A stretch of 64,000 nt of DNA, taken from the NCBI GenBank assembly GCA_951804945.1, contig OX638149.1, forward strand, positions 95,356,001 to 95,420,000, given 5' to 3'. A model generated the notes under the pieces. The model worked only from the letters and a program-made list of their open reading frames with translations, ran no database searches and had not been told where the DNA came from. Both the position numbers and the translations under genes were made by a program. The DNA is from Podarcis cretensis. Taxonomy: Eukaryota. Position 1 is the stretch's first letter. The number at the start of each line of letters is the position of its first letter. Shown here in pieces: positions 1-64,000 of the stretch.

Positions 1-109
1 TCATATAACTTTAGCAGATGCGTAGGAGCTGCAGTTCTAGCAGGTGCAGCTTTTCCCCACTTCTGCCATGACCAGCTGCACCTGCTAAAATTCTTCTGTA
101 TAGCTGCTA

Positions 110-460
110 TATTTATTTAAAACTTTTCATACCATTCTTCACTCATAAAAATTTCAGGGCATTGCACCATCAAGATAGACATAAAATGCAACAATAAAAC
201 CAGAGCAGAGAGAGGCTACATTCTTAAAACATGCACAAGATTAAATGCCAGGCTGAACAATAATATTTCAACCTGGTGCCATCAATGTAGGCACCACACT
301 AAGTCTCTATAACAAGAGTACTCCATAGAGGGCATGCCAATACCAAAAAAGGTCCTTAATCACACACAGGTTGCAGTGAGAATTGGTCTCCTTCAGGTTT
401 GGGGATCTTAAGCTGTGTAGGGCTTTAAAAGTAAATACCAGCATATTTAATATGGTGAAT
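110..460 (-). mobile_element. Degenerate L2-like LINE 3' fragment
   Basis: The minus strand of about 417-450 reads MLVFTFKAL, resembling the L2 ORF2 C-terminal motif also seen at 50011; AT-rich tail-like sequence near 110-125. Confidence 0.45.
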
Positions 461-1410
461 AGATTGCCACACACAAATATAGACATCTGGCCATACTACC
501 CAGAACTCTGGCAGCTATATTCTGCATCTATACCAATTGAAGCTTCCAAGTTGTCTTCAAGGGCACATGTAATGCAAGTCAGATGTTTCCAAAGCAGGAA
601 TCATCTTGACCAGACTGTTTAAGGTATATGAGCCTGGTTCTCCTTTGCAATCTGAGCAGCATAACAGGAAAAAGAGTGTTGAGCCATATATTGCAATTTA
701 AAATTCCTTGAATAGTTTCTACTTGCAGTCCGGCATGTTTCAATCACATATTGGTCTTTACCAGGAAACTACATTTCTAAAAATATTCCACAGGGGTGCA
801 GGTGTGGAGAAACCCTTATTAATTGGAAACGAATGCATTCTTAAAATTCTTCACTGATATTCTGTATTACATATAATTTGTAATATTGGGTCACATTTCT
901 AATATAATATCTAGAACAATATTTTAGAAACTCAAAGAGAATTTAATATTTCAAAATACATCTTTGCAAGTGACATAAACAATTGAAAGTTGCATAAGCA
1001 GTTATCCCTATGGCCCACCATTCCCAATCTGCTCAGGAGGCTTGAAACTCCCAGAACAGCCAGATGGAACAATAATTTAGCATTCTACTGACTTCCACCC
1101 TATGTGTTTAGTAGTAGATCTATTTCTTTAAAATTCTAACTTTAAAATGTTACTTCTCAAAATATATATTATGCAGAACACTTTTTTTCTTTGCATTCTC
1201 TTGTGTCTGTCTTAAAAACATACTAACATCAAAACACTGTAGTATAAAGAGAGCTCTAGCTACAAGCTCTTGTGGTAGCACATTTCTCAAACCTGTCTGG
1301 ACAGTTAATAGTTCTATAGGTGCACACTATCTGTTGTGCAGATTGAAGCCAACACAGAGATTCAAGTTTTCATTTAGTATTTCCTTTGTTTAGTCTTTTT
1401 TTGACACATA

Positions 1411-1626
1411 CAGTGGTACCTCAGGTTACATACGCTTCAGGTTACAGACTCTGCTAACCCAGAAATAGTGCTTCAGGTTAAGAACTTTGCTTCAGGATGA
1501 GAACAGAAATCGTGCTCCAGCAGTGCGGTGGCAGCATTAGCTAAAGTGGTGCTTCAGGTTCGGAACAGTTTCAGGTTAAGAACGGACCTCCGGAACGAAT
1601 TAAGTACTTAACCTGAGGTACCACTG
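1411..1626. mobile_element. Tc1/mariner (Tigger/pogo-like) MITE, copy a
   Basis: TA|CAGTGGTACCTCAGGTTA ... TAACCTGAGGTACCACTG|TA; 18-bp TIR, TA target duplication, internal TTCAGGTTAAGAAC repeats. Confidence 0.9.
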
Positions 1627-2075
1627 TATAACATATGATTTTGAGCTGTGTTATAAATAATATTTGTGATTAAACAGCAATATATGGCTTTTTAACATCT
1701 CAGATTACTTGTAATACTTTTGAGTAAAGAAATATTATAATGACAAATATTAATATTTAGCTTTAGCAGTTTGTGGGATTTTCATGGAATTTGTCTAAAT
1801 CGTGGCAAAACTGGTTTGTGGATCTCAACCCAAAACTCTTTGGGCAGGAAGGAGAAAGATCCATCAAAACTGCTTTGCAATTAAAAAAAAAAACTGCTTT
1901 GCAATTTAAATGACAATGGAGAGAAGTCTGGTTTAAGTGCAGCACTTATTTTTGTGTGAATGCAGGACAATAATAGTCACAATAATTATGTACAACTAAA
2001 TACACCTTAAACACTCTTGCAGTTCCCAGGACAATTTTCTTTTTTCATTTGTGTTTGATATAAAAGCCCTTAACT

Positions 2076-2192
2076 CAGGGGTAACCAATGGAGTGTCCTT
2101 CTGATGTTGCTGAACTGCAGCTCCCTGACCATTGGCTGGGGCTAATGGCACTCAACCACATTCTGAGGGTACCATCTGCTTGACTACCCATG
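2076..2192. mobile_element. Degenerate hAT-like palindromic MITE (family also at 4303, 6501, 41830, 50084, 59860, 62545, 63060)
   Basis: CAGGGGT... start and ...ACCCATG end; shares the gatgttgctg / accattggc / ctggggct core with the other copies. Confidence 0.55.
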
Positions 2193-3341
2193 ATCTGCTC
2201 TACTGATCAGTCAGTTTACTTTCTTTCTTTTTTTTAAGTAATATTTTTCTCTTGGTGCCTGTTTGACATGCTAAAAATTAAACACATCTACCACCTTGTT
2301 CTAGCTAAGGTTTGATACAACTCTTTTGATCAGGAATTGCATTATTGCATCCTTCCCTTCCACAATCACTACAGGGCAGGCAGGGTGATCCACTTTTATC
2401 TGCTTGCGGATTATCCTACAAAAGAATGGAAAAGTTTGCTGTGGCAGCAGGGTGATCTCCCACATCCACCACTCAGAAGGGTGCCTACAGTGCCTGTTAT
2501 GTTGTGTACATACCGTCAAACGAGTAATTTGATCTATCAGCAGTGATAAGACCAATAAGCATTTGGTGCCTGGACCGAGTCTGGCCACTCACACCTCAAA
2601 TCAATAGGCAATCAGTATTGTAAGGACGGTGCGGGAGGGGGCTTTGAGTGCAGCCGTAAGTGGGATACCTTATGCTGTGCTCTAATGTTTCTTTGGATTT
2701 GGGCCAAGGAGCACAAAAAAACAGAAACAAAGGAAATGCCGTTTGGATTTTTAAGGTGGGTGCTTAAATTTAAAATTATGTACTTGCACACATCAGATTG
2801 CATTTATGTTTAAGCTGACTGAAGTATATGGATCATGTACATTTTTAAAGGATTGACATTTGATAGGCTGAATGGTCAAACACCTGAAAGTCTTTTTAAA
2901 AAGCACAACAAATCCAAGGAGATTGAACTCTTGGCTCCACCTGACGTTTTATTTCAAACTGAGTTCATTGGGAGGATATAGATTTCAGCACTAGAACAGA
3001 ATGTTAAGAGTCTGGTGAATGCTCTCCATGTATAGTATTGTTGTGGATGTTTTAAGGGCCTTGCAAAATGGGGGGTGGGAGTGGGCTGGTATAGCAGAGG
3101 TAGCTCCTCATACTGCTGCTTCCATTAAAACCTTTGATTTCCCCCCCCCTGAATGATTTCAAGATTACTACACCTTTTTTCTTCTTTTCCTGCTTGCCAC
3201 TTAGTGCCTCTTTGTTTGGAAAGCATGTTAGTTGCACAGTGCACATTGCTACCTTGCGCTCACCTGCTTCTGCTGATCTTGTGCCTCTTAATCTCTCTCC
3301 CCATTGTAATTTTGTTCTCTTTCCTCCATGCTGCCAAAAAG

Positions 3342-3401
3342 GAGACAAACAGTTCAGAGGAGTCAGAATGTGATGACCTTGATCCCAACACTAGCATGGA
3401 G
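3342..3401 (+). CDS. KALRN: Kalirin coding exon, 60 nt, phase 0-0 (ETNSSEESECDDLDPNTSME); the gene begins upstream of the window
   Basis: AG at 3340-3341, GT at 3402. The peptide matches the recalled kalirin linker between the second SH3 and the Ig domain. Confidence 0.93.
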
Positions 3402-3654
3402 GTAGACAATAACCCTTTTGCACCTTCCCCTTCCCCCCACCTTGCACCTTTTTCTATCCCACCCCCCTGAGAAATTTTGCATGTGTAGTGGAATGCACTT
3501 GGGGCTGACTGATAGGCAGAATGCCATCTCAGATAGCAGATCTAGGGCGGTGTTAAAGGGCAACAAACTATCACTGATCTAATTTGTTAAAAACCTTTTA
3601 ACTGCCCTTTATATTCTGCACGTGAGGTGTCAGATTGGCTTGGGCTAATCCTTA

Positions 3655-4024
3655 AAAGGTAAAGGTAAAGGTAAAGGTACCCCTGCCCGTACGGGCCAGT
3701 CTTGACAGACTCTGGGGTTGTGCGCCCATCTCACTTAAGAGGCCAGGGGCCAGCGCTGTCCGGAGACACTTCCGGGTCACGTGGCCAGCGTGACATCGCT
3801 GCTCTGGCAAGCCAGAGCCGCACACGGAAACGCCGTTTACCTTCCCGCTGGTAAGCGGTCCCTATTTATCTACTTGCACCCGGAGGTGCTTTCGAACTGC
3901 TAGGTTGGCAGGCGCTGGGACCGAGCAGCGGGAGCGCACCCTGCCGCAGGGATTCGAACCGCCGACCTTTCGATCGGCAAGCCCTAGGCGCTGAGGCTTT
4001 AACCCACAGCGCCACCTGCGTCCC
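3655..4024 (-). mobile_element. Full-length young Sauria-type SINE (tRNA-derived head, Bov-B-like 3' end)
   Basis: On -: GGGACGCAGGTGGCGCTGTGGG (A box), GGTTCGAATCC (B box) and an (ACCTTT)4 tail. 15-bp TSD TTGGGCTAATCCTTA at 3640-3654 and 4027-4041. Confidence 0.93.
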
Positions 4025-4302
4025 TTTTGGGCTAATCCTTACTTTACTGTAAATGTGTATCTTGTATGCACCAGTGTGTTTTGGACTGCCTACAATGCTG
4101 GTTTTCCATTCCCTGGAGAAAAGTGTACAAAAAACTCACACCTACCATTGGCGATCACTTGAATATGCCCTTAATCATTACCGATGAGAAATGGTCCTGT
4201 TTTGACCGATATTAGCAACTGTCCATGGTCAGCTGCTGTCCATTGGTACTACTGAAGTGCATTTACCAGTAAGATCTGGGCAGTTTCAGATTCCATTTAG
4301 TA

Positions 4303-4437
4303 CAAGGTGGGGAACCTGTGGTCCTCCCACTGTTAGACCCCCAACTCCCATCAGCTCCAGCCAGCATGGCTAATGGTCAGGGATGATGGAAGCTGTAGTC
4401 TGACAAGAGTTGAAGAACCATTGGTGCCCCATCCCTG
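4303..4437. mobile_element. hAT-like palindromic MITE
   Basis: CAAGGTGGGGAACC ... GTGCCCCATCCCTG imperfect TIRs; core aactcccatcagc...cagggatgatgg. Confidence 0.7.
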
Positions 4438-4494
4438 GTTGCAGTGAAACTTGCCTTGCAGACTTCAGCTGTAAGGCAAACTTGATACAACAAT

Positions 4495-4530
4495 AAAAAA
4501 TTGTCCGGTAGCACCTTAGAGACCAACTAA
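4495..4530. mobile_element. Short remnant of the Penelope-like family seen at 60920
   Basis: tccggtagcaccttagagaccaactaa versus tccagtagcaccttaaagaccaactaa at 60948-60974. Confidence 0.7.
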
Positions 4531-5036
4531 TACAACAAGGCAGTGAATTCCTACCTCCCAACTTCCTTCTTTTATTTGCTTTTGGCTAAACAGTGCTATG
4601 TTGATACCACTGTACTTGCTGTGCCTTTGTAATTATAGTTTATTTTAAAAGACTTTTAATAGAATATCCATTGTTGGCCTCACTGCTTTGTTTACATGAA
4701 CGCAAAACCTAGGGACAAAGGAAGAGGAAGCCCAGAAGAAAATGAGATACAGCAATATTTTTGTATGGAAGGAGTCAGGGAAAAGGTCTCATATTCTAAA
4801 AGGCCAGCACCACTGGGCCTTACACAGGCTCATTTCATGTGCTCCCCCATATATTATGTTATTGTCATGAAAAAGGAGCATATCCCTCTCTCCTCGTGAC
4901 AGTTATGAAACATTTGTCCCTCTGCGAAGGCGGCCTTCTGCCATCTGCCTTGCCCTAGCAACAGTACTCTGCCAACTTGCAAAATGTTACAATGCTGTTT
5001 TGAACTCGCAAACAAGTTGGCTACTTATACATCGAC

Positions 5037-5107
5037 AGAATCATAGAATCATAGAGTTGGAAGAGACCACAAGGGCCATCGAGTCCAACCCCCTGCCAAG
5101 CAGGAAG
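5037..5107 (-). mobile_element. CR1 LINE 3' terminus
   Basis: agaatcatagaatcatagagttggaa...gtccaacccc, i.e. an (ATTCTATG)n tail plus the CR1 3' end on -. Confidence 0.8.
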
Positions 5108-5968
5108 AATAAGAAGACACAGATGTATGTGCTAATTTATGTATGTGCTAATTTCTATGTATCTATGCAAATATAGGGCAGTATAGAAATTTAATAATAA
5201 AAATAAAGACAATTACTGTGATTTAAATAGAAATATGATGCATCTCTACATAGTGTGAAAGACTATATAGTGTGATATATATGCCTTCTCAATTTCTGGT
5301 CCAGATACTCACTGTTGATGGACAACTTCATGGGCCCTGATGTCCTCACTTGGGGCTCTTTATCTTTAAACTGGACTTCAAATAGAGGACTGTCCTCATT
5401 AAAGTAGGACACATTGCCACCCAGCTCCCAAAGTAGACTTGCAGTATCCCAGTGCTTCAGTTTGTTCTGTAATACTCCATTCATCTGGTTGACCATGTCG
5501 TGTCCAGTAAAGCTGCCTAATACTTACAGTATCCAGCCATCTTCCAAGCAGCTGGCTTGGACCACTCACAGTTCCACAGTCTCCCTGCTTTGACTGATTA
5601 GTAAAAGTCTTCATCCATCTTTGTTTGTTCTTCCTCACTTCCTTCTCTTGAAAGGTGTATATATAGCAAAGGCAGGGGAGTGCACACACTTGCCGCTGTC
5701 TGCCTGCTAGTCATTAGACTCCAAAGCAGAATATTGAGGCTCTTCAGTCTTTGGGTAGGTTAAGAACAAAATGGCTACTATATACCTCTTCCCTTCTCTG
5801 AGCTTGTCCTTAATAGGTGCCCTCTGCTTTTCTTAACACAACCAACCAGCTAGATTTCACGGTAAAAAAAATAAAAATGCAGCTGCTCTTGGCTCTGAAT
5901 GGTGCTGTCAAGAGCAGAGAGCAGGTAAGGGGGGACATTTGACAGGAAACTGGCTTAGAGGTCTCTAT

Positions 5969-7514
5969 AGGTTGCTTTTTCTCCAAGTAAGAGTGGTAAT
6001 GTTTTTCAGAAGTGTAACATAAAGTATAGTTTGACCATCACGTTGGGCCTACACATGCAGTAGGATAATGTGGCAGTGTGTGTATTAGGCCCTTACAGGT
6101 GTGGAGGGAAGGATACCATTTCCAAATACTTCCCCAGGTTAAAACACAAACCATCCCTGGGAATAAAATGTTAACACATCTAAGAGAGAAAATCCAGCCT
6201 AGCTCTTTTTTTAACTGCCTCTGTTTCTATTTTGCGAAATCTCTGGACAAATGGAATGTGTGTATTAAATGCACCTTTATAGCACTTCTAACAGTTACGG
6301 CTCCCCCCCCAAAAAATAAAAAAATTGCTGGGAACTATAGTTTACCCACCACATGGCTACACTCCCCAGCACCCTTAACAAACTACAGACCCCAAGATTC
6401 TTTGGGACAAGTTGTGTGTTTTAAATGTACAACCAGACTGTACTATGCGACAATCAGAAAGCCTTGATTACAAGGTCCCTTCAGCCTGCATTGTTTATGC
6501 CTGGGTGGAGAATCTATGCCCTTCGGGAAGTTGTTGCACTCTGACTCCCAACAGCCCCAGCCAGCATGGCCAGTCATCAGGGATGATGGGAATTTGGAAG
6601 TCCAGCAGCATTTAGATAGCCACGTTTCCCATTCTTGATTTATGTCTTCTGGTTTTTCACAAAGGACAATAATGTTACAACAAAGGTAGCTTATAATTAT
6701 TTCAGTTTGTTTCACAAGCCCATTTGGAAGTGCAATTCAGATTGGAAAGATGTATGCCAGTTAGGATAGCCAGCCACCCTCCCCCAACCCAAAGAAATGC
6801 CCCAAACTTTTAATGGCTAGATGACAGGTAATACAGTAACTGCTATATTCTCCATGAGCAGAACTCAGGCTGGCAAAAGGCAAAACAAGAAGAGATGGAT
6901 TCTGAACAGGCTTATTAATGTGCAACTGAGCCACGTCCAAATGAAGTAGGCAATTTGCCCTGGCTACTTGCTCTGAAGGTGCATTGTTAAAACTTTAAAT
7001 AATGTGGATCCCTTTTTTGCCAGTCCTGCTTTCTGCATATTTAGGGTGCAGCTGCACTTTACAATTGTTGCAAGAAATGTGAATGTTAGGGGAAAGTAGT
7101 AAACATTTAAAATTCATAATTTTAAAACTGAAACTTTGAGTTTTACAATTTGTCAAATTTCACCTTTGAAATTTGACTTTGAGAGTAAACTATGATTCTT
7201 GCTGGTGAATTTTAAGACTCAAAATGCCAGCTCTATTTCCTACAGCAATTATAATGTGTATTACTGCCTATTAATAAAAAAAACCCTCCCATCTCAGCCT
7301 TATGCGAAATAGTGATATTCTTTGTTTTAAATATCCATTTGTGTTTGAGTGGTTGCAAAGCAGTTCATCGTTAATCCATGAATCTTGGCGCAAAGCTGCT
7401 CTCTGCTGCTGAAGCAAAGTATTGCTTACAGAGGCTGCTTTTTCTCCAAGAAAGAGTGGTAATGTTTTTCATAAGTGTAACATAAAGTGTAGTTTGACCA
7501 TCACATTGGGCCTA
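5969..7514 (+). repeat. Dispersed direct duplication, 83 bp (5969-6051 and 7432-7514)
   Basis: Manual alignment is ungapped with 5 mismatches; offset 1463 bp. Confidence 0.9.
6501..6637. mobile_element. hAT-like palindromic MITE
   Basis: Same core as 4303; degenerate 8-bp flanks gtttatgc / atttatgt. Confidence 0.65.
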
Positions 7515-8730
7515 AATGTATATAGTAGGAATGCTCTATAGTAGGAACTGAATGAATTTCAGAATATTTGCTAAAAATAACTAAATTTGCTTCAGTGTGT
7601 GAACACACAAATTCTAATTTTATTATGTCCCAACATTACTATTTGCAGATATTATTAGATTAAAATGATTTTTAAAAAAGCTAAAACATTTGATTTGACA
7701 GGTTAATAATCCAGTCTCAGATTTCACTTCTCAAGACTAACAACAGTTTTCTAAAGTCATCCTTCAAAACTGAGGTTCAAATTTCACTTGAAACCCTTTG
7801 TAACTGAAAGCTTCAAATTTTAATGTTGTGCACATTTAGAGCTTTGTCTGTGGTTTTAGTGTGCCAGTGCTTGTTAGTGATGATTCCCCACCCCACCCCC
7901 AATTTCCGGCCACACGCTGCTTCTGACTACAGTATTCCGTGTATGTCCAGGAAATTCTGGATGTATGGCAAACCTAGTTGTGTCTACATCAGAATGATGT
8001 GCTGCAGAAGGCCTCACTGTGCAGTTTGTTACCAGAAGGCAGAGGCAGTGACCCACCAACAGATGGGCCTGAGGGCAATGTGGTATGGGTCAAAGAGTCT
8101 AGAAGTGGGCAATGCCCACTTCTGGCTTGTTCTACTCACTGCCAGCCTTTGACAAATTACCTTTGAGAGACAAAAGAACCACACTGGCTCTTCAGATCAC
8201 CAGATACTGGAGGCATAGAACAGCAGGTGACCCTTGTCTTAATACCCTGATTCTTATCTAGATGTTCAAAAGTTGGCTGCTTTTGAGAGCGGTATACTGA
8301 ACTGTATGGTTCTTTGACCCCAGCACAGCAATCTTCATGCATCTCAGGACTGTCCAGAACTAGCTATGACATGAACTTTGTGGTTTCCTCCAAGTCATGT
8401 TGATTGCTGAAGAATGGGCCTAGGAAACAGTGGTTGTTGCACATTATGACAAGGACATAGGACCTTGGGGATTAGGGGCACTGACTCACATTTGGTCCCA
8501 AAAAACCTTTCCATGCTGTGCGCTGCAGCACCTTGCACTTCTAGACTCTGGAAGTCACAAGTGCTGGAATAGCACACCCAGGATCCTGAATCAGAACCTT
8601 CCAGACGTGCTTCTAGTTCCTCAGCAAGCTTTATGTCAAATCTCTAATACTTTGCTGAGAATAAGCCCTCTTCTCATTGCCCGTTAAAAAAGACTTTTCT
8701 ATTTCTTTTATGTATCTGTTCTTTTTCCAG

Positions 8731-8758
8731 ATCATCAACCCAAACTTCATCCAGGAAG
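8731..8758 (+). CDS. KALRN: Kalirin 28-nt micro-exon (IINPNFIQE + 1 nt)
   Basis: ttctttttccag|ATCATCAACCCAAACTTCATCCAGGAAG|gtgagt. It matches kalirin ILNPNFIQE and is required for frame with the next exon. Not in the ORF track. Confidence 0.92.
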
Positions 8759-9586
8759 GTGAGTAAGGACAGAAATGTGGCAGGTTGTTCCCATGATCTA
8801 GCAAACCAAACATTGGGTTTAATCATCTTTGCCCAAACAAGTCCTGTGAAATCTTATCTAAGTAATTAGTCAAGAAAGAATGATGCCAAGCAAGTACCAC
8901 TCACAGTCCCAAGGAATCTATTGCATGGTGAACCAGCCAGTTTGAACCCACATTCAAATTTTGTCTGGTAAATATGTGTGTGAGAGGGAGAGACATTCAG
9001 TATTCAATCATACTTCAGTGTTGTGTTACTTGGATTAATATTTGGTTTCATATTGCATCTGTTCACAAAAAATGAACATATTTAATTTATTTGAATGCGG
9101 TTTACTTGCTTTCCTTTGGTTTATTCAAATTTAAATAGATTTTGGTGTATTTTTAATGCGATAAACATGATTTTAGTTATTCATCCATCTTTGTGTTCTG
9201 GAGACTCCCGTTTTGGTTTTGAAAGGCATGATATTGGTAACCCTAGTTCTAGAACTTCCTGCAGAATTCCTTGCAATCCTCTGGAATTTCATGGGAGACC
9301 ACGGGATATAGGGTTTCCTCATGGAGACTTTCCAGGTGTGAATTTGTGTGTGAGAGTGCTGAGATTTTCATGTTCCTGAGTTTCACCTGATAACAGATGC
9401 TGCTTTTATTGCTTGATGCTTGGTCTTACAGGAGGTGTTGGGCAAGGTCTTTATAACAGCCCTTTATAAATAACCCTCAATACAACAGAGGCATCACTGA
9501 GGCACATTTTGTATTTTCAACATCCTGTGGTTAGTTTTATGTTTTCAGTGAACATTATGTCTCTATACATGTGGCCTTTGCTGCAG

Positions 9587-9758
9587 TTGCTCCAGAGTTT
9601 CTCGTGCCCTTAGTGGACATCACCTGCTTGCTTGGTGACACGGTAATGTTGCAGTGCAAAGTCTGTGGGCGACCAAAGCCAACCATAACCTGGAAAGGAC
9701 CAGATCAGAACATCCTTGACAACGACAACAGCACAGCTGCATATGCAGTTTCCTCCTG
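9587..9758 (+). CDS. KALRN: Kalirin Ig-like domain, first exon (VAPEFLVPLVDITCLLGDTVMLQCKVCGRPKPTITWKGPDQ...)
   Basis: cag|TTGCT ... TCCTG|gtacgt; I-set Ig C...W motif; phases fit both neighbours. Confidence 0.96.
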
Positions 9759-10019
9759 GTACGTTCATATTTTGCAGAGGGCGTTGGGATGTCACAAATG
9801 TAGCAGTTGCACTCCTAGAAAATGTGGTGCATTAAAAGTGTTTGAATCCAGCTAATGACCCTATATGCCAAACTATGTTAGGAGAGCCAGTTTAGGACAC
9901 TGAAATTTGAAAAAAATAAATAAATGTAGGCATATGGTTGGCAAGTGTGGGAACAGGCTGCTGAACTAAATGGGTATTTGATCTGATGAAGCAAGACTGT
10001 TTCTTATCATTCCTCCTCA

Positions 10020-10217
10020 AAGGGGGAATTGGACAAATTAATGGAGGATAAGGCTGTCAAGGTACTAGCCACTAGCTCTGCCTCCATGGTTGCTGGGGAC
10101 CACAGAAGGGGAGAGTGTTATTGTGCTAGGCTCCTGATTGCCAGTTTCCTACAGCCATCAAGTTGGCTGCTATGAGAATAGGATGCTGAGCTAGGTGGGC
10201 CACTGGCCTGATCCAGT
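10020..10217 (+). mobile_element. CR1-like LINE 3' fragment
   Basis: ttggacaaattaatggaggataaggct ... aggatgctgagctaggtgggccactggcctgatccag; related ends at about 9950-10005 and 49840-49905. Confidence 0.6.
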
Positions 10218-10251
10218 CCAGATCAAAGCATGGCTTCAGAAGAGGAAGGAG

Positions 10252-10254
<3 letters not shown>

Positions 10255-10284
<30 letters not shown>

Positions 10285-10290
10285 TAATAA
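10255..10290. repeat. (AAT)n microsatellite, probably a retroelement tail
   Basis: Direct reading. Confidence 0.85.
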
Positions 10291-11223
10291 TTTTATTATT
10301 TATACCCTGTCCATCTAGCTGGGTTTCCCCAGCACCACCCTCATCACTTTCAAGGGCGCTGGAGCCATACCTTCTCTAAGGGAGGTTTTAATCATCTCCC
10401 TGATCACAAGGGAGAAAGAGAAAGAACACATGTAGTAAGCCACACCTCTGAAAGAACCTTGGTCCACATCCTCAGGAAACAATGAGGGAAATTCATCAGA
10501 GCAACTGAATGCTTCTGATGATAAGAAATCAAGGACGTAGATGTAGATGTAGGCGCTGTAGCCAAAGGCATGTATATGATGTGAGTACTTTTATCCATGA
10601 AATACATCACAGGGTGCAACCACAGAATTGTTCCGTACTGTTTCCATGTGACATTTTCATGCATCTTAAAGTATGTGGCCGCAAGCATTTTTTAAAAGTG
10701 AAGCAAGGGAAATAGTTCTTGGGTAGCCCTCTCGTCAGGTCAAAAGGAAATATTGATGTTCTCTGTGGGACACCCCTATTGCCTTTATAATGGGTTTTTC
10801 TGGCACTGCAGCAACCTTTCACTGTTTATTCTGACTCCAGGAGAGGCAGGCAGTGCACGTTTAAGTGATAGTATCCGAAGAAGCAGAGGACCACAATAAC
10901 AGCCCACACTGATTTTATTATTATTTTAAAAAACAAACCACTTTCTACCTGGTGCTGAACTGTGCCATTCTTATGGGCCTCTAAATCATTAATCATTAAC
11001 ACAGAGAGCTGGATCCATTACTACTTTCTTCCTCCTCTCCTTGTAAGTCACCTGCATCCACAAAACTGCATAATACGAAGGGCTCTATTTGTCTGCTATC
11101 CACAGAGACTTGTTTTCTGTGTCAGTTGAAATGGATTGGCAGCAGCTTGCCACTGGAAACTGAGCCAGTGTAAAATGCTTAGCAGAGTAACAGATTAAAA
11201 CACTGACATCTGCACCTCTCCAG

Positions 11224-11345
11224 CGATTCAGGTGAAATCACTCTGAAGATCTGTAATGTGATGCCTCAAGACAGCGGTATTTATACCTGTGTGGCAACAA
11301 ATGAGCTTGGAACAGCGTCCACTTCGGCTACAATAAAAGTACAAG
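11224..11345 (+). CDS. KALRN: Kalirin Ig-like domain, second exon (DSGEITLKICNVMPQDSGIYTCVATNELGTASTSATIKVQ)
   Basis: cag|CGAT ... CAAG|gtaatg; DSGxYTC Ig motif. Not in the ORF track. Confidence 0.96.
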
Positions 11346-11562
11346 GTAATGGATTTCTTGCTGGTTTTTTGTATATTTGCTCAGCCAGAGCTTCCATTGG
11401 TTTAAATCATTGTGCAATCAGCTTTTGAAATGTTTGGTTTAATGGTACATGGGCCTGTATACCACTTCAAAATGCAGGTGAGGAATCCACACATGTCAAA
11501 ACTATCCCTGCCTGTGGAAAGCTGACATGATAGGCTTTTGCAGACCAGGTTAGTTGTGTATG

Positions 11563-11607
11563 TGTGTGATACTCAAATGTGTGATACTCAAATGTGTGTG
11601 ATACTCA
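11563..11607. repeat. Short tandem repeat, about 3 x tgtgtgatactcaaa
   Basis: Direct reading. Confidence 0.85.
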
Positions 11608-12262
11608 TTTGCATTTGAAGTACTACATGTACTTTGTGTACTACTTTCTACATGGAAATATTAAGTACATGGGAAATAACCAGTTCTCCCCTCCACATGC
11701 CCCCATCACTACAAATTTATCTCTTCCCCTTCTTCATCTCTCTAACACATATACACACACACAGTTAAAGTGATATAATCCTAGAGGGTGAACAGCATAC
11801 TTCCCTCTACCACCCTAAACATGTATACCAGCTCTCATGTGTACTATTATTTTCAAGAAAAACTTAGACAACAAAGTTAATTGCCCACAATTTTGGTACA
11901 TAGCATGGCCCATTGTCACCAAATGGGTGCTGGCTGGTGATACTTGGATTAGATTAATTGCAGGTTTTGTGGGAGCAAGAGGAATTAGGGCTAAAATTTT
12001 GGGAGGAGTGGAGTTAGCGTCCCTGTCCCAACCATTTCCCCACCCCTCCAACCTGCCATTTATCCTGCAGAGTAAAGCATACAAGTACAGGATCAGATTC
12101 TAGATCTCTGGCAGTCTCTAATAGTTGTGTCCTAATACATGTCCATCAGTTCTCCTGTACCCATGACTGCACTAGGAAACACTCTCTGTGTGTTTTAAGA
12201 AACCCTCTTTCGCGTGCTTTGCAATGCAACTCTCCTGATTTTGCTCCCCGCCTACACTCCAG

Positions 12263-12394
12263 GTGTCCCTGCAGCCCCAAATCGCCCTATTGCTCAGGAA
12301 AGAAGCTGCACCTCAGTGATTCTTCGCTGGCTGCCTCCATCCAGTACAGGGAACTGCACCATTTCAGGTTACACAGTGGAGTACAGAGAAGAAG
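12263..12394 (+). CDS. KALRN: Kalirin FN3 domain, first exon (GVPAAPNRPIAQERSCTSVILRWLPP...YREE)
   Basis: ccag|GTGTC ... GAAG|gtatat; FN3 W and Y motifs. Confidence 0.96.
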
Positions 12395-13209
12395 GTATAT
12401 GCTTAAACTCATAATACACCTTTGGTCTGCAACTGATTGTAATAGGATGATCCAGGTTGTTGTGCGGAACTGCTAGGCTGAGCTAATAGGCTTCGGTGCC
12501 TTTTAATTTGGGGTGTTGCCTATCCTGCCTCTTTCTGCTAGGGTTGTCTGGTGCAAATGGGAGGTTGTGAGCAAGTTAGCAGCAGTGGCTTCGCCATTAC
12601 CTTTCCCTCCCATCTGCAAGTGGGGCAAGTCGTGTCCCGTGGCAGGCAGGAGAATACAGGTGAGCAGAACTGGCTTGAGGTTTTGGGAGCCCTTCGGTAA
12701 GAAGCTGAAGGGATGTTCTCTTTCTGTGCCATTATTGGGAAACATTGGTTCTCTCAGAAGCCCTAGTGACCTCTTTCCTCCCTGCTACTACCCACTTGCA
12801 CACTCTCTCTTTCTCTGCCAGCAAGTGAGCAGGCAGTGGCAATTGCTGCTCCTTCCCTTCACTCCCATGGCTTCTTTGCACTGCCTGCTATGGGCCAGTG
12901 GGTGGCAATGGCAAGAGAAGCAACAGCAGGGCCAGGTTCTTCTGCTGTTCAGCAGTGGACCTCCAGCTTAACCATGGGCCTCTGAGGATGCAAGTGCAAG
13001 TAGAGCAAGGGAGCACCAGTTTTACATGGGGTTGCCAGCCTATTTAAGTGAAAGGCAAAACCTATGGACTTGATCTGGCAAGCCTGTTTTCAGTCATCCT
13101 GGCTCTCACAGTCCAGATGTGAAGGGTTCTTCAACTGGTGGTGATCACCACACTGGTCCATACACCTGACAAAGACCAGTGAAAAATGCATGACCAGCAT
13201 GCTGCAATA

Positions 13210-13535
13210 AGCTGGGGGAAGGAACCTCAGGCTCATAGACCAAATGTGGCCCTCCAGGCCTTTCTGTCTAGCCCTCAAGCAAGACTCCTAGGCAGCACAC
13301 CTCACTGCCCCTACTTCCTGCCTCTCTCGAGTGTTTTTTGCCTGGCTAGAATGCATTGTTGAACTCTGAGAATGCCTCTTGCTTGCCGGGATGGAGGACA
13401 AAGAGGAATGTTTGCATGTGTGTAGAAACTAGCCTATTGTACATTTTACATTTAATGGTTCTTCCCACTTTTGCCTCTGGCACTGCCCACCACTGGCATG
13501 TGGCTGCCAGAAGATTGCCCAGAAGAGAATGGGTA
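13210..13535 (+). mobile_element. Old interspersed repeat, probably a hAT-type non-autonomous element; second copy at about 36362-36680
   Basis: Shared blocks ggaacctcag, tttgcctggct, ttgaactctga-aatgcct-ttgcttg, ctagccta, ccacc-ctggcatg in the same order in both copies. Confidence 0.65.
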
Positions 13536-14069
13536 GTAATTTGAAGTTCTTAACAGCTGGCTCTGAAGTGGTAGAACAGACCATACTGCTTCAGTCCACA
13601 GAGGATGAAGAGTATTACTCAATACTTTCCTGTGCAAATTTTATTTATTTATGTATTTATTCAACTCCCTACCAATAGAAAATAAAGTTCTAATGATTTC
13701 CCCATTGCACTAGTTTTCCACTTGGAATGTTTTTTTTAATATGGTGTTCAGAAATAATGTCTCTTACCTCTAGTCTAATATGGTATAGACCATTCTACAA
13801 CATCACACTACTGCATGTTTAAATCAGACAACACAAGAAGACAAAGTGGTTGCTACTTTTCTTAGCTTTTTTTTTTAAGCACAGGAGACTTCTAAAAGAA
13901 TCTGTATTTCTTTCCTTTTTTTATCAATTAGGGCCAGATTAAGGCTTAGTCTCAGTGTGGTGCGGTGGAGGGGAAGAGTCAGTAAGGCACAGCATCCTCC
14001 CTTCTCTAAAATCTATAGTCATGTTCTTTTAAAAAATGTTATCTTAATCTCTCTCTGCATAACCCATAG

Positions 14070-14234
14070 GCTCACAGGTCTGGCAGCAGTCTGTTGCCTC
14101 CACCTTGGACACCTACCTCGTTATTGAAGATCTCACACCTGGATGCCAATATCAGTTCCGAGTCAGCGCCAGCAACCCCTGGGGAATCAGTTTGCCCAGC
14201 GAGGCCTCTGAATTTGTGAAACTTCCAGAATACG
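14070..14234 (+). CDS. KALRN: Kalirin FN3 domain, second exon (GSQVWQQSVASTLDTYLVIEDLTPGCQYQFRVSASNPWGIS...EY)
   Basis: tag|GCTCA ... TACG|gtgaga; LxPGxxYxFRVxA motif. Confidence 0.96.
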
Positions 14235-14640
14235 GTGAGAACATGGTCAAAAAGGGAAGGATACTAATTTTCAGAAGAAATAATATTAGAACTTGTGGGT
14301 CAGAGTTCTGCTTCAAAAGCTACAGTTTGTTTGATTATCAAGCTTCTTGTTGGCATTTTGTACTCAACTATAGATATCTGAGGGCAACGTATATATGATT
14401 GTGTCTTTTCCGATCAGCACACATGTATTTAGATCAGCTGTTTTGTTTTGTTTTGTTTTGTTTTCAAGGCATAATCTTTAGGATCCGGGTGCACATTCGG
14501 TGGCATGCCATCTGCTTGCTTGTCAAGGCTCTCGCATGATTTTCTTTCTTTAAACTTTTCCCTTTGTATTACTGATGTGTAATAAAGACTATAATTAGCA
14601 TTGCAACCAACTCTATTTCCCCATCCTCTGGGTTTCACAG

Positions 14641-14719
14641 ACTCTGCAGCAGATGGAGCCACCGTGACCTGGAAAGAGAACTTTGATTTCGCCTACACAG
14701 AACTGAATGAGATTGGAAG
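14641..14719 (+). CDS. KALRN: Kalirin exon entering the kinase domain (DSAADGATVTWKENFDFAYTELNEIG)
   Basis: cacag|ACTCT ... GGAAG|gtgaat; phases consistent. Confidence 0.95.
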
Positions 14720-14868
14720 GTGAATTATTTCACTAAATGAGATTGGAATCAATTATTTTACTAAAATACACAAGCCAGGTGTTAAAAGTGTTTCTTTTAA
14801 GTTATCTGTTAAGGCAGTGGGTGCATGATTTAGGAATGAATAATGCTTATTATCATTTCTCTCCACAG

Positions 14869-15069
14869 GGGCCGATTTGCTGTTGTAAAGAAATGTATCC
14901 ACAAAGCCACCAGGAAGGATGTTGCAGTGAAGTTCATCAATAAAAAAATGAAGAAGGAAGAGCAGGCAGCACACGAGGCGGCCATGTTGCAACATTTGCA
15001 GCATCCTCAGTATATCACTATTCATGACACCTATGAGTCACCCTCCTCCTATATATTAATTTTAGAACT
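14869..15069 (+). CDS. KALRN: Kalirin kinase N-lobe exon (RGRFAVVKKC...VAVKF...ILE)
   Basis: cag|GGGCC ... GAACT|gtaagt; glycine loop and VAVK lysine. Confidence 0.97.
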
Positions 15070-15482
15070 GTAAGTCTTTTGATGGAAGCTAAACTTCTTG
15101 TTTGTTATACTGAGGGAATTCTCCATCTTTGCAATCACACATTTCATGATTGTAATGAAAATGATTTCATTTCCCCATGAAAAGAGCAATATTTCAGATG
15201 ACTGTGAATGTCAGATTCACACAATCCAGTATGTGCATTGGCCAGGGGGGTAGGGGTGGGCATAATAAGTCAGTGTGAAGTAGCAATGCACTTAAATAAA
15301 GAGTCCTATACTGTATTTAAAATGAGATAGCCCTTATTACACTGCAATATATAAGTATTTTATTTATTGCTTTTTAAAAATGCCACTTCCATTATAAGGT
15401 GTTAGTCGCATGTTTGAAGTATTAGCAAGAGTTTGTCATTATGCTAGATTTCTTTTCTCAGTGCATAATTGTTGGCTTTTAG

Positions 15483-15621
15483 GATGGATGATGGCCGTCT
15501 CTTGGACTACTTAATGAATCATGATGAATTGATGGAGGAGAAAGTAGCTTTTTACATAAGAGACACAATGGAAGCCTTACAGTACCTTCACAACTGCCGA
15601 GTCGCTCATTTGGATATAAAG
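15483..15621 (+). CDS. KALRN: Kalirin kinase exon (LMDDGRLLDYL...VAHLDIK)
   Basis: ttag|GATGG ... AAAG|gtagga; HLDIK catalytic loop. Confidence 0.97.
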
Positions 15622-16802
15622 GTAGGAAGCTTGTGTATATCTCTCTCTATCATGGTGAATTCCAAGCATTCAGTCTATTCTAAATTCGGGTGAAGAGACA
15701 ATCTACCTATAATGAAAACACTTAAAAGTACCTGCTTTATGTCACTAATCTGTCCTTCTTTCAACTACTTCTTTATAGCCATATTTGTGATGAAGGCATC
15801 TGGTCCAAATTTCAATAAAAATTCCAAGCAGTTCTGAGAATTCACTTACAGGATGTCATTTTTTCTGTTTTAATATCTTGTCATTAACAAATGACATATA
15901 ACCAGTGCCTTTTTTCTTTCAAAAAAAAAGCCTTTAGGGTTACTCTCATTTTGACTCAAGAAAATCACCATTTTATAGTTCAAATTGGGAAAAATAAATA
16001 CATTAAAGTGCAAAACTTCACAAAATGTTTCGGGGTATGCATACCCCTGCATCCCCTCAGAAAAAAATAACTGCGTATAACTCACATACATCTTCAATGT
16101 TTTCCCACAAAGATCCAACATGCCAGTTCTTTCCTTCCTTTCATACAAAAGCTCCTTGTTGAAAAATGTGCAATTGGGGGGGGGTGGAGGGGGATGATGA
16201 GATCTCATTTCATTTGTCCACATAACTTTGCTTATACCTTGATAGAGATGTAAACATAAAGCTAATTTATATGTTGCTTACATGAAGCTTAAATCCTTCC
16301 TTAGACTGGCTCAGATAGTTGTGAAAGATGGATACTTCAGCAACATATGCACATGGAATAAGCAGTGCAACAGAGGCTTATTCTTGTTTTTTAGTGAAAT
16401 GGCCTGAGTAACCAGACTGTCTACATGTCTGCACTGCAACTCAAAACATACACAGTGTTGGCTCATAGCAGTTTTGTTGCCTCTTCTGCTTAACTAGGTT
16501 TTTTCTCAAACTACTACTCAGACATGAACTTATATCTGCATAAATCTAAGATGTAAAATATTTTCTGTAAGGTTGTACATGATGCTTGCCATTCACCCAC
16601 CTCTACCTAGTGGGCAGTTGTGGCCTGTACATCTTACAGGCTGGCCTCCTGTAGTGCCTTTTGTTTTAAACATCATTGTACTCCAATGTACACAAGTTTC
16701 AAAATGTCTCTATCCTTCAGCTGGTATCCATTGAAACCTTTCACTCAAGTTTGTGCATTGTGCATGGTGTTTTGCTGGGTGGTCAATCTAATATTATAAT
16801 TA

Positions 16803-16870
16803 AGGCTGCAATCCTCTATACATGAAAGTAAGGCCTATTGAACACAGTGGAACTTACTTCTGAGCAAATA
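16803..16870. repeat. Short interspersed repeat (ggctgcaatcc...cctattgaa...acttacttctgag); relatives at about 19985-20056 and, inverted, 58510-58592
   Basis: Recurring motif order in three places; element class not determined. Confidence 0.5.
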
Positions 16871-17184
16871 TTCACTGAAATGCTCTGTAAGTACCAAAAT
16901 GTAAAGCCTCCAAACTAGCTGAGCAAATACTTATAGTACTTACTTGGGACATACGTGTGTTCTGAAGAAGTGCCAGCACATACATTGTTGGTACATTTTT
17001 TTCCTTAACAGGAAAAGCAAAAGAATGTATGATCTGAAGGACCACAGGAACCACATATACACTGTCCTGGGTTCTGTGGTGGAAGGCAGGCAGGCTGTAA
17101 ATGTGATAAATGTTGGCTTAAACTGATTTATAATACAAAAGCAATGAACAATGGAACCTTTTTTTTTATCCTTGCTCTCCACAG

Positions 17185-17730
17185 CCAGAAAATTTGCTCA
17201 TTGATTTGCGGATCCCGGTGCCTCGCGTTAAGCTAATAGACCTGGAAGATGCTGTTCAAATCACTGGCCATTACCATGTTCATCATCTCCTTGGAAACCC
17301 TGAATTTGCTGCTCCAGAAGTTATCCAAGGTGCTCCTGTTTCACTGGGCACAGATATTTGGAGCCTGGGTGTGCTCACCTATGTCATGCTGAGTGGTGTG
17401 TCCCCCTTTCTGGATGAAAGCAGGGAGGAGACTTGCATCAATGTGTGCCGAGTGGACTTCAGCTTTCCCAGTGAGTACTTCTGTGATGTAAGCCATGCTG
17501 CCAGAGACTTCATCACTGTCATCCTTCAGGAAGACTTCAGGAGGAGGCCAACAGCAGCCACTTGTCTGCAGCACCCTTGGCTGCAGTTTCACAACGGCAG
17601 CTATTCCAAAATCCCACTGGATACCTCACGCCTATCCAGCTTCATTGAACGCCGCAAGCACCAGTTTGATGTGCGGCCAATTCCCAATGTTAAGAGTTTC
17701 ATAATGAGCAGGATGAACCCAGGAATATAA
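17185..17730 (+). CDS. KALRN: Kalirin terminal coding exon (PENLLIDL...DLE...APE...NPGI*)
   Basis: acag|CCAGAA; kinase C-lobe; TAA at 17728-17730. The ten exons sum to 1644 nt (548 codons). Confidence 0.97.
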   Translation, partial: PENLLIDLRIPVPRVKLIDLEDAVQITGHYHVHHLLGNPEFAAPEVIQGAPVSLGTDIWSLGVLTYVMLSGVSPFLDESREETCINVCRVDFSFPSEYFCDVSHAARDFITVILQEDFRRRPTAATCLQHPWLQFHNGSYSKIPLDTSRLSSFIERRKHQFDVRPIPNVKSFIMSRMNPGI

Positions 17731-20700
17731 TGCAATACAAGTACCTTGATTTGACACTGAAGCACCGTGGCGTGTGAAAAGAGAGAAGGTGGAATCTCTC
17801 TCTTTATGTCTGTGTAAAGTATTCTAGTTGATGTGATGTCAAAGAAAGTGTATGTACTTTTCCAGCAGTTGCATTATCTAACTGGTTAGAACTAGAGGCT
17901 TTCTGATGTTGCATATGCAACTCCTCGCGTGACTTATCTTGCAATGATGAAGTCATGTCAAATACAGAAGAATATTTTAGAAAAATACATCATTTGAAAA
18001 TGGTAACCAAAACACCATTGCCTTACTTTTGAAAGGCAGCCTTCTAAAAGACCTGGACACCCTTGCTGATCTTATTAAACTTTAACTCATGTATTTGAAA
18101 GGCAACGGAAAGTAAAGAAATAAAACTAGGCTGACCCTCCACAGCCAGCATTTCCTGAAACAACAACACTGGACTGGATTTGAGATTTTGCAGAAATAGT
18201 TGCTCCTCAAGTCCTAATGAAGCTCTGTTTCACTAGGAGAATTCCATTTGTCTTCAATAAGAATTAACCTTGTGGCAGAATTGTTTTTTTATGGCCCTTG
18301 TGCTATCATAATGTCAGCTTTGCCTGTAAAGTGACTTAGGTATGCCGTATTGGTCAGGATCATAGTATACCTTTGTCAAAAGTCCTTTGGATTCTCCAGC
18401 ATTCACATGTTCAAAGCTAACATACTGTAAAGTAGCAATGTGCTACGGCTAAGATGGTAAATTCACTGGAACAAAAAATGTTTTGATGAAGCACAATGAG
18501 ACATTTTTTAAAGTAAATTTTTATAGCTCTTGTACAGACTTTTTTGTGAAACCTGTGTGTTGAGAAAAGGCTATGTTACAATAATTACTGTTATCTGTAA
18601 ACTAGATGTCAAAGACTTTTTCTATTGCAGAATGTTTGTTGAATTCTCATATAGTCTGTAAAATGAAAAGGAATCTTATTCCTTTTTCAGTTTTAAAAGT
18701 TGATCAGTTGTGAAATCAATCCAAAGTTGGCCAAAGTGTGGTAAACATAGTGGGTCCATCCTTACAATTATTGCTTCAAAATTAGTCTTGATGTGTGAGA
18801 CTGGTAGTTTACTGCATATTTGTACACATGCATCTCTCTTCCTAGCTCCAGAATCCTAACTTCTATGCTAGCATATTTGTTCCATCCCAAACTCTGGTGT
18901 TAAATAACAATTCAAAAAAGACTATTAATATAAAAAGTCATTGTAATGGTCCATTATTGTGCACTAAACACGCCACTAACTTAATAGCCCCTTATAAATC
19001 ATCAAAGTATTTTCAAACTAAGAAGCTTTTGAATAGTTCCAAATTGCAGTTATCTCAAATTAATATTGTAAGAACTAGTCCAGCTTTTCACACCAAGAGG
19101 AATTTAGTGCCAAAACAGTGACTGACCATATCCTAATCATTTAGAAATCAATCAGCAATTCATAGTTAACTTTTTCCTCTATCCCACCAACTAATCTTCT
19201 ATAAACTCTGCAGTGTGGCAATGGACCTAGTAATAATCAAAGGCATGGTGAGCTCTCTCATTTTGCCTGTTCAGTTGGCATCCATTTGTTGAACACAATA
19301 TACTAATGGTTCTGGCACATCTTTTAGTCACTTGTGTCCTAAGTAGCTGTCAGGATTAGGCAACCTGGTAGCCAAGTGACAAGGGTTCTGTAGCCTCTCA
19401 GTGGCACCTAACATATTATATTAACTTGGAGTATTTTACCGTTTTCTCCTTTCTCTTGCCCAAAACCTCAAACAGATCAAATCAGGAGCTGTAAATGTTC
19501 TTGCTACAGTGAGAGTAATAAGAAAGGTGGTGAACACACTGATGTCTGGTGAACCAAGAAACAAGCCAACAAATCAGTACAGAAAAGGAGAAAGGTACTT
19601 GACTTAGATTTTCTGGCTAGAAAATGTGGTTCAACAAAGCAAAGGGCCTTTCCATAGGGAAAGAAGCTGATGTCCTTTAACTTTTCAATGAAGTGTTTTT
19701 TTCCTGCTATTTTTTAATCAAGAGGTTTGTTATACTATGAACATGCAGTGATCATCCAACCCACTGTTATAATAAGGAATGTGGAGATAGGATCAACTCT
19801 TGAGGTTCCTTTTAGTTGCTACAATTTCCTCAAGGCACTGACAATCATCCAGAGGCAGAGCATATCGGCTCAGGTATAAACGACGGCCAAGATCCAGCCC
19901 AAGTTACCCATGGCGGAATCCCACTGTAATCAATGGAAGATATTAGTCACAACTAAGTAGTCCCAGTGGCTTCAGTGTGACCTAGGCTAGCTACAATCCT
20001 ATGCATACTTAATGGAAAGCTAGTTCCGCTGAAGACAGTGGGTACTTCCTTCCGAGCATGGGCAGCCCAAAACATGTTGATGTCAGAGGCAAAGGGACAA
20101 GATGGTGTCTTTCCCCATTCTATGTACAAAAGCCAAGGAGACTTCAGCTCTGTTGATGGGGCAGCATCCTCCACTGCACCCGAGTGCCGTGAGCTAGTTC
20201 AGGGATGAATTACAGGCCATGCGACACAAACAGTTGTGTTTCCATGCTTTCAGCATCTGCGCAAGGTGGCTTCTTCACATTACACGATAACAATTGAGCC
20301 AGCGCTGCTTCTGAATAAACATACGTAACATAGTGAGACCAGACTGCATGTCATGGATCACTTCACTGGAACCAAGGACAACCTCAGTAAAGCATCACAA
20401 CTTTTAGATATGATAAAATAAATAGATGTGGATCTTTGCCACATCTCCTTGTTCTTTCCAGCTGCAGTAGCCGCATCAAAAATGCCTATCTACTTTCTAG
20501 TTCTGTTCTTCTACATATACGTGGAAGAGTGACTGTCAAAATGTGTACCTACTTTTGGTTATTTTATTTGTGATTCTGGGGAAATGCAAAAGAGATTACT
20601 TAAGCATCCTTGAAGAAGAAACCTCTATGGTACATTTAAATCCCTATGGAATAATCACCTATGGGGGAAAAATACCTGAATCTGTGGCAAGCAAATAGGC

Positions 20701-21905
20701 AGGATTTAAGACAAGGACTGACTGCTGTTTTATCGTGAAGTCTTGAGAGTTGTTTTCTCAGGCATAAAACAGTTTTTGCTTCAAAGGGCTTTGTAATGTG
20801 AATGTAAAATCTACATTGAACCAGAATACCATGGATGTCTTATCTTCTGCAGCAACATCAATAACATCCAAGAGGCTCAAATGTCATTTAGGCATTATGT
20901 GTGACAATTCCTGGAATCTTGCTTTTAATCTTTTGTAACAAAGCAACTTAAGACTGGCTGCATATCTCTGTGTACATGTGTGCCCTTCATCCTCTGCTGA
21001 TTTTGTTGGATATGTCATCTGCAGCCAGTAGTTGTATGCAACAAAGTGTGACTAGCCACGGTTTGGGACCATTGGATTGTAACTAGGTCTCCGAGGAATA
21101 TGTGTGCCATTGCATGGACAACATCTTTCCTATCCATTTGTAGAAGAAAATCCTCCACAGGGCTCTGGTTTCTCCCCAAAGCTGATTGTTTATGGACTGA
21201 CACATCAGAAAATGGTGCTTTCCTAAGAGAATAAATGTCAGATCCCTTTTTTTTTGGCTCCCCAAGCTGTCCAATATCAAACTGCTTCTAGAATCGTTAT
21301 ACTAGTGACTGTTAATATGCCAGGATTCTGTAATTTCTCAGCTTTATACTCTGAAGCTAGTAGTAACAAACATCTTTTCTACTTAAGCCATATCTTATCC
21401 TTATGCTCTCTTTTTCAGTGCTGGTGCTTTTGCATCTTTCTGTCAAACCATTGAGTCTGCTTTTGCTAGCATGTCACTTCAACAGTATACTACTGAAAAA
21501 TAAGGTCAGACATGTAAAGGGCACAGCAGACTACTAAAAACACACTTTTAAAAATATTTGCAACAATCATTTCTGTGGTGGTGGTGGTGGTGTGGTAGGG
21601 ATTGTATTAAGAGCTTAAAAAATTTCAAGGTGCAAACGAATTCCACAGCCTTAATCATTTTCAGTCTTTTGCTGGTCTGCCTTAAGTGTTATCTCATTAT
21701 TTTATTATTGATTTTGTTTTGTATGCATATGTGTTTTCTAAAACATTTTGTAAATATTTTATTTATACTTCTGATTCTTCATGTGTAATGTTGTAAAGTG
21801 ATTTCCTGCTGTCACATGTTCTTACTCTTCTGCAGTATATATAAATATATATGTTATCTACAGATGATAAAATCTACATTTTAGGCTATTGCCTTCCTTA
21901 TAAAT
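17731..21905 (+). other. KALRN: Probable long KALRN 3' UTR (end approximate)
   Basis: AATAAA at 18119, 20314, 20417 and 21230; AU-rich block at 21700-21905 with TGTAAATA at 21749. The true end cannot be determined from sequence. Confidence 0.45.
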
Positions 21906-22264
21906 ACAATATACAAAAGATTCAAGTATGGGATTTTTATTTTTTAATGTAAAAGCAATTCTGCTGATAAAATCAATTAAGACGGATATTATAAAGACAA
22001 GCTTTTATTTTGACTTATATGACACTGTATAGTATGGGGAGAGAACACAGGAGAAGAAATTGTGAGAGCTGCCTGCCATGTAAAGCCTTTAGATACAGCT
22101 GAAAAGTAAGGGGGGGTGCTTAATGAAAGTCCGTTATCTATACTACTTTTCTTCCCTAAAAAATAGGATTTATAATTTGACATATGTGCTTTAAGACTGT
22201 AATATGAACCTTGAAATAATGAGAATTGATTAGCTCTACTGTGGAGAATTGATTAGCTCTACTA

Positions 22265-22633
22265 GGGGACGCAGGTGGCGCTGTGGGTTAAAGCCTCAGC
22301 GCCTAGGACTTGCCGATCGAAAGGTCGGTGGTTCGAATCCCTGCGGCGGGGTGCGCTCCCGCTGCTCGGTCCCAGCGCCTGCCAACCTAGCAGTTCGAAA
22401 GCACCTCCGGGTGCAAGTAGATAAATAGGGACCGCTTACCAGCGGGAAGGTAAACGGCGTTTCCGTGTGCGGCTCTGGCTCTGGCCAGAGCAGTGATGTC
22501 ACGCTGGCCACGTGACCCGGAAGTGTCTCCGGACAGCGCTGGCCCCTGGCCTCTTAAGTGAGATGGGCGCACAACCCCAGAGTCTGTCAAGACTGGCCCG
22601 TACGGGCAGGGGTACCTTTACCTTTACCTTTAC
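22265..22633 (+). mobile_element. Full-length young Sauria-type SINE, second copy
   Basis: Near-identical to the reverse complement of 3655-4024 (about 4 substitutions and one small indel by eye); A and B boxes; (ACCTTT)3 tail. Confidence 0.93.
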
Positions 22634-23369
22634 TGTGTTCGGGCAAATTCGATTTTGATATTGCTAACACTACCTTTAAAAAAAATACAAATTTTGCTAC
22701 ATATCGCACACCAAAACTGTTAATTTCCTCTGGTCTATGTTGATCAGGCTACTCAGTGCTAAAGGTGGTAGTGTGTGACCCCGAACTTTTAGCAGAGCCT
22801 AAAGATTAAACGTCCGTAACAGAGGACGTCCTTAATGTGAGCAATGCCCGAGTTCTTACGAAGCGAGTAAATCCGAACGTGCTAGACGACCCTGCAGGTG
22901 ATTATTGGCTCCCAGGGGGGTGCGGCTGAAAATAAATACCGTAAATTAAAATAACTGAACTGAACTAACCAATTGCGTCACAGATAACTCGGTTCTGCCG
23001 CCTTCTCCAACAATTCCTGGCTACGGCCATGCTCCCAGGTCCTTAGTTGCACAAAAGTTCGAAACACATCTCAATCGGGAAAACCTGTAGTCCTTTCTTT
23101 AAAAAGTTATCCATCCCTGAGAAGCCCGAAGCTTCTCTTTCAAAATGGACCCTATTCAGTATTCTTCCGACGCAAATGTTGCTTCCAGTGTCGTTGTCAT
23201 GCCTCCATCCATCCTAGTGCTGCACTCCGAGGGATTTTTCCTTTGGCGATGGAGTTTTTATTCGGCTTTTGGACGCACAGGCGGCGCCCCCACTGCGAGT
23301 GCATGGCCCTCTTCTCGTACTCCCCTAAATTAAATGTACACACCGCTTTCCCCCTCAAACGCTCCAAGG

Positions 23370-23508
23370 CATGGGCGTAGCTAAGGGGGGCACCTGCCTC
23401 CCTCGATCAAGTAAAACAATAGAAATAACAAACTGACCAACCACGTCGGTCCTACCTCCCCCAACAAAAGTCCTGCCCCCCCCCAACATAAATCCTGTCT
23501 ACACCCAT
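23370..23508. mobile_element. Small MITE-like element upstream of UMPS; related partial copy at about 22910-23031
   Basis: Imperfect TIR ATGGGCGTAG ... CTACACCCAT. The upstream copy ends TCCTGGCTACGGCCATG and shares aactga-caa / tcgg-tct-cc. Confidence 0.55.
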
Positions 23509-23819
23509 CTCTCCTCTCCTGGGTAGCTCTATTCTGGAGACCGGGTTGGGGGGGTGGAGTCGCCGCTTTGTGCCTCCACACCAGTGTCTGCTAGGTGATG
23601 TCCACACGCGTCCACCCGGACACACGTGCACCAGAATATCCGTGTAGTAGTAGCACAAGCAACTGCAAAACAGCCTCCCTGCCTTCTCCGCGGAGCATAT
23701 ACAACCTTCACTCCTCCTCCGGTACCAATTGCACCCCCTTCTTTCCAAGCAAATAGCACCGGCTAGGATGCAAGAGAAACCCAGGTGCCACAAATACAAT
23801 AGTAGGTCCGGTTGGGTAA

Positions 23820-24215
23820 GAGTAGTCTCCCCTAGCGCGCATGTGCACGTGGCGCCCCGTAAGGAATCGCCCCGTTTCCTAGCGACGGAAGAGGGTTGCC
23901 CCGCCCCGCCTTGCCTCGCGTCATTACTCGGCGACTGCTCCAGCGCGCGCTGTCCTCCCTACGTACGCACGAGAGCCTGGAAGGATGGAAGCGTTAGCTT
24001 CGGAGCTGTACGGCGTGCGGGCGGTGCGCTTCGGCGAGTTCGTGCTCAAGAGCGGCCTCCTCTCTCCGGCCTATGTCGACCTGCGCGTCATCGTGTCGCA
24101 CCCGGCCCTGCTCAACAAGGTGAGCCCCACGGGCGGGCGGGAACGGGGCGCGCGTGAGGGAGGAAGGCGGGGCCGAGGCAGTTGGAGGAGGGAGGCCGAG
24201 AGACCAGCGCCTCGT
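23820..24215 (+). promoter_or_regulatory. CpG island / promoter of UMPS
   Basis: Sharp local CpG and GC enrichment over exon 1. NRF1-like GCGCATGTGC 23837-23846, E-box CACGTG 23846-23851, ETS-like CGGAAG 23886-23891, GC boxes CCCCGCCCCGCC 23899-23910. Strong Kozak context aggATGG. Confidence 0.85.
23985..24119 (+). CDS. UMPS: UMP synthase exon 1 (MEALASELY...[19 protein letters not shown]...NK)
   Basis: ATG at 23985; OPRTase FxLKSG and YxDLR motifs; AAG|gtgagc. Confidence 0.97.
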
Positions 24216-25173
24216 GTTTCTGTTGCAGCTGGGGGTCATTATAAGCAGCGCTGTGCAGCTGTAAGAACTGGTCCTGACTGGGGTTTGCCTCTCCTCATTT
24301 TTTTCCTTCCCCCTTTTGGGGGAAAAGGGTTTACGAGGGTGTAAACGGGGGGCAGCTTGCTGCTATCGAATTTATGTCAGCTTCTCTGTGAGCCTTTTCA
24401 GCAGGACAAAAATGCTTTAATGCCTTTTCTCATTTAGTGCTCTCGATACTAATGGACAACAGCTGTCATCATCTCCGGCCCTAACCATGTTGACTGGGAC
24501 TGAGGGGAGTTGGAGGCCAGCCATGCCTGAATATTTGAAAAGCCTCTTTTAAACAAGCAAACAAACATGGCAAGAGTGTTAGAAGAGTCAGAAAGGGACC
24601 ACGAGGGTCAACTAGTTGCTGGGGAAGAGGGCGGCTGTCAAAGATGATACAATCCTGCCAGCTAGTAGTACTCCTGGAACCATGTTGGGGTGGGTTTTTC
24701 CCTCATGCATAATTGGCTGTAGTGGAAGGTGAGGTTGAGGGATATGGATGGAAGAAGGGCACAAAGAGATAAGAACATTGTTCTGTCTTGTCAGCATTGT
24801 TGCAAAGGATACCCTTCTCAGAACTCGGTAGCATACCTTATCATTTATGCCATATTCAACCAAATAGTTGTGCTAGCGGAACTCAACACAAGAATTCCCA
24901 CTAGTGCAACAGAGATCACACAAATACATGATTCTTCCAAGGAAATAATTAAGCTATCACTGCTTGTTGCTCCTCAACCTAAATACAAAGAACACAAGCA
25001 TAATTAGATGATGAAGTAAGCATCATGTGAAGAAACAAAATCCATGTGATCTTTGGTGCTTATGGTTTCGCTTTCTGGTGATTCTTTGTGGACTCTCCTT
25101 ATTTTATTGACAATGTATTAATGTTTGGTTATAATGGTAGAACCTATTTAATATTTAAAACTCTTTCTTTCAG

Positions 25174-25327
25174 GTAGCAGGTTTCCTTTTTCAAACAGCA
25201 AAGGATGCTGCAATCAAGTATGACTCGGTGTGCGGGGTCCCATACACGGCTTTGCCCCTGGCTACAATCATCTGCTCAACCAACCAGATCCCAATGCTTA
25301 TACGGCGAAAAGAAGCTAAAGATTATG
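25174..25327 (+). CDS. UMPS: UMP synthase exon 2 ([10 protein letters not shown]...[13 protein letters not shown]...IRRKEAKDY)
   Basis: ttcag|GTAGCA ... TATG|gtaaaa; RRKEAKDYG loop. Not in the ORF track. Confidence 0.97.
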
Positions 25328-25508
25328 GTAAAAAGAATCAAATTTACCTAGATGATATATATTGGCATTATAAGCAATGAATATTCAAGACAGCAAAAAT
25401 GTTTATAATAAATTAACAAAGTTTCCAACTTCCTCAGTAGTGTGTATACAGTTTGTTGTTTTAGCAGATCTAGAAAGGTAATAATTTGATGTACATAACA
25501 CAACTGTG

Positions 25509-25611
25509 TTTTGACCAAACTGCGGGAGGTAGTGGAAGACAGAAGTGCCTGGCGTGCTCTGGTCCATGGGGTCATGAAGAGTCGAACACGACTAAACGAC
25601 TAAACAACAAC
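25509..25611 (+). mobile_element. 5'-truncated Bov-B (RTE clade) LINE 3' end
   Basis: gcctggcgtgctctggtccatggggtcatgaagagtcgaacacgactaaacgactaaa(caa)n. 12-bp TSD aacaca[a/c]ctgtg at 25497-25508 and 25612-25623. Confidence 0.88.
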
Positions 25612-25701
25612 AACACACCTGTGATTTAGGAGCCTTAGTGCAGAAGTTTTAACCACAAGTTTTTATTAACTGGTGTAGTGCACATGTTGTTTTTAATAAT
25701 A

Positions 25702-25926
25702 CAGTGGTACCTCTAGTTATGGACTTAATTCTTTCCGGAGGTCTGTTCTTAACCTGAAACTGTTCTTAACTAGAGGCGTGCTTTCGCTAATGGGGCCTCT
25801 TGCTGCCACTGCGCCGCCAGCACACAATTTCCATTCTCATCCTGGGGCAAAGTTCTCAACTCGAGGTAACTCTTCCAGGTTAGTGGAGTTTGTAACCTGA
25901 GGTATTTGTAACTCGAGGTACCACTA
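25702..25926. mobile_element. Tigger/pogo-like MITE, copy b (UMPS intron 2)
   Basis: TA|CAGTGGTACCTC ... GAGGTACCACTA|TA. Confidence 0.88.
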
Positions 25927-26016
25927 TAGTAGCAATAATATTTTCAGTTGAGCTGGCAAGCTTGGTTTTTTTTGTATTGGTAGGTTAATGAAAAATGCCC
26001 TTTTTTGCTTCAAAAG

Positions 26017-26685
26017 GTACCAAACGTCTTGTGGAGGGGACTATAAACTCAGGAGAAACTTGTCTGATCATTGAAGATGTAGTTACCACTGGTTCAAGTG
26101 TTCTGGAGACGGCAGAGACCCTTCGGAAAGAGGGGTTGAAGGTTACAGATGCTATAGTGCTTTTGGACAGAGAGCAAGGAGGGGTAGCCCTGTTGGAGAA
26201 GCATGGCATACGCCTACACTCTGTATGCACCTTATCTAAAATTCTCAAGATCCTTGAGCAGCAAGAAAAAGTTTCTCCTGAGATGGTGGCAAGAGTAGAA
26301 AAATTCATCCAGGAGAATATTATTAAACCACCTGAGCAAAATGGTACTCCTCCCGTGAAAAGAATGTGCAAAGAAATGAGCTTTGCTGCTCGGGCTGAAC
26401 TGCCAGACACTCATCCCCTCGCTGCACAACTTCTCAGGCTGATGGAGAAAAAGCAGTCTAATTTGTGTCTTTCTGCTGATGTGACTAACTCCAAAGAATT
26501 GCTCCAGCTCGCTGCGACTTTGGGCCCTTCCATCTGTATCTTGAAGACTCACATTGATATTCTGGATGATTTCACCCAAGAAATAGCCAAGGAGTTGAGA
26601 GCACTTGCAGATAAGCATGAATTCTTGATATTTGAAGATCGCAAGTTTGCAGACATTGGAAATACTGTGAAGCATCAGTATGAAG
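26017..26685 (+). CDS. UMPS: UMP synthase exon 3 (PRPP-binding [11 protein letters not shown], linker, OMP decarboxylase KTHID and [12 protein letters not shown])
   Basis: aag|GTACC ... GAAG|gtgaat; catalytic DxKxxDIxxT motif. Confidence 0.98.
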
Positions 26686-27137
26686 GTGAATTTGGCATAA
26701 CTACTAACCCCTCTCCTCTTTTCAACCTATAATGTGTTGCATATCTCTATAGGGCTGCATATGTTCCTAGTACTCTTAATTTGAAATGTTGATGTGGCCT
26801 TCACTGACTTGAAACTAGCTCTTTATTTTCAAGCCTTCAAGGGCCTTGCTTTTGAGCTGACTTTTATTCAGATTGTATGCTATATTGAGAAAAATAATAC
26901 TGAGGAAATCAATCCTGAGGCTAGCCTACAGGGTGCTAACAAATATAGAATATTGATATCCCATATTGTGATAGTACTGTGTAGTTATGACCTTGATAGG
27001 TGTAGAAAATATGACTCGACAATATTTCTACAGTGGTAATAAAAGTTGTGAAAAGGGTATCCCTGGTTAATCTCTTAAGTAGTTATCTGATTGCCAAAAA
27101 GACGCTTAACTGATACATTGTATATTTTCTGTTTCAG

Positions 27138-27313
27138 GTGGTATTTTCAAAATAGCATCCTGGTCAGATATAGTTAATGCTCATGCTGTTCCTGGACCTG
27201 GAGTTGTTAAGGGATTGAAAGAAATAGGGCATCCTTTACAGAGAGGGTGTCTCTTGATTGGTGAGATGAGCTCAGAAGGGTCGCTGGCCACTGGTGACTA
27301 TACAAAAGCTGTG
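27138..27313 (+). CDS. UMPS: UMP synthase exon 4 ([22 protein letters not shown]...[17 protein letters not shown])
   Basis: ttcag|GTGGT ... GTG|gtaagt; phases consistent. Confidence 0.97.
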
Positions 27314-27901
27314 GTAAGTTGGAGCGTTCATCTCAACAAAATGTCTTGAATGGTCTAGATCTCCCACCACCACCACCCGGGAGGAGGGGAAGCTCTTTTG
27401 AAAAGCAGCATTTCTTGGATTTTAATGTGCTACTTTAAGTTTCTCCAATTGGACATAGCCAGCAAAGATAATATTTGCTGGTGCTTTTTCTGGAATAGAT
27501 CAGAATGGAAGTGTAGCAGCATAATACTGCAGTGAAATTAATGTCTGAGGAAAAGTAGTGGGAGTTTACACTTCTGAAAAATGAAAAACAAAGTTCTTGG
27601 GGGAGTGTGGGTAGGAATTGAGGGAAATGGGGTGAGGCAGAGGAAGCAAGGAGGTTATGTTTGTGATTGGCATGCTCATTTGCTAATGAGATAATGGTAT
27701 CCATTGTGAATGGAGGTAAGTGGATTGTATGATGTTCTGATCAGTACAGTCTCTTGATTCTTTATCATGTTGTCTTGATTTTGTTAAGGCTGCAAGTCTT
27801 TGTGCTTGCATAATAGCACCTTGTTTAGTATTTGTACCTCCATTCTAGAGCAAGAGTGTAAAGCATTTTCTAACTGCTCTTGTTTACTTGTTTTCCTTTA
27901 G

Positions 27902-28016
27902 GTTAAAATGGCCGAGGAACACTCGGATTTTATTCTGGGATTTATTTCTGGCTCCAGAATTATTGACAAACCTGAATTTCTTCATCTGACTCCTGGTGTT
28001 CAGATGCTGGCTGGAG
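27902..28016 (+). CDS. UMPS: UMP synthase exon 5 ([17 protein letters not shown]...[11 protein letters not shown])
   Basis: ttag|GTTAAA ... GGAG|gtaagc; TPGV motif. Confidence 0.97.
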
Positions 28017-28577
28017 GTAAGCAATTCTGTGGCACTTTATTTGATGGTACAAAATATTTATGAAAATACCAGAATAATTGAAATAATTCAGAGGTACACT
28101 CATAAATATTTCTGGTTTGTATGCTGGTGAGGGTGAAAATACAGTCAAAGTCCCGAGTAGTTCCTGTTCAGATTATACCCTTCCCTGTCCTAACATTAAG
28201 ATTGCCTTTAGATTTGTATGTCTGGTTCTGCATTCCCTAGCCTTGGGTGAGAGATCACATCCAAATAGTCTCAGAATTGCCCAATTCATGTACTACAGTG
28301 AGGAGAGTGGGGAAGATGATAAACAGGTCTACAAAGTAAAATGTAGAAGTAAAACATACTAACTGTTCCACACTAGGAGCAGCCAAATAAGTGCAGTATC
28401 ATAAAATACAATATACAAGTTACCTAAATGTTCATAATGCTCTGTCCAGTATTTTCTTATTTCATTCACTGAAAACTGTAACTAGATATTAAGGTTACTG
28501 GAAATAATTTCCTACTTATCTGTGCTTGTATGCAAGTTCAGAATTTGTAACAGCAGATAAATCACATCTCTCACATA

Positions 28578-28619
28578 TGTTTCCATGTGTCAATCGCTTG
28601 TTTCCATGTGTCAATCGCT
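28578..28619. repeat. Perfect tandem duplication, 2 x 21 bp (tgtttccatgtgtcaatcgct)
   Basis: Direct reading. Confidence 0.9.
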
Positions 28620-29021
28620 CCCCTGTAGCCTCCTGCGCTACACTGTAGGGTGCTGGAGGTCCCTCCAGGGCAGATCTTAAGGGTCTGTTGGGAGAGGAAT
28701 GGGAAGTCCTGCTGTATGCGTGAATCTCTGCACACATAGCCTTGGCTGCAAACCAGTCCCTGCTGTTTTGTATGCAACCTTGCAATGCTTTAAATTATAT
28801 GCAAATATCAAGGCATATTTGCCATGGATATGCCAGTGAGGCTTTATGTTTCATATTTAATCAGTGTTAATAACCCTTTAAGAAAGCTGTTATTTTGTGC
28901 TATTTGGTTATTATTATTTGCTCTGATGTGCAGTACCTCATGTTGTTGATTATCTCATCTTGGTTAGATCCTTTTAGAGCATGCCTATTTCCTGTGCACA
29001 CTTAATAGCATTTTAATAATA

Positions 29022-29262
29022 CAGTGGTACCTCGGTTTACGAACTTAATCTGTTCCGGAAGTCTGTTCTTAAACCAAAACCATTCTTAAACCAAGGCGTG
29101 CTTTCCCCAATGAGGCCTCCCGCCGCCAGTGCCCTTCCACCGTTCAGATTCCGTTGTAAGACTGAGGTAAAGTTCTCAAACCAAGACACTGTTTCCATTT
29201 TTGCAGAGTTTGTAAACCAAATCGTTCTTAAACCAGACTGTTCTTAAACCGAGGTATCAGTG
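29022..29262. mobile_element. Tigger/pogo-like MITE, copy c (variant subfamily, UMPS intron 5)
   Basis: TA|CAGTGGTACCTCGGTTTA ... TAAACCGAGGTATCAGTG|TA; internal repeat TTCTTAAACC. Confidence 0.85.
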
Positions 29263-29400
29263 TATAAGGATAAATCTGTACCCAGTGTTAGCATGGGGAA
29301 CACTTTCTGGAGGTCACCAGCATTCTTGAAACTCTTTTATGAAGGAAACTCCTGGAGAGCAAGCATAACATGGCATATTTGTGATTGTGATCCATTGCAG

Positions 29401-29576
29401 GTGATAAGCTTGGGCAGAAGTACCTCAGCCCTCAGGAAGTGATTGATAAAAGAGGTTCGGATATCATCATTGTCGGCCGTGGTATCTTATCTGCGCCCAG
29501 TCGCCCAGATGAAGCAGAGACTTATAGGAAAGTAGCATGGGAAAGCTACTTGCAGAGAATTGGTGCACAAAAATAG
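29401..29576 (+). CDS. UMPS: UMP synthase exon 6 (GDKLGQKY...DIIIVGRGI...[13 protein letters not shown])
   Basis: gcag|GTGAT; IVGRGI phosphate-binding motif; TAG at 29574-29576. Total CDS 1425 nt = 474 aa. Confidence 0.97.
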
Positions 29577-30174
29577 TACAACTGCTGTGTTTCATTAAGC
29601 AAACCAAATTCTAGAAGCAGGAAGGATTGAGCAGGTAATTCTTTGTTGTTATTTTGCCTAATGTTGTTGTATGTTAAAATTTTGCTATAAAGTTATTTGA
29701 GAATCAGTACAGAAATTGTAAATTTTGACTCTGAATTCAAACAGCTGTGTGTCGTCTGCTATCCCATTTTTAAAAACACTTTAAAGGGTTTTTTTTTTTT
29801 AACTCCAGTGGTTTTGTGAACCACAGAGCCATAAAGATTGTGAGAAAAGAGGAAGCCGAGCAAATCCTGATCACATTGCATTTGCAGTTTAAAGTTAGTT
29901 GCTGTTCTCAGTTGTGTTAAAATGTAAGGACTGAGAGTGTAATAGGCCCTCTTCCACAGAGCAGTTTCTCCATCCAGTATTTGGTGCTTTAGATCATGAT
30001 GTGAAATACGTTTCAAAATCTTGCTCAGGTGCAGAAATTGTGTGCCTTAGATATTAATATGCTTGTGTACTACGTGGAGATGATGCATTCCATTAATGAT
30101 CTGCTACCTCAAAGCACATTCAGGATCCTTGCTTCTCAATTGCCTCACTGGTAAAATGCAGTGGTTGTCACAAC

Positions 30175-30180
30175 AATAAA
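30175..30180 (+). terminator. Candidate UMPS poly(A) signal (alternative at 30845-30850)
   Basis: First AATAAA seen after the UMPS stop, about 600 nt downstream. Confidence 0.5.
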
Positions 30181-30568
30181 GTAAACTTCAAAAAGACTAT
30201 GTTTAAATGGTATGAGAATGGGAAGATCTTTTTGTACATTAAATACTCTGGATGATACCCAGTGCATGGATATCCTCTTCCTCCCCCTGAGCCCCCCCCC
30301 AAAAAAAAAAAATCTGCCATGAAATGTCCCCAACCCTCTGGAGTAGAGGAAGGGCAAGTTCCACTGTGAGCAGAAGTATGTTCCACTTGCAGACAAGACA
30401 AAGTTGGGTGTCAATATATGCTTTTGTAAATTTCAAGCCCTTCTAGTGAACATTTGCATTCTAGAGATCTTGTCTTAAAAAAAAAAAATAATAATTTGTA
30501 TCATTGTATAAAATTTAAGCCACCAGAGGGTGCTATAACCCTTTGTGTTTTTCAAAAGTTTCTTTACT

Positions 30569-30806
30569 TAGGGTTGCCATGCATCCGGAATTTCCCAGAC
30601 ATATTTGGAATACCGCAGTCGTCAGCAGTGTCTGGGCAGAAATCACCCAACTGGGAAATTCTGGACATATGGCAGCCCATGTCAGCAATGCCAATTTGGC
30701 CAATTTTTCCTTAAAATAGCTGCAAAATGTCAATTTTTTGCAATCTTGCCAGAAAAAGCACAACTTTTCTGTCCGGATTTTCACTGTTTGAAATATGGCA
30801 ACCCTA
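30569..30806. mobile_element. hAT (Blackjack-like) non-autonomous DNA transposon
   Basis: Perfect 12-bp TIR TAGGGTTGCCAT / ATGGCAACCCTA; near-duplicated flank ctttac on both sides. Confidence 0.8.
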
Positions 30807-33800
30807 CTTTACATAGACTTGTGTATTACTGTTTGGTCTTCCACAATAAATAACTGCTGAGAACTAAGAAAGTAAACTTACCTATTGTTTAGGACTTGCC
30901 AACTACTTTTGCTGGAATATAAATGTGAAAGCAGCTGTCTGCTGTATAAAATATTTGTCATTTGTGCTGCTTTGGAACAAAATATACAAATGCAGATGTA
31001 CTCTTCTCCTAACCATCTTTAGGAGGTCCATGCAGGCTCAGCACTACTCTTACCACCTGTTTGAGTTACACCCCCTTTCTGCCATTGTCTGTGTATTCAG
31101 TGTAATATCTGTGTTGATATAAGACAGTTGATGGGTCTAGCCATACTTTTAACATTTCCCTAGAGCAGTGGTAGGCAGAGAGCATTTTTAAATGTGCCTG
31201 CATCACTCATATGGGTTGGTGTGAGAAAATAGAGAAAATAGATACTCCTGAAACGCAACAGTTGGAGATGATTGAGAGGGAAGTGTCCAAGGCTGTCCCA
31301 AGTATAAAGAACTGTTTAATTGAAGTAGTAGATATTTAACAGAAAAGAACTGTGTTTTCACTTCAGTAAACAAAATAGGGGAGTTCTGTTTTGACAAAAT
31401 GATAGTAGCTGGTTCTCCTTTGTTTTGTTGCACATACCTCCTTCATTTAGATCGGACTTATTGTTAGCATACATTACTATTTGTATGTGCTTGGCCTTAA
31501 TTGGCATGGTTTTGGAAGCGGCCAAGGGAACAATGCTTTTCATTCAGGCACATCTCTGTAAAGAAATCTGTGTCCAGGGTTAATGTGTCCTATAATCTCT
31601 AATTTTACATTCCCTGGCATCCTTCCATATGTTAGGAACATGAGAACTAGGTCACAATTTGTTTGTGTGTTTTTTTAAAAAAAACCTCATTTGCATTATA
31701 TACCATAGGCATTCCTAGCTGAGGCAGTAAATGAATTACAGGGAGACAGGCGCTGGATGTGCTAACCTCTGCTAGTTTATAAAACAACTTGAATTTCTTA
31801 ATTGTATCTTTTTTGTAAAATAAGTGGGGTTTTTTTAAGTGGCTACATTTGACTTTTATACATTTAAGCTGATGCAGTCTTTGGCGTTGTGGTCATCAGG
31901 TGATATTTCTTGTTAGACTGGTTGCTTGGCAAACTTCTGTGCCAAGGAAATGCAGTAGCTTAATGACGGCAGAAATATTCATTCTGCAGTTATTTACTGG
32001 CTTGCGGTACTTGTTGAAGAACCAAATCCATCAGAGATTGTTACTTCATTCAATACTAGGCACTGAGCCAACTACGCCAATAACAGTGATTCTCCATAAC
32101 TGGCTGTTATTGAAATGCTCATTACAGATTATTATAGGAATGACACAAACACTTGATAGCCATTTAAATTCTGTAGTTCTGTCCCATTCTCTGTTGAAGT
32201 GTTCAACGGCCATTTCATTCAGAAGGTGTAAGTGGCATGAGGTGCTTTGCAGTACCTAATAGTTGTTGTCTTCAAGTTTCCACCCCACCTTTAATTTGGC
32301 TGCTTTACATTTTCATTTTGAGATGAAGCTGGAGCCAGTTTATTTTAACAGTGAAGGACAATTTCAGCCTTTTGTAACGTGGCCCTTTATCACTGTAAAT
32401 CTGTTATAGGCAACCTTTCTTTGCTATTAGCCAAACAGTGCTTTTCCATTATGTCCAGCCACTATGATGTGTAAGAGACAACTTTATTTGTGTGAGTGAA
32501 TTAGTTAATGTGGTTAAGATGGAAAGTTCATAAGTTCTAGTGTGTCAGGTAATTGTACAACTCTTCTCATTCCTCCATCAATCCTGGCTTTGATTGATGA
32601 GTGTTCTATTTTTACATGCCATAGGCTGTTCTCTTCTTATTGGTTATGTTGCCATTATAAAGCCTTTAGAGGCCTTGAGGGAAAGGTGGCATATAAAAAT
32701 GTTAAATAAACACAGTTTGATGCTGGGTAGCAGATAGTAATTGTGTTCATTGCAGCAAGCTTAAACAGCCTATTGGTCTATGTCTGCACCTACTGCTCCA
32801 GCAGGAAATGAAAATAACTTGGTTTTCTCCTGGCAAATGCATTTTGTGACCTGTAAGGGTCAGAATGAGAGAATCAGTGGTAGCTTGGCTAGCCTTTTAT
32901 TTATTTTATGTTGCCTTCTGCACTGAGGCTGTGATACAACAGTCTCTTAAACTACCATAAGAAATAGATATACTCTAATTCTCAAGATTATGTTTCTTTC
33001 TTTTTTAAAATTGGAGGTTTGTTTTGCAGGCTCAACTAATGGATAAAGAAATGCTTCCAGGCATTAGGCTACACAATTAGAGATAAGTTGTAGCCTTAAA
33101 TTCATACTTGATGTTGGGAGTGATAGTTTAACTGGGAAGTTTAAGAAACTGTCATTAAAGTCCTAACAAAATTCAGTTTGCAGCTGCCTGCTATATTGAA
33201 ACTGGACAATGTTTGCAGTAATATTGTATGTATAAGGGAAGTGTATAGAGCCTTATTTTTTATAATTGCAGAGTCACGAAATGTTTTGAGCACTGTTCTT
33301 TCCCCAGTCATTGCAAGAACTTGAAGCAGCACTTCATTAAAATCATATTTGGGTTTGTGATAATGGTCTTTGTGTGCTTAAGACCTTTCATACATGTCAT
33401 ATTAAACCTGAGCTGCTGCTGTGATGCTATGGTCATTACTTGGTGGAGTAGGTGCAAGTGGCTACCCCATGTGCTTTGCAGTTGTCATTTTGCTACATGT
33501 CGGCTGCGTGGAATAATATGAAATTTCTCCCTTCCTGGGCTGCAGTAGTCCCACCACTCACTCGATTTTGCTTTTCAGCCCATCCAATTGTTTGCCTGTT
33601 GCCACACCTCTTCATTACAGATTATTGAACAGTGAACCTAGCAACTTTGCCCCTTGGACAAGGTGACGCAGCATTAAGGCTGATTTTTTCGCGAAGAGGA
33701 AATGCAATGTCACTGCCAACAAACAGTAAGCTTTATAAAACAAAAGTACTTTATACGCTGCCTCTCTGTAACTAGGCATTTAGAAACCTGATCTTAATAC

Positions 33801-34362
33801 ATTTAACACTGTGCTTCTTTAAAGATCTTTATTGTTCAGTGTTAAAGTAGATTAGGTTAAACCTAACGTGTCATATAGTGAGAACTAGTGAGCAGCCTTT
33901 AGAGGACATCTAGTTGTCTCCTTTGCCAGCATGCAAAACTGGTGACATTGAACAGAAACAGAGATTATGTATCTTAAGTTTTGTGGTTAGTTGAATTATG
34001 CAAATATTACAGTGTCTACACTTGGGTTTATTTTATTTTCACCATGGGTCACGTAGTGAGCATGTGTACTTGGAAGTAAAGTTCAGTGGGAATTAATCCT
34101 AAATAAGCATGCTTGGAGTCAAAACATTTCCAGCTACTTAAAAGCTACTGTGACTGCTGTAACGTGGAATTTCAGATAACTGAACAGTTTGTAAGTGTAC
34201 AGGTTAACCTAAATGATGGGCTGAACAAGCAGTCTTCCTTGTTTATATTAATTTAAATTCTGATAAAAAGTCCTTAAATACAGTGCAACACACCTTTCAT
34301 AAAAAAAATTGATCATGGAAGCAAAGGAATAAGTATACTCATAGCACATATATGCAATTGCT

Positions 34363-34388
34363 TTTATTTTTTAATATAAAAATTTATT
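34363..34388 (-). terminator. Candidate tandem poly(A) signals of ITGB5
   Basis: TTTATT at 34363-34368 and 34383-34388 (AATAAA on -), about 450 nt past the stop. Confidence 0.55.
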
Positions 34389-34833
34389 CTAAAAACTGTT
34401 TAACACCTGGATTTTTTTTAAAAAAAACAATGCTTCCACCACCTTCTCCAATGCTAGTTTTTCTCCCCTAAAAACCAGCAGTGACACAATACCCCTATGA
34501 AATGGACCTGCATGTTTTTTTCCTACCAAGATATGGCTGAAGCTGCTATATGGCACATTGTTCAATAGGTTGGCGCTTCCGAGGCATCAAGAGCTCCAGG
34601 TCAGTGACAACACATTCTGAGCACATCAGCGGGGCTTGGGTTAGAGATCTGCAGAGCACATGGGCTGCTACCCACTTGTCCTCAATGTGCAATAGAAGCC
34701 ATCTCCTGACATTCAAGTCAAAGTTTAGAATACTGTCCCACTGTAGAGGATTCAGTCTTCCTTTTTGGGAAGCGGTGAGGAAGCCAAGCAACTGTCAAGC
34801 ATTCAACTCTCTCTTCCACCTTCAAGCACAGGG

Positions 34834-34929
34834 TCAATCAACTGTACCATTATAGGTCCTGTTAAGCTTGTTGAATGTGAAATCTAAGCTATGGGTGGAA
34901 ATAGGTTTTCGGTAAAGAGGGTTTGAAGC
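34834..34929 (-). CDS. ITGB5: Integrin beta-5 terminal coding exon ([31 protein letters not shown])
   Basis: gtag|GCTTCAAAC on -; NPLY and NxxY tail motifs with the beta-5-type ending YNGTVD. Not in the ORF track. Confidence 0.97.
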
Positions 34930-35847
34930 CTACAAAAAAGAAAAAAAGGAAGTGATATAAACAGTGTATTTACAGGGAGATTAAACTCTGGACATGAAAA
35001 CCAAATGCAAGTTCTGCTAAAATCAATGGAATCTCATTTGTTTTCCCCTCCCCTTAATGTTATTTTGCTACTCTTTACCCATGCACTCCTAAAGTCTGTA
35101 ATAGTGTTGTGTAGGCCTAGGTGATGTATCAGTGCATCACCCAGGACCAGTATGACAGCCAGACTGCGATAGAGGCGTCAACTAGCACTGTATCACTGGT
35201 GAAACCACTGTCACTCCTGAGTCCCTCTGCCACGGGTGGGGGGGGGGGGAGCTGGCAGAGACCAGCTGGTTTGTCGCTTCAGGAGTGACTGACTAGAAGA
35301 GCCCTCCAGTGTGAAGGCGGAGGCAGCCCCTCCCCCCAAACTGAGTGAGCCCTGATGCCTCACTTGCTTGGGGGGGCTGCCTCTCCCCACCTGACCAGCT
35401 CAAGGAAGCTACGCTGTCTCTCCAAGTAGGCAGGTGGCAGCCAAGCACATTCTCAAGCTCCCTGCATCTGCCTGCCTTGTGTCTTCTTCCACTGGGGTGG
35501 GCTGTCTGTTTCTTCATGGCATGACCAACTGCACCAAGAGCAAAGCCACAGCCTGTCTTCCTGGGCAAAGGCAATTTGAGCTGACAGTACATCGCGGCTC
35601 TTCAGCTGCCGCCAACACAGCCGCTGCACATGTTTGCGTCTCTCCACCCGAGCCACCTCTGCCTCCCTGCACACCATTCTGGTCTCAAGCAGCCTCCATG
35701 AATCCTTCCCTGAACAGAGTAAAGCAAGACTTTCCTTTCCTGCTCTGTAGTCCTCAGCACACATTTGCACATTTCTTCCCACCCCCTATGCACTGAGCCC
35801 TTTTCCAGCTCTTTTCTGCCCCCCCCCCCCATGAAGTGAATGCTTAC

Positions 35848-36014
35848 CATTTCATATCTTGCCCGGGAACGCTCACTTTGGAATCTGGCAAATTCCCGCC
35901 TGTCATGAATAGTGACCAGCAGCTTCCAAATTGCCAAGAGGACAATCCCCAGGAGCACAATGCTGCCTACCACAGCCAGTAAGATCATCATGGCATCAGG
36001 GGCAGTGCTACACT
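35848..36014 (-). CDS. ITGB5: Integrin beta-5 transmembrane exon ([18 protein letters not shown]...[27 protein letters not shown])
   Basis: ccag|AGTGT ... ATG|gtaagc on -; [13 protein letters not shown] motif. Confidence 0.97.
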
Positions 36015-36361
36015 CTGGCAAGGAAAAGAAATGATCATCATTGATAAGGACACTATCTAAATCCAGTGTAAACATCAGAACTTGCCTTTTCAAATACAGG
36101 TATTTTATCAAGCCTGAAAGGTTCAAAACCAACAGCAGAATTTATGAGGCAGTATTTCAGAGACAACAGTTAACTATTAACATATGATCAGCTCTGCTAA
36201 TTCATTTGCAGCATATATATTGTTGCAGCAGCAGAGTTTTTATATATCCCCAATCCAGCAAGTGGTTACTTCTGTGCACATATAAGGTCACTGAATGGGT
36301 AAATTCACATGTCCTTTTGCTTGCTGCATGTGACAGCTCCATATGTATAGCATTTTTAAGA

Positions 36362-36680
36362 ACGGGTGGGGAACCTCAGCCTGGGCTCTTCCCAAGTTTC
36401 ACCCTTTCCTCAGCCACACTCTTCCCAGGCCACATTCTTCACTGGTCCTATTTCACACGCTCCTTGAGCATGTTTGCCTGGCTCAGAATGTGTCCTTGAA
36501 CTCTGATAATGCCTATTGCTTGTCTAGGTGGAAGCTAGAGAGGGGAATGTGAGTGCGTATACAAGCTAGCCTACTTTACATAGATAAAATTTACATCCAT
36601 TGCTCTGCCCCGTCCACCGCTGGCATGCAGCCCCAAAGTCGCCTAGAAAGGAATGCCATCTGAAAATGATGCCCCACCCA
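36362..36680 (+). mobile_element. Second copy of the repeat at 13210-13535
   Basis: Collinear shared blocks with the 13210 copy. Confidence 0.6.
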
Positions 36681-37754
36681 CTTCCAGCTCACAGCTTAGA
36701 TAATTTGACAGGAGACTGAGACTGGGGCACGCCACTACATTCAGTTCCCTAAAGGTAAGGTAGGGCACAATATTGCCTAACTTTTTGACTACAAAAAGTA
36801 TTAATTTTTTAAATTTTAAATCCAATATTGGACTCTTTCCCCAAAGTCTGGAGCTGTTTAGATCAGGAGCTTTAGATTATCATGCTATACCATTGCTTAT
36901 CTAGATTCTTTTTTACTTTGGTCATAGTTACACTTAAAAATATGGGTGGGGATTTGGGTCTAGCCAATAAGCTCCAACTGGCTTGGATGTTTCTTCTGGC
37001 AAGAATGCTTGCAACACTGAGGTAAGTTGACTTCATCATCCCATCACACAAAGGCCTTCTGATGTGCTCCAGATGTGCCTGGCACTGATTACTGACCATC
37101 AACCTTCATCCCCTCTCACTAGTATTCTGTGGACCACTCCCTATGTGAATCTGTTCTTCTGGCTTAACCTACAAGCAGTCCCCCCCCCCAGTGAAAATTA
37201 ATCAGTAGGCAGAGCAATCCAAACCCCTCTTGTGCTCAGCTGTCTCCTCCCAGCTAAGCTGGACTCTTGCAGGCTGCCTTCAACAGAGCAATGCAGAACT
37301 GTCCCTTTGAAATATACAGACACAAGGGAGTTCAATGGGCAGCCAGTGAAAGGTCTCAAAACACGGTATATGGAGGGCAGGGAGGCTGAGCTAGCCTAGG
37401 ATCCATCAGCATCAGGCTCAATCACTGCACCATCTCCAGGCTGGTGAAGCAATTTAAACCCTCACTTTCAGCCCTGGCCGTTGTGCATGGCAGGGCTGTG
37501 GAAGTGGCCCCACCACACTAATGCCCCCAAAGGGGGAAGGCTTGGTTCGCCTTAAATACCTAAAACTGCTTGTGTATTTTCTGCACATCTGAAAAGGGAA
37601 AGAGTATCTATGGACAACATCCAAACTCTTGTACACCCTTGTACCCTTAGTGGTGTTAAAATATTCTAAGGGATTCTACAGTCAACTCCACAACCAAACT
37701 TTTGCCTTTTGGTGGTATGGACAAACAGCACAAAGCATGTACGATATAACAAAC

Positions 37755-37871
37755 CTGGTTCCTTGAGAACAGTGATGTTTGTCTTTCCACTGGTGAGTTC
37801 CGTGTAGGTGAACTTCATCACACAGTCCTTCACTGGGTAAGCACACAAGACTGAATGAGGGTCATCAGTTT
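37755..37871 (-). CDS. ITGB5: Integrin beta-5 beta-tail exon ([22 protein letters not shown]...VLKEP)
   Basis: ccag|AAACT ... CCAG|gtttgt on -; phase 1-1. Confidence 0.94.
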
Positions 37872-38582
37872 CTGGAATAAAATGTAAGACAATCCTATTT
37901 ATAACACAAAGATTTAAAACCCTAGCATATTGTGGCATATGTTGAAAAACATTTTAACCTATAACATATCCGCAGCATTAGATGCTCCCTTTGTTTTGCT
38001 GGGCATTTGTTCAGCGCATCAAAACACATGTTTGAATTACCATTATTTTGACCCCAGAAATGGAAGAATATGTTGAGATTCTAAGTCTCTTGGGTCTCTG
38101 GATTCCTTTCAATATGACGGCCTTCCTGTTGGTACATATGGAGCAAATTAGGAAACCATTCAAATGTCTAAAATTGTTGAAACCATTAACATAGTGAGTA
38201 GGTGAAAGATTGACTCGGCTGCATGCCTAAACATTTTGAAAGCTATGGATAAACACAACTCCAAGATTGCAAAGGAGATGTTGGTATGGCCCTGCCCTCC
38301 TTAAAGAGGAATTTCTATGTCTCTCTGAAAGAAGGCCAAACAAAACTGAAACTTGGAAGACTTTCTTTGGAAGAGGAAGTTTCATTTCCTTATGCCAATC
38401 TCCATGGAGGAAGTAATTGTCTGGAAATAAGCTTAATTTTGCAATCCAGTTGGAGCACAGGGAATAGCAGGGAGATGGAGATTAAAATATTCAACACTGA
38501 TAAGGTCAATGTTGTGCATTACAGAAAAACATGCTGTGATGGATACGCTGCATAGGGTCAAGCAAATGCATTAAACTGAATA

Positions 38583-38791
38583 CAGTGGTACCTTGGGTTA
38601 CAGACGCTTCAGGTTACAGACTCCGCTAACCCAGAAATAGTACCTCAGGTTAAGAACTTTGCTTCAGGATGAGAACAGAAATTGTGTGCTGGCGGCGCGG
38701 CAGCAGCAGGAGGCCCCATTAGCTAAAGTGGTGCTTCAGGTTAAGAACGGACCTCCAGAACAAATTATGTTCTTAACCAGGGGTACCACTG
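38583..38791. mobile_element. Tigger/pogo-like MITE, copy d
   Basis: TA|CAGTGGTACC ... GGTACCACTG|TA; same orientation as copy a. Confidence 0.9.
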
Positions 38792-38976
38792 TAGTTATGT
38801 GGCCAGAGATCTGGGGCAGGTCAGAAAATTGCATCCTCAGGCAGGTCTCATTGGCAAATCTCTCACTTTTGCCCATATGCAGTTTTTAAACACTACTTCG
38901 TTCCCTTGGGGAATAAGCAATCAAGTTTCTAATGGTAGTGCTTAGAAAAAGCAAAGCCACACTATGTATGTATGTA

Positions 38977-39202
38977 CAGTGGTACCTCGGGTTAAGTACT
39001 TAATTCGTTCCGGAGGTCCATTCTTAACCTGAAACTGTTCTTAACCTGAAGCACTACTTTAGCTAATGGGGCCTCCTGCTGCTGCCGTGCCGCTGGCACA
39101 CAAATTCTGTTCTCATCCTGAAGCAAAGTTCTTAACCCGAGGTACTATTTCTGGGTTAGCGGAGTCTGTAACCTGAAGTGTATGTAACCCGAGGTGCCAC
39201 TG
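38977..39202. mobile_element. Tigger/pogo-like MITE, copy e (inverted relative to d)
   Basis: TA|CAGTGGTACCTCGGGTTA ... TAACCCGAGGTGCCACTG|TA. Confidence 0.9.
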
Positions 39203-41339
39203 TATATATAAGCTTTGTGACTACCAGCAATAGAATGATGCTATACAAAAAGTATTTGAAACATAGTTGAGCAATGCCATACCTTAACAAAATTATAGCA
39301 GGAAGTAAAAAATAATATTCAGTAGCCTAGGCCAAAAGCCTTACAATAAAGTTTTGTTTCCACCACACAGCAAAACACCAAGGCCCCTCAGACTTGCGAG
39401 TGTCAAAGCCTGCGTGTGAAAACAAGGAAATCCCATTTACCCAGCAACTGCATGTTTCCATTGGTGGATCTGAATGGGTGAGGCAGGATTGTATGGGAGA
39501 ATTGGCCCTTCAGGTATCCTTGAGCAGGTTACTTTCCATCTGCCTGTGCTCCTGCTCCCATGTTAAGAATCTGATATCTTCCCTTTTCATCTCTCTTACT
39601 GTGTGAGCATTTGGCTGCTTGGCAGATGGCTTGTGGACCATGTCAGAAGAACAGACTTCTGCAGTCACTACAAAGAGCTTCTGTTTCAAAGATGCCTCAA
39701 CCTTCATTACTCCTGATAGCAGATGGCCCACAAATCCCTACCTGTACATGTACAACTTCAGACCAAACTATGAGCAACTGGTATACAGACATTCAGTCAG
39801 GAGAGGAATCAAATATAACCCTGCTAAACATCTTGAATTAGTCGCATTTAATAAATGAATGCTCTTTAAACTAATTCTTTAAAATCGATTCAGTAGTGCA
39901 TCACTGGAGAAGTTCTGATGGACCTTCTAAAACGGATGCCAAATGTAAAGGAACTGTGAAAAAGACTGAATTGAAAGTGGAGACAACAGATATTTTGTAA
40001 CAAAAAAATCTTTAACAAAAACTAATTAAAACAAACAACTTAAGTGGTATTTGAGGGAAAGCAGTGTATCCCACTGTTTCTCATGCTAGTTGTTTGGAAC
40101 ACTGCTAAAACCAAGTATCAAGTTCAATTTTTGAGCAATAAACCAACAATTTGTAAAGGCTCCTAGGGTCTGATCAGACATTCCATCTCATCATTTTTGA
40201 ACCCAGCTACAGATTTTCAGAGGAATGCACACGAAAGGCCTATCTGGTTTAGGCTAATAAGTAAAGCCCTAATAACAAAAGGGAGATTGAGAAAACGAGG
40301 CTCCTAAATGATGCCGGCTTCAATGCCAAGGGATTGCACTCTGTCCTGTGGATTCCTTTTGCTTTCCTCTTGCCTTCGTTTTTGAATACTCCGCAGACAA
40401 CAGTCTCATTTTGAGGCGCAAAGTGCTGACAAAGTGGAGATGTTATCAAAACTGCAATCAATCCACTGTGTTTGCATTTCAAAAATGTGCTGAATGGTTT
40501 TTATCGCCAGAAATTGCTTGAAAGGTCATTTTTGAGAGAAAGGGGAAAGTTGTGGGAGGAAGGGGGGGCAGACACGGCTGTTTCAAGCAGTTTCTCCCCC
40601 GGCCCCCCAGTGGATCATATAAGGACAGGCTGTTATATAAAATGAAAAGGCCAGTCAGCTGGGTTTGCAGGAAAAACCCATCTATAGCAGGTTTGGCTGC
40701 TGCATGTGAAGGTGAAGCAGAAGGGTCCATTCTCCTATATTATTCAACTTCTATATGAAGCCAGTGGGAGCTGTCATCCAGGGATTTGGAGCATGCATGG
40801 CACACATATTTCTCCTTATTCTGTCTGAATCAGGAGAGGCTGTGAAAGTGTTGAACCAAAGCCTGGAAGAGGCTGGATCCCAATAGGACCCTCTGGGCCA
40901 GAGGTGAGGAAGTATGTTTGAAGGAGTCTAATATGATCACTATGCCATCATATTTTATGCTCTGTCCAAATTGTGGTGGCTACAGAAGCCATACAGTCTA
41001 TGCCTCTGTTGGGACCCCATAAAGGAGCAAGTAAGGAACGCAAATGTTTCAGTTCAATTCTACCCTAGACTTGTAAAGCTGGTGCAAATCACTTCCCAAA
41101 AGTGGATCTCCAGAATTTTTCTGTTTGCACAGGAAGAGCTTTGCATGCAATTCAGCACAATATTGGCTACGTTATCTCTGCACAGCTTAAGCATATAAGT
41201 TTGGAAAGCAGCTTCAAACGAAAGGCCTGCATTTCAGGGTTATCTGTATGCATGTTGTTATCTGAAGTTAGCTTTTTGCGATTGGTAGGCATCTGTATTT
41301 ACACAAGTAGCCAGAAGGGCTTTAAGGGGCATTTTTAAG

Positions 41340-41341
<2 letters not shown>

Positions 41342-41387
<46 letters not shown>
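41342..41387. repeat. (AC)n microsatellite; a second at about 41644-41681
   Basis: Direct reading. Confidence 0.95.
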
Positions 41388-41388
<1 letters not shown>

Positions 41389-41642
41389 TGCACCTCTGTG
41401 GCAGTTTTGGATTCCATTAATGAAAAAATCTGGACTTTTCTCCCTAGGAAAGTGGGTTGATAATGGAGTCACATTTAAATAGCAAATAAACTCAGCAGAG
41501 ACAGACAAAGAGGAAGAAAAAAAGTATGTTGCAACATTTGCATTGGCAAATAGTCATTGTCTGTTAACTGGCGGGAGTGGGGTTGAGCCACAAGTACAGC
41601 TGAGCAGCTACAGCTGTGATGGTCCCCCCACCCCCGCCAATG

Positions 41643-41686
<44 letters not shown>

Positions 41687-42214
41687 GGAATGTGACAAAA
41701 GGTTTAACACAACAGAGCTTGAAGTCCAGAGATACCAAACTACTCAGTCCACATGACAATGTACTCCAGACAGAGAGCGGCTGGCTATATCTGTTGCCAT
41801 TAGATCATGCAGCAACAATTTTCTTTTAACTCAGAGGTGGACTGCAACTCCCATCAGCCCCAGTCTGCATGGCTAATGGTAAGGGATGTTGGGAATTGTA
41901 GTCCAGCAACAAGTGGAGGGCCACAGAAGGACCACTGCTGCTTAACTGAAACAATTGTCTCCTATATCACTAGCCAATATATCGATACAATCGATATATT
42001 GTATAGATACAACCTCTCAGCTACTTCTTTTCCTACGTTACGCGCACAATTGTTCTTTAATGTTCCTTTCCCTTACAACTCTAATACATCCAACTATTTG
42101 TCTACATTTTAACAAAATACATTCCAAATTCCCTTTCCCCTAAAGTGGTGAGACTTTGATAAGCAGCATCAACTTCTGCCAGGATTCTGCCTAGTTTATC
42201 TTGCCTGTACTTAC

Positions 42215-42318
42215 TGAGAGCATCCACTCGAGTAATGATCTCGTCCCGGCAGTGTTTTTGGCAGGTCTGGTTGTCAGCCAGTCTTCCTGAGTTAAACAGC
42301 ATACACTCGATGCAGTCC
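42215..42318 (-). CDS. ITGB5: Integrin beta-5 beta-tail exon (DCIECMLFNSGRLADNQTCQKHCRDEIITRVDAL)
   Basis: taag|GGACTGC ... CTCA|gtaagt on -; phases fit both neighbours. Confidence 0.95.
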
Positions 42319-43339
42319 CTTAGAAAGAGGAATGAGAGGAGATTGATAGACTTCCCTTCAAATCACATCCGCGTGCAGTGGAGTCTGCCCCCATAGGGAA
42401 TGGGGCATTGCCCCACCAACCTCCGTTTACCCTCAGCCGGTCCCCACCTGCCTTCTTGCTTAGAACCAGTCCAGGGAAGTGGCACTGCCACCAGCTTCCT
42501 CCTCCTTAGTCTCAAGGGTTCCCATCGTAGAACTCGGCAGGAAGGAGGATGGGAGCAAAACTCCCATCACTGGTTTTGTCTATCCTCTCTGGCTCCACCT
42601 ACTGTTGGCCTCCCTATCCTCTGCCCCACAAGTCTCAGTGCACAGTAGCAACAACTATTTGCCTGAGAAAAACATGGACAGAGATGTTTTCTCAAAATAA
42701 AAACTTTCCCCCTCTGTGGCAACCACATATAAAGGCTGCTGCTGATTTTATTGGTACATGGGTCATGGCTACACATTTGTTTCTTGTATGTAAGGAGAAA
42801 CCGTTCCCATTCAAGGAGAAAAAGTCACTCTCTAATAATACTTTTTAAAAAGGAAGAAAGGGGAAGTGATAAGAAGAACCCCAAAAAGGATTTGCACTAG
42901 GAAATTATATTTAGGACAGTCCTGTTTTGTAGAGAAGGTATCCAACCTTTGGAGGCTAATACAGAGAATTAGCAAGCTAAGGCTGTGTAAAATTGAAATG
43001 AAAAAGAAAATGCATATTGCTTCAGATCATTTTGCATTTTTTCATGCATTTCATTATACACAATACTATTAATGCATGCCTGCACAACATATGAACTGTC
43101 AAGCTGAAAACACAGCATATACCAGGCACATATTACAGCTTCATAAACCTGTTTTTGCTATATGATTTAGAACTGGGGGGGGGGGGGGAAATGGAGGTTG
43201 TCAGATACCTGACAGGTTCCAATACAAAAGCAAGGAGTTGCATTCAGCTTGGGGGTGGCGGGGTGTCACTAGCTGTACAAGCCTGAACAAGTGCCATTAA
43301 GCAAAACAAACATCCATCAATGCAAGCTAAATGGATGTT

Positions 43340-43531
43340 AGAACTATAGAACACAGCAACACAGGAAGCTGCTTTATATCAAGTCAGATCATTAGTCCTT
43401 GTCTATGCAGACTGGGAGTGGTTCTCCAGGATCTTGGCCAGGACACATTCCCAGTCCTGCTTGGAGATGTCAGGGATCGAACCTGGGACTTTCTGCTTCC
43501 AAAGCAGCTGCTCTACCACAAAACTACATCC
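43340..43531 (-). mobile_element. Old tRNA-derived SINE (Squam2-like)
   Basis: On -: ...gtggtagagcagctgcttt...tcccaggttcgatccctg; collinear with the copies at 48766 and 54144. Confidence 0.7.
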
Positions 43532-43986
43532 TTTGCTGCCTTGCATGAAGACAGACGGTGGATGCATGATCCTGGGACTGTTGAGTCTCCTACCCTCTAG
43601 CTCAAACGGATTTTCCCCAATTCTACCTTTTTAACTGCTGAGGCCAAAAACTGAGCCAAAGACTTCAGGTATGGAAAGTACTTCAAAGCCATGGTCTCAT
43701 CTACAATAAGCTGTAATAAGCACAATGGACTCATGGATGTAGTCTTGGACATGTCACATGTCTCAGCTGCAGATTCCCCAACTGAAAAATGGGAATATTG
43801 ATGAGCTACCTCACTGGATTCTAGTGATAAGTAAATTTCAAGCTGTGATGCATCATTGCTTCCTGAATTTTTGTAGGTATATCGGCAGGTGGGATGGACA
43901 CCAATGAAGCTGGAGAGCGACATAATCAGGCACTGTCATCAAGTTGTTATTAGAAGGGTTTTCACTCTAGCTAGCTCACACAATAC

Positions 43987-44209
43987 CTTTTTGTGCTGCA
44001 GACGCCTGGGCAGGTAGGGCATTTCTCACACGTCTCTCCAAAGGCACCCGGTTCTGTGCACTGGCATTTCCCACAAATGCAGTTGCCTCGGCCGCTGCAC
44101 ATCTGGCCATCGTTGGAAAGGCACTGGCCTGTCTCTGTTGAGCAGTTGCAGTTGTCCCCAATGTAACCACGGTGGCATTTGCACTCCCCACAGTGGCATT
44201 CCCCATGAC
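43987..44209 (-). CDS. ITGB5: Integrin beta-5 I-EGF exon ([12 protein letters not shown]...[14 protein letters not shown])
   Basis: ctag|GTCAT ... AAAG|gtattg on -; cysteine-rich integrin EGF repeats. Confidence 0.97.
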
Positions 44210-47200
44210 CTAGAGGCAAATTAAACAGAGCAGGCGTCACTTATGCTGCCAACAAAATGGGGACACAGTTCCAGAAGACAGCTGAAAATCCAATTAAGAG
44301 GCAGTAATGCTACCCAAGAGCCAATGTGTTCAATGATAAAAAGTCTTAGCTCAGCCATAGACTCACTGTGAGACTTTGGGAACATCACTGTTCTCACTGC
44401 TGGTCTGAAAAATGGGGATATTAAATGAGCTACCTCACAGGATTGGGTTGAAAGCAAACACATTAAAGATTGCAATACTGTGCAAATTAAAAGTGTTATG
44501 TAGTAGTAAAAAGGGCAATAGCAGGAATAAGTAATTAAAAACTGACTATGGAGGGAGACATCACATTCAGCAAAAAGTGTCACCTACAAACTATGGTGTA
44601 GTTCTCACAGGCTGCACATGAGATGGTAATCCCATCTGTTGTCAGCTGTACCCCGTCAAACTGCAGGTGGGGACTAGCTTTACTGATTCCTCTCCACAAC
44701 AATGCAAACCAGCCAACCAACAAGGATAAACAAAGCACATGTAACATACTTCTGATGCCGACAAAACAAGCCTTGCCATCCTCTACATAGGAATGTAGCA
44801 AAGCCCCAAATCATCAAGCTGGCCAGACATCTTATTTGTAACACATGTATCCCTTCCCTCTCCCCTTCAAGGGTATCCAAGGATGGTCCATTTTATCCTC
44901 GACCACTGCTCGGGAGATGACAAGTTCCCGCAAGTTCTATCAAAGTCTCTCTGGTTGCTAATGGTTGCATGTGCAGAATGTGGCCCACTCGTGCAACAGG
45001 ACTAGCCCATCCCTTGGCCTCAAAATCTGCTTTGGAGGGGGGGGGGGACAGAGCAAGTTTAGGGGTCACACGGGGAGTAGGAGGGGGAGAAAAAGTCCCA
45101 TTGTGGAGGTGAACCTCATACCCCACTTAGCACTACATGGAATTCCACTCTTGGGCTCAACCCCAACACACTCAACGCCAGAACTCAACAAAGGCTAAAA
45201 TTAATTGGCATGAGAATAGCTACACAAGGACTGCTAGACTCAAAGTAAAAAGTAACAAGGCTATACATTTGATATGTTCCGGAATAAAGGACACTTTTAA
45301 AACGGGTGGCATCTCATTTGTAGATCCCACCTGGCAAGCGTAAGCTGTACAGCATACAAACCAAGGGGCTAAGCAAGAAAATTAAAATAGAAGCAAGTTC
45401 CTAGTTATTGTTTCAAGTGGAGCAAAAGTTCAGACGCACTCTTTTTGGCTCTCGATTATTTCCTGATGCAGCTGAAGGAATATGTTCTTAGTTAAACCCC
45501 ACCCTCTTTTTTTTATCCTCGTCTGTTTTGCACTAACAAATATTTAATCTTATTAAATATTTTCATCTCAGAGTCTCTTTCCTTGTTTTGAAATAACAGA
45601 TTCTACTTTGCGCCAACACCAACAAACATTAAAAGGCTACTACAGACCTTGCAGCACTGCTGTTGACAATATTTTGCAGCAATCTCTCCCTGGAGGAATC
45701 ATTTCTTAGCTGCTTATGATAAAAACCATTCACAGAGGTTGTGACTTGCTATTTAGGATACTTGGAAATAAGAGGATCTTAAAAAGCAGGCGTATCTGAG
45801 CCAACCAAACAACTCCAGGCCAACCACTTTGGGATGTTCAACATACTCGAAAAGTAGAGGTCCCTGGCTCCCCTCCTTAGACATTTGGGTGGGGGTGGGG
45901 TGGAATCTGCAGTAACTTTCCTACTAGAGTCAATGAGGTTACATTGGAAAGAAAACATATATAACATCATGCCTTGATTTATTTAATCCCCCCCCCCCAT
46001 TCCAAAGGTGAACAGTCTTTGTTTTAATGTATTGCTATCGCATCTGAACCTCACAGCTGCCTCTGTGGAGTAGATTAGGCTGAGAAAAAGTGACTTGCAT
46101 TGAAAGTTTCGTGGCTGAACCCAGCACTCACTCCTGCTTTCCTCGTACATGTCTCCTGGAACTGTAAGGGCATTGAACAAGGACTACATCACCCTAAAGT
46201 TTTGCATAATGTGAAGCAGGATGGAAGAGTATATTAGTGGTAACCTAAGGGCTGCAGGCCATTTCAACCTAAGAGGTGTTGGATACAGCCCCACCAGACT
46301 TTCTGGGAATCCTGTGAATGCTGCTTGACATTCCAAAGCCAGCATCACTTCCAGAGCGGCACATAACACACAAATAATAAATTGTAGCAAAAGCGCTGGA
46401 GTGCTAAAGAGGGTTTATTAAGCAGACAACAACTTTAAAACATCCAGGAATATAGACTGGTTCAGCTGTGAAATTCCCAGTTCTAACCACATAGTGTTAA
46501 AGCCAGTCCACAAGCCCATGTCCCCCATACCCACCTGACATCATAGGTGACGACAGGTAGGTGGGGCAGGTAAGGAAGCAGCTACAAAGAAAGACTTGCA
46601 AACTTGCAACTTAGAAGTTATTTTGCTGTCAGCAAGCCCCACTTTATCCACCTGAAGGTGGCACTGATGGCAAAGTTGACTGCCAAGATACTAAACCAAG
46701 TGGTGTTTTGTTAATTTTTAAAAAATGAATCTCATCAAATGAGACTGTCCCTCCTCTGGTAGCAGGTAACTACTGTGGTATGTTATTAAGTATGGCACCA
46801 CCCAACTTTTCTGAAAGTGTATTTGATGGTTTTGTCTGTTTCTAGAGAAAAATGACAACAAAGGCAGGTAGTTCTCAAAAGTAGCAGTAAATGCTCCTCC
46901 TGCCAGATGGGAGAAGTGCATGTGTTTTGACTCGGACGCAAACTGAGGTTTTGTGCTGTGGAGAATTCCATTCAGAAAGAGAGGCACTGGTTAATTTTTG
47001 TTGTTTCCATTATTGCAAGGAAAATCTTTGGACACTTAAAAAGTTTGCTCAGCTGGAATTACCATGAAAGAAACTGAGCTGCAACTGGTTCATTACCAAG
47101 ATTAAACCAGCTTTCAAGACACGAATGCATCAAGAATTCCCAAGCCTGTGGCAGTCTGTTTGATATTTCTTATACACACACACTCCAAATTAAGAGACAG

Positions 47201-48374
47201 GGAGGGAAGAAGAGGCCAGGAACCTTTACAATATGTAAAAGGCCATCTTGGAGAAGCATTCTGACTCTAAAAATAAATGCTGGAAAAGCACAGCACCCTT
47301 CTGCAGACATAAGTCTTCCTGGTGAATTGGAATATAATCTTAGCCCAAGAAGGGAAAGTGCATTCCAAAAACAAGTCAGAGGTGTCAAAGCAACATACAG
47401 AGACTGGGTGACTAACACGTCTGAAACAGGGCATTCTGCCTACAGTACTTCAGTTTTAAAAAATGCTACGCCTGAAATTGAATGATTGCAGCATGTTTCA
47501 ATTGGTGAGTGAGTTATGTTGCTCTTGAAACAAAATGTCAGCTATATGATAGTAAGGTACCAGTATCAAACGTTTAAAGCATCTCTCTTTTGGGGGTGGG
47601 GGTAGTATCAAGAAACACGCATCTGTACCCTAGCACCTGTTGCTGTTAAATAAATATATTTTGTGCACTTGATAAACCCACCACTCTTGTTTTGGTTTTG
47701 CATCCAATTTATTAATGCCGTTTGCTAGAAATATTTCACCTCCTGCTTGCCACAAGGAGCTTCTTCTAGTCCAACTCTGAAATGAGATGTCAGATGTTTC
47801 CTGCTCTTCCACTGAAAGCAGTAAACCTAATTCCATGTTTAAAATCAATAGCCAATTTTATTAGAGTGCTCTTAAAAGAGAGCAGACTGACAACCTGATC
47901 GTTTCCATGCAACATTCTCAGAAGCTCTCTCCCCTAGATCTCTATGCTTGTAAAATCAGTGTCAGGCAAGAGTACAGTCTGAGCAGGCAAGTGATTCACA
48001 ACTGCCCTGCACCACCACTGGCCTGTGTACATATGGATGCAGGCTTCTGTGTGCACAGCCCCAAGCAGGATGAGGGGTTTTGTATTCAAATCGGAATTAT
48101 GCTCACACTTCAACAGGGCCAGTGCAGTAGCTAGTGATACACACATCTGTACCTTTGGAAAAGAACCAAAACAGCTAGGAAGTTGGGGCGGGGGGGGGAG
48201 AGTCTACACCTTAGCCTTTCCACACTACTGAGCCCTGCTCACAAAACAACTGGTCAGCAGGATGTAAATTTCTTTTAGGGCTAAGCACTTGTAGCACAGA
48301 CTACAACTTAAATGTGTTGTAGGACAGAGTACAGCTGCAGGTTAAACAGTTGTGACCAAAGCCACTTATTTTCT

Positions 48375-48490
48375 ATGGATGGCCATTACTGTGGGATGAA
48401 TACGGAATGAAATGGATGGCCATTACTGTGGGATGAATACGGAATGAAATGGATGGCCATTACTGTGGGATGAATACGGAATGAAATGGA
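48375..48490. repeat. Perfect minisatellite, 3.1 x 37 bp (atggatggccattactgtgggatgaatacggaatgaa)
   Basis: Units start at 48375, 48412 and 48449; no spacers. Confidence 0.95.
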
Positions 48491-48765
48491 CCTTTGTGAA
48501 GACTGGGTGTTTTTCAGCAAGCGATAGCAGACCCTTATTTTTGCAGGATGAAAACTGACCAATGCCTTCGCTGAGCAACTGCAAATGAACAGCTCACAGT
48601 AAGGTAACAGCCTCTCTGTGGGATAGTTCATAGCCACCACCATAAATTACAGCTGTAATATGTAAACTGTCCCGATATTAGACAAAACAGAGATAACGGT
48701 ATCACTCCTTCAAGCTCGGAGTCCTGCTGCTAAATTACTGCCACAGGAGATGAGAACACCATCAT

Positions 48766-48920
48766 GTCCATCTAGCTCAGGACTGTCTACACGGACTGGC
48801 AGCAGCTACCCAGGGTTTCAGAAAGGGCTGTCTCCTGTTCTACCTGGAGGTGCCAGGGATTGAACTTGGGATTTTCTGTGTGCAGAGCAAATGCTCTGCC
48901 ACTGAGCCACAGCTCTTTCC
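48766..48920 (-). mobile_element. Old tRNA-derived SINE (Squam2-like)
   Basis: On -: gctgtggctcagtggcagagcatttgc (A box) ... cccaagttcaatccctggca (B box). Confidence 0.75.
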
Positions 48921-50010
48921 TTAAATATTATTGGTTTTGTTATGGTAAAAAGCGCTGCAGTTTGCCTCCCTTTAAATTACCTTCCCAACTCCCAGGAGAT
49001 GAAAACAAGACACACGGGCCAGCTAAATCAACAGATTCATGAGTTGGGAACTTGCAGCAGTCCAAGAAACAATGCTGGTTTCACCAAAGCTATTCCCTTC
49101 TCAACAAGGGAGATGGATACATGGGACTGACTCAGACTCAAATTCCGAGATGCATCCCTTTGCAGCTAAATAAGCAAAGACTGGGAGAACACTGCTGTCT
49201 TGCTATTGTTCAGGGGCTTGGCAGGACGCTGCCCTGTCCTCCTTTGCCCCCATTTCATGCAGGAATCCTTGCTAAGTGAACAAGGCACAACAAAGAGACC
49301 ATCTCCCTTCATCTCTTCCCTCCCCCTCACTTTCCGTTTTTCTCCACTCCTCTGCCTTTTCAGCAGGAGTGTCAAGAGCACAATACAAATTAAGAGATTT
49401 GGCACAGTTTAAGACACAGACCTCCACGCTGCAGCTTTTCTGCAATTTGTTTACAAGGACACACGCCAGTCCTCACTGCGTTTGTCTGGGTTTTTGAAAA
49501 AAAAGGAAAGGAAAACAAAACCCAAGTGGAACCATTACAAATAGATTAAACTGGCTGAGTAGCATTTTATATTTCCCAAATGGAAACTCCTAAAAATAAA
49601 TAAATTCATGATTGCCCGTGTGTGTGCGTGCGTGTGTGTGTGTGCGCGCGCATGGTGCTAGATGGGAGCTCTAATGCAGTCCAATTAAGTTTCCAGCATG
49701 GAGAGAGATGACTTATACAGAAATAAGGCAAACAAGCTAACTTCTGTCTCTTGCACCTTAAATCATAATGGGACTCCCACTAAAGTCAGCAGCAGGACTC
49801 CTACTTATTTTAATGGAGCTGGATTGCACCCTTATAAATGGTTGGCCACTGGGCAAACAGGATGCTGGCCTTTGGTCTGATCTAGCAGGGTTCTTCTTAT
49901 GTTCTAAAGAGAGGGATCAGAAACTTCAGTTGTGCTCACCACTACATGGTGGGAGAACAAAACATTACTGTTGAGAAAAAATGAAGTGGTCCTCAAATTA
50001 TCCCTGAGCA

Positions 50011-50645
50011 CAATTCAAAGTGCTGGTGTTAACCTTTAAAGCCCTAAATAAAGACATATATATTGGTCCAGGTTAATTTAGGGCAAGGGGTATCCAACAT
50101 GTTTTGGACCACAACTTCCCCCAATCCCATTCAGCATGGCCAATAGTCAGGAATGCTAGGAGATGCTGTGGTCGAAACATCTGGAGGGCATCACATTGGC
50201 TATCCCTGATTTACAGAATGCTTTCTCCCACAGAAGACACTATCCCCTAGAATGCACAGACATCATCTGAGGAGGTGGGATTGCTCCAAGTCCCATTGTT
50301 AGCAAATGTTAGGTGGTAGTTACAAGCAGCGGGACCTTTTCTGTAGCAGCCCCCTACTGTGGAACTCTCTCTCCCCTAAAGCCTGCTTTGGCAGCTCTGC
50401 ACTGCTTCTTACATTGTTAGTGAAACGTTTGGGATCTGAGACCTAAAATGGTTAGGTAGCTTGGGATTCCGACTCACTAAAGCTAATTTTTATATTGTTT
50501 GCTGTTGTTTTTGTCTAGAAGACTCCAATTTATAAAGTTGATACTTGGGGCGTTTTACAGTAGTTTTACTGTTATTTCTACATAATGTTGCATGCTGCCT
50601 TGCAGGCTTTGTTTGGTGGGATTCAATTTTTTTAAAAATAAGTAA
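50011..50645 (+). mobile_element. L2 LINE 3' fragment with a nested hAT-like MITE (50084-50208)
   Basis: Translates QFKVLVLTFKALN at 50011 and TFSVAAP/LWNSL at about 50335-50373, both L2 ORF2 C-terminal motifs. The MITE is flanked by atttaggg / atttacag. Confidence 0.75.
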
Positions 50646-51829
50646 GTACAAACTTTAGAGGAATGCAGGAAAAAGCTTTGAACTTTGGAAAATCTAGAAG
50701 GTTGAGTTTAGAAACAGGGTATAACAAGAAGCAGTTCCTTCTTAGGCAAACAAGTTAAACAGCTTCCAACAGAGTTATTTCCATGACTCAAGAAAAGAGC
50801 ATTAGCTTCTGTCTACATTCCAAAATAGCACAAATAAGCACGCATCATACCCTGCCACACAGTGAATTTTGCACAAGGTAGCAGAAGCTCTCCCAGATGT
50901 TTTTCCTGGGATGGCAGACTACTAGGGCTAAAAGAGATTAACCAACTGTGAAGATGGGCAAAGCTAGAGCACTACCAGACTCAAGAGAATAAAAAAAGAT
51001 TCCAGCAAGACATGAATCTGCACAGTTGCTTGTATATTGTGAAATCAGACTGTGCACATTCTACAAGCTTCTGAAGAAAACCCAGCATCACTTTTCCCAA
51101 CTCCCACAATTTCTGCTTTTTGCTTTGAAACAAGAGGGAGGATGCCTGAGCAAAGAACCCTCACAGAAACAACTGAGCCTCAGGACAAATAATTAAAAAG
51201 TTAAGCCAACTTGTCCTCCCTGTTCCACTATCTTCTGCCCACACACACTACTGGAACTGGAAAAAATTATGATAAATATAATAAATCAAGAATGAGAGGA
51301 TGGGGGGGGGGGGGGGGTTTGATGTAAAAGCATCCACTATTGGTCACTTTCTGCTAGCTATTCCGCTAACTGTATTCTGGCAACGTGCTGCTCACCTGCT
51401 CAGCAGGATCACATATAAAAAGAAATCCAACCCAACCAATGAATATGTGCACTCCAGTTGTACACTTAGGCCTATGTTGTGCAGTAGAACTTAATGCAAC
51501 CTCGTAGGGATCCTTTTTCACCCCAAGTGAGAGCTGCAAGCCAAAAGGGGGCAGGGGGAGGGGAAAAAAAGAAATGCAATACCAACAGTAGCTGTATAGA
51601 TCCAAGAGCTGGTAGTTCCATTTTCCAGACTGTAGTACAAGGAGACTGGAATGCCCCCAACAACACATTTCTTCACCTAAGAAAGCAGCATACATGTTGT
51701 AGCACTGGGGTTATATGGACACCCCACCCTGGGTGTATATGAAAAGATGTGCCTTGCCCACAGAAAGTGCAACAGGGCAATTCCCAAACATATTTCAATA
51801 AGCTCACCATTATGCATAATGAAGCATTG

Positions 51830-52027
51830 GGTTCATTCCCCTCACAAAGCTACAATTCCCAGAGTTATTTAACAATCAGTCCCTCTTTCTCAGAGCACTC
51901 TGGAACAACTCTTAAGTCTGTGAGGTGAACAAGGGTCTCCTGGCAACTCTCAGCACCCTTAAGAAACTACAGTTCCCAGGATTCTTTGGAGGAAGCCATT
52001 AGCATTTCAAGTGATGCGGCAGGGCTT
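51830..52027 (+). repeat. Interspersed repeat; partial copy at about 6325-6410
   Basis: Shared cagcacccttaa-aaactacag-ccca-gattctttgg. Confidence 0.6.
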
Positions 52028-54143
52028 TAAATGGATGGTGCAGATGATGCCTTATGCAACAAGTCACACAGATACACAAACATGCCTCATTGGGAGGCAG
52101 TATTTGGAAAAACACAGCTCTTCCAAAACATTACACTTCTTTAGACTGTACAGCACCCTCAGTCTTGCCAACCCTTCTCATATAAATCTTTCAGCATTCA
52201 CAGATGTAGTTATTAAAGAGAACATCATCTTTTCCAGTTATTCCTAATGCCATTTATTTTGAGTCAGCATTTTCCATTTAGTCTGGGTTGTTTTGTTTTT
52301 TTACAAAAACCACAGACTTCAGCCACTACAATTGTCTTCATTATTATTATTTATTTGTAAATTTAACAAAGAAGGGAAACAAAAAAGAAATTTTAAAAAA
52401 CGAAGGGAGAAAAAAGAGGCACTATATAAACAACAACAATAATAATTAAAAACACTGTCAGTTCACATTAAGGATACCTAGATCATTAAGTCATTATAGT
52501 CTTTCCACCATCCCTCCAGTTTGCTTCCTGTCTTCACACACACCCTTGTTTTTCATGCTCTCAGCAGGGGCTAAGAAATGACTGGAATTAATTTAGCAGT
52601 TGGCAAAAAGCAGGCGTCCAACCCTTCCCCTTCTAGACTCTCGAGTTTTGTGACCTTTGCACATGTTAAAGATGAAGGCTTTCCTTAGCAAAATTATTCA
52701 GTCCCTCCTTTTCTGCAGGCAAAAAGCTTCAAATAACCTGTGAGTGTTCTGACCATTTTTTCCTTCTTGGTCAGATGACTAAAAGTACTGAATTTTCATG
52801 AAGGCCATGGAAGCTTTCATTAAGGCAACTTCACAACAAAGTGCTATACACTAACCATAAGCCGCTTATGTCTTAAACAGGAAAACACGAAACTATGCAG
52901 AGGTGTGCTTTTACATTCCACCTCAGCCTTCAACATGTTAACTTGACTTAACAGGGCATGTATGTCAACCCATGTGAATATAAGCTTGCTGTTCCACTTC
53001 AAGCTCATGCCACTTTAATTCAATGAGTCTTTAAAGCGCCACTGCACTCGTTGCCCTAACCACCCACTCGGGCCCCTAAAAAAAGAAACAAAAGTGGGGA
53101 AAGCAGTGGATGCCTTTATAAACTCTTTAAGTGTGTGTTATTGCCACTTCCTGAAGAACCAAAATTTACAGGACTGGATGCTCACTGGGAGAACAAGGAA
53201 CATCATAGATTCTTGTCTGCACATCTCTCACACACCCCAAGTAAACCATAATCTGTTTATTCCCAGCATTCATTTTTTAAAAAAGGATATGTGCCTAGCA
53301 TTTGAAGAGTCAGATATATGGGGCAAAAATGTACAAACACTATTCTCCTTTCTGTGTGAGAAACCAGACTGCTCCCCCTTTTCAATTTTTGGGTCCCCCT
53401 TGCCCATACCAGAAAAAAATATTGCAGACACCCATGTCAGGAGTCCTGTGGAAGACCTCTCTCATATCCTTGGACAAGTGACCACATGAACAAGCAGTAG
53501 CAGAGCTGTCAGCTGTAGAAGGTGGAACCATCCAATGCAAAAACACACAGGGGCCTGTCAAAGACCCAAAGGTCCAAGGCATAGGGAGTGGCTGGAGCAG
53601 CAAGGGACCCCTTGACCCTACAAAGAGAAAGCTGTTAAACCACCTCAAAATACCAATATCACACATTCGTTGTTTTAAACCTAGGGAGAGCAAGCCCTGC
53701 CCTATTATGGGCCAAGCCAAATGGGATATTCAGTCACGTTGCCCCTGTCATTCCTCTTCTCCCACCCCGCCAAAAAATATAAATAAATTACAGAACAAAT
53801 ATCACGGGAGGCTGCTCTCTGCAGCGTAAACTGCCATGGAAGCAGCTCATTTGCCTGTTCCCAACACGGTGCATTCTGCACTACATGGGGAAACATCCTA
53901 CCAGATGCATGTAAGAGATCAATTGTTGGGATTAGCAGGAAAAATTATCTTCGTGGGGGGAAAGCACCAGGGATGGAGGTGGTGGGGAGAGGGGAAAAAA
54001 GAGAGGGTGTGAATGCATCACAGGGCTCAGAGGAATCTGCAGCCTCAGAATGTTGCACAGCAGTGGGCCACACCACCCTTTGCCTCAGCACCGCCATCCA
54101 AAGTTGCTAGATGTGCTTAAGAGCACAAAAGGAAATCAACAGT

Positions 54144-54345
54144 TGGGGAAGGAGTGTAGCTTAGTGGCAGAGCTCCTTCCTTGCATGCAGAAGGTCCCAG
54201 TTTCAATCCCCGGATCTCCATTAACTAGGCAGGACTAGAAAAGACTCTTTTGAGACCCTAAAGAGCTGCTCCCAATTAAGCGCAGGCAGGACCAAGCTAA
54301 ATGGGCCAATGTTTTGATTTGGTATAAGGCAACTTTTGATGTCTC
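54144..54345 (+). mobile_element. Old tRNA(Ala)-like SINE (Squam2-like); partial inverted copy at about 63895-63985
   Basis: gtagcttagtggcagagc...ttgcatgcagaaggtcccagtttcaatcccc head followed by a non-tRNA body and a CR1-like tail. Confidence 0.75.
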
Positions 54346-55873
54346 TGTGTAACAGGTTAAGCCTCTGTGCCTCATCATTTCCCACACATTCTGCCTTTCC
54401 CCCCTAACTTGAATGCCCAGCATAAATGCAGCAGGTTCATCGAATCCATATATTTACAGATAAGAACAGCTTACACGATAAATGTACAGCTGTTATAACC
54501 TGAGCCAGGACTGGAAGCGAGAATGTCTGGGGAAGGGAGTGAGTGGGAGGCAAGGAGAAAAAGTTAAGGATTCTGCTGAAATCTCCCTGCTTTTTGACAA
54601 GCCGGAAGAAAGAGTCAACTAATATGCTAAACAGCATGCCTTACTGAGATGACTGGATTTCAATAATCCAAAAGGGATGAGCAAACAAGGGGTCATAATA
54701 AGCAGAAACAGAGATCTATTTATTTTGCACCCGTCATCTTTGTGCAAATTGTGAATTTCTTTCACAACTTTGCTGACTAGGAAGTTTGATTTTTTTTCCC
54801 TCTTCCCTTGGAAAGGAAAGTATATGGGTCACAAGGATTTCTATACTCAAGGAAGTCTCCTTTGCTGCTCCAACCATCCTAGATGCATCCAAACAATACT
54901 TTGCAGTATACTGAAAATAATAGTTGGATTATCAGTTCAGCTGCCAAAATGGTCTTTTGGGTTTTCAGAGTTAAAAAAAGTTGGTGCATGCAACAGGAAT
55001 TCACTACTTGGAGGGGCTTTGTATATACACAGCTCATGTCTTTTTAGTGCTGCTGCCAAATTCATTCAGATGCTGAACAGTTGCTTTCCCTTTTTATAGG
55101 CTTTGGACATGAATGGAATAGCGATTCCTGTGCTACCAGGATGGCGCTTTAGTGCTTTTCTCATCAATTAAAAAAACAAAGATTTAATCCTTCCCGCTAT
55201 GTTCATGCTATCTTCAATCTAATGCCAGCAGTGCAATACCACATTCCCGTATTGGGGAAAACAGCTCTGCTGCTACTGCTTGCATCTATTTCTTTACTAA
55301 ACAGGATTAAATGAGCATTTGAACATGCACATCCAGCACAAAGTTATTTTAAACCGCAAATTTCAAGTAAAGGTTTCAGAAATCAGAGGTTAATACAGGG
55401 GGAAAGAGCAGCTTAGCTGATCTGAAAAAAGGAACAAAAACATGCTAGATGAGCACATTCGGAAATACAGTATCACTTAGTCAGCACATGCACATGTTTT
55501 AAGATGATGCCTTAATTAAGGAGAGAGGTTTCAACATCAACAGTGATTACTCAGCTGATAGCCATTTTAAAAAAGCATGTGACAGTTGCATGATTTCATT
55601 CCACATGGCAGTGCCAGATGGGATCTAAGAACTGCCTTTTTTATCAACAACAATATATAGCGCATACTGTTCAAGTAGAATGTGAAGACTCTTCCCAACT
55701 AATGAGTCCCAACTACACAGGAGAGGAGAAAATATATCCAGAGTCATTCGTTAACCAGCAGTGGAGGAGCAAGGGGGCACAGAAAGGGCAAGTATATTTC
55801 AATCTAGATGGATGAGTTGTGACCCACATGTTTAGAACTGGTTCATAAGGGACAACTGCATATTCTTGCATAT

Positions 55874-55916
55874 CCTCAGGGTTCCTTCCAACTTTTATGA
55901 TCCTATGATTTCTGAT
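55874..55916 (+). mobile_element. Degenerate CR1 3' terminus
   Basis: ggttccttccaacttttatgatcctatgatttctgatt, the reverse-complement counterpart of 5037-5070. Confidence 0.6.
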
Positions 55917-57323
55917 TTTGCCTGGTAGCTCAGTAGAGCTGGCAAGCAAAAGGTGTGCCTGCTAAGCAGAAGCTGCAGCCCAAGATCCAGGGATACCACC
56001 TATGTATTCTTCCCTGTCATATCCACAGAGTTAATAGAAAGTATGCAAGCAGACAGCTGACATTTAAGCTTCACTTACAGCTTTAGAAATGACTGTTCTT
56101 TTTTTGGGGGGCAGTTAGCTTTGCAGGATGTGCCTTAGAAGCACATTCTCAAAGTCCAAAACTGCTCCACTGTCACCTTGCCTTAGAATCAGGACTACTG
56201 ATCAGGGATGCACACATACAAATGTGTTTCCCAGTACTGTACCAATCATCCAAGCAAAAACTCTGGACTGCATTGCTTTCAATGGAAACTGTATTTGGAG
56301 GTGCATCCTTCCGAAACCAACACACTGCAGACAGACAGCATATGTGGATTCTCATCATCTCTGCACTGAAAGTAGCACACATTTGCATGTATAAATCATA
56401 AACAAGTGATGTTTATATACCATATACTGGTATCATCTATCTCCAAACTAAACCCCAGGCCTGCAAATTATCTATTAGGTGAAAAGAAGGGGTTCCAGAA
56501 GGTATGAAACTCTCCTTGTACCCTTAAGTAGGTATATAACCTGTTCTTGCATATCATGTGAAAGGGGCGATAAGTCATTGTGTTAATTCTGGAAAAATCC
56601 AGTATCCATCACTCTTGCTCACATCTGCTCTGGCTTCACATCACTTGGGCAATATGTGGTTAAGTGGTTAATTTTTTGGCCACTACTTTTTTTTTAATTT
56701 TTAGGCAAGCAAGGGGAAGTTCCCCTGCCCTCCCCCTGAGCTGTTAGTGGCATTCTGTTGCATTATTACAGGGATGGGCAACAGACAGATCCCAGCAGGA
56801 ATACCAACTCCTGACTTTTTACAAAGGGCATTAGGCAAAAGCAATGGGAGGATGGGAGAGGGGAGCTGAAGAAGAGATGCGTGCAGGATGGGGGTGGTGT
56901 CAAACAGACTCCATAAACCCCTAGAGGGAATAAGGCTGATGTCCCCCAAGACACGTGCATCAGAAGCAGAAGAAAGACTGCTAAACTATTGGAACTCCCA
57001 AGCACAAAGAATATCTTCAAAATCTAATGCACATAGTGGAAGCCGCCCCGCTACAACTAGCAACAAACAACAGGACTCCACTTCCTGCTGTTCATGTCAG
57101 TCCTTATTACATCAGAGGGACCTAAATCTTGACCCCACATTTCTGCATGTTAACCCATGTGGCAATAATGGCTAGAAGCATGCCACGCCTAATCCTTGTT
57201 AAGAGGCACTTGGAATGGAATTCAAGTAAAAGGAGGCCAGCAGACCCCAATGCTGGCTCACTTTCTTTTAAAACATGCCTGGGGAATCCATAAATCTATG
57301 CCGCTAACCAGAAGTGTCACGGG

Positions 57324-57687
57324 TAGGGAGGAATAAATCTGTCCATTTCAGTCTCTCGTTTTTCCAATCTCACTGCTCAGTCCAGTACATATTTCCACAC
57401 CAGGTTTTCAAAAGTCTCAATGAAAATGCATCAGTATTTCAGCATGTGTTTCTCCTGCTATATTCAGTTTTGAAAGCCATCTTCCCTATTGTGTGCTGTT
57501 TTTTATGCGCACCTCCCCCCTCAAAAAGCCACATTTTTGTACACAACCTTTGGTTGGAGAAGTACATTAAGAAAATTCGAAGGAACGTGAATTTTGAAGG
57601 ATAGCTGCATCTCAGTTTGGATATTGTTTCGGAAAGCATGAATTCGTATGAAAATGTGAAACAACGCAAGTTTCTCCCCATCCCTAG
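57324..57687. mobile_element. Old DNA-transposon-like element
   Basis: Ends TAGGGAGG... and ...CCCATCCCTA form an imperfect TIR. Confidence 0.4.
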
Positions 57688-60600
57688 TCATGAGTCAGAA
57701 AACACACACACGGTTATATGTATCAAAATGCAGTAGCCATAAAGAGAGAGATGCTGAGGGAAAGAAAAAGACTTGTAAAAAGCCTGGTCAGTCTGTTGAC
57801 CTTCTTTGTATCTGCTGGAACTAAGAAATTGCTTCTTTGGGAAGCTTATGAGAATGAAAGAGAGAGAGAAACAGAGAAATCTAGCTGAATATATTTTCCC
57901 ATCTGTCCTCTTACAATGTATTTGGAGCATTTAACACATATTTAAACACAGCTCCTAAGCATCTTTTGGAAAGAGAAAAACTCAAGGCTATAAAACATAA
58001 TAACTAGCTACAATTGACTAATAGGAATTTGGAAAACAGAACCAAAATGTGTCTTAGGGTAGGGAGAGGTTCCTGCCCTAGAAGGCTGAATTTGTCCTGT
58101 CAAAAGCTTCCCTCTCTCCTCGAATCAGAATATTAACTAAGTACATATTATTTAAGTGAATTATACAGTGCAGAAAATTGTGTTGAATCTGCATTAGAAA
58201 CGGAATGCTTATTAATGATGGTGGATAACCTCTTAGTTATAAGGTTCTGAAATTCATGCCACAATGATAAATTATAAGTTATACTAAACAATAAATTTAT
58301 AGGTCAAACAAAATACAGCACCCTCCTACCTTAATGCATATTTCTTATGGGCTAAGCTTATAAAATGCTGATAAATGGGGAAAATACTAATATAGAAACT
58401 GAGATGGGAGCACATGGGGATATAGTTCTAACAATTCAAAGAGGCAATTGCAAAAGCCTTCTCAGTTATGATTCTTACTATTAAACCATTATCACTCTTG
58501 CAGTTCTAGACTACACACATTTACTCAGAGGTTAGCTCCACTGTGTTGAATGTGGCTTGCTACTAAATAAGAGTGCATGGGATTGCAGCCTTATTGCGTG
58601 ACATACCACACAATCCTCCAAAGGTCTACTGTACAAGTGCAACCAAGATGAAACTTCAGGATCACTTCCAGTTTCCAACCTGTTTCTGAGCAAAAGGGAG
58701 CAATCCTTACAAAGAATCTAAAAGGCATTTGACCCGGAAAGAGTCAAGAGTTCAGCAGTGAAGGAGGACAGCTTGTCTGAACTGCACCCCTTCTCCAGAG
58801 ACCTCAAAATCTACAAGGATTCAAATGCATCAGCAACACATCAAGCATAAAGAATGTGTTGCTAATTGTTTGGATCCTGATCTCTAAAGCAGACAACTAG
58901 TGCCAAGAGACTGCATCACAAAAGTTGCAAGAGGCAGGAACTCTAGCTGAGAATGTTTCAATCGTAATGAGCAAACTAAACCACACAAAAATAACATGGC
59001 TACCCCTCTGGAGAGAGAAAAGATTTTGTAACATTTGGGGCTTTCCTCCCCATTCAAACATTCCTCCCCCTGCTCTACTACTGTGTGTAATTTTTGCAGA
59101 ATTTTCTAAATTATAAGATATGGCTGAACTCTGATAGCAGGGGGAGTTTGCTGTTCTCCTTTGTGGTTACATTCCTTTAAATTATTTTGGATCGTCCTCA
59201 ACTGATTCCAAATCATACCCTTTTGTTGTTGCCCCTATTATCATAACCATTTCCTCATAAAGTGCATGAATTATCTTATTTTACTTGCATGAAATATAGC
59301 ATTGACATGATTCAACACTCCATGTGGCTTAAGATTCATTCCCCAATGTACGGGCTACTTTCATCCACAAACCACACTGTCTCCTTTTGACTTGCACTGC
59401 AATTAAACATACTGAATCACTCCTGGGAAAGCTTCCAGGCATCCAAGTCATCATATGCTAGCTATAAAACATGCTTTCACCTTCCTTCGCCATAGTAAAA
59501 AGAATATTATATGAGCCCTGTAAATTCACAATCAAAAGCACTATCCATCCTGAGATGGGCCCACCAGCTTGCAGAACTTTGCAGATATATCTTATTTCCA
59601 GATTCTCTGATCTGCACATAATTTTTAAGCTGCCTCGCTGCTGCTGATTGCTTTTGCAAAGTTTCTGGATTCTCCTCAGGGTGTTCTTGTCCTTCTGGGT
59701 TTGTCTGCCACAGAGTTTAATGACTGCCAGAGTTCAATTTGGCACTCGAGTAGCTAAAACGGTGGAGGTGGTTTCGATCAGCTGCTTCTGCTATTCACAT
59801 CCAATTCAAGGAGCAGCGTAAAGAAAGAAGAGCAGTGCCCCAAAAGGATGGCTCTAAATCAGGTGTGGGGAACCTTTGGCCCTCCAGAAGTGAACTACAA
59901 CTCCCAAGAGCCCCAATAGGCATAGCCAATGGCAAGGGATGATCAGACTACCCTTTGCAGTAGGCAAAACCCAGGACAGAATATCCCAAAAATCTCCTCC
60001 GAAAAAAGAGGAACCTTTATTATGCCTACCTGAAGAGAGAACCTTCCCAGAAGTGCTCATCTCCCTAGAGAGGCTCACCTGGCCCCTACCACTAATGGCT
60101 TTTCAGTAGTGATGTGGAGTGGAAATTCCCCCAGCCCATTATTTTTCCACATTTCCCCCCTGTTTCCTCAAGTTTATTAGTAACAAGGAATGGATGCCAA
60201 TTGTAAATACAATATTAGGCAAGCTTGGTAGTTTCAGAGTCTTGAGTCCTGTTTACTAAACAAAAGTAAAGTGAATGTGCCAAATTAGATCCCTATTAAG
60301 GGCACCCGAAAATGTTCTGAAGTAAATTGAACGATGACCAAACGAGACAACCTTTGGAGGGACTTACAGGTCTAGGGACTTTGTGAAAAATTTCTTATGT
60401 ATCAGCATTTCCTTAAGCTACTTTGGAAGTTCTTTCAGGTGGAAAACAACTAGCTGCCATAGTTTCAAGTCACTTTTTATTATGACTGAAAATATAATAA
60501 AAATATTTATTAAAAAAAAACACCACAACAGGCCCCATCATGGTGGTAGTGGCACAAGGTGGGGAACAAGTATATTGGGCATGACCCCAAGCCAGCTTTA

Positions 60601-60919
60601 AATCACCTCCCCACCACAGACTATCAGCAGCTGTGAGAGCAACTTGGGATCCAGCAGATCTCAGGCTGACTTACAGAGCCTTCTCCCAGGCTCTACTGGG
60701 AGAAGTCTGCAAGTATCACTTGCCATCAGTAGTAGCTGGTGACATGGGCCGGCTGAAGCAAGTGGCAGGATGCCTCCACTCAATCCAAACGACCCACAGC
60801 CCAGTGTAAATCAGGCGGCGGATTGCAGCCTCATTCAGTCCCTGATGCAAATATTACTTCAGCCACGAACTTAGGCAAGCCAGTGGTCTCTCAACCCAGT
60901 CCCTCTCCTACCATCTACA

Positions 60920-61151
60920 ATAGTCAAAACAAAATAAAAAAAATCCTTCCAGTAGCACCTTAAAGACCAACTAAGTTAGTTCTTGGTATGAGCTTTCGTG
61001 TGCATGCACACTTCTTCTGAAGAAGAAGAAGTGTGCATGCACACGAAAGCTCATACCAAGAACTAACTTAGTTGGTCTTTAAGGTGCTACTGGAAGGAAT
61101 TTTTTAATTTTGTTTTGACTATGGCAGACCAACACGGCTACCTATCTGTAA
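60920..61151. mobile_element. Short Penelope-like element insertion: inverted terminal-repeat segments forming a hairpin, with a hammerhead-core remnant
   Basis: Arms 60920-61017 and 61025-61122 (98 bp, 2 mismatches); 29-nt unpaired tail; 12-bp direct repeat catctacaatag at 60912-60923 and 61152-61163; CTGAAGA...GAAA core. Family assignment from recall. Confidence 0.75.
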
Positions 61152-61180
61152 CATCTACAATAGGAAAAGGATACTGCACT

Positions 61181-61411
61181 GAGAGCCAGTGTGGTGTAGT
61201 GGTTAAGAGCGGTGGACTCATAATCTGGTGAACCGAGTTCATGTCTCCGCACCTCCACATGCAGCTACTGGGTGACCTTGGGCTAGTCACACTCACCTCA
61301 CAGAGTGTTTGTTGTGGGGGAGGAAGTGAAAGGAGATTGTTAGTCGCTCTGAGACTCCTTAAAGGGGAGTGAAAGGCGGGATATCAAGTCCAAACTCCTC
61401 CTCCTCTTCTT
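61181..61411 (+). mobile_element. tRNA/CORE-type SINE (Squam3-like)
   Basis: gagagccagtgtggtgtagtggttaagagc (A box), ctgggtgaccttgggctagtcac (CORE-like) and a (ctc/ctt)n tail. Confidence 0.8.
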
Positions 61412-61652
61412 ATACGGTTGTTAAAAGAATTACAAAGCGAAAGTACATGAAGTGCTTTGAGCATTCAAAATGCACTATATAAAAGGATGAGTTTTCCAAT
61501 TTTTTTATATTTTAGTTAAGAAAGCAAAGAGAAGGATACTCCTGCATTTAGCAGGACTCCAGTCCTCAGTAATGATGTCACATTCAAAGTTCCAAAACAC
61601 CATTCTAACAATAGCAACAGTGCTTCATATTTCTGCTAGAAAACTTCACACA

Positions 61653-61772
61653 CATAATTACATTATTTCTAGCAAAGCTATAGGGTTCTAGCTTAGCAGT
61701 AAATGTGGCACAGCATAATTACATTATTTCTAGCAAAGCTATAGGGTTCTAGCTTAGCAGTAAATGTGGCAC
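61653..61772. repeat. Perfect tandem duplication, 2 x 59 bp with a 2-nt (ag) junction
   Basis: 61653-61711 is identical to 61714-61772. Confidence 0.95.
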
Positions 61773-62170
61773 TAGAAATCCAATGTTTCCAGATGTCAAA
61801 CTGACATCTGGACTAGGGAGAAAAGGAAGCCAAATTGCAAGAAGACAGGTAACACGGTTCCTCTTAAGGAAGCCATTTTCTTTTTCTTTTCTTTTTCATT
61901 TCCTTTGTTGCCACCACTGTAGCTTTCAGTATTTAATCCTTGAAAAGAAGAAATACTGCAGACCTAACATCTGCGGATTCGTGAGTGCCCAGTATGACTC
62001 AGGCTCAGATGACTACTTAAAGGTGGCTCTTGCTACACAGGCCATGGAAAGTATGCTTCATTTTGCAAGACGCTGCAGTGTTGTACGAGTTCACGCTTAC
62101 AGTGATCAAGGCTGAACTGCAAAGTCAGGAAGTTACCACAAAGCCATTTTACCATCGTTCAAGCGGTATA

Positions 62171-62397
62171 CAGTGGTACCTCGGGTTAAGTACTTAATTC
62201 GTTCCGGAGGTCTGTACTTAACCTGAAACTGTTCTTAACCTGAAGCACCACTTTAGCTAATGGGGTCCTCCTGCTGCTGCTGCACCGCCGGAGCACGATT
62301 TCTGTTCTCATCCTGAAGCAAAGTTCTTAACCTGAAGCACAATTTCTGGGTTAGCGGAGTCTGTAACTTGAAGCGTATGTAACGCAAGGTATCACTG
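62171..62397. mobile_element. Tigger/pogo-like MITE, copy f
   Basis: TA|CAGTGGTACCTCGGGTTA ... AGGTATCACTG|TA; same orientation as copy e. Confidence 0.9.
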
Positions 62398-62544
62398 TAT
62401 AAATATTGCGAAATAAAGTAGTATGTATCTCGCTTGCCCGTCCCTTATTTCTGGGATGGTGTACATAAAGCTGTCTGCGTGTATGTGAACATTTTGCAAC
62501 ATGTGAACATGTTGTTTAAAGGATTAAAAAGCTTAAACTCTACC

Positions 62545-63200
62545 GCATGGATTGGGGAACCTGTGGCTCTCCACAGAATGTTGCTGGAATACAACCCCTG
62601 ATCATTAGCTATGCTGACTGGGGCTGATGGAAGTCCTAGTCCATCAACACCTGGAGAGCCACTTAGCCATCTCTCTTCTAGTGGCTTGATCTGCACATTA
62701 TTACCAATGCATGATCACACTCAAATGCAGCACCATTTCCCCTTCTCCCAAATAAACATTTAATAACACAACACTCGTGGAGTTTTGGGGGTTTCCTCAT
62801 CCATTTCACCTCATTAGCTGTTGGCAGAGACCGCTGAGCACAACATACATAACTTAATGTTACCAAGAAAGTGTGATTTGGGGCTGCAAATCAGGAAGTG
62901 ATTTGGCCACACTAGTTTCACATGGCGAATATGGCTTTTGGAACATGCTTTCTTCTGATGACAACGTAGGTCTAGCATATGAAACCACATTTTCCTGTGC
63001 TGAGAAGAGGTCTTGGTGCATTGGCTTGTAAGCAAATGTCTTTTGAAATGTTTTTGCACAATTGGGGTGGGGTGGGAACCTGTGACCCTTCAGATGTTGC
63101 TGGACTCCCATTTCCCAAAAGCCCCTTCCAGCAAGGCCAATGGTCAGAGGGGATGGGAGTTGTGGAGTTTGACCATTTCTGGAGGGTCACCTTTGGCTTA
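62545..63200. mobile_element. Two hAT-like palindromic MITE copies (about 62545-62680 and 63060-63200)
   Basis: gggaacctgtg ... atgttgctgga ... ctggag core shared with 4303, 6501 and 50084. Confidence 0.65.
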
Positions 63201-63322
63201 AGTAAACAATTAACAGAAGATCTCGGGGAGAGGAAACTGCACGGCTCACCCTTCACATCTGAGAGCTCTTACAAGATCTGAGTTGAACAGGAAAATGCAT
63301 TATTAGATCTCCTCACACTTAC

Positions 63323-63752
63323 CTGAACAGATTACACCTTTATATCTTGGGCAGGAGAAGTCATCACACTCGCAGAACAGCCCGTAGATCTTCCCAAATT
63401 CGCTCTCGAAGCAGACGCAGTGGTTGCAAGAGCATTCCCCTCGGCCATTGCAGACCCGCTTCCCTTCAGCTTCGCGGCACATGTTCTGGTACATGTTCCC
63501 ACTCTCGCCTTCCTCACATTCACACTTGGCTCCCACGTGGCCCGGATCGCAGTCACATAACCCACACACGTAGGTGCCGTTCCCACTGCACTTGCTGCTG
63601 CTGTGCTCTATCTGTTTGGTACATCCGCACACGCAGTTGTAGGTGACGATCACCTCCAGAGTGTCCCGAAACCAATCCGGCCTGATAGTGAATGTATGCG
63701 AGGTGTTCTCAGCGGGGCAACTTCGAGCTTCTACTGATATCTCAAAGGAAAC
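63323..63752 (-). CDS. ITGB5: Integrin beta-5 hybrid/I-EGF exon ([12 protein letters not shown]...TYNCVCGC...[17 protein letters not shown]); the gene continues beyond the window
   Basis: atag|GTTTCC ... TCAG|gtaagt on -; 430 nt. The six exons sum to 1137 nt (379 codons). Confidence 0.96.
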
Positions 63753-64000
63753 CTATGTGGGAACAGTGAAAGGTAGGAATGGGAAGTCATCAGAAGCCTT
63801 TAAAAACTCAAATGTTTTGGCAGAACCAGCTCTACCGTTGGGCAGGTTGAGGCAGCTCCCTCAAACAGCAAATGCCTGGGGGGGGGGGGGAGTGAGCCAA
63901 GGAACATATACCAAGTCAGGCTATTGGTCCATCTAGTTTAGTATCATCTACACTGACGGGCAGCGACTTCAAACAGGGTCTCTCTCAGACAGAGACTGAA

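Follow-up and report, generated by a model that had tools for sequence, protein, structure and literature searches.

A short head-to-head insertion of a young Penelope-like element in an integrin-beta intron of Podarcis cretensis and its probable origin by twice-primed reverse transcription

The window analysed here is a stretch of 64,000 nucleotides of Podarcis cretensis DNA (assembly GCA_951804945.1, contig OX638149.1, positions 95,356,001 to 95,420,000), and coordinates refer to positions within it. The plus strand carries exons for a kinase C-terminus at 17134-17730, which we take to be kalirin-like, and exons at 23883-26732 that presumably encode UMP synthase. The minus strand carries an integrin-beta gene with a transmembrane segment exon at 35605-36141 and domain-coding exons that extend past the window edge; it is presumably ITGB5, given the synteny with the kinase and UMP synthase exons. 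A hairpin-forming insertion at 60912-61163 lies between two Cys-rich integrin-beta EGF exons of this strand. The open frame with the EGF exon upstream in the direction of transcription spans 63306-63752 (minus strand, stop-to-stop limits), and the frame with the next recognised Cys-rich host exon downstream spans 43974-44240 (minus strand). The interval between the two frames is about 19 kb and contains the insertion, so that a stem of about 100 bp sits in an integrin-beta intron, as an earlier reading made from the sequence alone had placed it.

The surroundings hold other repeats. A very high-copy SINE-like repeat with very high contig depth, presumably a Sauria/Squam-type SINE, begins 17 nt past the right target-site duplication of the insertion and occupies 61180-61405. 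Further along are a perfect 61-bp tandem duplication (61653-61711 / 61714-61772) and, at 62167-62401, a small element that is likely a non-autonomous DNA transposon; its terminal inverted arms measure 27 nt, and 23-nt repeats lie inside it. Sequencing runs were compared as assembled contigs, and the contigs of runs X5 and X8 both skip 61653-61713, so the 61-bp repeat is single there.

The insertion is composed of two arms joined head to head between 12-bp target-site duplications. The left duplication (60912-60923) is directly preceded by AC, and its last 4 nt double as the start of the inverted arm. This arm (60920-61017, minus strand) is a copy of the element's leader without the tail and ends within a hammerhead core. 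A 7-nt junction loop, TGAAGAA (61018-61024), separates it from the forward arm (61025-61151, plus strand), whose 127 nt comprise the leader and the start of an open reading frame (ORF). The last 29 nt (61123-61151) form a tail found on the forward arm only, and the right duplication follows at 61152-61163 and is succeeded by G. The paired stretches, 60920-61017 and 61025-61122, are 98 nt each and differ only at 60936 and 60943; the arms, two mismatches, loop, tail and flanking repeat given in the sequence-only reading were exact on re-reading. Both mismatches fall at the edges of a homopolymer run, a recurrent kind of slip, and therefore cannot date the hairpin. The loop contains the GAAGAA of the family doubled, a 6-nt duplication that likely arose by slippage while the arms were joined, and the tail is likely the spacer between two priming sites.

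The predicted fold of the insertion is one long stem with a free energy of -178.4 kcal/mol (z = -28 against 200 shuffles). Its 127-nt forward arm occurs without change at 20 or more other places (40 scored of 1,036 candidates), and this identity with many other copies marks the window copy as very young. The X5 contig spans the left duplication and 12 nt of the inverted arm, which supports the left junction only; its six differing letters, among the rows listed, all lie further left. In run X8, one contig ceases to match at 60911, immediately left of the duplication, and leaves 55 of its letters unplaced, as a possible empty site would. Across contigs, common variants occur at 61058, 61060, 61064, 61079 and 61106.

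The 29-nt tail is the start of an ORF, a feature that the sequence-only reading had overlooked. It has 4,309 exact copies in the genome, against none for the reversed control. In longer copies the sequence upstream is a GIY-YIG C-terminus, and a protein search returned at least six open frames of more than 900 aa (150 scored of 874 candidates). Five full-length frames open with MADQHGYLSV, in codons that are those of the tail (61121-61150, plus strand, in the window), and encode a protein of 910 aa. This protein scores 45.5 bits for RVT_1 (cut-off 29.6) and, at its C-terminal end, 22.6 bits for GIY-YIG, which is at the cut-off. It contains the linker motif CX5CX2C as CNKPRCQLC at aa 770, a motif that the available text of PMC8557442 assigns to both the Neptune and the Nematis clade. 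Among named proteins, unannotated turtle ORFs come closest, at about 60-73% identity.

Recent activity is evident in the longest loci. Tandem units at locus L081 measure 3,011 bp, agree at 3,010 of 3,011 positions and include the ORF start, as pseudo-LTRs do, and two ORFs on different contigs differ at 10 of 2,730 positions. L081 (G000:C14:51055000-51064500) and L083 (G000:C9:17751500-17761400) are multi-unit loci, both tandem and inverted, with intact 910-aa frames. Judged by these sequences, the family is a young, high-copy, ORF-bearing Penelope-like element (PLE) of Neptune type, although the linker motif is also present in Nematis; it may already be named in Repbase. The Penelope-like identity proposed from the window letters is borne out by the reverse transcriptase (RT) and GIY-YIG frames, to which the longer copies lead as predicted. 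The further proposal of a young, ribozyme-bearing, ORF-less family stands as regards youth and ribozyme and fails as regards the ORF, since five full-length frames start in the tail; the family is predicted to be autonomous.

The leader of the family carries a hammerhead motif. It reads GTAT, CTGAAGA, A, GTGTGC-AT-GCACAC, GAAA, GCTC and ATAC, and can be written CTGAAGA-A-GTGTGC..GCACAC-GAAAGCTC-ATAC, in which helix I pairs over 4 bp (GTAT/ATAC). The predicted consensus was almost exact, its pairing helix I included, although the upstream letters are GTGTAT where GGTAT had been expected. Family copies possess every element of a minimal type-I hammerhead, namely CUGAnGA, GAAA, UH, helices I and II, the extra 9/10.1 nucleotide and the palindromic 15.2-16.2. 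The core is identical in 69 family copies, and the whole motif with helix I is intact in 37/98 forward arms and 40/98 inverted arms of the first sample described below. Pairing probabilities predicted for the family leader are about 0.9 for five pairs of helix II and about 0.6 for helix I. Dimer cleavage was reportedly described by Lunse et al. in 2017. By its letters, the family hammerhead is intact and fits the minimal PLE form in the available text of PMC4209133.

The window copy retains the same parts in a different arrangement. The core C3-A9 (CTGAAGA, 61017-61023, plus strand) is present, while the inverted arm occupies the place where family copies have the helix-I 5' strand. Helix II is the 14-nt palindrome GTGTGC-at-GCACAC (61031-61044), and 61045-61056 contains the GAAA core, the palindromic helix-III remnant and the helix-I 3' strand (61053-61056), with the predicted cut after C61052. 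An 8-bp leader helix has its 5' strand at 61071-61078 and pairs with 61126-61133 in the family RNA with a predicted probability of about 0.9. Re-reading confirmed each motif previously assigned (61017-61023, 61031-61044, 61045-61052, 61053-61057) and also that 61071-61078 is complementary to 61126-61133. The copy departs from minimal hammerhead anatomy in having no helix-I 5' strand and 6 extra nt (GAAGAA) before helix II; its host-sense minus strand reads CAGAAGA, in which U4 is replaced by A. These defects had all been recognised, and the predicted probability of helix II is 0.0 on both strands. The ribozyme of the window copy is thus predicted to be disabled on both strands and locked in the long stem. 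The covariance-model check suggested for the motif was negative: Rfam models gave no hammerhead match up to E 10, either in the 3-kb stretch around the window copy or in an intact family copy. The models themselves probably fall short where minimal forms are concerned.

Three samples of copies were drawn to describe the family. For the first, the 100 tail matches heading the list were taken, none of which lies beyond the first 24 Mb of contig C1; 98 were kept (one was not included and one was dropped by a duplicate filter). A 62-nt query supplied the 30 copies of the second, which lie on C2-C9 and were scored in bins fixed beforehand, and the third is a length-biased set of 17 copies. Copy L081 provides the numbering, counted from its tail end (0), which places the TATA box at -161, an initiator-like A at -131, C3 at -124, C17 at -95 and the start codon at -30.

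The anatomy of the window hairpin recurs across the family. In the first sample, 70 of 98 copies have a terminal inverted arm, 7 have another or too long inversion and 21 have none that was seen. Duplications of 9-17 bp flank 67 of the 70 inverted-arm copies (12-14 bp in 53), whereas a control of 2,000 random pairings gave 9 bp or more in only 3. Forward arms end mostly 0-3 nt past the tail and inverted arms start mostly at -33 to -41. By analogy with Poseidon_Ac in vitro, as described in the available text of PMC11167929, these two boundary positions are probably two priming sites that bound the tail. The hairpin is the commonest product of the family and no peculiarity of the window locus, which had also gone unnoticed in the sequence-only reading. 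The window copy is a real, ordinary, 5'-truncated insertion and a typical family member; it carries no promoter and most likely rides in its intron as a neutral passenger.

The other ends of the arms pile up at one position in the leader. Among first-sample arms reaching -126, stops within -131..-126, a bin picked after these data were seen, account for 25/48 inverted and 18/51 forward arms, against 2/23 and 1/33 in the next 6 nt (Fisher p ~5e-4 and ~4e-4). With the same bins, the second sample gave 7/17 against 0/10 for forward arms (p 0.026) and 6/10 against 0/4 for inverted arms (p 0.085). The third sample points in the same direction without being significant alone (5/12 against 1/7, p 0.33; 4/9 against 0/5, p 0.22). 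No arm extends past -131 in 59/98 copies. The ribozyme cut shows no such accumulation: stops at -97..-92 number 1/64 inverted and 2/82 forward arms in the first sample and 0/13 and 0/28 in the second, and the cut site is crossed by 79/98 forward and 63/70 inverted arms. On these arm-end distributions, truncation by the ribozyme cut was rejected.

Arms stop most often at -130, and the letter adjacent to this position is T in 18/27 cases, not the A expected at -131. In the second sample, T likewise replaces the A of the element at -131 in 5/7 copies stopping at -130. This T could come from an A added at the cDNA end or from slippage on a GU repeat. A cap-derived G was not seen, G being adjacent in 1/27 stops at -130. 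The pile-up at -131/-130 is most simply explained if copying runs off the 5' end of an uncut RNA whose start lies 30 nt downstream of the TATA box. The junctions of L033, L118, L127, L140 and L143 are filled by the leader 5' end, copied again in short repeats. One may speculate that they formed as if RT had re-aligned at the template boundary, in a manner reminiscent of telomerase-type repeat addition.

Target sites and arm agreement give further information on the insertion process. In the first sample, G directly follows the right duplication in 54/76 copies and T comes next in 46/76, and C stands at -13 in 34/76 (background 0.205), a position where G occurs in only 2/76. C at -13 is present in 17/37 copies with duplications of up to 12 bp (sets A and B pooled), and the second sample has G after the duplication in 14/20 and C at -13 in 7/20. 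Primer-template pairing cannot account for the right half of this motif. It can account in part for the left half, which is weak and to some extent confounded with microhomology between primer and template. We take a staggered, symmetric cut 5' of G(T) to be likely.

Both arms fall in the same poly-T variant class in 35/57 classifiable copies, against 17.6 +/- 2.8 under random pairing; 23 further arm pairs were not classable and lie outside the 57. Private variants are also common to both arms of a copy. The discordant class is one recurrent homopolymer-edge slip, in which the plain variant is paired with 18/22 such forward arms. Because most disagreements are this single recurrent slip, both arms appear to derive from one source RNA. 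A model with two templates, each arm copied from its own RNA, was rejected on the arm class agreement, which is far above chance.

The mechanism proposed to connect these direct observations (the family's identity and copy number, its ORF and intact hammerhead, the stereotyped anatomy, the arm-end distribution, the target bias and the arm agreement) is that the hairpin is a short insertion of a young ORF-bearing Neptune-type PLE, likely made by twice-primed reverse transcription on one uncut RNA, with its own hammerhead predicted inactive. We give this reading a probability of roughly three in four. The 3' repeat of the element would serve as a TATA/initiator promoter with RNA starting near -131/-130. 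The endonuclease would nick both strands 12-13 nt apart, preferring sites 5' of G(T), and leave two 3' ends. From each end cDNA would then be primed internally, near +1 to +3 for one and near -33 to -40 for the other, which would generate the tail. Both cDNAs would pass the uncut ribozyme toward the RNA 5' end and be joined head to head with slippage; in the window copy both would have halted within the core, some 9 nt before reaching that end. The available text of PMC11167929 reports that Poseidon_Ac protein in vitro nicks and extends both strands, that two internal priming sites bound the tail and that uncut RNA is used. Cut RNA may be present and simply not copied.

A broader claim, toward which we lean somewhat, is that short Penelope hairpins are complete run-off products instead of random truncations and record the RNA start, the uncut template and the symmetric cut in vivo. 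Because priming would be internal, just past the start codon, an RNA started at the TATA promoter of the element would offer a leader of about 130 nt as template, and about 60% of jumps would yield a promoter-less, ribozyme-bearing hairpin in place of a new element. If run-off is the right reading, the genome documents in vivo where the RNA starts and that the hammerhead does not cut the copied template. It would also document a two-fold symmetric cut C-N12/13-G, likely by a dimeric GIY-YIG endonuclease on one RNA. About 2,800 perfect stems of at least 30 bp would then have been seeded (64/98 sampled, scaled to 4,309), and one active family would be a large recent source of intronic double-stranded RNA.

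Short copies could alternatively form a separate ORF-less subfamily, SINE-like or retrozyme-like, with a master ending at -130 that is mobilised in trans. That 59/98 copies stop at or before -131 agrees with this idea, non-autonomous vertebrate PLE derivatives have been described (bioRxiv 10.64898/2026.07.22.740005, available text), and the variant class of the window copy is absent among the four full-length loci checked; L081, L082 and L084, the three full-length loci whose tract was classed, fall in a different poly-T variant class from that of the window copy. A separate subfamily is nevertheless quite unlikely, for every common variant class mixes short and ORF-reaching copies, and the short ones have neither the TATA region nor a common upstream sequence past -131 and are inserted singly, head to head, whereas retrozymes are defined by tandem arrays. 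The boundary at -130 might instead be a 3' splice site or a structural RT stop. A pyrimidine tract and CAG precede -129 like an acceptor, G stands at -130 in 36/42 junctions, and the intron of Drosophila virilis Penelope ends at the helix I 5' end according to the available text of PMC4209133 (intron in PMC2377424). Of 42 junctions from 145 copies, none joins an upstream donor of the element, nor are the letters past -131 common to copies in that set; together these results argue against both splicing and shared read-through. Exons usually end in AG, unlike position -131, which is mostly T (24/42). As for a structural stop, the predicted structure lies 3' of the boundary, so that RT would have no helix left to unwind there. 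A splice site or RT stop is therefore unlikely as the origin of the boundary.

Two more readings concern the window copy itself. A near-perfect 98-bp stem on either strand, with low-E-value matches to Rfam microRNA models, might suggest that the integrin-beta pre-mRNA contains a precursor of microRNA or siRNA with a host function, or a ribozyme that is active. All 21 Rfam matches in the 3-kb stretch are under their gathering scores and reflect the perfect stem, so that no family match at gathering score, one mark of a microRNA precursor, was found in Rfam. The copy is very young and identical to many others, the predicted probability of helix II is zero on both strands and U4 of the host-sense core is replaced; a host function is very improbable. 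The palindrome could also be a fold-back artefact of sequencing or assembly, considering that read support covers the left junction and that both mismatches sit at homopolymer edges. The 12-bp duplication, the one-sided tail and the terminal inverted arm shared with 70/98 tail-anchored copies speak against a one-off fold-back, and the left junction is present in the contig of the independent run X5, which leaves an artefact a next to negligible chance.

Twice-primed copying of one uncut RNA, the preferred reading, can be compared with known systems as they appear in the available text of published accounts. Neptune-clade EN+ PLEs (Craig et al. 2021, PMC8557442) likewise have a single ORF with RT, a Cys-rich linker and, at the C-terminus, a GIY-YIG domain, tandem pseudo-LTR units with a hammerhead in the pseudo-LTR, heavy 5' truncation, an inverted 5' copy and a tail of 30-40 bp (here 29 nt). 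Poseidon_Ac of Anolis carolinensis (Frangieh et al. 2024, PMC11167929) belongs to another clade and is similar in its two internal priming sites that bound a tail inside the ORF, its uncut RNA template, the nicking and extension of both strands and the absence of RNA ends at the ribozyme cut. It differs in that its ORF starts at stem II, whereas the start codon here is 65 nt past the cut; in priming more than 110 nt into the ORF, compared with within about 35 nt of the start codon; and in its preference for ATT, where the present family is biased to G(T) after a 12-14-bp duplication. The available portions of PMC11167929 contain no description of short hairpin copies bounded by the RNA start.

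Pen2a_Av of Adineta vaga (Arkhipova et al. 2013, PMC3846280, available text) resembles the family in its TATA and initiator within the pseudo-LTR, an inverted pseudo-LTR shorter than the direct one, head-to-head palindromes, a 31-bp tail extending the first codons and an 8-10-bp duplication. Its palindromes were read as self-priming on an antisense template, whereas the present family fits twin priming on sense RNA, and they are single-copy cases compared with thousands. The promoter of D. virilis Penelope is given as TATA-less in the available text of PMC2377424. Measured against the minimal metazoan PLE hammerheads of Cervera and De la Pena (2014, PMC4209133, available text), the window copy is broken; the family is very homogeneous, like D. 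virilis Penelope and unlike most genomes of that survey. Non-LTR retrozymes (bioRxiv 10.64898/2026.07.22.740005, available text) are also hammerhead-bearing, ORF-less and related to PLE pseudo-LTRs, and they form tandem arrays with a hammerhead in each unit. The window locus, by contrast, holds a single inverted, head-to-head insertion with tail and duplication from a family with ORFs.

The window insertion is of an already-known kind and matters little alone, as one of thousands with a ribozyme predicted to be broken; the added value lies in the family census. In the mostly open-access literature searched, no published description was found of the arm-end pile-up with its start-bounded hairpins, of the near-absence of ends at the ribozyme cut, of the variants common to both arms or of the target bias. 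The Penelope transposition cycle is poorly understood and, according to the available text of PMC11167929, has been reconstituted only for one element of another clade. Because this family combines intact, near-identical full-length ORFs with thousands of fresh junctions, the genome itself can reveal its priming sites, target stagger, RNA start and hammerhead role. Host transcripts are also predicted to hold thousands of new long RNA stems, for which editing or silencing is measurable. Locus L046 contains an older leader copy of 81% identity about 750-870 nt upstream of its tail, which indicates that earlier waves of the family exist.
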